Shown here piece after piece: positions 1-64,000 of a stretch of DNA of 64,000 nucleotides. How positions within the stretch are numbered: the stretch's first letter is position 1; each line of letters begins with the position of its first letter. Source of the DNA: Escherichia phage AV122. The notes under the pieces were generated by a model. It saw only the letters and a program-made list of their open reading frames with translations. It made no database searches and was not told the origin of the DNA. Made by a program: the position numbers and the translations under genes. The stretch is from the sequence record OR352952.1. One strand, 5' to 3'.

Positions 1-88
1 ACATGAGCATTTAGGTGGTGAATTCCCTGCATGGCCTGAAAAAGAACAGAAGCCTTGGTATAAGCGTTTATTCAAGCATTACGTATAA
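1..88 (+). CDS. 38: 3' end of upstream late gene (gene 38-like tail fibre adhesin/assembly protein); start lies outside window
   Basis: Open frame from nt 2 to TAA at 86-88 (...EFPAWPEKEQKPWYKRLFKHYV*); lies directly upstream of holin t as in T-even phages. Identity from synteny only. Confidence 0.4.
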   Translation, partial: HEHLGGEFPAWPEKEQKPWYKRLFKHYV

Positions 89-91
89 ATA
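84..91 (+). promoter_or_regulatory. T4-type late promoter TATAAATA upstream of holin t
   Basis: Exact TATAAATA at 84-91, overlapping the TAA of the upstream ORF, followed by SD AAAGGAGGG and ATG at 109. Confidence 0.5.
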
Positions 92-108
92 TCTTAAAAG
101 GAGGGTCT

Positions 109-765
109 ATGGCAGCACCTAGAATATCATTTTCGCCCTCTGATATTCTATTTGGTGTTCTAGATCGCTTGTTCAAAGATAACGCTACCGGGAAAGTTCT
201 TGCTTCCCGGGTAGCTGTCGTAATTCTTTTATTTATGATGGCGATTGTTTGGTATAGGGGAGATAGTTTCTTTGAGTACTATAAGCAATCAAAGTATGAA
301 ACATACAGTGAAATTATTGAAAAGGAAAGAAATGCACGCTTTGAATCTGTCGCCCTGGAACAACTCCAGATAGTTCATATATCATCTGAGGCAGACTTTA
401 GTGCGGTGTATTCTTTCCGCCCTAAAAACTTAAACTATTTTGTTGATATTATAGCATACGAAGGAAGATTACCTTCAACAATAACTGAAAAATCACTTGG
501 AGGATATCCTGTTGATAAAACTATGGATGAATATATAGTTCATTTAAATGGACGTCATTATTATTCTGACTCAAAATTTGCTTTTTTACCAACTAAAAAG
601 CCTACTCCCGAAATAAACTACATGTACAGTTGTCCATATTTTAATTTGGATAATATCTATGCTGGAACGATAACCATGTACTGGTATAGAAATGATCATA
701 TAAGTAATGACCGCCTTGAATCAATATGCGCTCAGGCGGCCAGAATATTAGGAAGGGCTAAATAA
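109..765 (+). CDS. t: holin T
   Basis: 218 aa, N-terminal TM segment (VAVVILLFMMAIVWY) plus large periplasmic domain; sequence matches my recollection of T4 holin T (218 aa); strong SD. Confidence 0.9.
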   Translation: MAAPRISFSPSDILFGVLDRLFKDNATGKVLASRVAVVILLFMMAIVWYRGDSFFEYYKQSKYETYSEIIEKERNARFESVALEQLQIVHISSEADFSAVYSFRPKNLNYFVDIIAYEGRLPSTITEKSLGGYPVDKTMDEYIVHLNGRHYYSDSKFAFLPTKKPTPEINYMYSCPYFNLDNIYAGTITMYWYRNDHISNDRLESICAQAARILGRAK

Positions 766-1038
766 TTATTTGTTCGTATACATCTCTAGATATCGATATA
801 CACCCTCAAAACCCTCGTTGAATTCGTCGATGAGGGTTTTCTTATCTTCTTGAGTTAATTCAGAAACAATTTTACGGAATGAATTCTGATTTAATTTTCT
901 ACCTTCATGCGTTACTCCAATCTCATTCAGAAATGCAATAAAATTAGCACGATTTTCAACAATATCTTCTCTGGAAAATTTAATCAAAATAGACGCAACA
1001 GTAATAATTTCACGAACTGTATCAATGTTTTTATTCAT
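766..1038 (-). CDS. asiA: anti-sigma-70 factor AsiA
   Basis: 90 aa, MNKNIDTVREIITVASILIKFSRED... matches T4 AsiA as recalled; stop abuts the holin stop (convergent TAATTA). Confidence 0.92.
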   Translation of the reverse strand: MNKNIDTVREIITVASILIKFSREDIVENRANFIAFLNEIGVTHEGRKLNQNSFRKIVSELTQEDKKTLIDEFNEGFEGVYRYLEMYTNK

Positions 1039-1069
1039 TAACTATACCACTCAATTAGTTGACTTTGTT

Positions 1070-1099
1070 ATAATATCATCAGACGCTTGATTTGTAAAC
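1070..1099 (-). promoter_or_regulatory. T4-type early promoter (sigma70) upstream of asiA
   Basis: Minus strand GTTTAC (plus gtaaac 1094-1099), 18-bp spacer, -10 TATTAT (1070-1075), A/T-rich upstream region. Confidence 0.45.
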
Positions 1100-1199
1100 T
1101 GGTCTGTGTTATTTTCTTCAAAAATTTTTTCTACGAATTCCTTGAACGACTTACGTTCCTGAGCTACATTATGCTCGATTACCTTTTCAAGATTATGAC

Positions 1200-1478
1200 T
1201 CATTCGAAATAATCTTCAATTTCATAATCATGGACATAAATCATTATAGTTTTTAATACATCATCAATACTTTTTCCTGGAGCTGGAATTACGTAAAAAT
1301 ACCCTGCTTTTGAGAGGTCTTTATAAGTTCCAATCAAGAAATCATTATTCTCAAGATGTAGTTCTTCAACTAATTCATTAACAATTGAATGGTATAGGTT
1401 TGGTAGAAACTTATATAGCTTTTCTAGAATATCAATTTTGATTGTGTATTGAACCACAGACTGAGAATCAATAATCAT
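1200..1478 (-). CDS. arn: acidic 92-aa protein, Arn-like (anti-restriction nuclease) by size, charge and position
   Basis: 92 aa, net charge about -10, located between asiA and motA where T4 arn (92 aa) maps; sequence identity not verified. Confidence 0.45.
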   Translation of the reverse strand: MIIDSQSVVQYTIKIDILEKLYKFLPNLYHSIVNELVEELHLENNDFLIGTYKDLSKAGYFYVIPAPGKSIDDVLKTIMIYVHDYEIEDYFE

Positions 1479-1561
1479 AGACCTTCCCCTTATGTTTCTG
1501 TTTGCGATTAGATTCTTTAAACGCTTTCTTCTTATCCTTATGAACAGAAGCTTTATTAAAA

Positions 1562-1780
1562 TTATGTTTTGCGACTAAATTGTTCATAGTGCTGAATTAC
1601 CTCTCTCAAACATTTGCATGTGAATGAAAACTTTTTAGCTACACCACATTCAAATATATGTTCTCTTAAATCACGTGTATCGGTATATCCCATCTCAACG
1701 ATAAAATGCCGTATTAGATTTTTATCTTTATCATTGAGAGAATTAAAATAATCGGATTTTGAATTAATTTCCCTGGCCAA
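1562..1780 (-). CDS. hypothetical protein (arn-motA interval)
   Basis: 72-aa ORF, same strand as flanking genes, contains C-x-C motif; no recognisable domain. Confidence 0.5.
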   Translation of the reverse strand: MAREINSKSDYFNSLNDKDKNLIRHFIVEMGYTDTRDLREHIFECGVAKKFSFTCKCLREVIQHYEQFSRKT

Positions 1781-2060
1781 ATTGAATCACCTTCAGTTGA
1801 CGTTTTAATTCTTTTATCATCTCTTCGTTCATCGCAATATAAAGATCGCGTAAAGCAGGTTTTAACATTCCATTTACTGGAGAACTAAATGGACATACAT
1901 AATCTTTTCCTACGAGCTTTTTAGTGAATTCAATATTACAGAACTGAAATGCCGGCTCATTGGTATAAATTCCCCAATTAGTTGACATCATTTTATTGGC
2001 ATATTCCAGTGCCTGGATTTGATTCATAATTCCATCAATTTGAAACTGTTTAATATTCAT
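1764..2060 (-). CDS. hypothetical protein
   Basis: 98-aa ORF tightly packed with neighbours (17-nt overlap). Confidence 0.55.
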   Translation of the reverse strand: MNIKQFQIDGIMNQIQALEYANKMMSTNWGIYTNEPAFQFCNIEFTKKLVGKDYVCPFSSPVNGMLKPALRDLYIAMNEEMIKELKRQLKVIQFGQGN

Positions 2061-2521
2061 TAGTAAAGGTCCTCAGAATAAAGTTCTTTTTCACTACCAC
2101 CACGTTCAATACGTACTTGTCCAGCGTAAGTTGCAATAATCATTGCTTCTTCACGTGTCCAATAATTACTATATTGGTCAATAAACCCTTGGTCATCATC
2201 ACAAACTTGTTGAGTAACTAATTGAGGTTTAACTACATCTAAAACTTCTGCCATATCTTTAGAATAATGACGAGCACCTGGAATAATAAGAGTTCGTCCA
2301 TCTTTTAATTTAAAACGATTAGCTGCACAGACAATTCGTCGTTGATACTTTTGGTTTTCATCCCAATACAGAGTCTGCCAACAGATTTCAGGAACTTCAT
2401 CTAAAACATTTTGTTCTGTATATTCACCACCGTAAGAAGCTAATTTAGCAGCCAGACTTTCCGGAGTCTCACGAGATAAAGCTTTATCTAACAGAGCTAA
2501 ACGTTCTTTAAAAGTTTTCAT
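2060..2521 (-). CDS. hypothetical protein
   Basis: 153-aa ORF, stop/start overlaps with neighbours typical of T-even early operons. Confidence 0.6.
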
Positions 2522-2847
2522 TTAAACCATCCTTTAATACGCTGCCACAAAGTTTTCTGTTGAGCTTTGTTGACGCCAATTGAGCGAATAACTGGTTGAG
2601 ATTCCTGGAATTCTTTATAATCAGCAAGGTAAATTTCGTAAGCTGCATCCGTAAATGAACTTATAGCTGCCATAAAATTATTGCGAATACCTACTGGAGC
2701 ATCTTTACTTTCACGAATAATCATGTATTTACCAGTCTTAATCTTTACAATAGTTCCAAGATAAGCTCCATGGTACCAAATATCCCAACCCTCTTGAGTA
2801 GGTTCTGCACAACGACGAAGTTCATTGACAATTTCTAACTTGTTCAT
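2518..2847 (-). CDS. hypothetical protein
   Basis: 109-aa ORF, ATGA-type overlap with downstream ORF. Confidence 0.6.
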
Positions 2848-2857
2848 TATTTATTCC

Positions 2858-3493
2858 TCACAGTTCAGATGCTACAGTGATTACAGCTTCAATGTTTTCT
2901 ACCGAGCGTTTAATGTCAAGATACACATTACCGTTTTTAGCGATTTTACATGACATTCCGATATCAGTAAATTTCTGAATATGATGTTCCATCATTTTGT
3001 ATCCAAAAATTCGCATATTTCCATTGTTGTTAATTTCAAAATTGCGAATTCCGTGAGTGCGTTTTTCTAAAATAGCGAGATAGTTACTGCGATAAGTTTC
3101 AACCTTTTTAAGAACAAATCCATTTTCATCTAAAAGTTTTAACATGAAGTCTTTATCTTCTTCCATATCAGAAGTAATCTCACGAGCTTTACGAGTTGCT
3201 CGTTTTTTCAGCAGTTCCGGAGCATTTTCTTGTGCGTATAAAGTTGCTGCATTTGAAATAATATCCTGAGCTTCACCAGTAATGATTAATCCATCACCAG
3301 ATTTCTCCACCAGGCCTTTTTTAATCAATACCCCAATATTACTATTAACTACTGCGTTACCTAAATCTGGATGCACCTCACGAACTTCTGCAGCTGTAAT
3401 GAAATCTTTCTTAGCAATAGTAATTAAAATCGCAGCAGTTTTTTCATTCAGAACATCGTTAGAAGCTTTGATGATGTAAGTTACTTTAGACAT
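2858..3493 (-). CDS. motA: middle-transcription activator MotA
   Basis: 211 aa, MSKVTYIIKASNDVLNEKTAAILITIAKKDF... matches T4 MotA as recalled; ATG verified at 3493. Confidence 0.92.
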   Translation of the reverse strand: MSKVTYIIKASNDVLNEKTAAILITIAKKDFITAAEVREVHPDLGNAVVNSNIGVLIKKGLVEKSGDGLIITGEAQDIISNAATLYAQENAPELLKKRATRKAREITSDMEEDKDFMLKLLDENGFVLKKVETYRSNYLAILEKRTHGIRNFEINNNGNMRIFGYKMMEHHIQKFTDIGMSCKIAKNGNVYLDIKRSVENIEAVITVASEL

Positions 3494-3534
3494 TTTCTAA
3501 TCTCCGTAATTCTGTATCAGTAGTTGATAGTTGT

Positions 3535-3564
3535 ATAGTACCACAGTATGCTTTGGTTGTAAAC
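3535..3564 (-). promoter_or_regulatory. T4-type early promoter upstream of motA
   Basis: Minus strand GTTTAC (3559-3564), 18-bp spacer, GG-TACTAT -10 (3535-3540), A/T-rich upstream block (plus ttttgtgaaaaaatttt). Confidence 0.6.
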
Positions 3565-3594
3565 CGTTTTGTGAAAAAATTTTAAAATAAAAAA

Positions 3595-3614
3595 GGGAGA
3601 GCCGAGGCTCTCCC
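3595..3614 (-). terminator. stem-loop terminator after gene 52 / 52-distal ORF
   Basis: 8-bp GC-rich stem gggagagc/gctctccc with 4-nt loop; U-run on the minus-strand transcript immediately 3'. Confidence 0.5.
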
Positions 3615-3619
3615 TAAAA

Positions 3620-3769
3620 TTACTGCATGAATGTGATAACTATCATGATAACACGTTGAATTCCGAACGCAAGAAGACCTCCTGCTACGGCTGGAACAAC
3701 GCCTAAACCCGCCAGTAAAATGCTACCAGATACTAATGCAGCGCTTGTAATACCAATGAATGGACTCAT
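3620..3769 (-). CDS. small hydrophobic membrane protein (49 aa)
   Basis: Not in ORF track (<60 aa). ATG at 3769 overlaps gene 52 TGA (ATGA); translation MSPFIGITSAALVSGSILLAGLGVVPAVAGGLLAFGIQRVIMIVITFMQ. Confidence 0.45.
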   Translation of the reverse strand: MSPFIGITSAALVSGSILLAGLGVVPAVAGGLLAFGIQRVIMIVITFMQ

Positions 3770-5094
3770 TTGATTTCCTCTAAATCTTTGGTGTATTCGG
3801 TAACTACATCAGTAGTTTTCCAATATTCGTTTTCTTCTTTTTTAGCTTTAGCTTCTTCATCAAGTTTCTTTGCTTCATCGGAAGTCATATGAAAAATATT
3901 CATTCCAACTAGTTTATCAACATAAGAAGAATACATCTCAATTTTAGAAAGTTCTTCAGTCAGTTCTTTACGAGTTTTACCCTGTACAACAATTTCACCT
4001 GAAATTACTTTCTTAATGAAATGCGCCTTGGCAAAGGCTAAACGAAATGCTGATTCAGTTTCTTTGATTTTGTTATCAATTCGTTTTTGGACATAAGTTT
4101 TACGAACTTCAACGAAGTCTTTGATTAAATCAACTACGTTATCGTAAACTTGCAGCTTTCCTTTCTCATTAATAACAGTAATATTCTGTGAACGACGCTC
4201 AATCAACCCGAAGTCTTTCATAATTTTAGCGTGACGTTCTTCTTCATTATCGCTCAAAGAGTATTCTTTGCGGAATTTAACTTTGAAGCCAAAACCATGC
4301 TCACCACAAGCATCATCCCACGTAATGAAGCCTTTATCTTCAAGCGGGTCTAAGATTTTACTCACATAAGTTTCACGATCATACTTATACGGAATCTCAG
4401 TGATATGCATTTGAGTTCGTGAAGTAAACTTATATGTTCCACGAATTTCATACTGCCCATCAATTTCAACAACTTCACCACGAAATTCTGGGAATTCTAC
4501 CTTCGGTTTAGTTACTTTCTTTCCTTGAAGAGCTTGTAATACAGCTTTCCTGACAGAAGAAACACTATGAGGAAGAATGTAAGTTGCATAACCAGTTGCA
4601 ATACCGGAAACACCATTAAGAAGAACAGTAGGAATAATAGGCAAATAGAAAGCAGGCGGAATGTGTTCTTTATCTTGATGTACCGGAGCATATTCAGTAT
4701 CTTTATATACGTTATAGAAATTTTTACTTACACGAGCAAAAATATAACGACTTGCGGCTGCCTTTTGGACAGTACGAGAACCGAAGTTTCCTTGGCCATC
4801 TAACAGAGGAAAGTTATTATTCCAAGTATTAGCCATCAAAGCACCTGCGTCTTGCGCAGAGTTTTCACCATGATGATATCCAAGGTCCGCTACACCACCT
4901 GCAATAGAAGCGAGTTTGTGAAACTTATCTTTATTTCCTCGTGCCAAATCAAGAGCTCGAGCAATAACAAATCGTTGAACTGGCTTAAATCCGTCAATCA
5001 TATTTGGGATAGCACGATTTTCAACCGTGTACATAGCATAAGCCAATGCTTCATTATCAATGATACTTTTTAAATCGCGATTATTCAGTTGCAT
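3766..5094 (-). CDS. 52: DNA topoisomerase II medium subunit (GyrA-like)
   Basis: 442 aa; GyrA-like N-terminus (...RALDLARGNKDKFHKLASIAGGVADLGYHHGE...) matching T4 gp52 as recalled. Confidence 0.92.
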   Translation of the reverse strand: MQLNNRDLKSIIDNEALAYAMYTVENRAIPNMIDGFKPVQRFVIARALDLARGNKDKFHKLASIAGGVADLGYHHGENSAQDAGALMANTWNNNFPLLDGQGNFGSRTVQKAAASRYIFARVSKNFYNVYKDTEYAPVHQDKEHIPPAFYLPIIPTVLLNGVSGIATGYATYILPHSVSSVRKAVLQALQGKKVTKPKVEFPEFRGEVVEIDGQYEIRGTYKFTSRTQMHITEIPYKYDRETYVSKILDPLEDKGFITWDDACGEHGFGFKVKFRKEYSLSDNEEERHAKIMKDFGLIERRSQNITVINEKGKLQVYDNVVDLIKDFVEVRKTYVQKRIDNKIKETESAFRLAFAKAHFIKKVISGEIVVQGKTRKELTEELSKIEMYSSYVDKLVGMNIFHMTSDEAKKLDEEAKAKKEENEYWKTTDVVTEYTKDLEEIK

Positions 5095-5098
5095 AAAT

Positions 5099-5239
5099 TT
5101 ACCATACTAGTGAATGTAGTGCCATAATAACATCAGAAATGAAAAGCACGACTTGAATTAATCCGAACATTATTCCGTAATATAATGCTATCAATAAAAT
5201 AGCAAGGGCTAATGAATAGCCCAAGATTTTCTTAATCAT
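5099..5239 (-). CDS. small hydrophobic peptide (46 aa)
   Basis: Not in ORF track. MIKKILGYSLALAILLIALYYGIMFGLIQVVLFISDVIMALHSLVW; start overlaps stop of the next peptide gene. Confidence 0.4.
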   Translation of the reverse strand: MIKKILGYSLALAILLIALYYGIMFGLIQVVLFISDVIMALHSLVW

Positions 5240-5390
5240 TAGTAGATAACAACACAAATGTTAAATATGCACACATACCCTGAGCTAAAGCTTGCGAAAA
5301 CACACTGCTGGCATCAATACAGATAGTTAAAACACATGCTACTATCCAACAAATAAATGAAATAACTCCTAATAATTTTGCAATATTCAT
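5232..5390 (-). CDS. ac: small hydrophobic peptide (52 aa), Ac-like (acriflavine sensitivity) by size and position
   Basis: Not in ORF track. MNIAKLLGVISFICWIVACVLTICIDASSVFSQALAQGMCAYLTFVLLSTND; T4 ac is about 51 aa and maps between 52 and stp. Confidence 0.4.
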   Translation of the reverse strand: MNIAKLLGVISFICWIVACVLTICIDASSVFSQALAQGMCAYLTFVLLSTND

Positions 5391-5397
5391 ATTTTCC

Positions 5398-5478
5398 TCA
5401 CTGGCGTCCGAAGACGCCTTTGGTTTTAAGATTGTTACGATAGAACTGCATCACGTGTTCGTTGTGGAAATTACTCAT
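5398..5478 (-). CDS. stp: Stp peptide (activator of host PrrC anticodon nuclease)
   Basis: Not in ORF track. 26-aa translation [26 protein letters not shown] matches T4 Stp as recalled; ATG shares one nt with ndd stop (TAATG); contains an internal CUUCGG-type hairpin (5403-5418). Confidence 0.8.
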
Positions 5479-5936
5479 TAATATGCCTGCAAAACAAATT
5501 TAAAGTTATCAGCCAACATACGGTTCATTTCTTCAAGTGTTTGATACTCAGAATGATGATTACGAGTAAACGCTAAAGCTAACTGACCTTTACCAAATCC
5601 CGTCGTCAGAGGTTTCATCTTAGAAGCAGGCAGATAAAATACTGTGTATGGAACATTGTTATTTGCAATAGTACGCGCAAGCTGAGACCGACGCTGACGA
5701 ATATGACTTAGAACCGCACTGAATCCTTGCTTAGAACGCTGATTACCTACATAAAATCGTGCAGACACGCACGGATTACTAAATGGACGACCATCTAATT
5801 TACACACTAAAAAGTAAAATCCAGGTTTAGATAAAATATCTTTATGTGGAACTCCCAAAAACCATTCACCGTTCTTGATTGTACCAATAACGGTAGCGCC
5901 TGCGTTGTTCAGATCAGTAACAGTCATATATTTCAT
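5478..5936 (-). CDS. ndd: nucleoid disruption protein Ndd
   Basis: ORF-track ORF trimmed to ATG at 5936 ([18 protein letters not shown]...), about 152 aa, matching T4 Ndd as recalled. Confidence 0.8.
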
Positions 5937-5996
5937 ATTAATTTCCTCTAAATTATTTTCTACTCCAAGGCCGCATGAATACACACGGCCATTAAA

Positions 5997-6212
5997 TTAA
6001 TCGTCGCAGTCGACGCTCAATTCCCAGAATTCTTCTACGGTATAAGTTTCAGTATCATTTTCAATACAGAAACGTTCATTACTATTATTTGCTAAAGTAG
6101 CATTAACTGTCGGTTTCTCGCTAGTGCTCTTAAGAGGTGAAATACGAATTAACTGATCACCGTTATCTAAACAAAAAATTTCACCAACTTTTACATCTTT
6201 AAAACTTTTCAT
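5997..6212 (-). CDS. hypothetical protein
   Basis: 71-aa ORF between ndd and denB. Confidence 0.55.
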   Translation of the reverse strand: MKSFKDVKVGEIFCLDNGDQLIRISPLKSTSEKPTVNATLANNSNERFCIENDTETYTVEEFWELSVDCDD

Positions 6213-6327
6213 AATTCACCTCAAGGAGTATAAAATCCAAATGCAGTTGTTGACCATCCCATCCAATATGGGAAATTTGCACCAATGTAAAACATAAGAA
6301 TATAAAACCAAATGCTTAGTAAATTCA

Positions 6328-6546
6328 TCATTTTACACCATTCCAAATTGTTTCAACCACAGATTTTAAACCATTTTGATGAATATCAATTCCGACTACT
6401 GTCATCAAATAGATTCCAACTACAACTGAACCTAAGGCAAAAATCAGCATGAAAATGAATAAAGCCGGAAAAATATTATCGAAAAACCATTCAATAAATG
6501 TAAAAGCACTGCGTTTACGTTTCATATTTTCCTCACATAAATCCAA
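6328..6546 (-). CDS. small membrane protein
   Basis: 72-aa ORF with a central hydrophobic helix; exact start uncertain. Confidence 0.5.
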   Translation of the reverse strand: MDLCEENMKRKRSAFTFIEWFFDNIFPALFIFMLIFALGSVVVGIYLMTVVGIDIHQNGLKSVVETIWNGVK

Positions 6547-6646
6547 AGTAAGCGTTTAATACATCAATCATTAAAACGATTGGGAATATACTCAAAACTA
6601 CTAGTATTATAACTACATTCCATATAGCTTTAACAATCTTTTTCAT
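6533..6646 (-). CDS. small membrane protein (37 aa)
   Basis: ORF-track 82-aa ORF trimmed: its 5' part overlaps a promoter; internal ATG at 6646 is preceded by SD GGAGG. Confidence 0.4.
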   Translation of the reverse strand: MKKIVKAIWNVVIILVVLSIFPIVLMIDVLNAYFGFM

Positions 6647-6674
6647 TTTCTGTTCCTCCGTAGTTGATAGGGTA

Positions 6675-6704
6675 ATAGTACCACGGAAGAACAGTCTTGT
6701 AAAC
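6675..6704 (-). promoter_or_regulatory. T4-type early promoter
   Basis: GTTTAC (6699-6704), 18-bp spacer, GG-TACTAT (6675-6680). Confidence 0.55.
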
Positions 6705-6889
6705 AACTTTTTTAAAAATATTCGTAATAAATGTGAATACCAACTACTACCGCTGAAACCTGTGCAACCCACCACGCACAAGCAATAAGTACAGAATTCA
6801 AAATTTTCATAATAACCTCATCACAAAAGTAAATGTTAAACAAATTAATGGAATACTAATTAACCAAACAAAACACCACCATAATGAAC

Positions 6890-7153
6890 TCATAGTTCAA
6901 TCTCAATGATTTCCAGGTGTTTTTGTTTTATTGCCTTTTTAACACAATCATGGACTAAATATGACCATGAATCATTATATTCTCCATTAACTAATCGTTG
7001 GAGATCTTCACGTGATGATAAGTAAGGTTGATCTGATTCCCATTTTGATAAAAATACTGCAGTAAAAATATCTCCTTCACCTGTAGTTGAAGTCGTAAAT
7101 GCAATAAATTCACCGGTAATTTTATGTTTAGCGTAATAAAATTTAAATTTCAT
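6890..7153 (-). CDS. hypothetical protein (87 aa)
   Basis: Trimmed to ATG 7153 (MKFKFYYAKH...) with SD GGAGG; the longer track ORF would run into the promoter. Confidence 0.55.
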   Translation of the reverse strand: MKFKFYYAKHKITGEFIAFTTSTTGEGDIFTAVFLSKWESDQPYLSSREDLQRLVNGEYNDSWSYLVHDCVKKAIKQKHLEIIEIEL

Positions 7154-7180
7154 TTTTACTCCTCCGTAGCTGATAGTTGT

Positions 7181-7210
7181 ATAGTACCACGGTCCTTGTG
7201 GTATGTAAAC
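7181..7210 (-). promoter_or_regulatory. T4-type early promoter
   Basis: GTTTAC (7205-7210), 18-bp spacer, GG-TACTAT (7181-7186). Confidence 0.55.
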
Positions 7211-7228
7211 CATTTTGTGAAATTTTTT

Positions 7229-7786
7229 TTAAATGGAAAGATACCATCCGTTGTAGTTGCTTTTTCTTACAACCTTACGAAGGTCTTCTCTGTCACCGAT
7301 GAACTTCGGAGTGTACTGGATGACACCTGGATGAATTTCTTTAGTGTTGAATATAATTATACAGTCAGCGACTTGATGATTTAGAATGGGCCCTAGATTT
7401 ATTCCAGAACCGTATGGATACTCTCCGCTGCATCCTGTTGTTACAGAAATCCAACGTGAGTCAGTTTGATGTGTTTTGACTTCTACACGAAGCCCGCAGT
7501 ATCTTGGATGCGCCAATACATCCCATGCGTATGTATACGGGTCATTAACATCCTCTTGGCCTTTATTAACATACCCGCTTAACCAATCTGCTACAAAAAA
7601 TTCTGCGTACACAGCGATACGACATCTTTCAATAACTTCTGCTTTATCCTGGTTCGGGTTTTGTTTTAAAGAGTATCTTGCTGTATCAGCAATTTTGACC
7701 TTCATTTCACTAGTCAAGTCACTGTTCGATAGGGTAAATGTCGGAATCTGAAATAGTCTCTGTAAACCCGGATTCGTTTTCTGCAT
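7229..7786 (-). CDS. denB: endonuclease IV-like protein (DenB) by size and position
   Basis: 185 aa, between ndd and rIIB where T4 denB (185 aa) maps; sequence not independently verified. Confidence 0.6.
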   Translation of the reverse strand: MQKTNPGLQRLFQIPTFTLSNSDLTSEMKVKIADTARYSLKQNPNQDKAEVIERCRIAVYAEFFVADWLSGYVNKGQEDVNDPYTYAWDVLAHPRYCGLRVEVKTHQTDSRWISVTTGCSGEYPYGSGINLGPILNHQVADCIIIFNTKEIHPGVIQYTPKFIGDREDLRKVVRKSNYNGWYLSI

Positions 7787-7849
7787 TTAGACTTTCCTTT
7801 ATGTTGGAATCACTGATATTCATATAAATCATAATTTCTCTTAAAACAA

Positions 7850-7865
7850 AAGGGCCGAAGCCCTT
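7850..7865 (-). terminator. CUUCGG-tetraloop hairpin / intrinsic terminator
   Basis: aagggc-cgaa-gccctt (transcript loop UUCG), U-run 3' on minus transcript. Confidence 0.5.
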
Positions 7866-7868
7866 ATT

Positions 7869-8063
7869 TTATTTGAATTGTGCAATTCTTTTCTCTAAAC
7901 ATTCAGCATAAGATTTCATTGAGATAAACTGCGAAAGTAGCAGTTCTTGCTCAACTGCGTTAACTGTTAGAAACTTTGCGCTTTCTAAAAATTTACTCAG
8001 TGCATTAATTTTGAGCATTAATTGATCGTATTCTTCTTTTACTCGTGCTTGATAACCTAACAT
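7869..8063 (-). CDS. hypothetical protein (64 aa)
   Basis: ORF immediately downstream of rIIB and upstream of the hairpin. Confidence 0.5.
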   Translation of the reverse strand: MLGYQARVKEEYDQLMLKINALSKFLESAKFLTVNAVEQELLLSQFISMKSYAECLEKRIAQFK

Positions 8064-8081
8064 AATTTTCCTTAATGTGAT

Positions 8082-8097
8082 AAGGGCCGAAGCCCTT
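8082..8097 (-). terminator. CUUCGG-tetraloop hairpin overlapping rIIB stop
   Basis: aagggc-cgaa-gccctt; second copy of the same hairpin 230 bp from the first. Confidence 0.45.
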
Positions 8098-9034
8098 ATT
8101 TAAATTGTTCTGTAACGTCTTCAACTACTTCGTATTGGCAGGTACGCATTTTAGCATCGTTGTAATCAATCGGAATTGATACTACATCGCGAGGATGAAC
8201 TTTAACTTTTACAACTCGGCTGGTTGAACTGCCAAAGTGACGAATATAAGATTTAGAACACACATGCAGACCGCGAGAACAAGTTTGTGTATCATCGTCA
8301 TTCACACGAGTACGTGGCATTTTAACTACTTTACCCGGACTGTTATCAAAGGTGTTTGAGTGACAGTCAAAGTAATTGCTGCGAACTACTTTCCAAGCAT
8401 AGAAGTAACCATCTTCGGTGATTTCAATATCGTTTGCTACCAAGAAATCAAAGAGTCGAGATACCGCTTTTTGGCTTGGGTTTTCCAGCAGATTTTCCAA
8501 GAACGGAAAATAAAATTCAAAGTTTTCACCTTTTTCCATCGAGTCAAGAATACGATCAACCAAACCAGACCGCAATTCAATATTTTGATAGAACAAGCTT
8601 CCACCTTCAATTCGAACATCGCCGGAAATATATTTTTCAACAGCACGACGAACATTAATTTTTTGTGCCGCTTCTTCCAGCTTATCCGCTACAAGCAGAT
8701 TAAGAATTTCCTGGAAGTTTGAATGAGTATTAGGAGTTGCGTTATAAGTTACACCGTCAACAGTAATTGAAATGAATTTTTTAGATGCATTCCAAATAAT
8801 GTCAGATTTAGCAACTGGAGCAATAACTGCATCGCTATTAACTTTAACTGTAATGTCACCGCTAATAGTAACTTTAGGGCGTTTAGCTTCTTCAGCATTT
8901 TTCAAAACACGACGGATTGTGTCAACCGATACATCCTTCCAATAAGCCAATTCCTGTTGAGTGTAATTACCGCTTGAATACAGTTTAACAATTTCAGCTT
9001 GTTCGTTTTTGGTCAGGCATTTAATATTGTACAT
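8096..9034 (-). CDS. rIIB: rIIB protein
   Basis: 312 aa (same as T4 rIIB), directly downstream of rIIA; ATG verified at 9034. Confidence 0.88.
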   Translation of the reverse strand: MYNIKCLTKNEQAEIVKLYSSGNYTQQELAYWKDVSVDTIRRVLKNAEEAKRPKVTISGDITVKVNSDAVIAPVAKSDIIWNASKKFISITVDGVTYNATPNTHSNFQEILNLLVADKLEEAAQKINVRRAVEKYISGDVRIEGGSLFYQNIELRSGLVDRILDSMEKGENFEFYFPFLENLLENPSQKAVSRLFDFLVANDIEITEDGYFYAWKVVRSNYFDCHSNTFDNSPGKVVKMPRTRVNDDDTQTCSRGLHVCSKSYIRHFGSSTSRVVKVKVHPRDVVSIPIDYNDAKMRTCQYEVVEDVTEQFK

Positions 9035-9045
9035 AATTTTCCTTA

Positions 9046-11223
9046 TTAGGCCGCAAGGGCCTTCATAGTTTTAGCGATTTGGGAAACTTCATCATCACTT
9101 AAAGAGTTGCGATAACCGATGAAGTCGGAAACAATACGGAATTTCTTGGTAAACTCAGCAACCATTTTATCACTATTTTTTGAAGCATTACGTGATAATT
9201 CATCAAAGAGATTAGTTACTGTCCAGATGTCATGACCGATGGTATCTTTTCCACCATTAAAATATACACCCTGTAATGAACTAACCATATTAGCGAGTCG
9301 TGTATATTCTTCAGAAACTTCATCTACACTGAAGTACTTCATCATAAAATCTAGCTCAGGATACTTGATAATTTTATCAATATATCGTTTAGCTGAACTT
9401 GAATAACCTACATACTTATCATAATCTACATCATCAAAAGCATCTACATATAAATCACGCAAAGCTTCAAAAATACATTGGCACTGACCGAGCTCTTTTA
9501 CCTTTTTCTGTAAAAGCGGACGAATAACATAAAATTCATTAATGCCAATAAGATTAGCCATACGAATCAAAATATTCATAGATGGATGACAAAGAGATGT
9601 AGTACCATCCATAGAGAAAATATCAGAACGATGCATATACGCTACATAACCAGTAATTTCATCTGCTTCTGATGTGAGCGTAAATAGTTCCTCTTTTTCC
9701 CAACGTCCGTCTTTAATTTCAAACTTAAATGCTGTAGCAGCTTTAGGACGAGGAGCTTTACTTTTAACTACCTTTGGAATATAACTTTTAACTAAAGCTT
9801 CAATTTCTGACAAATAATGAATGTTAACTTCATCACTTTCAAACATCGCCATAATATCAGGGAGTAAATCAATCTGCGATTCTACTTCTGGATTAATAAA
9901 CAGAAGACGCTCATTATGATGAATATTCAAAGTGTTATTAAATTCACTATCATCTAACGCACGTGCTAATCCACGAACAATATTAACACGATTTTTAATA
10001 TTATCAATAACGATATTAATTTTTGTTGTATTAATACCAAACAGACGATAACTTGATGCAACGGCTGAAGTTTCATGACTTTGCTTAATTCGCTTCAGTC
10101 GAGGGTCAAGATTTACTTCATACACAACTCCTGCATTACATAACTTACTGTCAGGCTCAAACATGCTCTGCATCTTTTTATATGACAGATTTTTAGTCGT
10201 GAATTTGACTGAATTACTAATCATATAATCTCGAGCAGAATATCCCATCTTCATCAATTCACGATATGTGTGACGAGGAGATGTAGATTCTTTAAATCGT
10301 TTTACATCTTCATTAAATGCTTTCTCACTGAGTTCTTTAACTCGTTCAATGATATTTTTACGAGTGCGATCATCTAATGAAAGAGCCTCGCGAGATGGAG
10401 CAATATCCAGTGAACCCATTGGAAACTTAATGTAATTCACTTCATTGCGAATGCTTAGCCAGTTACGGTCTCTAATAACACCATCGATAGGATAAACAAT
10501 ACCGCCATAGATAGCATATAATCCGCCGCGATCAGGCCAGTATCTTTCTGGATTTACACCGTAATAGTCATCAAAATCCGGAAAATAATCAATTTCGCGG
10601 TCAAGGCCATTAATGATAGCCAAATCTTTGAATGGTCGCATGATATAAGAAACTTCATAAGCAAAGTTTCTAAAGTCTTTTTCTTCAACTGGAACTACGA
10701 TTTCAATACCAGTTTTATCATCTGGACCCATTTCTTTTACGAATGTAGGTTTAATCTGTGGACCATCACCATCCATATAAGCTACATAACCACGAATTTC
10801 ACCTTTATGATACGAAGTAATACTAAATGTATCAGTATAACTAAACGGAGATTTAGAACCTAAACCAAATCCGCCAATGAAATCGTTAGATTCAGCCTTA
10901 GATGAACTAAAGTATGAATTATACAACCCAGGAGAATTATCATCACCTTGAATATCAAAATCGCTCATACCCGGACCAAAATCTCGACAAACAAATCGTG
11001 GATCTAAACGTCCAGGAACTTGTATGATAAATTTTTCAGGATTTCCATTGAGAGCATGGGCATCAATCATGTTGGTAATCAATTCACGGACTACTGCGCG
11101 AATTTTGTTTGTATACAAATCAGATGACAGAATTTTAAATACTTTAGGAGATGCTGTGATGCTAAATGCTTTTGATTTAGAACCATTACCAAGAATTGTT
11201 TCTTTTTCAGTGGTGATAATCAT
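9046..11223 (-). CDS. rIIA: rIIA protein (HATPase_c-like N-terminal domain)
   Basis: 725 aa (same as T4 rIIA); GHKL-type ATPase motifs ([21 protein letters not shown]) in N-terminus. Confidence 0.9.
9048..9062 (-). other. GC-rich hairpin in rIIA-rIIB junction
   Basis: aggcc-gcaag-ggcct inverted repeat between rIIA stop and rIIB start. Confidence 0.35.
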
Positions 11224-11233
11224 AATTTCCTCA

Positions 11234-11437
11234 TTAATTCATATTACGCTTAATAACTTCAGCAACTTCTAGTAGTTCATCTTTAGTTGCAGTGTCGGAT
11301 TGAATTTTATCTCTAATATCCTTAAAGCGGTTTTTAAATTCTTCGGCTTCTCCCATATCGAAAAAGCGTTGAATGATTCTATATTCTCGATGAACTGCTT
11401 TATCAAAAAGTTCTAAATTTACTTTATATGATTTCAT
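11234..11437 (-). CDS. hypothetical protein rIIA.1-like
   Basis: 67-aa ORF between gene 39 and rIIA. Confidence 0.6.
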
Positions 11438-11462
11438 TTCAATATCCTCATTTGCCCAATTA

Positions 11463-11492
11463 ATTATACCACATCCTTGTGGTAAAGTAAAC
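11463..11492 (-). promoter_or_regulatory. T4-type early promoter
   Basis: GTTTAC (11487-11492), 18-bp spacer, consensus -10 TATAAT (11463-11468); 28/30 identical to the promoter at 56988-57017. Confidence 0.6.
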
Positions 11493-13309
11493 TACTGACT
11501 CATCCATTCTTTGCGAAGGTCAGCATTATCTCCCATGAGCATTTCAAAAAGCTCTTTCCAATTCTCAGGAAGTTTAACAACATCATATACTGGGTTTTGA
11601 ATCATCTCACGATATTCAGATTTTTCCAAAGAGCCAAGTCCCTTAATATAACGGATGCTATGTTTAGGTAGAGCATCTTTGGCACTCTCATATTCAGCGA
11701 CTGTATAAAACCATTCTTGTTTTTTACCGACCTGAGCGATGATTACAGGAGTTTTGACGAAACGAATTCTTCCTTGTTCAAACAGTTCTGGCCAATTACT
11801 AAAAAATCCGAGCAGAGAAGGATAAATGCTCCCTAGACCATCATGGTCAGCATCAGTCATAATAGCAATATTATGATAATTCAAGTTTTCAGCTTTTTCA
11901 CCAAGAACTAATCCAGTGATTGCGCAAATGTCAAACAGTTCTTTGTTTTTAAGCATATCGGCATATGACATACCCCAACTGTTGAGAACTTTACCACGCA
12001 ATGGATAACCACCATGAAGTTCTTTATCACGAACATCAATAAGATATCCGATAGCAGAATCACCCTCAGTCAAGAAAAGAGTAGTGTCAGCGTCTTTACC
12101 ACAAAGATTCGCTTTAATATGTTTATGAACCTTAGCTTTAGAAGCCTTTTTAGCTGCTTTAGTTTCTGCTGCTTTTTCTGCCGCCAATTTACGAGCCAAG
12201 GCAGCTTCAATAATTGGCATCAGAATTGCTTCATTATTTAGAATAGCGCGTGAAATCTTTTTAGCGTCAAGTTGAATATGACTACGAATTTCGCCAAATG
12301 GAGAAGTCAAACGCTCTTTAGTTTGAGAATCAAATCGCATGTTTTTCATATCACGAACAAACATAACGATAGTCAAACATTCTTTAACACGCGCTTTAGT
12401 TACATCAATTTTGAACTTACGTTTGATTTGTGGAATAAGGTCTTCACAAATATCATCCATAACACAGTCAATGTGATGGCCACCATTCTTAGTATGAATG
12501 TTATTGACGTATGTTAATTGACGAAAACCATCCGGTGAACGACCAACCGCAATAGAACAATTTTCTTGTTCTTGAACAATAGCATGCTCATCATATTGGC
12601 GTGCATATTTCTTAAAATTACCCTGAACCTTTTTACCATTAAAGGTAAATTGAATATCAGGATAAACTACTGCAAGTGTCTGGAGGCGATCTAATGTAAT
12701 GTCAAGATAAACTTGAGATAGCTCATTAGTTTCAAATGACATAAAATCAGGAATGAAAGTAACACGTGTTCCTTTCCATTTTCCAGGAATAGTTTCCCAT
12801 GATTTATTTTCCATGCCATTTGAACAACGAACTACAATATTATTTTGACCGTCGCCAGTTTCACCGACAAACATCACAGAAAAAATGTTTGTCAAACTAG
12901 AACCAACACCGTTCATACCGCCGGTGACGCGTTCTTTATCATCACCGAAGTTACCACCTGCTTTTGGAATAGTCCACGCAGCAACAGGACCAGGAATTTC
13001 TTCACCTGTAGGTGTTTTAACCATCGCCTGTGGAATACCACGACCGTTATCTTCAACTGTTACTTGATTGTTTTTAATAGTAACATTAATTTTATTTGCG
13101 AATTTAAACTTAGTACGAATACCTTCATCTACTGAGTTATCGATAATTTCATCAATAAGCTTAACAAGACCAGGTACATACTGAACACTTTCCCATTTAC
13201 CAAACAGAAAGCGCTCATGCATTTCATTAGCAGAAGAGCCAATGTACATGCCGCTACGCTTTTTGATATGTTCAATATCGCTCAGAATTTTAATTTCATT
13301 CTTAATCAT
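11492..13309 (-). CDS. 39: DNA topoisomerase II large subunit (GyrB-like ATPase), uninterrupted
   Basis: 605 aa from ATG 13309 (track start is GTG one codon upstream); GHKL ATPase plus TOPRIM in one continuous frame. Confidence 0.9.
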   Translation of the reverse strand: MIKNEIKILSDIEHIKKRSGMYIGSSANEMHERFLFGKWESVQYVPGLVKLIDEIIDNSVDEGIRTKFKFANKINVTIKNNQVTVEDNGRGIPQAMVKTPTGEEIPGPVAAWTIPKAGGNFGDDKERVTGGMNGVGSSLTNIFSVMFVGETGDGQNNIVVRCSNGMENKSWETIPGKWKGTRVTFIPDFMSFETNELSQVYLDITLDRLQTLAVVYPDIQFTFNGKKVQGNFKKYARQYDEHAIVQEQENCSIAVGRSPDGFRQLTYVNNIHTKNGGHHIDCVMDDICEDLIPQIKRKFKIDVTKARVKECLTIVMFVRDMKNMRFDSQTKERLTSPFGEIRSHIQLDAKKISRAILNNEAILMPIIEAALARKLAAEKAAETKAAKKASKAKVHKHIKANLCGKDADTTLFLTEGDSAIGYLIDVRDKELHGGYPLRGKVLNSWGMSYADMLKNKELFDICAITGLVLGEKAENLNYHNIAIMTDADHDGLGSIYPSLLGFFSNWPELFEQGRIRFVKTPVIIAQVGKKQEWFYTVAEYESAKDALPKHSIRYIKGLGSLEKSEYREMIQNPVYDVVKLPENWKELFEMLMGDNADLRKEWMSQ

Positions 13310-13363
13310 CACTTATCCTCGTTTGGTTTCGGGAATATTATACTCCAATAATCATAAAGCTAG

Positions 13364-13377
13364 AGGCCCGAAGGCCT
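13364..13377 (-). other. CUUCGG-tetraloop hairpin
   Basis: aggcc-cgaa-ggcct just upstream of gene 39 start. Confidence 0.4.
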
Positions 13378-13378
13378 T

Positions 13379-13648
13379 TTATTTAAAACGAATAGTCGAA
13401 TCCTTGAAGAATAGTCCAGAACATACTGTTCCTTCTACTTTCTGCCCAGTAGGTCCAATAGCACGAAATCCAGTATGCTGGAAATCATTTTCAGAGCAAC
13501 CGAACCAATTATATCCAGTGATTTCAATATTAGTAAAACCACTTGAAGACAAAACTTTGGTTGCATTATCAGCATCAGTACATCCTATTAAAGACACTGC
13601 TAATACTAATGCTGCAATAGAACGATTAATATATTTCATAATTTTCAC
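13379..13648 (-). CDS. putative lipoprotein
   Basis: 89 aa; signal peptide with lipobox (LAVSLIGC). Confidence 0.6.
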   Translation of the reverse strand: MKIMKYINRSIAALVLAVSLIGCTDADNATKVLSSSGFTNIEITGYNWFGCSENDFQHTGFRAIGPTGQKVEGTVCSGLFFKDSTIRFK

Positions 13649-14016
13649 TTAAATTTAATGGCTTGAAGAAGACTAATAATTCTTAAACGGCTTCTTTCAT
13701 CTTTAACTGTAAAGGAAAGAGGGTCGCCAGATTTCATGGTAATAGTGCATTCAAAATCAAAATCTTCTGTGACTTCTTCGAAGAAGTCAAATTCTTCAGC
13801 ATAAATTAGAACATTACTCTGACAACTATGAAGAATTTTTCCATCATTTCCAGATGCTGTACTAATCATTGTAACATTATGACCTTTCATATCTTCAACG
13901 ATAAATTCACTAGTCAATATTACAGCATTAATAGAACTATTCCTATTACTAGCAGAAAGTAGATATTTCTGTTCTTCACCTTCACGAATGCGATATTTCT
14001 TACCGATTTTAAACAT
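13645..14016 (-). CDS. hypothetical protein
   Basis: 123-aa ORF, 4-nt overlap with downstream gene. Confidence 0.6.
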   Translation of the reverse strand: MFKIGKKYRIREGEEQKYLLSASNRNSSINAVILTSEFIVEDMKGHNVTMISTASGNDGKILHSCQSNVLIYAEEFDFFEEVTEDFDFECTITMKSGDPLSFTVKDERSRLRIISLLQAIKFK

Positions 14017-14018
14017 AA

Positions 14019-14195
14019 TTACCCTTTAAGTAAGTCGTAAAATCCACCATTCACATGCTTAGGAGCAGAAGGCCGACGAGTAGACAAACGATGACATTTA
14101 GGGCAAACATCATTTTCTCGTTCAGAAATCTTTTTAATTTTTTCATATTCATGCCCGCAATCTTTAGATTGGCATTTATAATCATACATCGGCAT
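14019..14195 (-). CDS. zinc-ribbon micro-protein (58 aa)
   Basis: Not in ORF track. MPMYDYKCQSKDCGHEYEKIKKISERENDVCPKCHRL...; two CxxC pairs. Confidence 0.45.
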   Translation of the reverse strand: MPMYDYKCQSKDCGHEYEKIKKISERENDVCPKCHRLSTRRPSAPKHVNGGFYDLLKG

Positions 14196-14197
14196 AA

Positions 14198-14623
14198 TTA
14201 TTCCTTAAAATGTGCTTTCAACATCTGATACAAGGACCATGCCTGTTCATTATTTTCAATAGTAACTTTCATGACCGGGAATTCTGTGAAATCTTCTATC
14301 TGTTCTTGCTCTTTCTCTTCCTGCTCTTGCTCTTCGGCTGCCTGGTATGGATTTTCCACTTCATTAAAGAACTCAGCTTCGCTCGCTGAAAGCCAGATAA
14401 AATCTTCATCCAAAATATCTTTACCAGAAGATAACGCCAATTTTCCACTAGATGTCACAAGTTTAGTAGGACGACCAAGATAGTCAATATCTGTAACTCT
14501 AAAAGGTTCCATACCTAAACGTCGTGCATAAATTCCGTTTTCAGTATGATATTTAATAAATTTTTCTTGAGCTTGTTTATTTTTAAATTGATACCATTTA
14601 TTAACTTCAAATTTAATAGCCAT
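14198..14623 (-). CDS. hypothetical acidic protein; goF-like by size and position
   Basis: 141 aa with poly-Glu tract ([12 protein letters not shown]); T4 goF is 141 aa in the equivalent slot. Assignment tentative. Confidence 0.4.
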
Positions 14624-14838
14624 TAATAAATTTCCTTCCAGTAAGTTGTTCCATCTTCAGTAATTTCACGAAATACACCGTAAATTGGTTGTTTATCACC
14701 GACTTTCTCATACACATAAACTGAAGTCAAGTGAGTAAACTTGACAGTGTGTTCCTTTTGAACTACTACCAAATTTGGATCAAATAATACATCTTCAAAT
14801 TCATCATTAGTGCAGTTCTGAACAATTTTACGTTTCAT
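14623..14838 (-). CDS. hypothetical protein; cef-like by size and position
   Basis: 71-aa ORF; T4 cef is 71 aa at this relative position. Tentative. Confidence 0.4.
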
Positions 14839-14851
14839 TACAATTTCCTCA

Positions 14852-15121
14852 TTAATTGAACAGTGGAGCGATGCGTTTCAGAAGAGTAGCAGCACCTTTG
14901 GCAAATTTTACATCATGAAAAACAGTTTCTTCTTCCGTTACAACACGAGCTTTAATGTTTTCACAATCCCAATTTTTGCGAACAATCTTCAAAAGCTGCA
15001 GTAAATCTTTACATTCAGCAATATCGATAACACATCCACGAGAATCTTCCATTATCGCACGATAACCGTAAGCCATACCATAATCATTGAAAGATTGCTC
15101 GATGATAATTAAATTTTCCAT
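14852..15121 (-). CDS. hypothetical protein (89 aa)
   Basis: Trimmed to ATG 15121 with SD GGAGAA; the upstream part of the track ORF overlaps a promoter-like element. Confidence 0.5.
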   Translation of the reverse strand: MENLIIIEQSFNDYGMAYGYRAIMEDSRGCVIDIAECKDLLQLLKIVRKNWDCENIKARVVTEEETVFHDVKFAKGAATLLKRIAPLFN

Positions 15122-15162
15122 TTTATTCTCCAAGTTTTTCTGTATCAGTAGTTGATATTGAT

Positions 15163-15192
15163 ATAGTACCATAATCAACTACTGATGTATAT
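15163..15192 (-). promoter_or_regulatory. promoter-like element (T4 early type, degenerate -35)
   Basis: GG-TACTAT -10 context identical to other copies, but -35 is ATATAC rather than GTTTAC. Confidence 0.3.
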
Positions 15193-15217
15193 AGTTTTAT
15201 GAAAAAAATTTTAAACT

Positions 15218-15709
15218 TTATGCATAGCGAGCTTTGCTGTAGTGTTTAATCCAACTTTCAGGAATGACTTTGTATGTTCCTAAAAATACCGCGTTGTATA
15301 ACTTAACGCCATCTTCTACCCATTGATCAGTAATGTATGCACACATAGCGCGAGTACGGTTAACAACACCTTCCTCACCTTCAGTAAATTCAAACTCATA
15401 AGGAGCAACGAACTTGATAGCTTGACCGAGTTTCCACTTAAAGTCTACACCTACATGCGAAGTATCAATCGTTTCAATTCCTTTAGCGGGAACAGCTTTT
15501 AAAAACGCAGACTCAAGAAATTTCGCACGAACATAGCCAAACTGGGGTTTAGACTTTCCATCTTTAGGAATGATACGCACTTTTACTTCAGAATCTTCAT
15601 CTTTAACACCGTGTTTAAGCTGAATGCTTACAACTTCAACCAATTTTCCTGCTGCTTTAGAACGGGATTTATCAGATACACGAGCAATTTCACCGATATT
15701 AATAATCAT
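15218..15709 (-). CDS. hypothetical protein, paralog of 15786-16328 (motB-region)
   Basis: 163 aa; C-terminus ITDQWVEDGVKLYNAVFLGTYKVIP aligns with VTDQWIEDGVELLNVVHAGDFSVVP of the upstream ORF. Confidence 0.55.
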   Translation of the reverse strand: MIINIGEIARVSDKSRSKAAGKLVEVVSIQLKHGVKDEDSEVKVRIIPKDGKSKPQFGYVRAKFLESAFLKAVPAKGIETIDTSHVGVDFKWKLGQAIKFVAPYEFEFTEGEEGVVNRTRAMCAYITDQWVEDGVKLYNAVFLGTYKVIPESWIKHYSKARYA

Positions 15710-15753
15710 AGTTATCTCTCACTTGTTAAAAAGATTTTATACTCCACGGGACC

Positions 15754-15783
15754 ATTATACTCTGGTCCCAAGAGTTTGTAAAC
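15754..15783 (-). promoter_or_regulatory. T4-type early promoter
   Basis: GTTTAC (15778-15783), 18-bp spacer, TATAAT (15754-15759). Confidence 0.55.
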
Positions 15784-15785
15784 TA

Positions 15786-16328
15786 TTAATTCAAAATAGC
15801 TACCACTGCACTACGAGGTACTACGCTAAAATCACCTGCATGAACAACGTTCAGAAGTTCAACACCATCTTCAATCCACTGGTCTGTTACCCAACCACAG
15901 ACCGAAATAAATGGGGTCTTGATAGCTACTGCACGAGTCAAAAGGTCAGTAGGATCAACTTCTTGGAAGAGGATAATCTCTGCTTCAAAGACTATAGTTT
16001 TAATTACTTCATCATTATCTAAGCGATGTGCTCGAATCACGTAAGCTTTATTCTTATCATGCCAATTACTTTTTGAAAAACTTTTAACCACAAACTCACC
16101 TTCACCAAAAACACTGGTCAATGCTTTATAACCCAAATTTAGTTCAGTAGTTTTAATTTCAGTTTCAACCAGTTTGTAGGTTTTGCCAGTTTCGATGGTC
16201 CGAGCAGTCATAAATGTTTCCTTAATTTCTAATGGTTTAACAAGAGTGCCGTACATGCTTGCTATATCCATATCAAACGGTTTATCTACAGGATTCGGTG
16301 TGTATTCAGGATTATAATTAAATTTCAT
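15786..16328 (-). CDS. hypothetical protein, paralog of 15218-15709
   Basis: 180 aa; shared C-terminal domain with downstream ORF. Confidence 0.55.
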   Translation of the reverse strand: MKFNYNPEYTPNPVDKPFDMDIASMYGTLVKPLEIKETFMTARTIETGKTYKLVETEIKTTELNLGYKALTSVFGEGEFVVKSFSKSNWHDKNKAYVIRAHRLDNDEVIKTIVFEAEIILFQEVDPTDLLTRAVAIKTPFISVCGWVTDQWIEDGVELLNVVHAGDFSVVPRSAVVAILN

Positions 16329-16330
16329 AA

Positions 16331-16843
16331 TTATCTCATTTCAATAAAATCTACAAGTTCAGCATGGGATTTACGGAACATTACTTGATGCCCACCAATG
16401 ATAACTTGGTCATCTGGCACTTCATAAATCGCAATGTACATTCCACGATCTTTTAAGTCTTCACGCTCTTCTCGGGTGAACCATCTCATCATATCATATT
16501 CAGTAGCGAAAGCAAAATGATATAATGCAATAAACCACAATGGAATATAATTTTCAATTCGTGAATAATCTTTATTCCATTTAGTTTTAATAGCATCATT
16601 AGCATTTTCAACTAATAACTTATCATCGTGCGGAATAGGAATACTTTCATGACTTTCATAATTATCGCTATGATGATGAAATGACGATGAATTAATACCG
16701 CAAAATTTTAGCCAAGTTCGAGTTTTCATAGAATCAAATCCACGATAAGGAGTTGATTGAACGCATAACTCTTGCCTAATTTTCATTATACCACTATCAT
16801 CATTTAATGCGCTAAACGATGATTCAACACGATAAATTTTCAT
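16331..16843 (-). CDS. hypothetical protein (170 aa)
   Basis: Trimmed to ATG 16843 (MKIYRVESS...) downstream of promoter; His-rich stretch SSFHHHSDNYESHE. Confidence 0.55.
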   Translation of the reverse strand: MKIYRVESSFSALNDDSGIMKIRQELCVQSTPYRGFDSMKTRTWLKFCGINSSSFHHHSDNYESHESIPIPHDDKLLVENANDAIKTKWNKDYSRIENYIPLWFIALYHFAFATEYDMMRWFTREEREDLKDRGMYIAIYEVPDDQVIIGGHQVMFRKSHAELVDFIEMR

Positions 16844-16870
16844 TTTATTATCCTCAGTAGCTATGGTGTT

Positions 16871-16900
16871 ATAATACCACAACTGACCGAGGAAGTAAAC
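16871..16900 (-). promoter_or_regulatory. T4-type early promoter
   Basis: GTTTAC (16895-16900), 18-bp spacer, TATTAT (16871-16876). Confidence 0.55.
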
Positions 16901-16906
16901 AACTTT

Positions 16907-17590
16907 TTATCGTTTTGTTGGAAGAGATAGAGGATCGCACTCTTCCTCTGACGGAGCATCTTCAAGACCCATAGCATAGCGCAAAGCATACTTCATCATC
17001 AGGATGTCTTTCGCACAGTCATGAATAGAATCATGCGCAACGAATCCATCTAAGGTTCCCTTTGGAAGAGGACATGTTGTCATATCACGAACAAGCAGAA
17101 GTGCTTCAATTCTAGTACGAATATCACGCTGATTCCAGAATTTACATGGTTCTAACTTAAATGTATCAAGCTCATTCTCGGAAACGCCGTTAAGACGTTG
17201 AATATCGCGAATGAGATCGACTAAAATTGGAAAATCAAACGACATTCCACGGCACCAGCCTTGAGATTTCCAAGGATCGATATTATGCGCATTGATGTAA
17301 TCATTAAATTTTGCAATACCATCGATAGTGCTTACATCTTCATCGGATGGTGCAATATTTTTTCGAGCTTCAGGAGACTGATTTTTCCACCATTCGATAA
17401 TGCTTTTAGTAAAAAGACGATGTCCTTTTTGGCTTTTTAAATCAAATTTGATTTTAATGCCACGTGAAACTAGTTCATCGAATGATTCAACTACTTCTGG
17501 ATTAGGGTCAAAAGCAATTACAGCCAAATCAATAACAGCTGCTTTTTCACCGCTTCCCATTGTTTCAAAATCTATAATAAAATCAAACAT
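16907..17590 (-). CDS. dexA: exonuclease A (DnaQ-like 3'-5' exonuclease)
   Basis: 227 aa, MFDFIIDFETMGSG... (DEDD exonuclease motif I); matches T4 DexA length and N-terminus as recalled. Confidence 0.88.
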   Translation of the reverse strand: MFDFIIDFETMGSGEKAAVIDLAVIAFDPNPEVVESFDELVSRGIKIKFDLKSQKGHRLFTKSIIEWWKNQSPEARKNIAPSDEDVSTIDGIAKFNDYINAHNIDPWKSQGWCRGMSFDFPILVDLIRDIQRLNGVSENELDTFKLEPCKFWNQRDIRTRIEALLLVRDMTTCPLPKGTLDGFVAHDSIHDCAKDILMMKYALRYAMGLEDAPSEEECDPLSLPTKR

Positions 17591-17847
17591 TAAATTTTCC
17601 TCGCTAAATCACGAATTTGGCCTACAGTATAGTCTTGAATATAAACTTTATTAATAGGCTCATCAATAAATTTTGCCATAGATTCAATATCTTTTTGCAT
17701 CTCTTCAAGACTGTATACTATCTTTAAAGCTTTTTCGCGAATAGTAACATTATCAGGTCCTGAATTTTCTTGAATGACAGCTTTAACATTTGCCATAAGA
17801 GATTTAAACTGGTACCAACTCAACTCAATCATTAATAATCGCCTCAT
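17590..17847 (-). CDS. hypothetical 85-aa protein, member of tandem paralog trio
   Basis: Similar length and sequence pattern to 17825-18085 (MRRLL.../MRKLF..., LEEMQKDIE/LEEIERDLI). Confidence 0.55.
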   Translation of the reverse strand: MRRLLMIELSWYQFKSLMANVKAVIQENSGPDNVTIREKALKIVYSLEEMQKDIESMAKFIDEPINKVYIQDYTVGQIRDLARKI

Positions 17848-18085
17848 AAAGATAGCTAATTTCGCCTAAAACGTAATCATTGATTGTAACAGTTTTCACT
17901 TCACCACAAAAGAATTCTAACGCAATTAAATCTCGTTCAATTTCTTCTAATTGAAGCATCAACTTACTAGATTCAATTTTTACAGTTTCACGATTTTTAC
18001 CATGAGCAATTTCATAAATTTCGCTAACTTTATCCTGAAGAAGATAAAACTGATCTTTAGTTATTTCCACGAATAGCTTCCTCAA
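17825..18085 (-). CDS. hypothetical 86-aa protein, member of tandem paralog trio
   Basis: See 17590-17847. Confidence 0.55.
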   Translation of the reverse strand: MRKLFVEITKDQFYLLQDKVSEIYEIAHGKNRETVKIESSKLMLQLEEIERDLIALEFFCGEVKTVTINDYVLGEISYLYEAIIND

Positions 18086-18317
18086 ATTTAATTAGTAATT
18101 TACAGACACTTTCATCTAGTGTAATTACCGTATCTGTATTACTGTGATATGATTGTTTTTCAATTCGTTTAATTGCTAATATAGTATCACTTATAAGATA
18201 AAGCTTGTGAAGGAGCTCAGCTCCTGTTACCATAACATCGAGATTATCTTGCTTATTAGTATGCTTCCTTATACCATCTATTAGACGATTTAAATATTTT
18301 GAATTGATGTTAATCAT
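18057..18317 (-). CDS. hypothetical 86-aa protein, possible third paralog
   Basis: Same length class and helical pattern; weaker similarity. Confidence 0.5.
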   Translation of the reverse strand: MININSKYLNRLIDGIRKHTNKQDNLDVMVTGAELLHKLYLISDTILAIKRIEKQSYHSNTDTVITLDESVCKLLIKFEEAIRGNN

Positions 18318-18323
18318 ATAGCC

Positions 18324-19643
18324 TCACACATAAAACACATCATAACGACCACGGGTAACACCAACATAAAGAAGTTGTTGGGCCAATTCAGCATCTGCAT
18401 AATGAATACAAGGCGTATAAATGAAAGCACGGTCTACAGACATACCCTGAGCTTTATGGAATGTTGATGCAGGAAGTGCTTTCACTTTACTAAACTGTGA
18501 TTTAGCATCCCAAAAATCACTCCACGGAGCTTTTCCGCCTTTGTTCCAATTTTTATAAGTTTCTGCCGTTTTACCTAAAAATAGGTTAAACTTATATAGC
18601 TCTTCATCAGATGAAATTATTTTAATCTTTTCACGATAATATTCATCATCGCCGTAAGTTTCTACTGTTAAATCCCAATGACGAATTAAGTATTCTCCAG
18701 GAACACCACGAGCTTTAACAAACGTTGATGTATACTCTGCTTCTATAATACGAACTAATTGTCCGTTATTAAAAATAATTTCTGACACAGGCTTTCCATC
18801 AATTTTATATGTTTTAATTAATGGTTCCTGCATTACAATAATTTCACCGACAATAAAATCTTTATCAGTTTCAAAAATCTTTTTACGAATAATGCTATTT
18901 AACTTGTCAACAGATTTATTCGTAAATGCCATTACGCGATTTTCAAACAAATCATCTAGTGATTTGACGATTGAAAAATAATTTACCATAAAATCGCGTA
19001 AAGCGGTATCACCAGTAAATCCACGTACTCCGTGCCCGTCAATGATTTTATCATAAATCCATTTACCATTACGAACATCAGTAGCTACATCAATAATAGG
19101 AGCATTACTGCGTTTAACTTCAGTAAGTTCACATTGATAAAAATCTTTATGTGTAAAGAATGGACTGATATAAGCAGTATTTTCTCCTGGATCAACAGGT
19201 CTAATTTGCTTATTATCACCTATTCCAATTATTGTGCACCACGGTGGAATAGTTGAAAGCAAAATTTTGAAGAGCTTTCTATCATACATTGACACTTCGT
19301 CGCAGATTAATACCCTGCATTTAGCTAAATCTGGTACTTCTTTTTGTTCAAAAAGAACGTTTTCTTCATACGTAACTGGGTTAATTTTAAGAATACTATG
19401 AATAGTACTTGCTTCTTTCCCTGATAGTTTTGAAAGAATCTTTTTAGCTGCATGAGTAGGAGCTGCTAAAATAATACCAGTTTCACCCGTAGATATTAAA
19501 GCTTCAATGATGAACTTAGTAAGAGTAGTCTTACCGGTACCGGCAGGTCCATTAATAGTTACATGGTGTTTCTTTTCTTTAATAGCCTTCATAACAATGT
19601 TAAAGGCATTTTTCTGGCCTTCGGTCAAATCATCAAATGTCAT
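18324..19643 (-). CDS. dda: Dda DNA helicase (SF1B)
   Basis: 439 aa; Walker A GPAGTGKT, Walker B CDEVSM; same length as T4 Dda. Confidence 0.9.
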   Translation of the reverse strand: MTFDDLTEGQKNAFNIVMKAIKEKKHHVTINGPAGTGKTTLTKFIIEALISTGETGIILAAPTHAAKKILSKLSGKEASTIHSILKINPVTYEENVLFEQKEVPDLAKCRVLICDEVSMYDRKLFKILLSTIPPWCTIIGIGDNKQIRPVDPGENTAYISPFFTHKDFYQCELTEVKRSNAPIIDVATDVRNGKWIYDKIIDGHGVRGFTGDTALRDFMVNYFSIVKSLDDLFENRVMAFTNKSVDKLNSIIRKKIFETDKDFIVGEIIVMQEPLIKTYKIDGKPVSEIIFNNGQLVRIIEAEYTSTFVKARGVPGEYLIRHWDLTVETYGDDEYYREKIKIISSDEELYKFNLFLGKTAETYKNWNKGGKAPWSDFWDAKSQFSKVKALPASTFHKAQGMSVDRAFIYTPCIHYADAELAQQLLYVGVTRGRYDVFYV

Positions 19644-19951
19644 CGTAAATTCCCTGCAATTGGTATACTAACAATACGCCCAGTATCTAGAATTCGTTGA
19701 TATAATCTTTGTGTATCTACATCAGGCTTAACATGTTTAACTTCTATTTTATTAAACCAAAACTTGCGTGGAGTCTCAACTAGTCTTGGAATTCCCATAC
19801 CTAAAGCTAGTTTATATTGGTCTTTGAGAGTAGTAAAAACTCTATCAGCAATCTCTCTTTCAAAAAACACAGCAGGACGATGTTCATCAAGTGGAACTGG
19901 CGCCGTAAATCCGTCTTTGTCTCGGTAAACTATCGCATATACATAAACCAT
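19640..19951 (-). CDS. hypothetical protein dda.1-like
   Basis: 103-aa ORF with ATGA overlap to dda. Confidence 0.6.
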   Translation of the reverse strand: MVYVYAIVYRDKDGFTAPVPLDEHRPAVFFEREIADRVFTTLKDQYKLALGMGIPRLVETPRKFWFNKIEVKHVKPDVDTQRLYQRILDTGRIVSIPIAGNLR

Positions 19952-19952
19952 A

Positions 19953-20708
19953 TTATCCTCGGATAAGTTTAAAAATTGAACAATTTAGCGGGTATCCTCT
20001 TTTCAGTTTAAGTTTATCAATAAAAGACAAATTTTGATACCGCTCTACACCTTGAATAATTTTATCACACATATCATATTGCATTTCTGCTTCTGACAGC
20101 TTTTTCACAATTTTCCAATCCGAGCCTTTAAGAAGAACGTTCAGTTTAACAACTTCAGCGCCTTCTGCTATGCGAGAACCATCAATACGAGCTTTAAGTG
20201 CTATAATCCTTAGCTTAATGTCAGAGGTCTGTTTTGATTTAGAAAGCTGAGAAATGTGTTCAATTCGATTTTCACGTTTTTTCTGTATAGCTTTAATTTG
20301 ATTATAAGTCTTTTTGATTTTAGCCCATTTCTTTTCATCTAAATTTAGTTTATGAACTTTTTTCGCAGATGAACGACCAATTCGCAAAGCAAATAAATCC
20401 CGTTTTTCAATCAACTCTTCTAAAGTATAATCAGAACGAAATGTATTATACTTTTTCTTTACTGCAATAACATTCCCTTTAATGTATCCAATGTTATTAT
20501 CAAAACGTTCTAATGATAATTTCTCTCCTTCAATACGATTATCAAAAGGTTCTCCTGAATAGGCACAAACTTTTTGATCTAAAATATTCTTAATGTAATT
20601 GAAGTCTAAGTTAAAATCTTTAGAACGTCTTTTTGCAGATGCCTGAGTATGCTCTAAACGACGTTTAATTTTACGAATTTGATTATTAGACATATTATGC
20701 AGTTTCAT
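19953..20708 (-). CDS. srd: Srd-like protein (position and size)
   Basis: 251 aa, basic; sits where T4 srd maps between dda and modA. Assignment by synteny. Confidence 0.5.
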   Translation of the reverse strand: MKLHNMSNNQIRKIKRRLEHTQASAKRRSKDFNLDFNYIKNILDQKVCAYSGEPFDNRIEGEKLSLERFDNNIGYIKGNVIAVKKKYNTFRSDYTLEELIEKRDLFALRIGRSSAKKVHKLNLDEKKWAKIKKTYNQIKAIQKKRENRIEHISQLSKSKQTSDIKLRIIALKARIDGSRIAEGAEVVKLNVLLKGSDWKIVKKLSEAEMQYDMCDKIIQGVERYQNLSFIDKLKLKRGYPLNCSIFKLIRG

Positions 20709-20743
20709 ATTTTTCTCACATCTTACGGACGATTGACTACTAT

Positions 20744-20773
20744 ACTATAACATTTTTACCTTGGCTTGTAAAC
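20744..20773 (-). promoter_or_regulatory. T4-type early promoter
   Basis: GTTTAC (20768-20773), 18-bp spacer, TATAGT (20744-20749). Confidence 0.5.
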
Positions 20774-20829
20774 AATTTTATGAAAAATGCTTTAAAAATT
20801 TCATGGTATAATGAATCTAAGTCCTTCCA

Positions 20830-21432
20830 TTATAGATTAAATCCTTCAAAATCAAGAGTATAGATAGTGTATGTTGAATACTTTTTGTACTCATATCTAT
20901 CTGCAATTCTAAATACACTTCCAGCTGGTATCATTACTTCTTGTTCATCTGAAACTAATTCCATATTACGATAACGATGACTATCCGGAAACTTAAAGTT
21001 TGGATTGTATTCTTTACAGCGTAGAGCTTTTATAGCATACTCCTGGAAATTGAATACCATAGGAGCTTTGAATTCAAAAATAACCTGTGTGTTATACTCT
21101 AAACCGGAAGCAAAATGTAGAGCTATATTTTTATCATATGAAGCTGATACGACTTTATCAAATGTAATAATATCAATTCCTTGATTTAATACTTGCTTAG
21201 TCTCAGCTGGAACACCTCTCCAAAGAGGTTTATCGTTTGGAACCAAACGAGATTTGATTATTTCATTTAACCAAGTATGGTCATCTGGCTTATTAGTAAT
21301 ACAATGAATTAAAAGTTCAATTTCAGATAAATTAAACCCTTCAGAAAGTAATTCTTCACGAATAGAAGCACGCACCGATGCATCCATTGATTTTATTTTA
21401 AAATCTTTTAGTTGCATTACTGAGTATTTCAT
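20830..21432 (-). CDS. modA: ADP-ribosyltransferase ModA
   Basis: 200 aa (T4 ModA is 200 aa); R...S...E-x-E-like ART motif elements; tandem with paralog modB. Confidence 0.7.
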   Translation of the reverse strand: MKYSVMQLKDFKIKSMDASVRASIREELLSEGFNLSEIELLIHCITNKPDDHTWLNEIIKSRLVPNDKPLWRGVPAETKQVLNQGIDIITFDKVVSASYDKNIALHFASGLEYNTQVIFEFKAPMVFNFQEYAIKALRCKEYNPNFKFPDSHRYRNMELVSDEQEVMIPAGSVFRIADRYEYKKYSTYTIYTLDFEGFNL

Positions 21433-22052
21433 TCAACTACCTCAATATCATAAACTTTAAATGTTCCAAATGAATCGTGTAATTTTTCTTTTGAAATAGA
21501 AGTTATTCTATACTTTCCAATTGGAATCATCCATTCTTGTTCATGTACAATCATCATTAAGTTATCAGTACGCTCTGAATCTAATCCATCAGTGTCTTCA
21601 TACGTGTACTTAAACTCAGTATTAGGAGAAGAAAGTATAATATCGCTGATATGGTCAGAGTAATTAAAAGCTTTATTAGTTTTTAAGCGAAGTATTATTT
21701 TAGTAAAATATTCAGCGTAAGAAAAAGAACACGCTGTATGCAAACTAGTAGTAAATGAATCTACCCTGTTCGTTGAAAACACTTCTCCAACTTGTAAATC
21801 TTTAATGAGTTCTTTTGTCGATTTTGATATACCACGATATAACTGATAAGGCGATTTAGTTAAATGCTTTTTAATGATTTTATTCAACTGTCTGTGAAGA
21901 GCTTCATTCTTTTTGGCTTCCATACATTGCCAAAGAACAGACTGCTCAAAGTCAGTAAATTTTTCACAGACTTTTTTATACATATCATATTGAAAATCAA
22001 CGCTTTCAGCTTTTATAGATAACTGTTCAACATCTGCAGGATTAATAATCAT
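21429..22052 (-). CDS. modB: ADP-ribosyltransferase ModB
   Basis: 207 aa (T4 ModB is 207 aa); YRG...STN...EQEW motif pattern of R-S-EXE ARTs. Confidence 0.7.
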   Translation of the reverse strand: MIINPADVEQLSIKAESVDFQYDMYKKVCEKFTDFEQSVLWQCMEAKKNEALHRQLNKIIKKHLTKSPYQLYRGISKSTKELIKDLQVGEVFSTNRVDSFTTSLHTACSFSYAEYFTKIILRLKTNKAFNYSDHISDIILSSPNTEFKYTYEDTDGLDSERTDNLMMIVHEQEWMIPIGKYRITSISKEKLHDSFGTFKVYDIEVVE

Positions 22053-22078
22053 GATAGCCTCCGTATACTTCAGAAGCT

Positions 22079-22108
22079 ATCATATCATCGTTAGAAAGGA
22101 AAGTAAAC
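22079..22108 (-). promoter_or_regulatory. T4-type early promoter
   Basis: GTTTAC (22103-22108), 18-bp spacer, TATGAT (22079-22084). Confidence 0.5.
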
Positions 22109-22119
22109 AACTTTTTGAA

Positions 22120-22302
22120 TTATTTTGCCCAGGGAGCCCAAGGCGGAGGGTCAAGATGGTATGAAGCTAGTTCTTCTAGAAGAGCATCTGGGGCTTCAAT
22201 TCCATAATTCTGTAATACTATACGGTACTCTTTCTTATAATCACTAGAATCATTCTGGATATTCGTAGAATGATTATCTTCTAACATCTCAAATAAATCC
22301 AT
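22120..22302 (-). CDS. hypothetical protein (60 aa)
   Basis: Short acidic ORF downstream of promoter. Confidence 0.45.
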   Translation of the reverse strand: MDLFEMLEDNHSTNIQNDSSDYKKEYRIVLQNYGIEAPDALLEELASYHLDPPPWAPWAK

Positions 22303-22310
22303 ATTAATTC

Positions 22311-22781
22311 CTAGCGATAAAAACCAAATTGACGATTAGTTTCAATGATCTTTCTTTCTTCTTCGGACATTCTCCAGCGTAGTCCAACATCAAAATGAGC
22401 CCAGACCATCCTAACAAATGCATTTATATCTTTAATATCTTCAATAATGAATGTTTTACTTTTAGAAGGTTGACTCGCTAATTTAACTTTATCGTCTTCA
22501 AACATGTCAAAAAGACCATATTCATGAGCTCTTTTATAGCCTTTAATAGTTAAAGCTTCAGAAGAAGAAAATGGTGAATCTGTATTCTGCAAAATATCTT
22601 CAGTATGCTTTATAATTAGAATAACATTTTCTGGATATTTTCTTTCTTTTATATCTTTAATTAAAATATCCGGATTTTCTGCTAAAGGAATAATTAACGA
22701 GCATTTTTTATCAAGTGTATTTACTGATTTACCTTCTTTAGACATAAATCCTATTGAATACAGTTTTGCTACTTCAATCAT
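22311..22781 (-). CDS. hypothetical protein
   Basis: 156-aa ORF. Confidence 0.55.
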
Positions 22782-22934
22782 GTGATTTCCTCTTGCCTAC
22801 TAATGGACCATCAGGAATTTTGTTTTCCTGAATGTATTTCTCATTTTCTTCCATCATTTTACTACCGATTTTAAGAAGCAAATCTAAGGCTTCATTTGCT
22901 TTATCCTTAGCCTCTTCTAACGTCATATCTTTGG

Positions 22935-23138
22935 TCATGATTTATCACCATAGATGTCTCTCATCAATTTAAGCGCTGAGCGTTCTAATTTCTTTTCTTT
23001 CTCAGCACTAATCATTGATTTCATCCATTCTTCTGACTCGTTCTGTATTTCTTTATTTGCCTGTTCAACCCAACCATCATCAATATACATTGAGTTTGGT
23101 CTATTGAACCATTCAAGCATTTTCTTCAGAACTTTCAT
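22935..23138 (-). CDS. hypothetical protein
   Basis: 67-aa ORF. Confidence 0.5.
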
Positions 23139-23598
23139 TTGTTTTACCTAAAACGATAGTATGGACACCGTCAAATTCATGAATTTTTAGCAAATTTGGA
23201 TTTAAATTATTCCATAAAGAGGTAATAAAATATGATAGCGCACTTTCGTCCGTAATTATAAATTTATTTCCCTTATCAATTTTCCAGTCATATATTGAAT
23301 CATATGAATAGAAGGATAACGGTTTATTATTATAGTATGCTTCAGCAACATCAATATAGTTAGATTTAGTAAATGCTTGAATTGCCATAAATGGAGAATT
23401 TTGTACAGTTTCAATAATTCCGATCTTTTTAAGTTTTATTTCAACATCTTCTGGAACTGGCATTGAAATAAAATCTTCTACTAGATACATGTCATTGTCA
23501 TATCTTTTATCAATCATTACTGCTACTGTAATTGGAACATCCTTGACAAACGCCATACTAATACTATTGATAGACATTTCAAATAAAATCGCTTCCAT
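23113..23598 (-). CDS. hypothetical protein (about 161 aa)
   Basis: Track ORF trimmed to internal ATG (MEAILFEMS...); size matches T4 mrh but not verified. Confidence 0.5.
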
Positions 23599-23606
23599 AA
23601 TTTTCC

Positions 23607-23948
23607 TCAATCACAAGATGTAGATGAACAGCCAGAATCACAAGAACTTCCACATGAATCACCTGCCCATACATGAACAGGAACATTGGTGTCATATGAA
23701 TCAGAACTAGACTGTGTATTCTGTGCATTAGATGATGTAGTAGGTACTGACCAGCGCCAAGGATTTTTATAATATTCTTGGGCTTCTTCATAAGTCATAG
23801 TAACTGCTTCTACTGTTCCATCTCCCATATAAACATACTCAACTACAGTTAAAGGAAGGTAGTCATTTGAAATAGGAACTACACCTTCTCCCGGAGTTGT
23901 AGAGAAAAAATCTGTAAAGAAATTTTTAAACCAATTAAAGATAAACAT
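23607..23948 (-). CDS. hypothetical protein with Cys/Ser-rich C-terminal tail
   Basis: 113 aa ending ...[20 protein letters not shown]. Confidence 0.55.
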
Positions 23949-24154
23949 TACAAAAAGCCTCTTTTGAATTCGACTTGCTTATCGCCATAATCATATCGAA
24001 TCTCTGCATTAAATTCGACAGAACCATCTGCGTACATCATAAATGAATGCACAACAACTTCTGTGGACCATGGCTGCAGTTCATATTTCTTCATTACATG
24101 CCGTGAAATGATAATATCTAAATCTTCATTTGGTTTAATCCAACGATTTAACAT
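23948..24154 (-). CDS. hypothetical protein
   Basis: 68-aa ORF downstream of promoter at 24181-24210. Confidence 0.5.
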   Translation of the reverse strand: MLNRWIKPNEDLDIIISRHVMKKYELQPWSTEVVVHSFMMYADGSVEFNAEIRYDYGDKQVEFKRGFL

Positions 24155-24180
24155 AGTGCTCTCCTCTATAAGATAATTCT

Positions 24181-24210
24181 ATTATACCATACTCATTTTG
24201 ATATGTAAAC
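24181..24210 (-). promoter_or_regulatory. T4-type early promoter
   Basis: GTTTAC (24205-24210), 18-bp spacer, TATAAT (24181-24186). Confidence 0.5.
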
Positions 24211-24226
24211 TGCAAAAACGAAAAAA

Positions 24227-24244
24227 GGAACCCCGAAGGATTCC
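24227..24244 (-). terminator. intrinsic terminator after soc
   Basis: Imperfect GC hairpin followed by U-rich run on minus transcript, 8 nt past soc stop. Confidence 0.5.
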
Positions 24245-24251
24245 TTAAATT

Positions 24252-24509
24252 TTAACCACCAATACCTGGAGTTGGCGTAACAGTCCAAAGACCTTCATTA
24301 GCAGTGATCCATTCAGTACGCTGATTTTCTTCATATACTGTAGAATATGCTGCTTTTTCAGAAGGGAATGTCTGATAATGAGCACCAGAAATTTTGTGAA
24401 CATCAGAATAAAGAGGGAAAGCTACAGAAATTTCTTTACCCTGAATTGTACCACCATCAACTGCTTGGTCAAATGTTTTGATATTAACATAACCGCGAGT
24501 ACTAGCCAT
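24252..24509 (-). CDS. soc: small outer capsid protein Soc
   Basis: 85 aa; MASTRGYVNIKTF...GKEISVAFPLYSDVHKISGAHYQTFPSEKAAYSTVYEENQRTEW matches T4 Soc as recalled. Confidence 0.88.
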   Translation of the reverse strand: MASTRGYVNIKTFDQAVDGGTIQGKEISVAFPLYSDVHKISGAHYQTFPSEKAAYSTVYEENQRTEWITANEGLWTVTPTPGIGG

Positions 24510-24525
24510 GTAATTCTCCTTTTAT

Positions 24526-24735
24526 TTAAATTACATGATTATTTATAATAAATTCTCGCGGAACGTTAAAATATCCGATTTTAGTTAATATAACAACATC
24601 ACCGTTAATAATTACCGGAGAATAATCTTCTGGAGCATTAAATTTCCAATGGGCTCTAATATTATATCCATCAGAACCAAATGCTCGAGTAGCCGGTCTC
24701 CCGGCTTTTTGCCACGCGTAGAAATCAAATTTCAT
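24526..24735 (-). CDS. hypothetical protein
   Basis: 69-aa ORF. Confidence 0.5.
   Translation of the reverse strand: MKFDFYAWQKAGRPATRAFGSDGYNIRAHWKFNAPEDYSPVIINGDVVILTKIGYFNVPREFIINNHVI
24540..24547 (-). promoter_or_regulatory. T4-type late promoter TATAAATA upstream of soc
   Basis: Exact TATAAATA on minus strand about 30 nt upstream of soc ATG, within 3' end of upstream ORF. Confidence 0.5.
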
Positions 24736-24932
24736 TTTGAATGCTCTATAATTAATTTTAAGGCTTCTTCGCTGACAAAAATTTCGTCAGGACCTTCTTC
24801 TATAACCCAATCAACCATACGAAGTTGATTAGTTAAGAGCTCACATACGAGCTCCTTGTTATAATCTTTAAATAGCTGGTTAATACGTTTCTTATGGGCT
24901 TTCTTAAGCTGACGCTTATTTAAACGAGCCAT
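24732..24932 (-). CDS. hypothetical basic protein
   Basis: 66-aa ORF, Lys/Arg-rich N-terminus. Confidence 0.5.
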   Translation of the reverse strand: MARLNKRQLKKAHKKRINQLFKDYNKELVCELLTNQLRMVDWVIEEGPDEIFVSEEALKLIIEHSK

Positions 24933-25450
24933 TAATAACCTCGGTCTTGACGAGCGAAGTTTTCAGCATTTTTCAGGTAATAAAGTTTAAAGATTTCTTC
25001 AGCTGACATTCCAAGAGCAATAAATTTATTCATGAAAAAGTGAAATTGGTCAATCAGTTCAAATTTAATTTCAAGCTGATCTTCGGGAGATAAATCTTGA
25101 ATTTTCTTGGATTGCATTTCAGAATAACGTTTCTTCCAAGGTTTCCATACAGCAGAAGCTTCTTTTTCACCATTACTCATACCACCAAGAGAAGTATATA
25201 GTTCGCGAGTTTCATCTGCGATATAATCGTCTTGGTTTCGCAACCAAGCAAGAACTTCTCCTGCGGTTTCAAGTGAATCAGGATGACGATTTGTTTCTGG
25301 TTTATCATTAGCCAAACGAATCTGTAAATGCCGCTGCATATCAAGCATAACCTGCAGTGGGTCAATATTGTGCATAATATTCTCAGCATATGCACGATTT
25401 GCTTTATCAACACCTTCGATCAAATGAGCACATTCATTAAAGTAAGCCAT
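24932..25450 (-). CDS. 56: dCTP pyrophosphatase (dCTPase/dUTPase)
   Basis: Trimmed to ATG 25450 (MAYFNECAHLIEG...), 172 aa (T4 gp56 is 171 aa); the upstream hydrophobic extension in the track ORF is probably not translated. Confidence 0.85.
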   Translation of the reverse strand: MAYFNECAHLIEGVDKANRAYAENIMHNIDPLQVMLDMQRHLQIRLANDKPETNRHPDSLETAGEVLAWLRNQDDYIADETRELYTSLGGMSNGEKEASAVWKPWKKRYSEMQSKKIQDLSPEDQLEIKFELIDQFHFFMNKFIALGMSAEEIFKLYYLKNAENFARQDRGY

Positions 25451-25521
25451 TATTTTTCCTTTCAATTCATGGGTTAGTAGATTAATTATACAATAAATAT
25501 ATAAAGCAATAAGGAGGACAT

Positions 25522-25722
25522 ATGGTACAAAAATTAATGGCACTTGTTAATGCCATAAAAGGTAATAAAAAACGTATAGCTTTTACTATTTCTGCTATGG
25601 TAGGAATTTTACTCTGGAACTTTATTCTATCACCTGTTGCAATTGCGCATGGTATTAATATTCCAGTAGTTACTCTTGATACATTTGTAGATTTAGCATT
25701 TGCTTTAGTTGGGTTGATTTAA
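25522..25722 (+). CDS. small membrane protein on opposite strand (66 aa)
   Basis: Plus-strand ORF with strong SD AAGGAGG 4 nt before ATG; two hydrophobic helices; lies in the 56-61 intergenic space. Confidence 0.45.
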   Translation: MVQKLMALVNAIKGNKKRIAFTISAMVGILLWNFILSPVAIAHGINIPVVTLDTFVDLAFALVGLI

Positions 25723-26747
25723 ATCTTAGCATATTTAGATAGCCGCATTTTAGCCATCAACCCCTGGGCAATATTATTTTTCATATATTCCATAATTTGT
25801 TCAGGGGTTGCACCTTCCTTTCTAATCATATCATTGACATCTTTTGATTTCCAGGGAGATTTATCCCAAAACATAACCCTTTCTCCTGCATCAACTAATT
25901 TAGTCATTCGTTTGATAGTGTCAGGGTGACGAGGTTCATTATCTAAAACCCACACTCGTCTATCTTTAAATGGAACAACTTCTAGGTCTAATTGACCACC
26001 TGTAATAGCTATACCATTTTCAATAAAAAGTGAATCTATAGGTCCTTCTAGAACATATACATCACCATCTTTAACTCGTTCAACACCGTAAATTTTTGTT
26101 GCCTCAGGATAAGCTTTAATGGTGATATATTTTTGAGGAGCATCTTTCTTTAATGCACGTCCTTGAAAAGACTCAGCTTTTCCATTAGCATTATAAATTG
26201 GAATAACAAGACGAGGCTCAGAAATTTCCTTTTTGTATGTTCCCGGTGCTATGCTATTAACTAATTTAGGCCATTCGGTTGTAAACCAAAGATATTTCCA
26301 TTTATCCTTTGGAATACAACGAGCTTTTACATATTTTATAATTGGATGGTCTTCCGCCAGTTTATCTAATCTAACACATGACGGAAGAGATTTAATTATT
26401 TTCTTCTCAGGTTGCTTAGGAAGTTCTTTAGGTTTTTCTACTGGACGACTTTTACCTTTTTCTTTTCTTATTTCAAAGATATACTCACGATATAAATCGG
26501 GTTCAAACTCCTTTAAATATATTCCGATTGGTGCATGATAGTTACAGTTATAACAATGAATATTTCCTTCATTGTTATCACCATAATACCATCCACGAGC
26601 TTTATTCTGGTCGGTTTTTGAATCTCCACAAACAGGACATCTAAACCGCAATTTAAAAGTTGAACTATTATTTACTTGTGTGAATTTAGGTAAATGAGCT
26701 AATGCACGGTATGCAAACTCATTATCAATCCAAGGTATTGATGACAT
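25719..26747 (-). CDS. 61: DNA primase
   Basis: 342 aa (same as T4 gp61); N-terminal zinc ribbon CPVCGDS...CYNC plus TOPRIM core. Confidence 0.9.
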   Translation of the reverse strand: MSSIPWIDNEFAYRALAHLPKFTQVNNSSTFKLRFRCPVCGDSKTDQNKARGWYYGDNNEGNIHCYNCNYHAPIGIYLKEFEPDLYREYIFEIRKEKGKSRPVEKPKELPKQPEKKIIKSLPSCVRLDKLAEDHPIIKYVKARCIPKDKWKYLWFTTEWPKLVNSIAPGTYKKEISEPRLVIPIYNANGKAESFQGRALKKDAPQKYITIKAYPEATKIYGVERVKDGDVYVLEGPIDSLFIENGIAITGGQLDLEVVPFKDRRVWVLDNEPRHPDTIKRMTKLVDAGERVMFWDKSPWKSKDVNDMIRKEGATPEQIMEYMKNNIAQGLMAKMRLSKYAKI

Positions 26748-26749
26748 TT

Positions 26750-26914
26750 TTACTCTTCTTTTTCTTTAGATTCCTCTTTCTTCTTTTTAGGAATCTGTTC
26801 AGGACCTTTATTTACTACAGCACCTGACGTTGTTCCAGTAGAGATATTTTCAGGATTACCACCTGAATCTCCAGCGACCATATCTTCTTTAATAAATTCT
26901 TTATATGTTTTCAT
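26750..26914 (-). CDS. hypothetical protein (54 aa)
   Basis: Not in ORF track. MKTYKEFIKEDMVAGDSGGNPENISTGTTSGAVVNKGPEQIPKKKKEESKEKEE. Confidence 0.4.
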   Translation of the reverse strand: MKTYKEFIKEDMVAGDSGGNPENISTGTTSGAVVNKGPEQIPKKKKEESKEKEE

Positions 26915-26960
26915 ATTAACCTCTATTCATAAAAGCATTAAAAATTTGGTCATCAATAGA
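26913..26960. repeat. 48-bp direct repeat, copy A (gene-junction repeat)
   Basis: 45/48 identical to 27271-27318; covers start codon, intergenic base(s), stop and last 14 codons (...DDQIFNAFMNRG). Confidence 0.85.
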
Positions 26961-27272
26961 TGGCGCAGTAATATTTTCTGCATCATTTAGCAAATCATTA
27001 ATTTCATCAGATAGCATAACACATGTACCTTTATTTCCTGTAATTGTTACTGCACAATTACGAACGTTTTCTTTATCAAATTTTAGGTTAATATTTTCGT
27101 AGTGAAAATCCTTTAATGCCGAATATATCTTTAAAATGAAATTGTCTTTTACTACAATAAACCCAACCTCACTATTAAAACGCGGTTCATGGAAACTGTA
27201 ATAAACCTTTTCATCTATAAAATCGTATGAAATTTTTTCCATTTTTAAATATGAAAATTCAGAACTATACAT
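26916..27272 (-). CDS. hypothetical protein, partial paralog of 27274-27900
   Basis: 118 aa; VGFIVVKDNFILKIY... and C-terminal SIDDQIFNAFMNRG align with the C-terminal half of the upstream 208-aa protein. Confidence 0.55.
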   Translation of the reverse strand: MYSSEFSYLKMEKISYDFIDEKVYYSFHEPRFNSEVGFIVVKDNFILKIYSALKDFHYENINLKFDKENVRNCAVTITGNKGTCVMLSDEINDLLNDAENITAPSIDDQIFNAFMNRG

Positions 27273-27318
27273 ATTAACCTTTATTCATAAAAGCATTAAA
27301 AATTTGATCGTCAATAGA
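27271..27318. repeat. 48-bp direct repeat, copy B
   Basis: See 26913-26960. Confidence 0.85.
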
Positions 27319-27900
27319 AACTTTTACTTTAGGCTGTTCTTCAAACGGTAATTCATATCCACATATTACAATTTTGTGATCGATACCAAAATACACAGAA
27401 GCAATATTATTAATATTATTTTCAGTGAAATCTAAATCAACATCAATATCTTTTTGACCACAGCCCAAAGGATAAATAATGCGAGTAATTCGATTATCTT
27501 TAACAAATATTCCACCGACATACTCTGTGCTGCGTTTAAAGTCTACACGCCGACGAAATGAAAAATATTCAGGCTCTTTATGAGCTCGGCTCATAGGACA
27601 CAACGAGTAACTAGAATAAGAGATGTCAAATCCTACACCTTCGATATGAGCCAAAGTGTCATGATTAAACCAATTATAATCGTACGCCAAATCCATTAGA
27701 TTATAATATGTAAAAGGCACCGGATTAACATCATTAGTCACAAGCATGTAATTAGCAACTGCTATAATTTCATTGTTTTTAACGAATACAAACCGTGATT
27801 GATGCGAATGACCTGGACCCGCGTTTTCACGATTAATGATATAACACTGGGCACCTTTATATTTGTATGTATCTTTGCACTTGTGCATTTGATAGAGCAT
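27274..27900 (-). CDS. hypothetical protein (208 aa)
   Basis: 208-aa ORF; C-terminal half duplicated in the downstream 118-aa ORF. Confidence 0.6.
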   Translation of the reverse strand: MLYQMHKCKDTYKYKGAQCYIINRENAGPGHSHQSRFVFVKNNEIIAVANYMLVTNDVNPVPFTYYNLMDLAYDYNWFNHDTLAHIEGVGFDISYSSYSLCPMSRAHKEPEYFSFRRRVDFKRSTEYVGGIFVKDNRITRIIYPLGCGQKDIDVDLDFTENNINNIASVYFGIDHKIVICGYELPFEEQPKVKVSIDDQIFNAFMNKG

Positions 27901-28193
27901 TATTCACCTACCACTTCAGCGATGATATTTTTATTATTAAAGTTTTTATCGCAATACAGAACATAATTATACTGCATTACACCACCAGACTTAAGCTGTT
28001 TTTGCACTTCAGCTTTCATTTCAGGGCGATCGCGCTCAACGATATTCATAATATCTGCTTCAATTTGAGTTTCAACCTCAGTCTGATCAGCAGTCATAGA
28101 CCATTCGCACAAATCTTTATCATAACCTGCCATAGCAGGCTGAGCAGCACAAGAAGCTAAAGCAAAAATTGTGGCAAAGATAAATTTTTTCAT
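27900..28193 (-). CDS. sp: Spackle periplasmic protein (inhibitor of gp5 lysozyme, superinfection exclusion)
   Basis: 97 aa with signal peptide MKKFIFATIFALASCAAQPAMA; matches T4 Spackle as recalled. Confidence 0.8.
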   Translation of the reverse strand: MKKFIFATIFALASCAAQPAMAGYDKDLCEWSMTADQTEVETQIEADIMNIVERDRPEMKAEVQKQLKSGGVMQYNYVLYCDKNFNNKNIIAEVVGE

Positions 28194-28221
28194 GATAATC
28201 TCCTCAGTAGTTTATGTTTAT

Positions 28222-28251
28222 ATAGTATCTCAATTTCCAACAAAAGTAAAC
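28222..28251 (-). promoter_or_regulatory. T4-type early promoter
   Basis: GTTTAC (28246-28251), 18-bp spacer, TACTAT (28222-28227). Confidence 0.55.
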
Positions 28252-28253
28252 AG

Positions 28254-28565
28254 TTATTTTAAAACTTCTGCGTAATCACATGTTACAAACTGTTTCTCTA
28301 GCTTAACGATCTTACGAAAATACCTTTTACACTGACGAATCTGTCGCTTCGTAGGACGTACAGCAAACTTAATAAATTCCACTCGACCAAATGGAGGACT
28401 TTCTTCTGCTGGAATATCTAACACCAATTCCCACGTATCTGCAATAAGTGCTTTAAATTGTGTATTTTTCCTGACGTTATACGGAGTAGGTTTAAATAAA
28501 ACAATATGCATATTATCCTCGGCAATCCACTTCACATACTTTCTTGTCATCAATGAAAGCTTCAA
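28254..28565 (-). CDS. hypothetical basic protein (61.4-like position)
   Basis: 103-aa ORF overlapping dmd by 52 nt in another frame; true start probably internal. Confidence 0.45.
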   Translation of the reverse strand: MKLSLMTRKYVKWIAEDNMHIVLFKPTPYNVRKNTQFKALIADTWELVLDIPAEESPPFGRVEFIKFAVRPTKRQIRQCKRYFRKIVKLEKQFVTCDYAEVLK

Positions 28566-28695
28566 CTAATGCTTTATTAACTTCAGCATATTGAGTAGTA
28601 GCCCATTGAACGTCATCTTTCATCATTGTGATTTCTTTAGTAAACATGCTTTCATTCTTAAACCACCCCATAAAAACTACCTTTACCAATTCCAT
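28513..28695 (-). CDS. dmd: Dmd-like antitoxin (inhibitor of host RnlA/LsoA RNases)
   Basis: 60 aa (T4 Dmd is 60 aa, gene 61.5), immediately downstream of gene 41. Confidence 0.6.
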   Translation of the reverse strand: MELVKVVFMGWFKNESMFTKEITMMKDDVQWATTQYAEVNKALVEAFIDDKKVCEVDCRG

Positions 28696-28753
28696 AACAA
28701 TCTCCTCATTTAACCAACAAGACTACTATACCATAGTCTTGTCAGCTTGTAAA

Positions 28754-30181
28754 CTAAAATTTTAATTCATTTGCCAAAGCATCTAACTGAGCTCGAGCTG
28801 ATTCGTTTCTTTGATAGCGATTCTGTTCAGCCTGAATCTGTTGTGAACCTGCTACTTCACTCACTTCAGTTGGAGTAGAATCTTGTTCAATTTCTACCCA
28901 TTTCTGATTTCCCTTTTGAACACCCATTAAAAACTTATTCCACTTATTCTTATCGCCATATCGTGATTTGATTTGCTTAATGAGTTGTTGTTCAGCAGCT
29001 GCTAGCTCCTCGGTTTCAATGACCGCAAGCATAAAATCAGCTGTTGCTGGAAGACCAGCAGATTCTGCAATATCGCTCATGTTAACATCGGAAGAGTCCC
29101 AAGCTTGTTTACCGACCTGTGCTGCAGTCCAAAGAACAGTTTCGGTTTCAACAGCCAGAGCACGCAATTCCTCTGCGATAGCTTTAACAGTTGTGTAACT
29201 ATTTTCTGAGTAAACTCTGATGCGGCAAGATTTACAAATACCTAGATAGTCGACAATAATGATTGTTGGAACAAAATTCTTCTTGAGCTTTAATTCATTT
29301 AAAAGTGATCGAAATGTATTAGCGTCTGCTCCACCAGTAGGATATTGCTTAACGATTAAACGACCAAGGGTAGATTTCTCACGCCATTTTTCCATTTTTC
29401 CTTTATATTCAGCGTAAGAAATATGCCCATCATCAATGTCATCAAGAGAAACATCAAGCATGTTAGCGTCAATACGCTTAGCACAGACTTCTTCTGCCAT
29501 TTCCATGGAAATGTAAAGAACATTATGTCCGAGCTGTAAATAATCTGCCGCTAATGAACACAATCCTAATGATTTACCAACGTTAACGCCAGCCATTAAA
29601 ACGTTCAGTGTTCCAGTCTCAGCTCCGCCTTTAGTAATTTTGTTTAGAATTCTGAGTTTAAATGGAACCTTACGAGCTTTATTCATATAAGATAGCCAAC
29701 GCGCTTCATAGTCATCCATCCAATCATGACCAACGTAGCTATCAAATGAAATTGATAATGCTTGGCGCATGATGTCAGGAATAGCACCTACATCTGGCAT
29801 TTTCTTATTTCGTTTTTCCGGAGGAAGCTCAGCATTAGTTTGAATTTCGATTATTTTAGACGTAGCATTAAACATCGCCCTTTGCTGAACATATTTTTCT
29901 GTTTCTTTTACTAACCAGCTGTGGTCTTCTGGAGAATCAGCCAGTTTTGAAATAAGTGTTTTTACACCAGAATATTCTGTTTCAGTAAATGAACTATTTT
30001 CTAATGCAACATTTAACGCATTAATAGATGGAACGCTATGATACTCATTAACATGAGATTTAATTAATTTGAACGTATTTTTAGCTGGACCACTTTCAAA
30101 ATATTCTGAATCCATATATGGCCAAACTTTTGAAAAATAAGCTTGATCAAATATAAGATGAGAAAGAATAATTTCTACCAC
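28754..30181 (-). CDS. 41: replicative DNA helicase (DnaB-like)
   Basis: 475 aa, MVEIILSHLIFDQAYFSKVW...; Walker A GVNVGKS; start is GTG preceded by SD AAGGAG. Confidence 0.92.
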   Translation of the reverse strand: MVEIILSHLIFDQAYFSKVWPYMDSEYFESGPAKNTFKLIKSHVNEYHSVPSINALNVALENSSFTETEYSGVKTLISKLADSPEDHSWLVKETEKYVQQRAMFNATSKIIEIQTNAELPPEKRNKKMPDVGAIPDIMRQALSISFDSYVGHDWMDDYEARWLSYMNKARKVPFKLRILNKITKGGAETGTLNVLMAGVNVGKSLGLCSLAADYLQLGHNVLYISMEMAEEVCAKRIDANMLDVSLDDIDDGHISYAEYKGKMEKWREKSTLGRLIVKQYPTGGADANTFRSLLNELKLKKNFVPTIIIVDYLGICKSCRIRVYSENSYTTVKAIAEELRALAVETETVLWTAAQVGKQAWDSSDVNMSDIAESAGLPATADFMLAVIETEELAAAEQQLIKQIKSRYGDKNKWNKFLMGVQKGNQKWVEIEQDSTPTEVSEVAGSQQIQAEQNRYQRNESARAQLDALANELKF

Positions 30182-30190
30182 ACTTACTCC

Positions 30191-30547
30191 TTAAAAGAAT
30201 TTAAACTTTTTCTTTGATCTTTTATTAAATGCATCTTGTAGTTGCATTGTAATACATTTTTCTACATGAGGAGCTAACTCAGCTTTTCTTTCTTGGTCAA
30301 GAACAGCAAAGTCCATTACGACTTTTCCATCAACCCAATCTAATTTTGTCACATACACAATGTGTGTAGAACCATCTTCTAGTTTAATGACAATCTCCTG
30401 GATAACATTTTCCATGGCAGATTTAATTATCTTAAGAGATTCATTAAAAAGACGTTCTTTTCTTTCTTCTTCCCCCTCCGAAGAGGGGGATTCATCGATA
30501 ATTTCTAGATCTAAATCATCTTTATTCATTAAATTCTTCCATATCAC
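30191..30547 (-). CDS. 40: gp40-like protein (head assembly) by position
   Basis: 118-aa acidic ORF between uvsX and 41; start may be the internal MNKDD. Confidence 0.5.
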   Translation of the reverse strand: MIWKNLMNKDDLDLEIIDESPSSEGEEERKERLFNESLKIIKSAMENVIQEIVIKLEDGSTHIVYVTKLDWVDGKVVMDFAVLDQERKAELAPHVEKCITMQLQDAFNKRSKKKFKFF

Positions 30548-31703
30548 TTAGCTGATCTAGGTCAGTTTCTAAATCAGCAGCTGATTTACTTTTACTTTCT
30601 GGAGATTTAAATTTTTCAACTTTTGAGTTAATTAATTCATCAACTTCCGCTTCAACAATTTCATTACTATCAATAGCACCTAACTGATAAGCACGCTTAA
30701 TAGCATCACGGAATGGTTGATGCTTAAATAAAGGACCCCAGAATGTAGTGCAGTTGGTATCTTTTGCACGCCAAGATTTTTCTTCGCGAATCATCTCGCC
30801 GGTTTCTTCATCAAGAAATTCACGAGCATACCAACCATTTTTAGGTTTTACCACGAATCCTAATTCTAGAGCCATATCTAACAATCCAGAATAAGGATCG
30901 ATACCACCGTCAAATTTAACATCAATAAAGAATTTACTTTTTTCTTTAACGGTACGAGATTTTTCTACATTTAGAACAAATTGATACCCCTGAAGATCAG
31001 AACCATCTTTAATTTGACGTTTACCGATAATGAATACAGTATCAGCCGAATACATTACGCCTGTACCACCTGTCATCACGGTTTTACTAAACATTTCAAT
31101 TGTTTCAATTGTATGGTTAACCGCAACGCATGGAATATTTTTAATGCTAAAGTAAGGAGTAACAATACGGAATAATGACTTCAGCGATTTAGCACGAGTC
31201 ATATCTGCCACAGATTTTTCATTCAAGGCATCTTCAGTTTCTTTCTTAGAAGCCATATTACCGATTGAGTCGATGAATACAATAACTTTTTCACCGCGCT
31301 CAATAGCTTCAAGCTGATTCACCATATCAATTTTCAGCTGTTCAACTGACTGGATTGGCGTATGAATTACTCGTTCCGGGTCAACTCCCATGGATCGCAA
31401 ATAAGCTGGAGTAATACCAAATTCGCTATCATAGAATAGACAAACCGCGTCAGGATATTTGTTCAAATACGCCGCAACCATAGTCAAAGACATATTTGAT
31501 TTAAAGTGTTTAGAAGGACCTGCAAAAATAGTTAAACCAGACTGCATGCCGCCATCAATCGCACCAGAAATAGCAATATTAAGCATTGGAATTTTTGTAC
31601 GAATTACATCCTTTTCATTAAAGAATTTAGATGTAGTCAGTTCAGCAGTCATTTTAGAAGTGGAAGCTTTAATCAAACGGGATTTTAAATCTGCAATAGA
31701 CAT
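30522..31703 (-). CDS. uvsX: UvsX recombinase (RecA-like)
   Basis: 393 aa; Walker A GPSKHFKS; C-terminal acidic tail; very close to T4 UvsX as recalled. Confidence 0.92.
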   Translation of the reverse strand: MSIADLKSRLIKASTSKMTAELTTSKFFNEKDVIRTKIPMLNIAISGAIDGGMQSGLTIFAGPSKHFKSNMSLTMVAAYLNKYPDAVCLFYDSEFGITPAYLRSMGVDPERVIHTPIQSVEQLKIDMVNQLEAIERGEKVIVFIDSIGNMASKKETEDALNEKSVADMTRAKSLKSLFRIVTPYFSIKNIPCVAVNHTIETIEMFSKTVMTGGTGVMYSADTVFIIGKRQIKDGSDLQGYQFVLNVEKSRTVKEKSKFFIDVKFDGGIDPYSGLLDMALELGFVVKPKNGWYAREFLDEETGEMIREEKSWRAKDTNCTTFWGPLFKHQPFRDAIKRAYQLGAIDSNEIVEAEVDELINSKVEKFKSPESKSKSAADLETDLDQLSDMEEFNE

Positions 31704-31780
31704 TCATTTTTTCCATAGGCATCATTATATTTTCCTCACTGGTTAAAGATAGAGTAATTATAACACAATAAATTTAGGCA

Positions 31781-32629
31781 TTAATCAACTGCTATTGGAT
31801 GAATAGCATTAAACTTATGAAATGCTTCTGATTTTTCTTTACGCGAAACACACATGCGAAGAACCTTTAATGGCTCGTCTTCTTCACCCAACGATTTTCG
31901 TTTTTCAATATTCGACGTTTTCCAACGAGCTTGCTCTGGAAACTCTCTATTGATTTGCTCAAGCGCTCTATTATGTTTAGAATTACTACGAATTGAACTA
32001 CACCCACCAGGAGCTTGCGCTTTACCTGATACAACCAGATATTTGAACAAGGCCAAATGCGGATAACCTTGATTAATTAAATTGAGAAATGCATACATAT
32101 CTTCGCACAAATCAATTTTTCCATACCCAATTTGTTCTGTCGTAAGTTTTCCAAGGTCATACCATGTATTCGTGAATCCATATGAATTTTCACGATAATT
32201 ACCCCAAGATGAAGTAATTTTAAAAATTGGTAGGCGAGCATGACCGTGATAATACCCGCAATCCATGGCATCTTCGACGTATTGAATCAATTCATAGAAC
32301 TGTTCACGGGTTAATTGATTGACTTTATCCACACAACGACGGTCATCTCTTTTTCGCATTGAACTCATACGAATAGTAGTATCATCGTCAATCATCCAGA
32401 TTCGTTGGCCTGCATACATATCAGTAATTGCTTTACGAGTACCAGCAATTCCATTTACATCATCAGGAATAGTTATAATTTTAGCTCTAGACCCATAGGC
32501 ATCATAATAAGCTTTTTCTTCGTGTTCACGTACTACAATATGTGGTTCATAATCAGTCGGAAACATATCAAGGGCAGAAACTGCCCCGACACGCTGATAA
32601 CTTGGAATTACGAATTGAATCATTTCCAC
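31781..32629 (-). CDS. putative GT-A-fold glycosyltransferase (candidate DNA hydroxymethylcytosine sugar transferase)
   Basis: 282 aa; N-terminal IPSYQR and WMIDDDTT (DxD) motifs; occupies the uvsX-42 slot that holds beta-gt (351 aa) in T4. Confidence 0.5.
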   Translation of the reverse strand: MEMIQFVIPSYQRVGAVSALDMFPTDYEPHIVVREHEEKAYYDAYGSRAKIITIPDDVNGIAGTRKAITDMYAGQRIWMIDDDTTIRMSSMRKRDDRRCVDKVNQLTREQFYELIQYVEDAMDCGYYHGHARLPIFKITSSWGNYRENSYGFTNTWYDLGKLTTEQIGYGKIDLCEDMYAFLNLINQGYPHLALFKYLVVSGKAQAPGGCSSIRSNSKHNRALEQINREFPEQARWKTSNIEKRKSLGEEDEPLKVLRMCVSRKEKSEAFHKFNAIHPIAVD

Positions 32630-33360
32630 TCACCTTTATAGTCTTTTTTCACAATATGAGTTTCGCCAGTATTCCACCAATGATCAACCAAGTAAAAATG
32701 ACGAGAATATACATGAAGACTTCCAACATTCCATATAATAGAACCTGCTTTATACTGACGAGTTGAATCGCCTGCATTCAAATCAGATACTAATTTATCT
32801 AATACGTATTTTTGCCATGCATAATCATTACGGAATCCGAAGACCACGTCATTTGAGCGCATGCTTACTACTGCATTGACTTTCTTATCACGAATCAGGT
32901 ACTGTACTGTATTAGTACACATGAAATCTGACATACCATCTTTATTGTAGTCAAATTGCATGGATGGACGAGTATAAATCATGATACCACGTCGAGAATC
33001 AGGATTTTGACCAAGTTCAGCTAAACACATATCATACTGGGCATAGTTATCTTCTGACCAAATAGCCCAACCATAATTCGAGTTAATTTCACCTTTAGAA
33101 GATGCTACCTGCTGCCAAATTTTCGGTGTTTCACCTGGAATATCTTTAACAAACAAGCTCTTAGATTTATACCATTCAAGTTCACGCTGAATGTATTCAT
33201 CATTAAGAGCGCCAAAAATAAACGGTTCATCTGCTACAAATGATGCGCCAATAATTTCAATAGTTTTAACGCCAGTTTTATCAACTACGAAATCTTTTTC
33301 TTTTAATGCAGTTCCCAAATAAAAACGGATTTCTTCAACTGTCATAGAGTCATTAATCAT
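32620..33360 (-). CDS. 42: dCMP hydroxymethylase
   Basis: 246 aa (same as T4 gp42); thymidylate-synthase-like sequence. Confidence 0.9.
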   Translation of the reverse strand: MINDSMTVEEIRFYLGTALKEKDFVVDKTGVKTIEIIGASFVADEPFIFGALNDEYIQRELEWYKSKSLFVKDIPGETPKIWQQVASSKGEINSNYGWAIWSEDNYAQYDMCLAELGQNPDSRRGIMIYTRPSMQFDYNKDGMSDFMCTNTVQYLIRDKKVNAVVSMRSNDVVFGFRNDYAWQKYVLDKLVSDLNAGDSTRQYKAGSIIWNVGSLHVYSRHFYLVDHWWNTGETHIVKKDYKGEWK

Positions 33361-33513
33361 TTAAACCTCAATTGATGCATTCATATTTAAATTGTAACAG
33401 TAATAAACCCCACCCTATGATAAGAGTTGGAATCATAGCAGGAACTGTTACGCTATAGTATATACTTATTATAACCATCAAGATTAAAAGCAACACTGCT
33501 ATAATTTTGCTTT

Positions 33514-33765
33514 TCATTCCTTCTCTCTGATGATAATTACCTGATTTGGTTGTGCAGACTTTTTAGTTTCACCCGCAATTGACCAAATAAATGTAATAAA
33601 CCAACCAATAATTGACCAGTTAAACAGTAAAGATGTGAAAAAGATTCCTACTGTCGATTTTGACCCACGCATCAAGGCGATAAACCATGGAAGCATGTAT
33701 ATAATAATAGCCAACACGCCTGAAACTAAAACCATAAAAATTGAACCTGCTACTAAAGTTTCCAT
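33514..33765 (-). CDS. imm: immunity protein Imm (superinfection exclusion)
   Basis: 83 aa (same as T4 Imm), two TM helices, directly downstream of 42. Confidence 0.7.
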   Translation of the reverse strand: METLVAGSIFMVLVSGVLAIIIYMLPWFIALMRGSKSTVGIFFTSLLFNWSIIGWFITFIWSIAGETKKSAQPNQVIIIREKE

Positions 33766-33772
33766 GTTTTCC

Positions 33773-34153
33773 TCACTTAGTCAAATTTTTTACACATGAA
33801 TTATAAGAATTCACTACATACTCCATCGGAGCATTTTTACCAGTACGCCATTGGTAATTATTAGCCCAATTAGCCCAAAGCTCGGCGCAGTAGTTTTCAA
33901 TTTTTTCTTCGCGTGTAATTACATCCGAATTACGATATGCTTGAGCAGATTCATCTGGACGAATAGCTTCGTCAAAATTCGCCTGCATTTGTTCTACTGT
34001 TTGCTTTGGAGCTTCTTTATAACACTTGACATTAGGATTATAAAACTTGCTTGAACAGTTTACAATTTTTCCTACATCAGACTGATTTACTACCGGTCCT
34101 TGAGCTACACAACCAGTAAGACCTAATGCAATAACCAAAATAGCGATTTTCAT
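33773..34153 (-). CDS. putative lipoprotein
   Basis: 126 aa; signal peptide plus lipobox LTGC. Confidence 0.6.
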   Translation of the reverse strand: MKIAILVIALGLTGCVAQGPVVNQSDVGKIVNCSSKFYNPNVKCYKEAPKQTVEQMQANFDEAIRPDESAQAYRNSDVITREEKIENYCAELWANWANNYQWRTGKNAPMEYVVNSYNSCVKNLTK

Positions 34154-34163
34154 AATAATTTCC

Positions 34164-34400
34164 TCAAATGCAAGTAGTAATTACTCCAGTAGTGCTTATG
34201 CAGGTATTACCCATTTGCACACCTAAAGATCCATTTGTATTCACATGAAGATTATCATCAATTTTAACTGATATTTTACCATTAGTGTGAATAACGGTGC
34301 TAGATTCAATCACAGGTTGAGTATCATTTTCAACACTAACAAATGGAACTGCTGCTAATGCAACTAAACAAACTGCTAAGCATCCCATAACAATTTTCAT
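34164..34400 (-). CDS. small secreted protein (78 aa)
   Basis: Trimmed to ATG 34400 (MKIVMGCLAVCLVALAAVPF...), signal peptide. Confidence 0.5.
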   Translation of the reverse strand: MKIVMGCLAVCLVALAAVPFVSVENDTQPVIESSTVIHTNGKISVKIDDNLHVNTNGSLGVQMGNTCISTTGVITTCI

Positions 34401-34434
34401 TTTATTCTCCAAATCCGTATTAGTTGATAGTTGT

Positions 34435-34464
34435 ATAGTACCATGGAGGAACAGTCTTGTAAAC
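34435..34464 (-). promoter_or_regulatory. T4-type early promoter
   Basis: GTTTAC (34459-34464), 18-bp spacer, TACTAT (34435-34440). Confidence 0.55.
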
Positions 34465-34552
34465 AGTTTTGTGAAAAATTTTTTAGGGAATTCTAAAGGT
34501 CCAGAATCATCTGTTTTTCATAAGTATAGATTTATATTACTTGTATGAAAAA

Positions 34553-34568
34553 GGGACCCGGAGGTCCC
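34553..34568 (-). terminator. intrinsic terminator after gene 43
   Basis: gggacc-cgga-ggtccc hairpin followed by U-run on minus transcript. Confidence 0.55.
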
Positions 34569-34581
34569 TAGATTTATTCTA

Positions 34582-37278
34582 TCAGCCAAACAGGAAGTCT
34601 AACGAAGCTTTTTCTTCATAGTCCATACCAGCCGATTCACACATGCCTGCAAGCGGTTTAACAAACGATTTTTGGAACAAAGTTGAGTAGTCAATCCAAG
34701 ACAGTACGTCAGAACGAATTTCTTTTGGAAGTTCTGTACCCGACGGCCAAGCAATGCATTTGTCACCAAATGGATTTCCTTCACGCAATGGAAGAACCAT
34801 TACTTTATTTCCATCCAAAATTGGAGCTACACCTAAACCGCTAACAGCTCGACGATAAGTTAGCACACCACGAATATGGAACGGACATTTAAATCCTGGC
34901 CAACCTTTATCATCATATTTCGCTATATCGTTCGCAGTTTTTACTTCAGCAATAACTTTATAGTCAAGTTGACGATATTCTTTCTCGAAGTTCTTGTAAT
35001 ATTCTTGGACAGACTCTTCACCTTCCTGAAGAATACGACGAATACTTTCTTCGAGAGCTTCTTGGACCGCTTTAGGCGTTGAACTCTGCTGAGTTTCCAT
35101 ACCCATGATTTTTAGATGCGGTTCAGCAAATCGCTTATCTTCCATATCATATACGTTCAGAGCATAACGCTTTTTCGCTTTCCAAAATCCACCAACGCCC
35201 TTTGAACCAAGTGGAGGGCAAGAAATAGCTTCACGGTCCATATGCATCAGATGCTCGCGGTTATTCATATAATCACATAACTCACGATATGCAACATCAA
35301 TCATAGGTTCCATCTTTTTCTTACCGAACTGATTCATAAATTCAACTAAATCGTTCTGCTCTTTGAATCGGTCAAGACCAACTTTTTCAATAACTTTATC
35401 TACGCAAACATATACCGAATCAGTATCACCTGCTGCAATGAAATCTTCGCCATTAGTTCCGCATACTTTATTCAGATATTCATTAATTTTACGAGCAATC
35501 CACTGAATACCAACTTGGCCGAAAATTGTGATAGCAGTAGCATTTCGCAAATCATAGTAACGGAAATGAATATTACCAAGAGCACCATAAAGACTGTTAA
35601 TAAGAATTTTACGGTTCAGCTGATTTGTATTAGCGAGTGTAGCTGCTTTTTCACATTCCTCAATCAGACTATTGAGAACAGATTCGGTGTAATTCGATAG
35701 TTCATTTAAGAAATCATCACTGAACTTAACATATCGTTCAACTTCTGGTTTAGTTGAACAAGACCCTGCGCCTTTCATAATAATCTTTTTAATAGCTTCG
35801 GCATTCATTTCTTCAGCGAACATTTTCTTTTTCCAGTCTTTACGCTGGAAAAATACTTTAGCGATTTCCTTTGGAATGATACCTTCTTGATGCTTATCAT
35901 ACATCCATCCATTCGGAGAACAAGAATATTCATCACTCGGTTTAGGAGCTGTTCCTGCGATATATTCATGAATTGGATGAACTTTAAACTGTCCACGAAT
36001 AGTCTCAGGACTAATGTTAACCTGACGAATAATGCTCGGATACAGAGACGTCAAGTCAAAACTCATAATATATCGACGAGCAATTGGTTTAGGTTCAAAC
36101 ACAAATGCACCCGGAAAACTCTGTTTAACGTGCGAACCTTGTTGAGGAATAACCTTGTGTTCACTTTTCAGTGAGTTAAAAATAATAGCATCCCAAGTTT
36201 TAATAGGACTCATTACACCAGAAAAAGGCATTTTAGCGTAATAAGACATACTTAAAACTAGATCGATAAACCCGCGAATTTTATCAATTGCTTGAACTGA
36301 TTCTACGTCAATGATGTTATAACTGATGTATCGTTGATGATTAGTCTCACGAAGTTTATTAATAGGACCGTCGTATGGTAATTTGCCCTTTTTGGTTTCA
36401 TGTTGAGCAACTGATTCCAAAGAGAATGACGGCAAATTAGTAAATGCGAATTTCTTGTACAAATCTAAATAATCAAGAATAGATACGCCATCAATAGAAT
36501 AAATTTCTTTGCTACCGTACACATTTTGAATTAGTTTAGATTTTACCCGACCGATTGGAGAGAAGCGTTTCATACTGCGTTCACCAAGAACCATTTTAAC
36601 GCGATTCATGATATACGGAACGTCAAATCCCTCAATATTCCAACCAGTAAAAATAGCAGGTCGTTTCTGTTCCCAGAGATTGATATATTCCATGAGCATA
36701 TCACGCTCATTATCGAATGGCATATAAATTACTCGGTCAAGAATTTCTTGAGGAACTTCATCACCACCTTCACAGTCGAGCTTAGCAGCTAACTTTGCAT
36801 CCCATTTTGATACTGAACCGTACATTGAATTCAACAAATCAAAGACGTAAAAACGATCGTCAATTGAATCGTAATGAGTGATAGCATCAATTTCATATTC
36901 TGCTTTCATTGGGTCAGGAAATTTATCACCAGTAACCTCAATGTCACAGTTAGCTACACGAACAAATTTTCGGTCATAAACAATTTCTGAACCATATGTA
37001 TCACTGATATAAGCGAGTTTAAAATCGTTCATACCGAGAGCTTCGAGACCGATGTCTTCCATTCGCTTCATCCAGTCTCGTGCATCTTTCATTGATGGAA
37101 ATTTTTGAGGAGCACAGTTTTTACCATAGATGTCTTTGTATTTTGACTCTTCCTTACAATGCCTAAACATAGTTGGAAGATATTCTACTTCACGAGTACG
37201 TTCCTTTCCGTTTTCATCAATATAACGTTCAACAATGTTATTTCCGACTGTTTCAATAGAGATATAAAATTCTTTCAT
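34582..37278 (-). CDS. 43: DNA polymerase (family B)
   Basis: 898 aa (same as T4 gp43); exonuclease and polymerase motifs (YGDTDS at ...AAGDTDSVYV). Confidence 0.93.
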   Translation of the reverse strand: MKEFYISIETVGNNIVERYIDENGKERTREVEYLPTMFRHCKEESKYKDIYGKNCAPQKFPSMKDARDWMKRMEDIGLEALGMNDFKLAYISDTYGSEIVYDRKFVRVANCDIEVTGDKFPDPMKAEYEIDAITHYDSIDDRFYVFDLLNSMYGSVSKWDAKLAAKLDCEGGDEVPQEILDRVIYMPFDNERDMLMEYINLWEQKRPAIFTGWNIEGFDVPYIMNRVKMVLGERSMKRFSPIGRVKSKLIQNVYGSKEIYSIDGVSILDYLDLYKKFAFTNLPSFSLESVAQHETKKGKLPYDGPINKLRETNHQRYISYNIIDVESVQAIDKIRGFIDLVLSMSYYAKMPFSGVMSPIKTWDAIIFNSLKSEHKVIPQQGSHVKQSFPGAFVFEPKPIARRYIMSFDLTSLYPSIIRQVNISPETIRGQFKVHPIHEYIAGTAPKPSDEYSCSPNGWMYDKHQEGIIPKEIAKVFFQRKDWKKKMFAEEMNAEAIKKIIMKGAGSCSTKPEVERYVKFSDDFLNELSNYTESVLNSLIEECEKAATLANTNQLNRKILINSLYGALGNIHFRYYDLRNATAITIFGQVGIQWIARKINEYLNKVCGTNGEDFIAAGDTDSVYVCVDKVIEKVGLDRFKEQNDLVEFMNQFGKKKMEPMIDVAYRELCDYMNNREHLMHMDREAISCPPLGSKGVGGFWKAKKRYALNVYDMEDKRFAEPHLKIMGMETQQSSTPKAVQEALEESIRRILQEGEESVQEYYKNFEKEYRQLDYKVIAEVKTANDIAKYDDKGWPGFKCPFHIRGVLTYRRAVSGLGVAPILDGNKVMVLPLREGNPFGDKCIAWPSGTELPKEIRSDVLSWIDYSTLFQKSFVKPLAGMCESAGMDYEEKASLDFLFG

Positions 37279-37336
37279 AGATATTCCTTAGTTTATAGCC
37301 CGAGTTATTAGGCTCTTGATATATTATACTCCAAAT

Positions 37337-37354
37337 AAGGGGCCGAAGCCCCTT
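37337..37354 (-). other. CUUCGG-tetraloop hairpin upstream of gene 43
   Basis: aaggggc-cgaa-gcccctt; followed by TATAAT-like element before gene 43 ATG. Confidence 0.45.
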
Positions 37355-37356
37355 GC

Positions 37357-37578
37357 TTAAATTAGTACTATTTGTCGGTGAAAAATTGTCATTCCATCTG
37401 CATTAATTGACTTAACGACTGCAGTAAAGTGTTTTTGTTCTGGGTGAATTAATTTTTGAAATTCTACCTGAAATTTTAGTTGAAGGTTTTCTGGTAAATC
37501 AAAAAGTGTTTCTGTTGCAGAAAGATTATATTTTTCTTTAAGAGACGCCATGTATTCTTGCGGAGTTATAGCAGTCAT
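37357..37578 (-). CDS. hypothetical protein (73 aa)
   Basis: Trimmed track ORF; small ORF between regA and 43. Confidence 0.45.
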   Translation of the reverse strand: MTAITPQEYMASLKEKYNLSATETLFDLPENLQLKFQVEFQKLIHPEQKHFTAVVKSINADGMTIFHRQIVLI

Positions 37579-37579
37579 A

Positions 37580-37948
37580 TTAATTACCAATCGTATATTT
37601 AGGAACGAGTTTCCATTCATGTTTTTGTTTAAAAGAAATAACTCGGAAGTTATTAGTTAAATCTTTCATAAAAGTTCTTTGACCAGGAACGATTTCAATC
37701 AGTCCCCAATCTTCTAACAGCCATGCAATCGAATCACGACGAACTTCATCTTCTTCTGTCATTTCAACCTGGCGACCATCCATACGAAGCATTTCTTTAA
37801 AATGAACGATATAGTATAGTCCTTTTTTCTGAAGAATATGACAGGACTGATACAGAACTTTATCTTTATTATTAGCAATTCCCATACGAGTCAAAGTTTC
37901 TTTTACTTTCAGAAAATCTTCAGGTTTTTTAAGAGTAATTTCAATCAT
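37580..37948 (-). CDS. regA: translational repressor RegA
   Basis: 122 aa (same as T4 RegA); in the 45-44-62-regA-43 cluster. Confidence 0.88.
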   Translation of the reverse strand: MIEITLKKPEDFLKVKETLTRMGIANNKDKVLYQSCHILQKKGLYYIVHFKEMLRMDGRQVEMTEEDEVRRDSIAWLLEDWGLIEIVPGQRTFMKDLTNNFRVISFKQKHEWKLVPKYTIGN

Positions 37949-37949
37949 T

Positions 37950-38513
37950 TTACCATTCCAATGCTAGTTTTTTGAGTTGTTTCTGTTCTTTTACGTTCTT
38001 AGTCACTTCTTTCAAAAAATCATCCGTGACTAAACCTTTTAGTTCTTTTAATACTAAAGGAAGTTTTCCATTTTTAGTAAGAATTGATTTATAGTTAATT
38101 GCATCATTTGTATTAACTTGATACCGTTTAGCAAGTAACTTAATAATCAATACTTCGGTGGAATCTTCAACCAGTTTTGCCCATTTACCATATCTTTTAC
38201 CACGAGGAACTGCAGCCATTAGATAATTAAAATGAGCTTCATCACTTAAGCCTGATCCAATTAAATTCATAGCATATACAGCTGGCATGCACTCTGGAAA
38301 TTGTGACAATGCATTTTCAACCATGAATTTTGAATAATCTTTTTGAACAATAGAGCATTTAGTTTTATTATTAATAGCTCCAATTATTTCAAAAAATTCA
38401 TTTTCAGCTTTTTCTTTAAAAGAATCAGCAGCGGATTGGACAGCTGTCCAATCTTTTGAATACCAAGCAACTTGATGCTCGTTTAATTGAATATCATCTT
38501 CAAATAAGCTCAT
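37950..38513 (-). CDS. 62: clamp-loader small subunit
   Basis: 187 aa (same as T4 gp62). Confidence 0.85.
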
Positions 38514-38514
38514 A

Positions 38515-39474
38515 TCACTTCCACTGCATTTCGCATGCTAATTGAATGAAAAGATAAGCTAAATGCAATTCAGTATTAGCTGCAATACCATGATACTGAT
38601 TATTTTCGCCGACAATTTCGTACATACGAATAATACTCTGTGGAGTTACACGTGAATAGATTTCTTCGGCAAGTTTACCTACGAACCACGAATAATCGGC
38701 TGCATATTTTGGTGCTAAAGCTCTGAGTTGTTTAACATCTTTATTTTTGAGAGACTCAAGAACATCATCAATAGCACCACGATCGTTAGTAACCAGTGAT
38801 AAAATACCAGCATCCAAAACACCTTTAGATGAATAACTATCGAGCTCGCCAATAGTTTTACGAAAATCAGGAAAATTCTTTTTAACCAAAGCTGCTACAA
38901 CTTTCATATCAGCTATAGCAATTCCTTCATGCTTGCAGATTTCAGTCAATCGACGAATCATCTGCTTCATCATTTCAATTTTATCTTCATCGGTCGGTTG
39001 ACCGAATGTGATAACTCGGCAGCGTGACTGAAGTGGTTTAATAATACCATCAATATTGTTAGCAGTAATAATAATACTACAGTTTGAGCTGTAAGCTTCC
39101 ATAAAGGAACGAAGATGTCGCTGAGATTCTGCTAAACCTGAACGGTCAAATTCATCAATAACGATTACTTTTTGACGACCATCAAATGAAGCGGCGCTGG
39201 CAAAATTAGTCAAAGGACCACGAACGAAATCAATTTTACAATCTGACCCATTCACAAACATCATATCAGCATTTACATCATGACACAATGCTTTTGCTAC
39301 AGTTGTTTTACCTGTTCCTGGAGAAGGAGAATGAAGAATAATATGTGGAATCTTACCTTTACTTGTAATAGATTTAAAGGTTTCTTTATCAAAGGCGGGA
39401 AGAATACATTCATCGATAGTAGATGGACGATATTTCTGTTCAAGAATGTGTTCTTTTTCATTTACGGTAATCAT
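38515..39474 (-). CDS. 44: clamp-loader ATPase subunit (AAA+)
   Basis: 319 aa from ATG 39474 (track start is TTG 5 codons upstream); Walker [11 protein letters not shown], Walker B VIVIDEFD. Confidence 0.9.
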
Positions 39475-39508
39475 AATTTCCTCATTCAAGTTTTAGTGTA
39501 AATTATAA

Positions 39509-39522
39509 AGGGCCGAAGCCCT
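39509..39522 (-). other. CUUCGG-tetraloop hairpin between genes 45 and 44
   Basis: agggc-cgaa-gccct. Confidence 0.45.
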
Positions 39523-39525
39523 CTA

Positions 39526-40212
39526 TTAAAAATCGTGGGTGGAATCAGCTTCAAGAGCTACTACATAATTCGCATGTTCACCTTCAAATTTAGCAGCACC
39601 TTGTTTACCTTTTGCCCAAAGCAGAAGTTTATAATTTCCTGGTTGCATTTTCATATTTGCCATATTGATAATGAAATTAAATGTATTTTCACCATCGTAA
39701 TCACCAAGAGTCAAAGAATATTTAACACGGGTCAGAGCAGAATCTTCTACTTTATTAAAACCGTTAATTACGATTTTACCTTCTTTTACTGTGATAGCAA
39801 TTGTATCAATCTGCAGACCACGAGATACACGCAACAGTTGTTGAAGGTCTTCAGCTTTAATTTCAGTAACAACAGATGCTACCGGGAATGGAATTGGTTT
39901 ATTAGGAGCAACTACTGTACTCGGATCGGCTGCTGGCCAAAAAATTGTTGAACGGGCATCAGCAATTTTAATATTTCCATCTTCTGACTGGGAAATTTCT
40001 GCATCATCATTAACTAGAGACAGAATACCGAGAAAACCGTTCAAATCGTAAATTGCTACATCAAAATCAATAACGTCAGAAATATTTGCTTCCGCATAAG
40101 TTGTACCATTAACTGCGCGAGTCATAATAAATTGACCGGATTTAAGCATAATACCGGAGTTAATAGTAGCGAAATTTTTAAGCAGAGCAGTAGTATCTTT
40201 AGACAGTTTCAT
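39526..40212 (-). CDS. 45: sliding clamp
   Basis: 228 aa (same as T4 gp45). Confidence 0.9.
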   Translation of the reverse strand: MKLSKDTTALLKNFATINSGIMLKSGQFIMTRAVNGTTYAEANISDVIDFDVAIYDLNGFLGILSLVNDDAEISQSEDGNIKIADARSTIFWPAADPSTVVAPNKPIPFPVASVVTEIKAEDLQQLLRVSRGLQIDTIAITVKEGKIVINGFNKVEDSALTRVKYSLTLGDYDGENTFNFIINMANMKMQPGNYKLLLWAKGKQGAAKFEGEHANYVVALEADSTHDF

Positions 40213-40267
40213 GTAATTTCCTTCAATTCAAATGAGATTTAATTTTATAACTAATTTAATAAAGCAA

Positions 40268-40657
40268 TTAACGATTAAAATCAGCCGCAATTGTTTCCGC
40301 AACAATTTGAGCAGCAACAATTAGACGTTCATCTGCATTACCACAATAATCATCTTCAAGGCGTTCACCACATGAAGTCATAATAAATTTAGCACCGGCG
40401 TTTAGGGATTCTGTAGTATGTTTGCGCATTAGTTCAATCCATTTATTACTTACTTCACGATCGATAGCTTCATAATACGCATGACGAGCAGGTGCAGATT
40501 TAATTTTGTTCTGAATAACTTCCATTGCGTTATCAGAAAGAGACAAAACCCATGCGCGACGAATTTTATTTTGGTTTTGCGGATTTGAGTCAGAACGCAC
40601 GTGTTTTGGCTGAATATCTTTTACATCAACAGTATAATTCACAGTAATTTTAGTCAT
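40268..40657 (-). CDS. rpbA: RNA polymerase-binding protein RpbA
   Basis: 129 aa (same as T4 RpbA) between 45 and 46. Confidence 0.7.
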
Positions 40658-40666
40658 AATACACCT

Positions 40667-40855
40667 TTAGTCATAATAATCAGTAACAGTCCAAGCTTCA
40701 TTTCTATTGGACATTATTTTTGTATATTCTGATTTAAATGCATTCCTAAGCATAGATTCAGTAACTATATGCTCTTCATTAGAAAAATTATTTCTCAGAA
40801 TATATCGTTTTATTTCCGGAATAGTTAATAGATGCTGTCCAGTTGAATATTCCAT
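40667..40855 (-). CDS. hypothetical protein
   Basis: 62-aa ORF. Confidence 0.5.
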   Translation of the reverse strand: MEYSTGQHLLTIPEIKRYILRNNFSNEEHIVTESMLRNAFKSEYTKIMSNRNEAWTVTDYYD

Positions 40856-40910
40856 GTTTTTCCTCCATAGAGATTATACTCTAATAAATTAAAGCATAAT
40901 CTCTTATAAA

Positions 40911-42593
40911 TTAAACCATTACAGTAAATCGACCAACTTTCTTCATTTGAAGATGCTGACCGTATTCTTGCGGGTCATGGTCTTTATGCGAAATTATAAA
41001 AACATTAGTGTTTTTCATTGAATTTATAATATTAGCTACACCTTTAATACCTTCAGCATCAAATGACCCGTCAAACACTTCATCGAGTATTAATGTACTA
41101 ATACTAACACCAGATACAATAGAAGCAATATCACGCCAAGTAAATAAAAGAGCAATATCAATTCGCGCTTTTTCACCTTCACTAAATGAAGCATAACTAA
41201 AATCTTCGCGACCGCGGGATTTAATTGTCTCATTAAATTCTTCATCTAATGTAAACACATAATCCGCTTCCATTATTTTAAGATAATGGTTAATCTGCTT
41301 ATTGAATAATGGAATGTACTTTTTAATAATAGCACCTTTAATACCAGAATCTTTGAGCATATCAGTCAAAATTCCTCTATGGTATTTTTCCATTACTAAA
41401 TTAGTTTTTGTCTTAACAATTTTATCAAGTTCTTCTTGAAGCAGTGCTATTTCATCAGCATGGTCAATAAACTCGGATGATGCTTTTTCTATAGCTGCTT
41501 TAACTTTTTTAGCTTTATCTACTGTCGTGATTAGAGATTGCTTTTTATTGCGAATATCATTTGCCAATGATTGTTGAGTTTTAATATTATCTCGGTATTC
41601 ATCAACAAGAACTTTTAAATTATCACGATGTGTTGAAAGCTGTTCAAATGAATGCGTACATTCAGAAACTTTATCTTTAATTTTAGAAACAACTTTATCA
41701 CCGGAACTTAATTGTGACAAACAGGTTGGACATAATCCACCTTCGTGATACATATTAATGACTTTATTATATGAGTCAATTTTTGATTTAATTAAAACTG
41801 CTTCTTGACCGATTTTATTAAATGCATCAGTCGGGTCTTCATCCAAAACAATATTAACTAATCTTTCATTAGCTTCTTCTATTTCCGATTTTAGCGTTCT
41901 AGCTTCTTTTGCCAAATCATCGTACATATTTTGCAGACGAGTAAGGTTGTCACCCGTTAATTTTTTCTGGCGTTCAACGTTATCATTATATATTTTAATT
42001 TGTTGGATAATACTATCTTTTTTAACATCAAGCACTTGGTTTTGTGAATTTAATTCACGTATTAGCGCTTTATTAAGCTTATCCATTTCAGCTAATGTTC
42101 CTACCTCAAGCAGGTCTTCCACAAGCTTTCTTCGTGCAGGGGTCGACAAACCCATGAAAGGGGTATACCCTGCTGTACCAAGGACAACAATCTGCTTGAA
42201 ACTGGCATATGACATTCCGATAAGCTGTTCAAATTCTGCTTGGAAATCTTTACTGCTGGCAGATTCATTAAGACGTGTACCGTTAACGGTGATTTCGAAA
42301 ACGTTTGGTTTTTGTCCTCTTTTGATATAGTACTTTTTCTCATCATATTCCATCCACAGTTCAACTAAAAGTTCTTTCTTATTTGTGCTGTTTATTAATT
42401 GACCTTTCTTTACATCACGAAATGGTTTGCCAAAAAGCCCAAATGTGATGGCTTCTAACATAGTAGACTTACCACCGCCATTTCGGCCAGTAATAAGAGT
42501 TTTTTGAACCTTATCTAATTGAATGTCAATAGGATTTCCACCTACTGACATTATATTTTGATACCTAACTCGGTTTAGTTTAAAATTCTTCAC
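40911..42593 (-). CDS. 46: recombination nuclease ATPase subunit (Rad50/SbcC-like)
   Basis: 560 aa (same as T4 gp46); Walker A GRNGGGKST, long coiled coil, signature/D-loop at C-terminus. Confidence 0.9.
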   Translation of the reverse strand: MKNFKLNRVRYQNIMSVGGNPIDIQLDKVQKTLITGRNGGGKSTMLEAITFGLFGKPFRDVKKGQLINSTNKKELLVELWMEYDEKKYYIKRGQKPNVFEITVNGTRLNESASSKDFQAEFEQLIGMSYASFKQIVVLGTAGYTPFMGLSTPARRKLVEDLLEVGTLAEMDKLNKALIRELNSQNQVLDVKKDSIIQQIKIYNDNVERQKKLTGDNLTRLQNMYDDLAKEARTLKSEIEEANERLVNIVLDEDPTDAFNKIGQEAVLIKSKIDSYNKVINMYHEGGLCPTCLSQLSSGDKVVSKIKDKVSECTHSFEQLSTHRDNLKVLVDEYRDNIKTQQSLANDIRNKKQSLITTVDKAKKVKAAIEKASSEFIDHADEIALLQEELDKIVKTKTNLVMEKYHRGILTDMLKDSGIKGAIIKKYIPLFNKQINHYLKIMEADYVFTLDEEFNETIKSRGREDFSYASFSEGEKARIDIALLFTWRDIASIVSGVSISTLILDEVFDGSFDAEGIKGVANIINSMKNTNVFIISHKDHDPQEYGQHLQMKKVGRFTVMV

Positions 42594-42853
42594 AAAAGAT
42601 TCCTTTTAATGTATCTTTTAGACCATTCTATCATATCATCATAATCTAAAAAGTATTCATCAAATTCAGCCATGCAAACAACACCTTGTACTGTTTTTGA
42701 TGTAATATAAATTATTCCAACATATCTGGAATCTTCTTCAGTATAATCAATATTTGCTATGAATTCATCATTAATGTCAAATGTCGAAAACTTCACAGTA
42801 TGCATCCTTAATACAAGATACAGCCATATCTCGTAATGATTTAGGTGTGTCAT
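42590..42853 (-). CDS. hypothetical protein
   Basis: 87-aa ORF overlapping next ORF; start uncertain. Confidence 0.45.
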   Translation of the reverse strand: MTHLNHYEIWLYLVLRMHTVKFSTFDINDEFIANIDYTEEDSRYVGIIYITSKTVQGVVCMAEFDEYFLDYDDMIEWSKRYIKRNLL

Positions 42854-43040
42854 TATCTAAAATGTTGAAGTTAAAAGATACAGCCCAGTCAGTGCAGACT
42901 GTAACCTTTTTAATACAATTATCTTCAACTTCTAGCGGTTCAAACCAATATTCAATAATTTCTTTATGCCCAATATCATCTTTTACTTCGCATTCAAAAT
43001 GCTGACTCATCATAACATTTTTAAATTCATCAAAAGTCAT
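42777..43040 (-). CDS. hypothetical protein
   Basis: 87-aa ORF, ATGA-type overlap with gene 47. Confidence 0.5.
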   Translation of the reverse strand: MTFDEFKNVMMSQHFECEVKDDIGHKEIIEYWFEPLEVEDNCIKKVTVCTDWAVSFNFNILDNDTPKSLRDMAVSCIKDAYCEVFDI

Positions 43041-44056
43041 TGTGTTGCCTCTACATATAGCTGATTCGCATATTGAATAAGTGCTTCACGGTCAGAATCA
43101 GTGATGTCTGGAATTGCATTAATGTATTCTTCCATCAACGTCTGAAGAGATTGAACTTCAACTTCTTCACTTTCATCTGACTCGACAGAGTTATCAATTT
43201 TTGACACAACTCGTAATGAATGCACAACTTTTTCTAGTTCAGATTCGAACTTCGTTAGATTTTTGTCTACTTCAGTTACTATAACACGTACTGATAGATT
43301 TGTAAAATCTTTATAGTCAATTTTTCCTTTAAATGGATAATGAATTCTACGATGCCAGGTAGTATTGTTTGGAATAAATTCCATTCGTTCTGTTTCTGTA
43401 TCAAACATCCAGAACCCACGAGGGTCATTCTCGTCACCTGCAGTTAGTGTCCATGGTGTCCCAATATATCTGACGTTAGCAGCCTCAGAGATAGTATGGA
43501 AGTGACCAGACCACACTTCTTTATAAGTCTTAAGGAAATCAGGTTCAAGACCGTGAGATTTCATTCCTTTATAAAAATAAAATCCATTCAGTTCCCAGTG
43601 ACCAACACAAAAAGAAGCAGATGAAGTTTTGATGTGTTCAAGAATTTCACCAGTATTTTCTTCACACATCCAAGGAATTAAATCAATTAAACATCCGTCA
43701 AAATCTACTGTAGTAGGCTTATCATATACTTTAACATTAGGATATTTAGCCAAAAGCTCAGTAGAGGCATTTGGATGCATTACATTTTTGTAGTGGAGAT
43801 CGTGATTTCCTACAATAGTATGTAATGTGATTCCAGCGTCATCAAGCATTTGAACTATTTCACGGGCAAACTCCATAGTTTTATGTGTGATTGCTTTTCG
43901 CACATCAAAAATATCACCGTATTGAATCCATACCGTAATTCCATTTTTCTTAGAATATTCTATCGCTTGCTTAATTCCATCAATTTGAATACCGCGAATC
44001 CACTCATCATCAGCTTTAACGCCTAAATGCCAATCACCCAAGTTTAGTATTTTCAT
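43037..44056 (-). CDS. 47: recombination nuclease subunit (Mre11/SbcD-like)
   Basis: 339 aa (same as T4 gp47); calcineurin-like phosphoesterase motifs GDWHLG, GNHD. Confidence 0.9.
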   Translation of the reverse strand: MKILNLGDWHLGVKADDEWIRGIQIDGIKQAIEYSKKNGITVWIQYGDIFDVRKAITHKTMEFAREIVQMLDDAGITLHTIVGNHDLHYKNVMHPNASTELLAKYPNVKVYDKPTTVDFDGCLIDLIPWMCEENTGEILEHIKTSSASFCVGHWELNGFYFYKGMKSHGLEPDFLKTYKEVWSGHFHTISEAANVRYIGTPWTLTAGDENDPRGFWMFDTETERMEFIPNNTTWHRRIHYPFKGKIDYKDFTNLSVRVIVTEVDKNLTKFESELEKVVHSLRVVSKIDNSVESDESEEVEVQSLQTLMEEYINAIPDITDSDREALIQYANQLYVEATQ

Positions 44057-44657
44057 GGTGTCTTTTCCATCCTAATTTAGCTGCTTTTGAAACCAGTTCT
44101 TTAATTTTTCCTTTTGTCCATTCAGGACCAGGAGGTTCATGACATAACATTTGCTTAACTCCGTTATTATACCATTTTTTACCTTTATTATGTGATGAAG
44201 CTTTAAATTTATTTGACCTTCCTTTTACATAACCTTCTGGAATATAAGGCAAAAAGGCAGATTTTCCTGTTAATGGATCATGTGAATGTATATTTCCTTT
44301 ACAATTATGAGAACCATATAATGGATGATTTTGTCCTTTATTATCTCTTCCAAATGAACCTTTTGGAGCAGCATATGACATATTAAAGAATAATGGATTT
44401 TTAACTGCATCATGCAATCGTTGATAATATAACTCGCATTTAATAGCTTCTTCACGCGTATCAAATTCAGCTAAAATGCATGAATCAAATAAGTGAGGAT
44501 TATCTGAAAGCTCTTTATTATAAATTTTCTTATACTTTTTAGATAAAACTGAACCATGATATCCAGCTAAATGCCTATCTAAAGACGTAGATCCAATATA
44601 AAAAGGAGGAAGTTTATCTCCGCTATATATTGTTAAATAAGTTATATATTTTTTCAT
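44034..44657 (-). CDS. GIY-YIG homing-endonuclease-like protein
   Basis: 207 aa; TIY...(8)...FYIGST...R...CILAEFDTREEAIKCE... parallels I-TevI GIY...YVGSA...CSILEEIPYEKDLIIERENFWIKE; also a G-x-NHP-x-YG motif as in Seg proteins. 3' end overlaps gene 47 start. Confidence 0.6.
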   Translation of the reverse strand: MKKYITYLTIYSGDKLPPFYIGSTSLDRHLAGYHGSVLSKKYKKIYNKELSDNPHLFDSCILAEFDTREEAIKCELYYQRLHDAVKNPLFFNMSYAAPKGSFGRDNKGQNHPLYGSHNCKGNIHSHDPLTGKSAFLPYIPEGYVKGRSNKFKASSHNKGKKWYNNGVKQMLCHEPPGPEWTKGKIKELVSKAAKLGWKRHHENTKLG

Positions 44658-44817
44658 ATATCAAGAACCGTCATTGAAATGCAAAATAAAATTATTGAAA
44701 TAAACCCATCTGGTGTGCTAAAGAACCCAATCCAACATGCTCTAGTGAATAGATAAAATGCAAGAAAAAGTATCACATATCCAAGAAATATCATTATATC
44801 AAACTCCGTATAAAGCT

Positions 44818-44835
44818 AAAGGGCCGAAGCCCTTT
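44818..44835 (-). other. CUUCGG-tetraloop hairpin overlapping a-gt stop
   Basis: aaagggc-cgaa-gcccttt. Confidence 0.45.
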
Positions 44836-46036
44836 ATTTTGTAATAATGTCAAACTGTTCTTTAAAGCAGAAGCTTGAATCTTGATGCTGATACAAAAAT
44901 TCATACGCTTTTTCTCGCTCACGGTCATAAAGAGCTCGGTCAGATGACAGTTCTTTAATACGCTCGAATGTTGATTCCATATCATTTTCATCAAACCAAA
45001 TGATACCGCTATCATGTGAGGTCAAAGGAGTATTATCAACACGGAATTTTAAATTTTCGCCAGTAGATTTCCAAAATACCGGAATTGTTCCACATGCACC
45101 AAGCTCGAGATGAGTATATTCTAAAGAACGTTGTAAATATTTTTTATCCAACTTACTCAACTGATAACCAAATCCGGATTTACTCATACGCTCAAGCATT
45201 TCGCTATTTACATAACGGTCAAGAATTTGCGTTGGCAAATTAGGAGCAATTTTAATTTGGTCTACTTGATGAAGACGATAATACTCGTATGGAATTCCTT
45301 TTTCTTTAATAGGAATGAATGCTGGAGAACGTTCCAGACCTTCCATAATAGTACTTAGTCCTGCAGGTTTAAGATGTTTTTCGTGAAAATCAAACATCTG
45401 ATAAAACCCCTTCCATGTAGTCGTACGACCAATCCAACGGTTGACATTCATGTTAATTTCAGAAACATCTTTCCAGTAGGTTGACCGAACCTTCGCAATA
45501 TCCATAGGAGGCTGAAAGTTATATACGGTCGGCGCTTCTTCAATATCATCAAACAGAGAAACAGTTTCTGGATACCATTCTTTCATCAGAACTTTATTAA
45601 AATCACCATTATCAGAATGGCTAAAAATAACATCAGCTCGACGAACAGTTTCTTCTAATCCCAAATTTCGGCGCAAAGAAAGAGAAGAATGGTCATGTTG
45701 ATAAACTACAACACGAACCGAAGGTTTAATGTTATCAATAATTTTTTTATAGTTATTAATAGTGTCTTCTTCAACTGAAGTAGCAGGAACTGAATTGATA
45801 ATTAGAATATCACAATCATTTACCAGCTTAAGTGTTTTATCGTATTCTTTTGCCAATAAAACCGGAATTGAAAATGATTTATAATCATGCGCACAGTTAC
45901 GAGTAAATGATTTATCTTTGGCATAAACCAAAGTTACTTCATGACCATTTTTAATAAACCAATCACGTTGCTCAAGAGAAAATTTAGTTACACCGCAACC
46001 TTCAAGACCTCGAGCCATAAAAATACATACTTTCAT
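44834..46036 (-). CDS. a-gt: DNA alpha-glucosyltransferase
   Basis: 400 aa (same as T4 alpha-gt); MKVCIFMARGLEGCGVTKFSLEQRDWFIKNGHEV... matches T4 alpha-gt as recalled. Confidence 0.9.
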   Translation of the reverse strand: MKVCIFMARGLEGCGVTKFSLEQRDWFIKNGHEVTLVYAKDKSFTRNCAHDYKSFSIPVLLAKEYDKTLKLVNDCDILIINSVPATSVEEDTINNYKKIIDNIKPSVRVVVYQHDHSSLSLRRNLGLEETVRRADVIFSHSDNGDFNKVLMKEWYPETVSLFDDIEEAPTVYNFQPPMDIAKVRSTYWKDVSEINMNVNRWIGRTTTWKGFYQMFDFHEKHLKPAGLSTIMEGLERSPAFIPIKEKGIPYEYYRLHQVDQIKIAPNLPTQILDRYVNSEMLERMSKSGFGYQLSKLDKKYLQRSLEYTHLELGACGTIPVFWKSTGENLKFRVDNTPLTSHDSGIIWFDENDMESTFERIKELSSDRALYDREREKAYEFLYQHQDSSFCFKEQFDIITK

Positions 46037-46060
46037 TTAATATCCTCATTGTTTTGGTTT

Positions 46061-46086
46061 ATTTTACCAAAAATTTATAAAGCAAT
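46061..46086 (-). promoter_or_regulatory. possible MotA-dependent middle promoter upstream of a-gt
   Basis: Minus strand ATTGCTTTA (MotA-box-like) followed about 11 nt later by TAAAAT; spacing not checked against a reference. Confidence 0.3.
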
Positions 46087-46106
46087 ATAGGAGCCGAAGC
46101 TCCTAT
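46087..46106 (-). other. CUUCGG-tetraloop hairpin
   Basis: ataggagc-cgaa-gctcctat. Confidence 0.45.
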
Positions 46107-46279
46107 CCGCATAATACGCCATACAAAGGCTCATTAGAACTTCTAAATTTTATGCGCTTATATGTTATAGTTCCTTCTGCTTTAGCTTTATCATAAGACT
46201 CTTTAAAGAGTCTCATCATTTCCTCTTTAGAGGAACGAATTTTATTATAATCTATTTCAGAAGTCTGGGTGTTCATCTT

Positions 46280-46486
46280 TCATAACTGCCACCATTTTTT
46301 GACTTGATAAGAATCAACCCACACTTTCATATTAGGGTCTGCTCTTACAATAGGAGGATTAACTTCTTTAATTGAACTATCATGGTATTCTTTTTCAGAA
46401 ATTTTCACACAAAGATGACCATTCAAAGATTCAGTAAATCCTGCATTAATTTTAAGACGCTTGAATTTTACGTGTGTAAGCATCAA
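46280..46486 (-). CDS. hypothetical protein
   Basis: 68-aa ORF. Confidence 0.45.
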   Translation of the reverse strand: MMLTHVKFKRLKINAGFTESLNGHLCVKISEKEYHDSSIKEVNPPIVRADPNMKVWVDSYQVKKWWQL

Positions 46487-46769
46487 TCATATCCTCAATT
46501 TGCGATCTAGTAGTCTTCCAAAGAATACTGATGAGTTCATCGTTATATGGCTGTTTTAGAATATCCCGACTTTTCTTGATAGCATATTCGTATTGAGCAA
46601 AATTATTGTTTTCAGCTGCGATCTGAGCGTGCTTATAAAGACGATTCAGTTCGCGTTTGTTTTTAGACAATAACTTATTTGCTTTTCTTTCTGCTTCAAG
46701 ACGGTTCTTTTCTTCAATAGAAGAAATAAGCTTTTCCACTTCATCATTAATTTCGGGTTTATCAGTCAT
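46452..46769 (-). CDS. hypothetical protein
   Basis: 105-aa ORF, helical/basic. Confidence 0.5.
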   Translation of the reverse strand: MTDKPEINDEVEKLISSIEEKNRLEAERKANKLLSKNKRELNRLYKHAQIAAENNNFAQYEYAIKKSRDILKQPYNDELISILWKTTRSQIEDMIDAYTRKIQAS

Positions 46770-46770
46770 A

Positions 46771-46989
46771 TTATTTCTCTAATATAAAATAAAAATCATC
46801 ATCTGTTAAATGATACCTGTAATTTAATTCTACACCATTAGATTTAAAAGCGGTATCATACGGATTTTCTGGATCAATATCAATGTCAAGAGCTAAAACT
46901 TCCCTGAGATACATTTTAAGTAAATAGGGAATAGCTTCAACTTCAGGTATTTCTTCCAAGAATCCGGAGAGGTTAATCGTTAGCCTCAT
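46771..46989 (-). CDS. hypothetical protein
   Basis: 72-aa ORF. Confidence 0.5.
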
Positions 46990-47530
46990 ATAAAAAATCC
47001 AAACTAGGAGAATCGTCTACAACACTTTTCTTTTCAGCCCCCGGTGTTCTATAGGTTGATTCTTCGTAATGCGTCATTTTATCATAGATGTCTTGAATAA
47101 AAGTTTCATCTACTAACGCAACCATATCGTCGTCACGACTGTCATAGACATTGTGAACGAAGTAACTATATTTCTTTGCAACTTCCTTACGTTCTTTTTT
47201 AATACGCTGGACGAATGCATTAAAACAAGCTTGAGTTATATATGCATGTGGGTTTTTATATTTCGTTTCATCAAAATTATGAAGCCCCTTAATAGAAGCT
47301 TCTATACCATCTGCAATCATTTCTTGTTTCCAAGACTGGGTGTATCCTGAAAAGTTGAAACGTTTAGATAAGCCTTCTGCAATAAGCATAATGGCTAATC
47401 CGATAGTATCATTTTGACGAACTACTTTATTTGGGTCTTTATTATTTGCTAATTCTGTTTTCCAATCAATAATAGCTTGTAAAAGCTCTTTATTGTTTAC
47501 GTAATTATATTTAGGCTTAGTTTCTGACAT
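46973..47530 (-). CDS. 55: late sigma factor gp55
   Basis: 185 aa from ATG 47530 (track start is GTG two codons upstream); SD GAGGTG; matches T4 gp55 length. Confidence 0.85.
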
Positions 47531-47608
47531 TTTCACCTCTTAGCTCAATTCATAGATCTATTATATCATAATATTTGAAGATCTATCTTAAAGCATAGAG
47601 AATATCAG

Positions 47609-47878
47609 TTATCTAAGTAAACAGTATGCTTGGAATACTTTCTCCATCATCTTTTTAAATTCATGAATATCTATATAATGACTAGTTAGATCAGCATGAT
47701 ATAAAAAGTCTAAAAACTTTTCATGTGTACTAACATATTCACTTTCATTTAATTCAGAAACATGACTTTCCCAATATCCAACACCAGTCTTATTTGGGAA
47801 AAATGAAATTTTCATGTATTGGTCAACATAGAAAATGCCATAATTTTCAATAGTAATAGAAATATTAATAAATTTCAT
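47609..47878 (-). CDS. hypothetical protein
   Basis: 89-aa ORF. Confidence 0.5.
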   Translation of the reverse strand: MKFINISITIENYGIFYVDQYMKISFFPNKTGVGYWESHVSELNESEYVSTHEKFLDFLYHADLTSHYIDIHEFKKMMEKVFQAYCLLR

Positions 47879-48090
47879 ACATTCATCAACTTAGCCGCTT
47901 CAAGAGCTGCATCTAGTGAATCAAATTGGTCAACGTATTCAATCAATTCGCCATAATTGGCATATAACCACCATTGGCTAAATTCATACTCAAGGATGAA
48001 TCCGTTTCCTTCAATTTGAGTTAAACCAATGCCATTTGTATTTACTTCATATCCAGCAAGACGCAAATCGTTAATAAGAGCTTCGTTCAT
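47875..48090 (-). CDS. hypothetical protein
   Basis: 71-aa ORF, ATGA overlap. Confidence 0.5.
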   Translation of the reverse strand: MNEALINDLRLAGYEVNTNGIGLTQIEGNGFILEYEFSQWWLYANYGELIEYVDQFDSLDAALEAAKLMNV

Positions 48091-48092
48091 AA

Positions 48093-48419
48093 TTATACCT
48101 TAGTAATTTTCAGGTCTGCAAATTTTTTCTTGCGTTGATTTTTCATGCGACGAATAGTTTTATCGGAAATTTCATGCTTTTGATAAGCTTTAGATTCTAC
48201 ACCAAAAGCTTTAACATCAAATTCTGACAAGATATATTGAACCAACAATTCACGGACAGTATTGCGTCCAATCTTCTGATCATTCTGTTTCATCGTTTGA
48301 TGAAGCTCTTTTTCCCATTTATCCAAACTTTGAGGAGTTACAATATCGCCTTTTTCTAGCAAAGAAACTACTTTATCATATGCGTAAGAATTGATGGCGT
48401 TTTTAATTTGAATAGTCAT
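48093..48419 (-). CDS. hypothetical protein
   Basis: 108-aa ORF. Confidence 0.55.
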   Translation of the reverse strand: MTIQIKNAINSYAYDKVVSLLEKGDIVTPQSLDKWEKELHQTMKQNDQKIGRNTVRELLVQYILSEFDVKAFGVESKAYQKHEISDKTIRRMKNQRKKKFADLKITKV

Positions 48420-48457
48420 ACATTATCCTCAATTGCGTTAAAATTTTATTATCCAAA

Positions 48458-48473
48458 AAGGGCCGAAGCCCTT
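48458..48473 (-). terminator. CUUCGG-tetraloop hairpin / terminator
   Basis: aagggc-cgaa-gccctt, U-run 3' on minus transcript. Confidence 0.5.
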
Positions 48474-48672
48474 AGCTAAACTTTTTGGCACCCTTCCAGC
48501 CTTCATACATCATTGCGGCTGATATTAATATTGCTCCTGAGCAACTTGAATATTTGTGATTCCAAAACCAGTTTAGAAAAACTTCATCATCAATACCTTG
48601 GGCTATCATATTTTCAAAGAACTGACGACGAGATTCGGCAATTCGTTGTGATAATTTAGATTCAGGATTCAT
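48472..48672 (-). CDS. hypothetical protein
   Basis: 66-aa ORF. Confidence 0.5.
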   Translation of the reverse strand: MNPESKLSQRIAESRRQFFENMIAQGIDDEVFLNWFWNHKYSSCSGAILISAAMMYEGWKGAKKFS

Positions 48673-48888
48673 TTAAATTTTCCAGTTACCGTTTTCATCA
48701 ATAAATTTAATCCAGTCATTTACTGACCACTTAGTTGTATCACCTTTTGGAGTAACATTTAAAGTGTATAACCCCTGCTTAAAAAGCATTCGTTTGATAT
48801 TCATAATTTCCTCAGCTGTAACGATAACACTCGTTTGATTTACGTTTAGCAACTCGTTGAGAAGTATTATAATCAAAATCATCGTCAA
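48673..48888 (-). CDS. hypothetical protein (start uncertain)
   Basis: 71-aa ORF whose first 28 codons overlap the next ORF; likely begins at internal MNIKR. Confidence 0.4.
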   Translation of the reverse strand: MTMILIIILLNELLNVNQTSVIVTAEEIMNIKRMLFKQGLYTLNVTPKGDTTKWSVNDWIKFIDENGNWKI

Positions 48889-49144
48889 TGTAAACTGATT
48901 TTTTCAACTTTCTTACTTCACCACGTAATTGGCGATTTAGCTCATCTTTAACTTCTGAATCAATACCTTTCATTCTACGCCATTTATCTGAGCGAAAAAT
49001 GTTTTCAACCATATCTTTATGACTTACACCATCAGGAGCTTTACGCTTTCCGAAATAGTCATAATCACGTACTTTTAAATCTTTACGACGATACGTTTTA
49101 CCCATGGAGTTTAATTTCCTTAGCAACTGAACTAAATGCAGCAC
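48812..49144 (-). CDS. hypothetical basic protein (start uncertain)
   Basis: 110-aa ORF, Lys/Arg-rich; likely begins at internal MGKTYRR. Confidence 0.5.
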   Translation of the reverse strand: MLHLVQLLRKLNSMGKTYRRKDLKVRDYDYFGKRKAPDGVSHKDMVENIFRSDKWRRMKGIDSEVKDELNRQLRGEVRKLKKSVYIDDDFDYNTSQRVAKRKSNECYRYS

Positions 49145-49280
49145 GATCGCAAATCATGCGTTTATGTAACTTGAGTATAATATAGCAAACTTCAAAACTA
49201 TTTACATGAGTAACACGAACAGCATTACCATTAATGAGATAATACTGTCCCTTTTTAATTTCTTTATCAACCACAACCAT
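49098..49280 (-). CDS. hypothetical protein
   Basis: 60-aa ORF downstream of promoter. Confidence 0.5.
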   Translation of the reverse strand: MVVVDKEIKKGQYYLINGNAVRVTHVNSFEVCYIILKLHKRMICDRAAFSSVAKEIKLHG

Positions 49281-49310
49281 ATCAATTCCTCAAAGGTAAT
49301 TCATATGTTA

Positions 49311-49340
49311 ATAATACCACGGTTTGAACTTGTTGTAAAC
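49311..49340 (-). promoter_or_regulatory. T4-type early promoter
   Basis: GTTTAC (49335-49340), 18-bp spacer, TATTAT (49311-49316). Confidence 0.55.
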
Positions 49341-49421
49341 AACTTTGTGAAAAATATTTTAGGGAATGATAAGAAAGGAATGATAGCTTAAAATGGTAAT
49401 ATACAGAATGTGAGAAAGAAA

Positions 49422-49434
49422 GGCCCAGAGGGCC
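49422..49434 (-). terminator. short GC hairpin after nrdH
   Basis: ggccc-aga-gggcc, 5 nt past nrdH stop. Confidence 0.4.
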
Positions 49435-49438
49435 CGTC

Positions 49439-49747
49439 TTAATCTTCTATGATATCTCTATCATATCCAAGTGAAATGAGAGTTTCTTTGAAGTGTTTAA
49501 TGTTCTTTTGTCTAGAATCATTAATGAAAATGACTGGATAACGAATGTTAAGAGATGTGAATCCAGCGCGTTTAGCAAGAGATACAATCAGTGGACGATC
49601 ATACTCAATCTTACCGTTATTTGTAAGAACTTTATAGAAAGTAAAAGGAGCATTGAGCTCCTTTAGAAGTTTTGTAACTGATTGACATCCAGGACAACGA
49701 CCTACTTCATCTGGAATTCCATAGACTTCAATCTTATTTTGTTTCAC
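49439..49747 (-). CDS. nrdH: glutaredoxin-like protein NrdH
   Basis: 102 aa with CPGC redox motif; precedes nrdG/nrdD in transcription order; GTG start with SD AAGGA. Confidence 0.65.
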   Translation of the reverse strand: MKQNKIEVYGIPDEVGRCPGCQSVTKLLKELNAPFTFYKVLTNNGKIEYDRPLIVSLAKRAGFTSLNIRYPVIFINDSRQKNIKHFKETLISLGYDRDIIED

Positions 49748-49749
49748 AA

Positions 49750-49962
49750 CTATTCCTTACTAAGAGCAGCATTCAGCTTGTTAGTAATTTTATCCAGACG
49801 CTCATTGAACTCACTAGAAGATAAGCCCTTTTCTGGAGAAATTAAACTAATCACGAAAAATATAGCAATAAAAGGAATAAGGAAAATAGCTCCAACTGCC
49901 ATAAACAGAAAGAATGTTACAGTTGTAAGAAAATCAGCTAAACCTTTACGAAATTTATACAT
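49750..49962 (-). CDS. small membrane protein
   Basis: 70 aa, one long hydrophobic segment. Confidence 0.5.
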   Translation of the reverse strand: MYKFRKGLADFLTTVTFFLFMAVGAIFLIPFIAIFFVISLISPEKGLSSSEFNERLDKITNKLNAALSKE

Positions 49963-50077
49963 ATTTTACCCTTAATTAATTAACCAAGCATTGATAAGCA
50001 CTAAACTATACTGCGAATAAAATTCTGGACCAAAATGAAAAATCATATCATTTATAGTGTCCATAATATAATTCAAT

Positions 50078-50548
50078 TTAATCATGTTTCCACACCCCAT
50101 CGGTATTTGACCAAAGTCGCTGATTATCTGATCCTCGCCACAGCTTTTTAGTCGGAAGATTTTTCTCATACTTCCCATCAATAATAACATCAACATATTT
50201 AAGCATTTCTAGTTGTTTAATATCTTCAAACTTATATCCTGTCCACAACCAAATGCTTTTATTGGGATAAAGATTTTTTACTGTTTGAACCACAGAGTGA
50301 ATAACATCTCGGTTATCAGGATAGAGAGGGTCACCTCCGGTTATAGTCAATCCTTCTATATAATCATTATTCAAACATTCAATCAATTGTTCTAGTGTTT
50401 CACCAGTGAATGGAATACCATTTCTAGCATTCCATGTTGATTTATTATAACACCCTTCACATTTATGCAAACAACCTGTAACGAAAAGAACGACCCTACA
50501 ACCAGGGCCATTCACAAAATCGCAAGGATAAAATCTATCATAATTCAT
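50078..50548 (-). CDS. nrdG: anaerobic ribonucleotide reductase activating protein (radical SAM)
   Basis: 156 aa; CLHKCEGCYN radical-SAM cluster motif. Confidence 0.88.
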   Translation of the reverse strand: MNYDRFYPCDFVNGPGCRVVLFVTGCLHKCEGCYNKSTWNARNGIPFTGETLEQLIECLNNDYIEGLTITGGDPLYPDNRDVIHSVVQTVKNLYPNKSIWLWTGYKFEDIKQLEMLKYVDVIIDGKYEKNLPTKKLWRGSDNQRLWSNTDGVWKHD

Positions 50549-52362
50549 TGGTGTTTAACCCTATGCATGATTTCTTTATTTTTACCGAGATTAAATCCGC
50601 GCTCGTTCGGATTTCCCAAATAACCACATGTTCTTCTTATTGTATTCATCTTTTTAGGATCAGTTTCTCCACAAATAGAACAAACAAATCCGTTTTCAGT
50701 AGGAGTCATTTCATGGGTACTTCCGCATGTAAAACACTTATCTACTGGCATATTAACACCAAAATAATCTAAATGCTGTGCAGCATAATCCCACACGGCC
50801 TCAAGACCTTTTAAGTTATTTTTCATATCAGGAAGTTCAACATAAGAAATGTGACCACCTGTCGCAATGAAATGATATGGCGCTTCACGAGAAATCTTTT
50901 CAAACGGAGTAATATTTTCTTCTACTGAAACATGGAAACTGTTAGTGTACCAACCTTTATCGGTAACATCTTTTACGCTTCCATATTTTTCTGTATCGAG
51001 TTTACAGAAGCGATAACAAAGGTTTTCAGCAGGAGTCGAATATAAACTAAAAGCAAATCCGGTTCTTTCAGTCCACTGTTTAAGATGAGCATTCATTTTA
51101 GTTAAAATTTCTTGTCCAATGTCACGACCAACAAGAATATTCAATTCATGAATACCTATGTATCCTAAAGACACTGAACTTCTGCCGTTTTTAAATAACT
51201 CAATTATATCATCATCGGGTTTAAGACGAACCCCGAATGCACCTTCTTGGTAAAGAATAGGAGCAACAGTAGCTTTAACTCCTTTTAATGAACTAATTCT
51301 ACACATCAATGCTTCAAAACACAAATCCATTCGTTCATTGAACAATTCGGCAAATTTCTGTTCATTGAACTGTGTTCCAATATAAGAATCTAATGCAATA
51401 CGAGGAAGATTCAGTGTTACAACGCCAAGATTATTACGTCCATCAAGAATTTCATTACCAGTCGAATCTTTCCATACGCTCAAGAAACTGCGGCAACCCA
51501 TTGGAGAAACAGGAATAGATGAACCTGTGATAGCTTTATTGTTCTTAGCTGAAATAATATCAGGATACATTCTTTTGCTTGCGCACTCTAGAGCAAGCTG
51601 TTTAATATCATAGTTCGGATCGTCTTTATAAAGATTAACACCTTCTTCAACAAACATAACAAGCTTAGGGAAAATAGGAGTTATCCCATCACGACCAAGA
51701 CCTTTAATACGATTTTTCAGAATTGCTTTCTGAATCATTCGTTCAGTCCAGTCAGTTCCTGTACCAAATGTAATTGTTACAAAAGGTGTTTGTCCGTTTG
51801 AACTAAAGAGAGTATTTACTTCATATTCATAAGCTTGGAATGCATCGTATACGTCTTTTTCTGTTTTAGACTGGGCATAATTCAACGCATCAGCGATTTG
51901 CCATTTTTCTGCATCCTCAATATGTTTTGCATAGGTGCGTTTAACATAAGGAGAAAGTACTTTATCTACATTAGCAAAAGTCGTTCCGCCGTATTGATGG
52001 GAAGCAACCTGTGCAGTAATTTGTGCCATAATTGCAGTAGCAACACCGATTGATTTAGGAGTTTCAATCTGTGCATTACCAAGCTTAAATCCATTCTCAA
52101 GCATTCCTTTTAAATCTACTAAACAACAATTAGTAAATGGAAGAGCAGGGGAATAATCAATATCGTGAAAATGGATAATTCCGCTTTCATGCGCTTTCAT
52201 AATAAAAGACGGGACCATATTTTTGGCAATGTGTTTAGACACAATACCAGCCATAAGGTCCCGTTGAGTTGGAAAAACACGAGAATCTTTATTAGCATTC
52301 TCGTTTAAAAGGTCTTTATTAGTTTTATGAATCAATCCTTCAATTTCTTTTTCAATTGTCAT
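50545..52362 (-). CDS. nrdD: anaerobic ribonucleoside-triphosphate reductase (class III), uninterrupted
   Basis: 605 aa; C-terminal glycyl-radical motif RRTCGYLG and Zn site CFTCGS...CSICG; single continuous frame. Confidence 0.92.
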   Translation of the reverse strand: MTIEKEIEGLIHKTNKDLLNENANKDSRVFPTQRDLMAGIVSKHIAKNMVPSFIMKAHESGIIHFHDIDYSPALPFTNCCLVDLKGMLENGFKLGNAQIETPKSIGVATAIMAQITAQVASHQYGGTTFANVDKVLSPYVKRTYAKHIEDAEKWQIADALNYAQSKTEKDVYDAFQAYEYEVNTLFSSNGQTPFVTITFGTGTDWTERMIQKAILKNRIKGLGRDGITPIFPKLVMFVEEGVNLYKDDPNYDIKQLALECASKRMYPDIISAKNNKAITGSSIPVSPMGCRSFLSVWKDSTGNEILDGRNNLGVVTLNLPRIALDSYIGTQFNEQKFAELFNERMDLCFEALMCRISSLKGVKATVAPILYQEGAFGVRLKPDDDIIELFKNGRSSVSLGYIGIHELNILVGRDIGQEILTKMNAHLKQWTERTGFAFSLYSTPAENLCYRFCKLDTEKYGSVKDVTDKGWYTNSFHVSVEENITPFEKISREAPYHFIATGGHISYVELPDMKNNLKGLEAVWDYAAQHLDYFGVNMPVDKCFTCGSTHEMTPTENGFVCSICGETDPKKMNTIRRTCGYLGNPNERGFNLGKNKEIMHRVKHQ

Positions 52363-52832
52363 TTTAAACTCTTTCTAAGCTGCTTCTTAAATGAAGCTAT
52401 TAATTGTGTTTTAGTGTCAGATTCATTATATTCAAATCCTCTTTGAAGCATCTCAGCCATCATTTCCTCTTTTCCTAAACGAGAAAATTCCTTTGATTTA
52501 TCTCCAACGAAGTTAGGGTGAATATTATTTTGGGTGTAATCGGATTTTAAATAAGTAAGTAAATTTTCTAACCATTCAAGATAATCAACACCTTGTCCCT
52601 TTAAGCCAGAACGATTAAATTTATGCTTCATTTGACCTTCTGCGGCATTGCAGAGATTACAAAGCAATCCACGCACCTTTCCTGCTTTTGGTCCATTTAA
52701 TTCATGGTCATGGTCGAGGTGATTAGCTTGAACGTCAGGATTTAGTTCTCGTTGGCAAATTAAGCATTTACCGTTTTGTGCATTATAAAATTTTTGTTTT
52801 TCTTCTTTGTATAATTTGCCAGTCAATAACAT
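52359..52832 (-). CDS. 49: endonuclease VII (Holliday junction resolvase)
   Basis: 157 aa (same as T4 endo VII); zinc motif CLICQ...HLDHDH...CNLCN. Confidence 0.88.
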   Translation of the reverse strand: MLLTGKLYKEEKQKFYNAQNGKCLICQRELNPDVQANHLDHDHELNGPKAGKVRGLLCNLCNAAEGQMKHKFNRSGLKGQGVDYLEWLENLLTYLKSDYTQNNIHPNFVGDKSKEFSRLGKEEMMAEMLQRGFEYNESDTKTQLIASFKKQLRKSLK

Positions 52833-52881
52833 AATAAAATCCTTACCTTAAATAGATAAGGGTATTTATTATTTTCAAGTA

Positions 52882-53328
52882 TTAAAATGCTCGGTCAGAA
52901 AAAGAAATTTGAGTTTCAAGCCATTCAATATATTCTGCCGCAGCTTGCATCAAATTTCCTTCGTAATCATCAATATCTTTTTTCAACGCCGATTTAGCTA
53001 ATGCGTATGAAATACGTTCACCTTGAAAACCGGCTTTAGGCTTCTGAACAACTTGATTAGTTCGCTCTACAACTTCTTCAATTTCGCCATTTTCTACTGA
53101 TTCAGTATTCCACAAGCACCAATACGTAATTGGCTTATCGTAGATGTTAATAATCTTTCCATCAGAAAGTTCAATTTCAATAATTCCAGTATCAGGCTCT
53201 ATATCATCTTCACATTCTTTTGCAAGTTCACGAACTTTAAAGACAGTACCTGCACTAAGTTCCGGCCAGTAATTACACAGCCCTGTATCAGCACGATTAA
53301 TTCTAAACCACTTATCTACTGTAATCAT
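52882..53328 (-). CDS. hypothetical protein; pin-like by position
   Basis: About 148 aa from ATG 53328 (track start is TTG); first ORF after gene 49 where T4 pin maps. Tentative. Confidence 0.4.
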   Translation of the reverse strand: MITVDKWFRINRADTGLCNYWPELSAGTVFKVRELAKECEDDIEPDTGIIEIELSDGKIINIYDKPITYWCLWNTESVENGEIEEVVERTNQVVQKPKAGFQGERISYALAKSALKKDIDDYEGNLMQAAAEYIEWLETQISFSDRAF

Positions 53329-53368
53329 GTCCCATCTCCATATCAATTAAGTCATTTATCGTTGGTTC

Positions 53369-53398
53369 ATTATACACCGTTTCTTCATCAGTGTAAAC
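53369..53398 (-). promoter_or_regulatory. T4-type early promoter
   Basis: GTTTAC (53393-53398), 18-bp spacer, TATAAT (53369-53374). Confidence 0.55.
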
Positions 53399-53451
53399 CG
53401 GTTCTTCCGGCTCTGGCTCTACAGTTTCCCATCTAGCCGCCCACCAAGGTT

Positions 53452-53772
53452 TTATAGCGTAATCCATTCTCGTACTATCTGAGTTACTACACGTTCACGG
53501 GGCTCGACTAGTTCAACAGTCGGAACTGCATAATACCAGTCAGAATGATAAGAACCTGACCGAGATTCATTTACCGCTACATGTACATTATGTTTTGGAC
53601 TAAAGTAAACACACTGACGATATTGGCATTTACCATCTTGCACCCAGTCTTCTATTTCGATAGGTTTAAGATAGTCGGAAAAATCGAAATCATAGTTTTC
53701 TGAAAATGCATCATGGTCTTCAATGATTTCACTCAGAACTGCATCAACATCTAATTTATTTTCAATAGTCAT
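53452..53772 (-). CDS. hypothetical acidic protein
   Basis: 106-aa ORF. Confidence 0.5.
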   Translation of the reverse strand: MTIENKLDVDAVLSEIIEDHDAFSENYDFDFSDYLKPIEIEDWVQDGKCQYRQCVYFSPKHNVHVAVNESRSGSYHSDWYYAVPTVELVEPRERVVTQIVREWITL

Positions 53773-53782
53773 TTTTCACCAA

Positions 53783-53992
53783 TTAATTTCGCAATTTATT
53801 AAGTTCTTCATAATCAATCCAGGATTCTAATCCTGATGGCAAATCAGATTCAATTTCCCAAAGAAGTTCTTCAATTTTATGAAGACGATCTAGTTCTTCA
53901 GCAGGAATAGTAACCATTGACGGAGCTCTTGCTACATTAATATCGTAAATCATATTTACCCCAGTTTGACCATACAATCGCCGTATTTCCAC
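53783..53992 (-). CDS. hypothetical protein
   Basis: 69-aa ORF. Confidence 0.5.
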   Translation of the reverse strand: MEIRRLYGQTGVNMIYDINVARAPSMVTIPAEELDRLHKIEELLWEIESDLPSGLESWIDYEELNKLRN

Positions 53993-54171
53993 TTAGAAAT
54001 AGACTTTTCACCGTTAGAATAATAAACTTCAAGTTTAGCACGATTATTTTTAATTTGAATAACCTTTGCTGTCATCAAAGTTCCATACCCATAATAAACT
54101 GCAACTTCATCACCTACATATACCGCGCTTCCGCGGTAATCGTGAATATAGTCAGTTCCTTCGAGCATCAT
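53956..54171 (-). CDS. hypothetical protein
   Basis: 71-aa ORF, ATGA overlap with nrdC. Confidence 0.5.
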   Translation of the reverse strand: MMLEGTDYIHDYRGSAVYVGDEVAVYYGYGTLMTAKVIQIKNNRAKLEVYYSNGEKSISKWKYGDCMVKLG

Positions 54172-54431
54172 TTAAAATATTCTCGCAGTTGGTCAAATCC
54201 ACCAATATGACTTCCATCAGGAGCAAATACTTGTGGCATTGTCAAACCAATTTGAGTATCACGACCTAGTTTAGTCAGAAGCTCAGCGATTTTCTCATCA
54301 TCAAAAACACCTTTTTCCGGCATAATGTTGATAAATTCAAACGGCTGTTTCTTCACGGTCAAAAGACGTTTTGCATTATCGCAATACACACATTTATGAA
54401 TGTTGCTATCATAACCATATACTTTAAACAT
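54168..54431 (-). CDS. nrdC: thioredoxin/glutaredoxin NrdC
   Basis: 87 aa (same as T4 NrdC); CVYC active site. Confidence 0.85.
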   Translation of the reverse strand: MFKVYGYDSNIHKCVYCDNAKRLLTVKKQPFEFINIMPEKGVFDDEKIAELLTKLGRDTQIGLTMPQVFAPDGSHIGGFDQLREYFK

Positions 54432-54432
54432 A

Positions 54433-54678
54433 TTATTCCTTAATTCCTAGTACTTGTTTAAAAGTCTCGTCGTAATCAAGACTTTGGCCCGTTTGTTCTT
54501 TATGTTTGTATATAATATCACTTACTTCTGATAGCATATTTTTATATGAACGAGTTAAAGCAGATTTAAGCACGCTGTATCTATCAGGAAATTTACCATG
54601 TTCATTATAATAAGCTATTGCTAATTCACGGACTGCCTTTTCAGCAGTCTCCATATATTCTTTACGCTTGGTCATTTT
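54433..54678 (-). CDS. hypothetical protein (81 aa)
   Basis: Trimmed to internal ATG (MTKRKEY...) to reduce overlap with the zinc-ribbon ORF. Confidence 0.45.
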
Positions 54679-54979
54679 CTTCTCGGTCAAATCGGTGTTT
54701 ACAATGGCGACATTTATAACGAAGATTACTAGTCTGCCAATGGACCAATTGCACCTGTTCAGTTCCACATTCAGGGCAATTAGGAACGTTTTTAGAAGCC
54801 CTTTCACGACGCTTAACCATAGCCATAATGGCATCCCATGCTGGAGGTTTAAAATCTAAATCGTCACAACCATGAATCTTTCCACGCATTTCCATATCAT
54901 CTTCCTCACCAGCCATAATAATTTTAATTAAACTGGAATTACTTGAAGCTGCAATGTCTTCTAATAGACGCTTTTTCAT
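54662..54979 (-). CDS. zinc-ribbon protein
   Basis: 105 aa; CPECG...CRHC four-Cys motif. Confidence 0.55.
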
Positions 54980-55905
54980 TTCAATACCTCAATAGCATTA
55001 CGTAAACCATTTGCTTTTGCATTAAGAGCTTTTAACAATTTGGTGTGTTCTGCAATTTGGGCTTCAACTTCAATCAAACGAGCATTGAGATATTCGCGTT
55101 CTTCACTCAGATTATCAACCTTTTCTACTTTAGGCTCTTTTACAACTGTCTTATATGTATTAGGGTTCTTCAGTTTAATTAGAATGCGTGAACTGTATAA
55201 CATTGAACCATTATCTTCGGTTTCGTCATACATTTCTACTACATCCATAATTTTTAACATCATGCGGAGTTTATAAGACAACGAACGAATAGTTTTGTTG
55301 TGCTTATTAATTTCTTTAGCTGTCATGGTGCCGAGATTACGTGAGTAATAATAAGGAACCTGGATATTAATTAATACTGATGAACCACCTGGCTTGTGTG
55401 TTACTTCATCAGCAATAACCCAATCCTTAACATGAACTGTATTTGTACGGTCATCGCCCGCGGTAAATAGTTTGCGAGCATGCTTAAAAAGCATATTCAC
55501 TTGGTCATTGAATTGACAAGCAAATTTATCAGCAAATTTAGTTTCAGGAATGGTAGATAACCAATCAGCCAAATGGGTCTTTTTAACATCGTTAACAATA
55601 GTAAATTCAACCAAATCAGTTATAGATGTCTCAGATTTAATAAAGCTCGGCTTCATAAAGTTTTTAATGTTATCGCGAGCTACAGTAGAAGATAACATAC
55701 GAGAACGTTTAAACCATTGAAGCAAATTGCCCAACGAATGAGAATAAGCGTTTTGAGTATCTTTACAGATATGATTTTCCTGGCCAACATATTGAAGGAA
55801 ATCACGAAGAATATTATTGATTACTGCTCTGTGTCCGATCTGATAATTACGGTGTTTAGTAATAAGACTGTCAAAATAATCAATATAATGTTTACGAGTT
55901 TTCAT
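54976..55905 (-). CDS. tandem paralog 1 of 4, coiled-coil-tailed protein
   Basis: 309 aa; C-terminal heptad-rich coiled coil ([39 protein letters not shown]); shared central motif with neighbours. Confidence 0.6.
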   Translation of the reverse strand: MKTRKHYIDYFDSLITKHRNYQIGHRAVINNILRDFLQYVGQENHICKDTQNAYSHSLGNLLQWFKRSRMLSSTVARDNIKNFMKPSFIKSETSITDLVEFTIVNDVKKTHLADWLSTIPETKFADKFACQFNDQVNMLFKHARKLFTAGDDRTNTVHVKDWVIADEVTHKPGGSSVLINIQVPYYYSRNLGTMTAKEINKHNKTIRSLSYKLRMMLKIMDVVEMYDETEDNGSMLYSSRILIKLKNPNTYKTVVKEPKVEKVDNLSEEREYLNARLIEVEAQIAEHTKLLKALNAKANGLRNAIEVLK

Positions 55906-55957
55906 ATTCTTCTCACTTGGTTAATGATTTATACTCCGAGCCATCCTTGGCTTTAAA

Positions 55958-56959
55958 TTACTTAATTAACTGTAAAGCTTGTTCAAGACGATCAAGACGA
56001 TTAACGGATTCTTCCCAAATCTTTTTAGCCTGCTCATATTCTTTCTGCGCTTTATTAGAAATTTCTAGAACTTCTTTATAAGCTTTTTCTAGTGCAATAA
56101 CTTCTGGACGAATTTCTACCGGTTCAGGAGAATCATCAAGATTATCCATTAGTTCCTCAAGGGTAGTTTCTTCTTTAGGAGTATTCACAATTTCATCACA
56201 TTTTTGTTGGTAAATTTCTTTATCAGTCGGTGAGTACGCACACTTTACTTCACGAAGACTAACTACAATTTTATATCCTTCCCAACCGCATATATTCTTA
56301 AAAGGATATGTATGAATATTTTCTACTGTTTCCATACAAAGTAATGCGGTCTCTAATTGACGAGTTATAGTGCTAGCAATTGAGAAAAATTTATTAATGT
56401 TCTTTTGGTTAGTTTCTGGTGTAAAAAATCCATAATTCACAAAAATAGCTACTTTATTTTTATCAAGTTCATATTCTTTTATGATAATCATATCAGAAGC
56501 CAAAGGATGAATTTGACGATAATCACCATAACATAATTTAGAAGCTGATTTTAGAATTTGCTTCTTAAAAAGTCTGAAATTACTAATCCAACGACGAGTA
56601 AAAATATTCTCAGGGTCTTCTTTATTATTAAGATGATAAGAATTAACATCACCGAACCAATTATATCCTACTACATCTTTGGTTCGTTTAATTTCTTTCC
56701 CAAAATTACCAAGAATATCCCGATTAACCAAATATGAAAGAAGACGAGACTCTTTAAAGGTTTTCTTGATAACATCTTTATCTACACGGCTAGAAATTTT
56801 ACGAATTTCATGAATAAATTTAGTAGAAGAAACAATACTTGCATCAACACTATTGAGCCATTGATTGATAATAGAAAGAACGATATTTTGACCAAACATC
56901 GGTATAGCTTTATCATCAATAACGCTATTGAATGATTTGATATATTCGTTACGAGTCAT
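55958..56959 (-). CDS. tandem paralog 2 of 4, coiled-coil-tailed protein
   Basis: About 333 aa from ATG 56959 (SD GGAGA); C-terminal coiled coil. Confidence 0.6.
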   Translation of the reverse strand: MTRNEYIKSFNSVIDDKAIPMFGQNIVLSIINQWLNSVDASIVSSTKFIHEIRKISSRVDKDVIKKTFKESRLLSYLVNRDILGNFGKEIKRTKDVVGYNWFGDVNSYHLNNKEDPENIFTRRWISNFRLFKKQILKSASKLCYGDYRQIHPLASDMIIIKEYELDKNKVAIFVNYGFFTPETNQKNINKFFSIASTITRQLETALLCMETVENIHTYPFKNICGWEGYKIVVSLREVKCAYSPTDKEIYQQKCDEIVNTPKEETTLEELMDNLDDSPEPVEIRPEVIALEKAYKEVLEISNKAQKEYEQAKKIWEESVNRLDRLEQALQLIK

Positions 56960-56987
56960 ATTAATCTCCTCATTAGAAAGTAAGAAC

Positions 56988-57017
56988 ATTATACCACATC
57001 CTTGTGGCGAAGTAAAC
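56988..57017 (-). promoter_or_regulatory. T4-type early promoter
   Basis: GTTTAC (57012-57017), 18-bp spacer, TATAAT (56988-56993); 28/30 identical to 11463-11492. Confidence 0.55.
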
Positions 57018-58042
57018 TAGTTTAGTGCATTTAGTGCATTGTTCAGTTTAGAACGTTGCTTTGTCAGATTTTGAACCCTTGACTGAGCTTGTTCTAACAC
57101 CTTTTCAGCTTCTAGCACTTCATTGGTCGCTTTAACGAGTTCATCATCTACTGCCTTAAGAGACTTCTCAATCGCGTCAGCGTGCCATTTTTCTACAGGT
57201 TTAAGACTCGGATTTTCAACAGGAAGAAAATTCACTTTATTGAATTTCCATGCATCATTATTACCTGAACTATACATCCAAAATTTAGAATCGTTTGATG
57301 AGCAATTGGATAAATTTAAATTTAAGTTATCTTGCACTTCTTGCTTTTTCTCTTGCGGGACTTCGTCCTTTCTCAAAAAATCGTATTTAAATGAAACAAT
57401 CATATCAAGTTCATATGTTGTCGTATCTAACTTAAATCGTTCAAAACGAGGTAAAATCTTAGAATGAACAGCGGCAACAACATCCATATACTTAAATGCT
57501 TCTGTCAACTGCGATTTAAGGCATTCGCAAATTGAAAGAGAATTTTTTGTATTAGGTTTAAAGCTAATTCGTGCAGTTCTATTATTTTCTTTAAATGGTC
57601 TTACTTCCATCTGAAGAGTATAACCATCAAATTTCAGATTCTTTAAGTTAATATCAGAACCTTTTAATCGACTAGCCGTCGACAAAATTTGCTTTAATTG
57701 TTTACGGAATAGAGCAATAAATCTCCATTCAATACGATAATGATTTGGATTGAAAAATCCTGTTGATAAATCGACCTTACTTTGACCAACGCCTTGAACA
57801 AATAGAGGATTTTTATAATCAATAGTTTTACAGAAATCGGTGAGCTGCTCACGAGCAGTCATTTGTGTAATATATCCCGCTTTACTAAAATGACGTAACC
57901 ATTCACTGCTATTCATATACTTAAAGTGAATGGAACTATTAACTCTATCAGGGTCTAAATTATTTTGGCACAAAAATGTCATAACATTACGGGTATAGCT
58001 GGCATTACGAACCATATCTTCAATTTGAGAACGAGTTTTCAT
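57017..58042 (-). CDS. tandem paralog 3 of 4, coiled-coil-tailed protein
   Basis: 341 aa; C-terminal coiled coil. Confidence 0.6.
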   Translation of the reverse strand: MKTRSQIEDMVRNASYTRNVMTFLCQNNLDPDRVNSSIHFKYMNSSEWLRHFSKAGYITQMTAREQLTDFCKTIDYKNPLFVQGVGQSKVDLSTGFFNPNHYRIEWRFIALFRKQLKQILSTASRLKGSDINLKNLKFDGYTLQMEVRPFKENNRTARISFKPNTKNSLSICECLKSQLTEAFKYMDVVAAVHSKILPRFERFKLDTTTYELDMIVSFKYDFLRKDEVPQEKKQEVQDNLNLNLSNCSSNDSKFWMYSSGNNDAWKFNKVNFLPVENPSLKPVEKWHADAIEKSLKAVDDELVKATNEVLEAEKVLEQAQSRVQNLTKQRSKLNNALNALN

Positions 58043-58050
58043 AGTGTTCC

Positions 58051-58965
58051 TTAAGATTTAAGTAAATCAACAATTTTAATTAATTTTTCACGCTCAGATT
58101 TAGCTTTACTACTCAATCCAGATAATCTGAAAATTTCATCGTCATATTGTTGAATAGAAATATTCAGCTCTTCAATTTGCTTATTAAAATAATCAATTTG
58201 TTCAGAATGTTTTTCGTTACTACGAACTGGTACAAGTTTTGTAGGCAATTTAGTTGAACTGGATTCATCCGGGCGATAAATTAAAATACAACTTGAACCA
58301 ATAGGGCATTTAGCACCAGATGAATATTCTAATGTTCCGGCTTCTTTTAAAACTTCAAAAGCTAAACAGAGATGATGCCCCATATTAACATAATCTGTAG
58401 AGTGAGCTCTGATATAATAATCATCGCCGCGAATACTAAATTTAAAGCATTTAAGGTCTTCTGTATTATTGGTCTTAAAAATCATTTGTTTATCTAGACC
58501 TTTAGCTAATCGAGCGCCTAATGCTAATAATCGTCGTTGATTTTCCCACAAATCCGCAATCATTTGATCGAATGATAATTTCGGCATTAGTCGACCATAA
58601 AGGTCATATCCTTTATTATAATTACGAAGGATTTCACTCGCGTTAATACGAGACAATGCTCCAATTTTATTAAGGGCTTTCATGATGCGATCAGATAAAC
58701 TCATTCCAGACCCGTTTGTTCGCTGTAAATGTTTTTCTAATCCAAATCCAATATCAACTTTAAATTTATCTAAAATTTCAGCATGAACATCTCTGTCAAT
58801 AACACTCAAATCCAAAGTTGTGTTAAATCTATGAAAAAATTTATCTGGCTCTCCACGACGAAATACAGTCCATTCATTCATCATTTTTTTTTTATTAACT
58901 AAAGATTTAATTACTGCATTGACATTATTAATTGCTACTGACATATTTTCCTCACTCAATTTCAA
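58051..58965 (-). CDS. tandem paralog 4 of 4, coiled-coil-tailed protein
   Basis: 304 aa; C-terminal coiled coil; weakest similarity of the four. Confidence 0.55.
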   Translation of the reverse strand: MKLSEENMSVAINNVNAVIKSLVNKKKMMNEWTVFRRGEPDKFFHRFNTTLDLSVIDRDVHAEILDKFKVDIGFGLEKHLQRTNGSGMSLSDRIMKALNKIGALSRINASEILRNYNKGYDLYGRLMPKLSFDQMIADLWENQRRLLALGARLAKGLDKQMIFKTNNTEDLKCFKFSIRGDDYYIRAHSTDYVNMGHHLCLAFEVLKEAGTLEYSSGAKCPIGSSCILIYRPDESSSTKLPTKLVPVRSNEKHSEQIDYFNKQIEELNISIQQYDDEIFRLSGLSSKAKSEREKLIKIVDLLKS

Positions 58966-59359
58966 TTTTACTAAATATACAGAATAAGATAGAACAGACT
59001 ATATAAGCACCACACACAGATTGAACTAATACCATTCCAAAGAACCAAACAATATTATCAAACAATGTCTGTTTTACGTCGAAAGGACGTAAACTTACAG
59101 TAATATTATCGCCTTTTTCTATTGATGAATACATCTCTGGGGAAATATATTCACTAAATCTATAACCGTCTTTGAGTTCATATACGGCAATAAACGATAA
59201 ACTAGACCCCTTTCCTTGAGTTCCTGTAAGGGTATTAACTACAGTAACATCATAATCTTTATAATGCATATAATCATTAATTGCGTAATAACCATATGCA
59301 ACTACTACACATAAACAACATATCAATAAATTCAATCTTTTAATTATCAACTGTTTCAT
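58952..59359 (-). CDS. membrane protein (two TM segments)
   Basis: 135 aa; N-terminal and C-terminal hydrophobic helices. Confidence 0.55.
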   Translation of the reverse strand: MKQLIIKRLNLLICCLCVVVAYGYYAINDYMHYKDYDVTVVNTLTGTQGKGSSLSFIAVYELKDGYRFSEYISPEMYSSIEKGDNITVSLRPFDVKQTLFDNIVWFFGMVLVQSVCGAYIVCSILFCIFSKIEIE

Positions 59360-59414
59360 AATAATCTCAATTAAAAGGGCTTAGAACCATTATACCATCC
59401 TTGGTATAAAGCGG

Positions 59415-59942
59415 TTATGCGAGTACCGTCTTTAACCGTTCTTCAAACTTCCGAAGAGTATTCTGGCGTTCAGCTCTTTGCTTTTTGTAAGTTTCAATAC
59501 GCTCTGAAATGAGAGTGTATCGTTCATTTACTGATTCTTTCATAAAATCAGGAATTTCACGAGAAGCTTTAATCTCATCAAATTTATCAATAACAGCTTG
59601 CTCTTCAGCAATTAAGTTATCATACATCAAAATATCTTTCTTGATGAACTCAATATCTTCTTGAGTTACACGAGATAATTTAGATGCTTTATCCTTTTTG
59701 TACTGTTCGTTAGTATCACGAGACCAGTGTAATGTACGATTTTTATTCGTATTTTTGTAAATTTCTACAATACCAATCTCATCAATAATAACGATCCAAT
59801 TCCAACGGGATTTGTAAATTTGTCCTCCATCAACCGTGATTTCACCTCCGATTGAGATGTCATTAAAGAACTTGCTTTGTGCTTCTGATTTAAATTTACC
59901 ATCATTGTAATTTACCAGGTTGAAAATATCTTTAGCGTTCAT
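59415..59942 (-). CDS. hypothetical protein
   Basis: 175 aa, C-terminal basic/helical region; SD GGAGG; downstream of promoter. Confidence 0.6.
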   Translation of the reverse strand: MNAKDIFNLVNYNDGKFKSEAQSKFFNDISIGGEITVDGGQIYKSRWNWIVIIDEIGIVEIYKNTNKNRTLHWSRDTNEQYKKDKASKLSRVTQEDIEFIKKDILMYDNLIAEEQAVIDKFDEIKASREIPDFMKESVNERYTLISERIETYKKQRAERQNTLRKFEERLKTVLA

Positions 59943-59970
59943 TTTCTGTTCCTCCGTAGTTGATAGTTGT

Positions 59971-60000
59971 ATAGTACCACAGAGGAACAGTCTTGTAAAC
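59971..60000 (-). promoter_or_regulatory. T4-type early promoter
   Basis: GTTTAC (59995-60000), 18-bp spacer, TACTAT (59971-59976). Confidence 0.55.
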
Positions 60001-60002
60001 CA

Positions 60003-60317
60003 CTAAAAGAAACTTCTTTCACAATTTTTTCCACTGAACCATGCGCTCACTGCTTTCTTAGTCTCAGGAGCAGTGTTATCCATAAACCATTCAAAGGCAG
60101 CCTTTTTATGATTCTGGAGGGCTTCTCGGGCTTTAATCTGCTCACGGTCTATTAACACTAACATATGAGCCTTTCTTGTCACCAAGGGCTTCTTATGATT
60201 CTTGGAGTATTCCCAGTCATTTGTCCAACGCATTGTCGTTGCGAACTGAAATACTGCTTCTTTAATTTTAGTTTCGTAAATTTCACGAGCCTTTGAGTAT
60301 AACATCATTACCTCCAT
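60003..60317 (-). CDS. hypothetical protein
   Basis: 104-aa ORF. Confidence 0.55.
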   Translation of the reverse strand: MEVMMLYSKAREIYETKIKEAVFQFATTMRWTNDWEYSKNHKKPLVTRKAHMLVLIDREQIKAREALQNHKKAAFEWFMDNTAPETKKAVSAWFSGKNCERSFF

Positions 60318-60406
60318 TTATCAGTTTAATTCTAGTCATCTTTTTGATGGCAGTCCATATAATCTATTTCTGAACTGCCTTTTTATCTTAGAAGGCCTCT
60401 TATGAA

Positions 60407-61375
60407 TTATTTCAGAAGAGTAACCTCAGCGATTTCTTCCCAACCGTTTTTGTCGGTCATAATAAAGTCAGCAAGATAAAGAGCAGTACGCAGTGAAACA
60501 TTGCGTAAACGATTAACATTGACTTTCATCCATGATAATGCTTTATAAGTTTCTTCATCAGAAAGACCACGCTTTTGCATCATGTCAGTTGAAAGAATAA
60601 CATCTTCAACCCTGACCATAATTTCTTCATTAGTGTGAACACCCAAATCCAAATAAACTGAGCGGGACACTAATGCTTGTAAATGTGGAGCAAGTTTAGT
60701 ACCACGGTCTAATTCGCGGTCAATGTCAACGTTTGTGATAAAAACAATCGTTCCTTTAAATTCAAACTCACGCTCAATGCCTTTTTCTTCTAAGTAAGAA
60801 GATGCAGTGCTCCAGCAGACTTTACGGGTCTCTCCAGTGTCCAGAGCAGCTTTCAGAAGATTAAGAATGTCCATATCAGAGAAAACATCCACATCATCAA
60901 TCAAAAGGACAGAATTCTCTTCACGATTATTCCAAAGTTGTTCATAAAGACCGATACCGGAGATTTTACCGTTAATGCTTTTATATTCAATGTATCCATT
61001 ATCATTTGCTTTATTTAAAGCTTTATCTAAAGAATACGTTTTACCAATACCCGCCGCACCAGAGATAATTAATGAACGAATATTTCCGTTAATAATACCA
61101 TTCGTCATCATTCCCATAACATTAAATCTTTTATTAATGCGGGTTTTCATATCTTCATACGATTCTTTAACTTCTTCAACTTTTACACCATCATATGAAA
61201 TGTCTGATTTGTAAACCCAAACACCACGACGTTTACCGTCAATTTCAACAAAAACTTTACCATCTCCTTGTGCATCTACCGGAGCATTATCTGGGAACCA
61301 TTCACCTAAGAGCTCAAAAGTTCCAGAGATTTCTTTACCGAAGTAGATACCCTTATTGATAGTTACAGTTTTCAT
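60407..61375 (-). CDS. P-loop NTPase (AAA-like ATPase) with N-terminal extra domain
   Basis: 322 aa; Walker A GAAGIGKT, Walker B LLIDDVD. Confidence 0.65.
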   Translation of the reverse strand: MKTVTINKGIYFGKEISGTFELLGEWFPDNAPVDAQGDGKVFVEIDGKRRGVWVYKSDISYDGVKVEEVKESYEDMKTRINKRFNVMGMMTNGIINGNIRSLIISGAAGIGKTYSLDKALNKANDNGYIEYKSINGKISGIGLYEQLWNNREENSVLLIDDVDVFSDMDILNLLKAALDTGETRKVCWSTASSYLEEKGIEREFEFKGTIVFITNVDIDRELDRGTKLAPHLQALVSRSVYLDLGVHTNEEIMVRVEDVILSTDMMQKRGLSDEETYKALSWMKVNVNRLRNVSLRTALYLADFIMTDKNGWEEIAEVTLLK

Positions 61376-61432
61376 TTTATTCTCCTTTGATTTGATAGGA
61401 CTACTATAACATAGTCCTATCAGTTTGTATAC

Positions 61433-61633
61433 TTATTTTGACATTTCTTCGATGTCACGACGATACCCATCACGAACTTCACGAAGAGCTTCAAGGCCAC
61501 ACACAGGCTCGATACCAGTAATGTGAACTTGATTAATCTGATACTCTACATCTTCTAACTGAGCGAAAACATAACGACGTTCAGCTGCGCACCCAGATTT
61601 AGCTTTACCGAAACGTTTATTCAAAGTAGTCAT
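61433..61633 (-). CDS. hypothetical protein
   Basis: 66-aa ORF downstream of promoter. Confidence 0.5.
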   Translation of the reverse strand: MTTLNKRFGKAKSGCAAERRYVFAQLEDVEYQINQVHITGIEPVCGLEALREVRDGYRRDIEEMSK

Positions 61634-61671
61634 TTTGTATCTCCAATTTACTCATTTGTTTTGATAGTTGT

Positions 61672-61701
61672 ATAGTACCATAAAGCTTTATGCTTGTAAA
61701 C
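61672..61701 (-). promoter_or_regulatory. T4-type early promoter
   Basis: GTTTAC (61696-61701), 18-bp spacer, TACTAT (61672-61677). Confidence 0.55.
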
Positions 61702-61732
61702 AGTTTTGTGAAAAATTTTTGAAATAAAAAAA

Positions 61733-61750
61733 GGGAGCCCGAAGGCTCCC
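61733..61750 (-). terminator. intrinsic terminator after nucleotidyltransferase gene
   Basis: gggagcc-cgaa-ggctccc hairpin followed by a 7-U run on minus transcript. Confidence 0.55.
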
Positions 61751-61752
61751 TA

Positions 61753-62766
61753 TCATTTATAATAACTTCGGTGGTTTTCAAGATAGACCTTCTCAAGGAA
61801 GTCATCCCAGAAACCCATGTCTACTGTTTTAGGCATACCGTTCTTAGAAGCTTCAGTAGATGCTGCTTCTACTTGATCGACCACATCTTCCAAAAACTCT
61901 TGAACTGTTTTAAATGGATGTTTACCCAACTTCACGTCGAGAATAAATGGAGCATCTTGAAGTGGATAGACTAAGTCACCAGTTTTGTAAATTTCCAATA
62001 GTTGAAGTCCACCACGACAAGCATGACTTAGTGCTTTCCAATCAATGCCTTCATTGGCTTCGGCCTTACGAGCACGTTCACCGTATTCAGCATCTAATTT
62101 GTTCAGTGACTGCTTAAGCTCAATAAGAGAAAGCGTTGTCTGATATTTACGACCCAACACAGTGTAGAACGTTTGTGGGCCTGTTTTCTCATGATTATGG
62201 AACACCCATTCACAGAATTCGTTTTCTGGAAGACGATGCTTAATATCTTCAACTTTAGTACGACGCTGCTTAATGGAACCGTCTTCTTGGTAATCAACCC
62301 ATTGCTCAGGGATTTGATTAACTACTTTCAATACATCACGTAATGCAGCCAAACGAGAACCCTTGACGCCGTATTTAGAAGCTTGCTTGCGGACATATCC
62401 TAAATATGATTTCATGTTAGTCGTATAAAAACGAGAACGGTTGTCTTGAATAAACTTCCACACATCAGGCAAATCGGATTTAACCACTAGTTCAGGTGGA
62501 GTGTGAAGCATATCCAACGCTACAGTTTCACCATCTGCTGCTAATTTAAAGAAATATTTAAGACTGTATAGTTCATGGTCAATATCATCTTTAGTGTTTT
62601 TAGATGATGTATTGTTAGTATTTTTACTCATATGCTCTTTAACATTTCCGATAAGAATATCGCGAGCAGGAGGAACAAAGATTTCTTTAAAATCTACATC
62701 AGATTCTGGGGTAGAAGTTCCATAAAGATGACTACCAAAATAGCTTTTCATTACTGTTTTCATCAT
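61753..62766 (-). CDS. predicted Pol-beta-superfamily nucleotidyltransferase
   Basis: 337 aa; N-terminal GS-x10-DVD motif (YFGSHLYGTSTPESDVDF) characteristic of the NTase fold; downstream acidic residues. Confidence 0.55.
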   Translation of the reverse strand: MMKTVMKSYFGSHLYGTSTPESDVDFKEIFVPPARDILIGNVKEHMSKNTNNTSSKNTKDDIDHELYSLKYFFKLAADGETVALDMLHTPPELVVKSDLPDVWKFIQDNRSRFYTTNMKSYLGYVRKQASKYGVKGSRLAALRDVLKVVNQIPEQWVDYQEDGSIKQRRTKVEDIKHRLPENEFCEWVFHNHEKTGPQTFYTVLGRKYQTTLSLIELKQSLNKLDAEYGERARKAEANEGIDWKALSHACRGGLQLLEIYKTGDLVYPLQDAPFILDVKLGKHPFKTVQEFLEDVVDQVEAASTEASKNGMPKTVDMGFWDDFLEKVYLENHRSYYK

Positions 62767-63224
62767 TCAGCCTTATATTCAATAACAGGACATACTTTAA
62801 CTTTACGAGCTTTTAAAAATTCAACGATAACCGATTTCTTGGGTTGAATAGGAGGTAAACCTTTATACGCCCTATCAATATTTTCTACGTGTAAAGCATA
62901 ATCCTTTTTCCATTTATAATCTTTATATTTTTCACGCAAATGTGCAGGAATAACAAATGAACCGATAATAAGTAAAACAACCAAAAGCGCAAGTATAAAT
63001 GCTGATGGAAGCAAAGTCCATAAACTACCAAAAATAATCCAACGTTGTAGGCTTTCTGCACAAATAATTGTTAGCCCTACGAGTATAGCACATCCAAAAA
63101 TAGAAACGAAAAATGTAGGAATGGCAATAGACCAAAAATATGCGCACAGTGTCTTAGGTCGTTGCCATTCATCGTTAAACATTTTGAATAATTTATAGTG
63201 CCAAGAGTTTTCATTAATAATCAT
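62763..63224 (-). CDS. integral membrane protein
   Basis: 153 aa; three to four predicted TM helices; ATGA overlap with the NTase gene. Confidence 0.55.
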   Translation of the reverse strand: MIINENSWHYKLFKMFNDEWQRPKTLCAYFWSIAIPTFFVSIFGCAILVGLTIICAESLQRWIIFGSLWTLLPSAFILALLVVLLIIGSFVIPAHLREKYKDYKWKKDYALHVENIDRAYKGLPPIQPKKSVIVEFLKARKVKVCPVIEYKAE

Positions 63225-63226
63225 AA

Positions 63227-63748
63227 TTATCCTTTCATTGAAGGCGTAACAGTTGTTAAATACTTAATCATAGCTTCAGCTTCTGATTTTGATAGTGAAA
63301 TTTCTTCACCGTTTTGGCGAATAGAAACAAAATCTGGATGACGATCACCACCAGCTTTTAAAACACACATATAAGTATCAGCTTCGCCTTCAATATTTGA
63401 AATGATTGAAGCAGTTCCACATGAATGCGGTTTTTGATAAATCAATACAGCTTTTCTTCCACCATTTGACTGTTCATAGGCTTTTAATACATCAAGCAAA
63501 TCAGTTCTTTTATCAATAGCTAAGATGTTATTTTCATCTTCAATATTAAATCCTTCGGATACTTCATAAAGAGTTACCCATAAATCACCGATGTCAATAA
63601 CAGCATTTACTTTTCCACGGCTTTCAAGAGTATGACAAATTTTCTTGATTTCGTCATAACTCATTTTAATAATATCATCTCCTTGACTAAGGAAGATGTC
63701 ATTTTTAAATTCAACACGAATTAAACCACTTTCACTTGAAATAAACAT
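63227..63748 (-). CDS. hypothetical protein, paralog of the partial ORF at window end
   Basis: 173 aa; C-terminus ...VSIRQNGEEISLSKSEAEAMIKYLTTVTPSMKG aligns with ...VSIRQIDDFRSHIITLNKDEAIALKTYLDSVIPTMISK. Confidence 0.6.
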   Translation of the reverse strand: MFISSESGLIRVEFKNDIFLSQGDDIIKMSYDEIKKICHTLESRGKVNAVIDIGDLWVTLYEVSEGFNIEDENNILAIDKRTDLLDVLKAYEQSNGGRKAVLIYQKPHSCGTASIISNIEGEADTYMCVLKAGGDRHPDFVSIRQNGEEISLSKSEAEAMIKYLTTVTPSMKG

Positions 63749-63754
63749 ATTTCC

Positions 63755-64000
63755 TCACTTTGAAATCATAGTTGGAATGACAGAATCAAGATAAGTCTTT
63801 AGCGCAATAGCTTCGTCTTTGTTTAATGTAATGATATGTGATCGAAAATCGTCAATTTGACGAATAGATACTACATCTCCCTCTTCATAGCATTTTGACA
63901 CATTTAAAATAGTTTCATCATTCTGATTGCAAGCGTTAGTAATAATAGCATTGCAATTTTTAAACCATTTTAAACTGTGTTTTCTTTCATTAGAATAATA
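63755..64000 (-). CDS. partial CDS (C-terminal 81 codons), paralog of 63227-63748; start beyond window
   Basis: Minus-strand frame open from window end to TGA at 63755-63757. Confidence 0.5.
   Translation of the reverse strand, partial: YYSNERKHSLKWFKNCNAIITNACNQNDETILNVSKCYEEGDVVSIRQIDDFRSHIITLNKDEAIALKTYLDSVIPTMISK

Follow-up and report, generated by a model that had tools for sequence, protein, structure and literature searches.

Four tandem early genes of a T4-like phage as probable ancient paralogs with a candidate role in counter-defence

In the 64,000-nucleotide stretch of Escherichia phage AV122 analysed here (OR352952.1; hereafter the window), four successive minus-strand genes, the orthologues of T4 nrdC.3, nrdC.4, nrdC.5 and nrdC.6, combine homology and a shared architecture with early promoters, dispensability in nature and a copy number that varies among relatives. 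The reading that we favour, with moderate confidence, is that they are ancient tandem paralogs belonging to one superfamily restricted to the Straboviridae, that they are early, non-essential accessory genes, and that their likeliest role is counter-defence. These genes were annotated long ago, and treating them as a single superfamily adds only modestly to what was known: the databases hold NrdC.3/NrdC.4 (phrog_1435; PF26897) and NrdC.6 (phrog_2257; PF26899) as separate families of unknown function, while the present analysis merges both with DUF7235.

The window is Tequatrovirus DNA, with megablast matches to Tequatroviruses and 99.4% identity to phage R5505, and both the gene order and the neighbours at the nrdC.3-nrdC.6 locus are the same as in T4. 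As originally called, the four open reading frames, all on the minus strand, span 54976-55905 (309 aa), 55958-56989, 57017-58042 (341 aa) and 58051-58965. With two start codons revised, the genes are:

54976-55905, minus strand: nrdC.3 orthologue by T4 annotation (paralog A), 309 aa; matches phrog_1435 (E 1e-116)
55958-56959, minus strand: nrdC.4 orthologue (paralog B), most likely 333 aa from the ATG at 56959; matches phrog_1435 (E 6.4e-169)
57017-58042, minus strand: nrdC.5 orthologue (paralog C), 341 aa; matches Pfam PF23882 (DUF7235; E 9.5e-119)
58051-58944, minus strand: nrdC.6 orthologue (paralog D), most likely 297 aa from the ATG at 58944; matches phrog_2257 (E 1.2e-149)

The most likely start of nrdC.4 is the ATG at 56959 and not that at 56989, because the latter falls within the -10 box of a promoter, because a GAGGAG Shine-Dalgarno sequence lies just ahead of 56959, and because both the PHROG and the homologue alignments begin there (the phrog_1435 alignment starts at residue 11 of the frame as first called). 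For nrdC.6, the ATG at 58944 is most likely the start, in place of position 58965; it is preceded by a GAGGA Shine-Dalgarno sequence, the nrdC.7 stop codon lies 8 nt before it, and the homologues are mostly 296 aa long.

Three of the products closely resemble their T4 counterparts (NrdC.4, 97.4% identity; NrdC.5, 93.8%; NrdC.6, 93%). NrdC.3 shares only 61% identity with the T4 protein, against 81% with its counterpart in the Mosigvirus phage SSE1, and it belongs to a divergent allele class, other than that of T4. NrdC.5 matches PF23882 over its full length (396.8 bits, cutoff 30), but NrdC.3, NrdC.4 and NrdC.6 give no match to this model at E values up to 1 and thus lie outside DUF7235, their kinship with it being confined to the superfamily level. 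Conversely, phrog_1435 matches NrdC.3 and NrdC.4 over their full length but neither NrdC.5 nor NrdC.6. PF26899 is a precomputed assignment on all NrdC.6 homologues, and PF26897 is found on NrdC.4 homologues.

That the four proteins are related can be stated with graded confidence: the homology of NrdC.3 and NrdC.4 is certain, that of NrdC.5 to these two is very likely, and that of NrdC.6 to the other three is likely. By BLASTP, NrdC.3 and NrdC.4 share 25% identity over 226 aa of the globular part (E 2e-7), and the other five of the six pairs gave no significant pairwise score. These five non-significant pairs would agree with the view that there is no family and that the similarity reflects chance and coiled-coil composition, a view that we consider very improbable: it is contradicted by the BLAST result, by hhalign (with the NrdC.4 family, NrdC.3 aligned at 97.8% and E 1e-12, and NrdC.5 at 90.9% and E 1.2e-6 across 249 columns that take in the globular domain), and by profile searches that persist after removal of the coiled coil. 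With globular parts only, jackhmmer recruited NrdC.5 at 3.6e-5 or 2.7e-9 and recruited no unrelated ORF. The claim of the sequence-only reading that these are four tandem paralogs is therefore borne out by profile and structure comparisons from which the coiled coil was excluded, although the pairwise alignments that it proposed as the deciding test link NrdC.3 to NrdC.4 alone, the other pairs being connected by profiles or structure.

Identity among the paralogs is 10-24% over profile match columns. NrdC.4 is the sequence hub of the four and NrdC.6 the most divergent, which raises the question of whether the true family has only three members, whose likeness to NrdC.6 would go no further than size, a simple ββαββα domain and a coiled coil at the C-terminus. 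Consistent with this alternative, NrdC.6 has no BLAST signal, its hhalign E values against single families are 0.039 (NrdC.4) and 0.08 (NrdC.5), the combined NrdC.3/4/5 profile reaches it with a probability of only 7.8%, searches seeded with NrdC.6 stay within its own family, and structural TM-scores are 0.37-0.5. However, the E value of that combined comparison, 0.0044, is to be set against 0.2-0.8 for control families, and two separate globular-only jackhmmer searches recruited NrdC.6 (1.8e-4 and 5.6e-5) with zero false positives. Furthermore, the weak alignments are collinear and superpose the same three motifs that are common to all four proteins, NrdC.6 adjoins the others in the genome, and single distant proteins match several of the families at once: fHe-Yen9-01 gp94 matches those of NrdC.6, NrdC.3 and NrdC.4, and a protein of Klebsiella phage Roth51 (L018:13145-14119) matches those of NrdC.4, NrdC.3, NrdC.6 and NrdC.5. 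Together with the structural comparison given below, these results make an unrelated NrdC.6 unlikely in our judgement. Another bridging protein (P0234) joins an NrdC.4-like head (E 5e-11) to an NrdC.5-like tail (E 8e-11). The central motif that the sequence-only reading had noticed in all four proteins is upheld by the profile alignments, which superpose QLETALLCMETVE (NrdC.4), QLTEAFKYMDVV (NrdC.5), KLRMMLKIMDVVEM (NrdC.3) and HLCLAFEVLKE (NrdC.6).

All four proteins appear to be built alike: a helical N-terminal region leads into an α/β domain, and a disordered linker joins this to an amphipathic helix, 45-55 residues long, at the C-terminus. AlphaFold models were made for NrdC.4 (pLDDT 83) and NrdC.6 (pLDDT 78) and compared using Foldseek. 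Their secondary-structure elements follow in identical order, and in both the central motif forms part of the long α/β-domain helix. The NrdC.4 model retrieved the NrdC.6 protein of phage JS10 (E 1.2e-4, probability 1.0, TM 0.37/0.43) as well as a 308-aa Tequatrovirus protein (E 2e-8) that we take to be of the NrdC.3 type. Six targets of about 300-335 aa, from PM2, IME523, Acj61, Acj9, fHyAci03 and fHe-Yen9-01, are common to the two models; the TM-scores of the two models come with large rmsd values.

At the C-terminus, the end motif L..A(I/L)..LK persists in proteins whose heads barely align, and AlphaFold predicts long isolated helices there (residues 285-332 in NrdC.4, 244-296 in NrdC.6). 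A crude, home-made heptad score (neither COILS nor MARCOIL), compared with 300 shuffles, exceeded all shuffles for NrdC.5 and NrdC.6. It reached P 0.013 for NrdC.4, where the best window was the central helix, and a marginal P 0.067 for NrdC.3. The heptad periodicity and the long predicted helices agree with the proposal that the proteins end in a coiled coil, with a marginal score for NrdC.3 and a central peak for NrdC.4.

Early promoters of the T4 type appear to serve the array, and three sites are relevant here, the twin only because the sequence-only reading cites it:

56988-57017, minus strand: T4-type early promoter ahead of nrdC.4, TTTACT-N17-TATAAT with TG; 10/12 in the promoter scan
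11463-11492, minus strand: twin early promoter, outside the paralog family, between the gene 39 stop and the rIIA.1 start
59971-59999, minus strand: early-promoter match upstream of nrdC.8, pattern match TTTACAAGACTGTTCCTCTGTGGTACTAT

The -35 region of the nrdC.4 promoter adjoins the TAG stop codon of nrdC.5, and positions 56988-57016 fit the TTTACW-N17-TAYWAT consensus without a mismatch; GAGGAG and then ATG come next. This pattern is the PeSL/T4 early-promoter consensus (PMC4122927), to the promoter part of which the window sites were matched. The site upstream of nrdC.8 probably starts a transcript that runs through nrdC.8, nrdC.7, nrdC.6 and nrdC.5, a role assigned for the last two solely from gene order. 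The identity of 28/30 bases between the nrdC.4 promoter and its twin, to which the sequence-only reading had drawn attention, is real (chance expectation, 0 matches), but it is ordinary for T4 early promoters: the window contains 16 such sites where 0.46 would be expected, every one of them on the minus strand, and other sets among them are likewise near-identical. Since near-identical early promoters are common in the window, the twin is not special to the paralog family.

Judging from sequence divergence, the duplication is ancient, and not the recent diversifying event that had been suggested, because the paralogs are so dissimilar (10-24% identity) and because the D-C-B order is kept in the further T4-like lineages that were sampled (loci L007-L015, among them a genome like that of Escherichia phage vB_EcoM_005). 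Gene-wide dN/dS of the four genes, computed per gene and per segment rather than per site from 6-7 sequences, is 0.12-0.33 and is below 1 in every segment; therefore, gene-wide positive selection is absent. These values are nevertheless 4-10 times higher than that of the neighbouring nrdC.8 (0.03). NrdC.3 alleles are deeply diverged (dS up to 1.1), the window allele being closer to the Mosigvirus copy than to that of T4; outside the genus, NrdC.5 drops to 22-30% identity, while NrdC.4 holds 44-52%.

Most Tequatroviruses hold the array (about 460-650 records per gene). A comparison of copy number across T-even genomes, which had been called for, gave one to four copies among relatives and genera, with natural deletions and hybrids in ACG-C40, Pinarejo, Manna and P0120. 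Several natural isolates have lost NrdC.6, NrdC.5 or NrdC.4, and at one locus (L006) NrdC.4 is split by a frameshift. Such gains and losses, the diverged NrdC.3 alleles, the fall in NrdC.5 identity outside the genus and the dN/dS excess over nrdC.8 are what accessory genes engaged in an arms race would show. Four paralogs are not exceptional in T4, which has larger families of seg/mob endonucleases as well as the Alt/ModA/ModB trio, so that the array is not, as first supposed, a large family for such a phage.

The function of one member is known genetically. Supplied in trans, T4 nrdC.5 allows a deletion phage to plate again on MG1655 carrying ECOR17 dsr1 (Srikant et al. 2022, eLife, PMC9391042); this evidence comes from one paper and concerns one Dsr1 allele and the T4 protein (PMC9391042). 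No publication on the mechanism of NrdC.5 was found in the literature searched. The suggestion of defence evasion made in the sequence-only reading thus stands for NrdC.5, whose T4 version overcomes Dsr1, and extends to NrdC.3, NrdC.4 and NrdC.6 as a role that they may share. In the explanation we favour, a host immune protein would be the direct binding target of the variable globular head, NrdC.5 would in this way overcome Dsr1, a SIR2-type NADase, and the C-terminal helices would form a coiled coil that assembles the inhibitor into oligomers, adding avidity or steric blocking. The other three proteins may act likewise on other host systems or on variants of Dsr1/Avs7-type sensors.

A less probable, though serious, alternative accepts true paralogy but makes NrdC.5 the only counter-defence protein, the others being early host-takeover or regulatory proteins, or partly redundant, decaying copies. 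On Dsr1 cells, rescue of the T4 deletion phage required nothing beyond nrdC.5 (PMC9391042), the low identity among the paralogs leaves room for differing functions, and the frameshift and deletions described above would suit decaying copies. In addition, none of the four proteins had an above-threshold match to known anti-defence families, to defence families (PADLOC, NCBIfam) or to families of solved structure; the sub-threshold matches in the defence libraries included BrxC at 13.7 bits and XerD-like N-terminal helices at 18 bits, where the cutoff is 279. On the other hand, all four proteins keep the modular architecture under purifying selection, most Tequatroviruses retain the array, and a combination of presence/absence and allele polymorphism is typical of host-range genes.

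Two further readings concern what the heads may recognise. According to the first, which we regard as a long shot, the array would be a combinatorial anti-sensor platform, in which different heads block different fold-recognising receptors and the helix builds homo- or hetero-oligomers; if so, a single early complex would neutralise several defences simultaneously. The receptors in such a platform might be Dsr1, Avs7-like or other pattern-recognition sensors, and the heads possibly imitate a conserved virion protein. According to the second, which is less probable still, the α/β domain mimics the virion tail-terminator or tail-completion fold, and the proteins are early decoys that would occupy fold-recognising sensors before the structural proteins appear. 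Identity between the NrdC proteins and these tail proteins of lambda gpU-like fold is 3-15%, below the usual homology range, and profile and family searches found no sequence signal between them; unlike the gpU-like proteins, the NrdC proteins are early and cytoplasmic and carry additional N-terminal and coiled-coil modules.

NrdC.5 belongs to the small number of T4 genes for which a counter-defence phenotype has been demonstrated, and its paralogy with the other three yields three cheaply testable anti-defence candidates in the best-studied phage. Their modular build suggests a dissection in which the variable head is the specificity module and the C-terminal helix the assembly module. As a natural hotspot of presence/absence and allele swapping, the locus is also relevant to predicting the host range of T4-like therapeutic phages. 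Since the genes were already annotated, the analysis refines existing knowledge and reveals no new kind of system.

Two known systems offer comparisons. The phage protein DSAD1 is reported to neutralise a defence-associated sirtuin NADase (PMC10973363, PMC11087589), as is proposed for NrdC.5; the target of DSAD1 is DSR2, whereas NrdC.5 counters Dsr1, and the likeness would be one of analogy only. The T4 dmd-tifA-adfA 'anti-TA island' and the internal-protein (IP) locus are, like the nrdC array, clusters of early non-essential host-range genes that microhomology recombination deletes or amplifies and that have conserved early promoters on their flanks (PMC9391042, PMC4122927). Those clusters, however, encode unrelated small proteins, whereas the nrdC array encodes mutually homologous modular proteins of about 300-340 aa.

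The four minus-strand ORFs are, by the T4 reference annotation, the orthologues of T4 nrdC.3, nrdC.4, nrdC.5 and nrdC.6, and are bounded by nrdC.2 and nrdC.7 inside the non-essential nrdC-to-nrdC.11 block:

54976-55905, minus strand: nrdC.3, 309 aa, 60.9% identity to the T4 protein
Start ATG 56959, minus strand: nrdC.4, 333 aa, 97.4% identity to the T4 protein
57017-58042, minus strand: nrdC.5, 341 aa, 93.8% identity to the T4 protein
Start ATG 58944, minus strand: nrdC.6, 297 aa, 92.6% identity to the T4 protein

The 4.1-kb array stretch is 99.4% identical to that of Escherichia phage vB_EcoM_R5505, and 656 phage records, nearly all Tequatrovirus, match it at 80% identity or more. The mechanical ORF list probably sets the start codons of nrdC.4 and nrdC.6 too far upstream. 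We placed the nrdC.4 start at ATG 56959 because it is preceded by a GAGGAG Shine-Dalgarno sequence, the earlier ATG lies within the -10 box, and the PHROG alignment begins at residue 11; likewise, nrdC.6 was started at ATG 58944 because GAGGA precedes this codon, the nrdC.7 stop lies 8 nt before it, and homologues are mostly 296 aa long.

Several observations concern the neighbouring genes. The product of nrdC.2 (54662-54979, minus strand; 105 aa) has a C-terminal double CxxC zinc-ribbon with many weak zinc-ribbon Pfam matches, and a 4-nt overlap (ATGA) joins its start to the nrdC.3 stop, suggesting that the two genes are translationally coupled. The 133-aa ORF that the mechanical list gives at 54433-54834 (minus strand) is probably an over-extended nrdC.1 running into nrdC.2, as T4 nrdC.1 is annotated with 80 aa (corresponding to about 54433-54675). 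The gene nrdC.10 (60407-61375, minus strand) encodes a P-loop protein of 322 aa whose AAA and novel-STAND NTPase matches stay below threshold. It is conserved over a much wider range than the genes around it, being found in 1311 phage records that include Vibrio, Aeromonas and Acinetobacter phages and, among jumbo phages, PA5oct and Atu_ph07. The 'thioredoxin' label on every nrdC.x ORF in many phage records was read as an annotation artefact, the name having been taken from neighbouring nrdC.

When all pairs were compared by BLASTP, NrdC.3 matched NrdC.4 (25% identity across 226 globular residues, E 2e-7), and none of the five other pairs gave a match. Direct alignment thus bears out the similarity seen in the sequence-only reading for this pair, but the other pairs need profile methods. 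In PHROGs, NrdC.3 and NrdC.4 both belong to phrog_1435, NrdC.5 to phrog_2351 (Pfam DUF7235), and NrdC.6 to phrog_2257. Family alignments, drawn from three protein searches and 14 related loci, were compared by hhalign, which related NrdC.3 to NrdC.4 at 97.8% (E 1e-12) and NrdC.4 to NrdC.5 at 90.9% (E 1.2e-6; 249 columns, NrdC.4 residues 65-326 against NrdC.5 residues 49-327). The latter alignment superposes the central motif described earlier, with QLETALLCMETVE over QLTEAFKYMDVV. Between NrdC.4 and NrdC.6 hhalign gave just E 0.039, yet the alignment is collinear and superposes three conserved motifs: SRLLSYLVNRDILGNF opposite GALSRINASEILRNY, FKKQILKSASKLCYGD opposite NQRRLLALGARLAKGLD, and the central helix.

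To exclude an effect of coiled-coil composition, jackhmmer was run with the globular parts alone against a database of 901 proteins and ORFs taken from the window and every retrieved locus (Z fixed at 1000). NrdC.4 residues 1-262 recruited NrdC.3 at 3e-20, NrdC.5 at 3.6e-5 and NrdC.6 at 1.8e-4, while NrdC.3 residues 1-235 recruited NrdC.5 at 2.7e-9 and NrdC.6 at 5.6e-5. Neither seed brought in any of the roughly 600 unrelated ORFs, and the remaining recruits were only obvious relatives in other genera. When NrdC.5 or NrdC.6 was the seed, none of the other families was recruited. A globular profile of NrdC.3, NrdC.4 and NrdC.5 matched the NrdC.6 family at E 0.0044, compared with E 0.33-0.83 for NrdC.7, NrdC.8, NrdC.9 and NrdC.10. 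Further links are provided by a bridging protein (P0234) with an NrdC.4-like head and an NrdC.5-like tail, and by single proteins of Yersinia phage fHe-Yen9-01 and Klebsiella phage Roth51, each with weak matches to three or four of the families.

AlphaFold2 models of NrdC.4 (pLDDT 83) and NrdC.6 (pLDDT 78) have an identical order of elements: an N-terminal helical region, a helix-helix-short helix unit (NrdC.4 119-148, NrdC.6 125-152), a β-hairpin, a long helix that carries the central motif (NrdC.4 185-208, NrdC.6 188-201), a second β-hairpin, a low-confidence linker and a long C-terminal helix. Against BFVD, the NrdC.4 model matches a 308-aa Tequatrovirus protein (E 2.4e-8), taken to be NrdC.3-type, as well as JS10 NrdC.6 (E 1.2e-4, probability 1.0), and both models match the same six proteins of 304-335 aa, encoded by T4-like phages of Pectobacterium, Enterobacter, Acinetobacter and Yersinia. 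These matches have modest TM-scores (0.37-0.5) and a large rmsd, which is what a flexibly attached long helix would be expected to give.

From the profile and globular-only searches and the two models, we conclude that the paralog array is real and beyond chance. Homology is practically beyond doubt for NrdC.3 and NrdC.4, nearly certain for NrdC.5, and highly probable for NrdC.6. That NrdC.6 is not a true member, a reading to which the hhalign value of 0.039 and the failure of its own seed would lend themselves, we consider unlikely in view of its recruitment by both globular seeds and the order of elements in its model. Two other candidates were rejected: NrdC.8 (59415-59942, minus strand; 175 aa) as a fifth member, all profile comparisons giving E of at least 0.03, and, as an NrdC.6 equivalent, the gene of about 260 aa that lies upstream of the one member present in Karam-, Slopek- and Tegunaviruses (hhalign E 0.4-0.65). 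The C-terminal helix of NrdC.8 itself is heptad-like, and the protein shows extreme conservation (dN/dS 0.03; matches in other genera at E about 1e-78).

All four array proteins have a C-terminal helix of 45-55 residues in which E, K, R and Q abound and proline and glycine are almost absent. A simple a/d-position heptad score, applied to the proposed coiled coil, exceeds 300 of 300 shuffles for NrdC.5 and NrdC.6, with P 0.013 for NrdC.4 and P 0.067 for NrdC.3. A terminal L..A(I/L)..LK is common to all four and to distant members from other genera, and mean pairwise identity in the NrdC.4 family is 0.76 in the C-terminal helix versus 0.60-0.65 in the head.

The superfamily is narrow, every relative seen being from a T4-like phage. 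When 1.84 billion representative proteins were searched exhaustively by HMMER with a profile of NrdC.3/NrdC.4, only 10 were found, all NrdC.3/4-like; at library-scale E-values neither NrdC.5 nor NrdC.6 was recovered. By tblastn against the phage collection, NrdC.3 was found in 653 records at any identity, and NrdC.4, NrdC.5 and NrdC.6 in 464, 495 and 501 records, respectively, at ≥80% identity. Copy number differs between genera:

Four (NrdC.6-NrdC.5-NrdC.4-NrdC.3): most Tequatroviruses
Three (NrdC.6-NrdC.5-NrdC.4): other T4-like lineages (loci L007-L015)
Three, with an NrdC.3-type gene where NrdC.4 belongs: Mosigvirus phage SSE1
One, or two at separate positions: Karam-, Winkler-, Slopek-, Teguna- and Lazarusvirus representatives

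This pattern indicates that NrdC.3 and NrdC.4 are old alternative lineages; the duplication is ancient rather than recent, and we judge the size of the family, previously called large, not exceptional. The NrdC.3-type gene replacing NrdC.4 in SSE1 also rules out a restriction of NrdC.3 to Tequatrovirus. In the Tegunavirus fHe-Yen9-01, two members lie apart (L016 7943-8884 and 14929-15807), one upstream of nrdC.10 and adjoining an nrdC.11-like nucleotidyltransferase, the other at the usual position; the family is therefore not always tandem.

Within Tequatrovirus the array is unstable, and natural deletions and hybrids were found:

ACG-C40, L031 4805-5216: NrdC.6 alone kept, with stumps of the others
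Pinarejo, L032 6001-6141: NrdC.6 lost
Manna, L033 5215-6252: in-frame fusion of NrdC.6 (residues 1 to ~270) to the last 83 aa of NrdC.4, with the junction at a shared DEI; NrdC.5 lacking
Protein P0120: NrdC.5::NrdC.3 fusion
Phage of locus L006, 9971-11003: NrdC.4 split into two ORFs

The window NrdC.3 (54976-55905) is 81% identical to the Mosigvirus SSE1 copy (L034 7996-8946) and 61% to that of T4 (L001 6934-7860), the flanking genes being 93-97% identical to T4. As this allele is nearer to Mosigvirus than to T4, and as dS between NrdC.3 alleles reaches 1.1, the sequences point to allele replacement by recombination and suggest exchange between genera at this gene only. Pairwise dN/dS is 0.12-0.33 in the four array genes versus 0.03 in nrdC.8; selection is thus relaxed or locally diversifying, without positive selection across whole genes.

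The window contains 16 matches to the T4/PST early-promoter consensus TTTACW-N17-TAYWAT, against 0.46 expected, all 16 on the minus strand. These include:

56988-57017, minus strand: nrdC.4 promoter, GTTTACTTCGCCACAAGGATGTGGTATAAT
11463-11492, minus strand: between the gene 39 stop and rIIA.1
6675-6703, 34435-34463 and 59971-59999, minus strand: subfamily with the common pattern TTTACAAGACTGTTC.TC..TGGTACTAT
7181-7209, minus strand: CCACAAGGA spacer common with the rIIA.1 and nrdC.4 promoters

The first two are indeed identical at 28 of 30 positions, but this twin is ordinary, since the 16 matches form near-identical subfamilies and further subsets are equally alike. Conserved early promoters of this kind, located in variable regions, are known as PeSL elements, which are prone to recombination (PMC4122927). 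Judging by position, transcription of nrdC.8 through nrdC.5 probably starts from the site at 59971-59999, which lies upstream of nrdC.8, and that of nrdC.4 and nrdC.3 would start from the site at 56988.

Pfam, NCBIfam, PADLOC and PDB-sequence searches returned, above threshold, none but the families' own DUF/PHROG entries, and gave no functional hint; NrdC.3 residues 30-86 showed weak XerD/integrase N-terminal SAM-like matches (E 0.075 and 0.0013), well short of the cutoffs. The T6 (NC_054907) label of nrdC.5 as 'tail sheath stabilizer and completion protein' was rejected as support for a resemblance to tail proteins and treated as an annotation artefact, as it was copied from SHFML-26, where the labels of this region look misplaced.

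In one clone of T4 evolved on toxIN cells, a block including nrdC.5 was lost and the phage no longer plated on ECOR17 (PMC9391042, Srikant et al., eLife 2022); deletion of dsr1 in ECOR17 restored plating of this clone, and T4 nrdC.5 expressed alone restored plating on MG1655 with dsr1 (PMC9391042). T4 NrdC.5 thus suppresses immunity by Dsr1, a SIR2-domain NAD-depleting defence whose sensor domain also occurs in Avs7 and reportedly recognises the major capsid proteins of phages (PMC13581612). A decoy mode of action seems to us very unlikely. Literature searches for DUF7235, an anti-Dsr1 mechanism or later work on the NrdC.5 mechanism found nothing, nor did those for nrdC.3, nrdC.4 or nrdC.6. 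That all four are paralogs of which NrdC.5 alone is anti-defence we consider rather unlikely.

The array genes are modular homologues, dispensable, served by early promoters, and polymorphic in copy number and allele. We propose that the variable head would bind an immune protein, that the conserved C-terminal helix would render the inhibitor multivalent, and that the other paralogs would act against other systems or sensor variants, an account to which, taken whole, we slightly incline. The array genes have long been annotated, each with its own database family; new here are the joining of NrdC.3-NrdC.6 into one superfamily, their modular description, and the catalogue of the array's natural hybrids and deletions. 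Interpreting them as a paralog family linked to defence evasion was right in kind, though not in degree.
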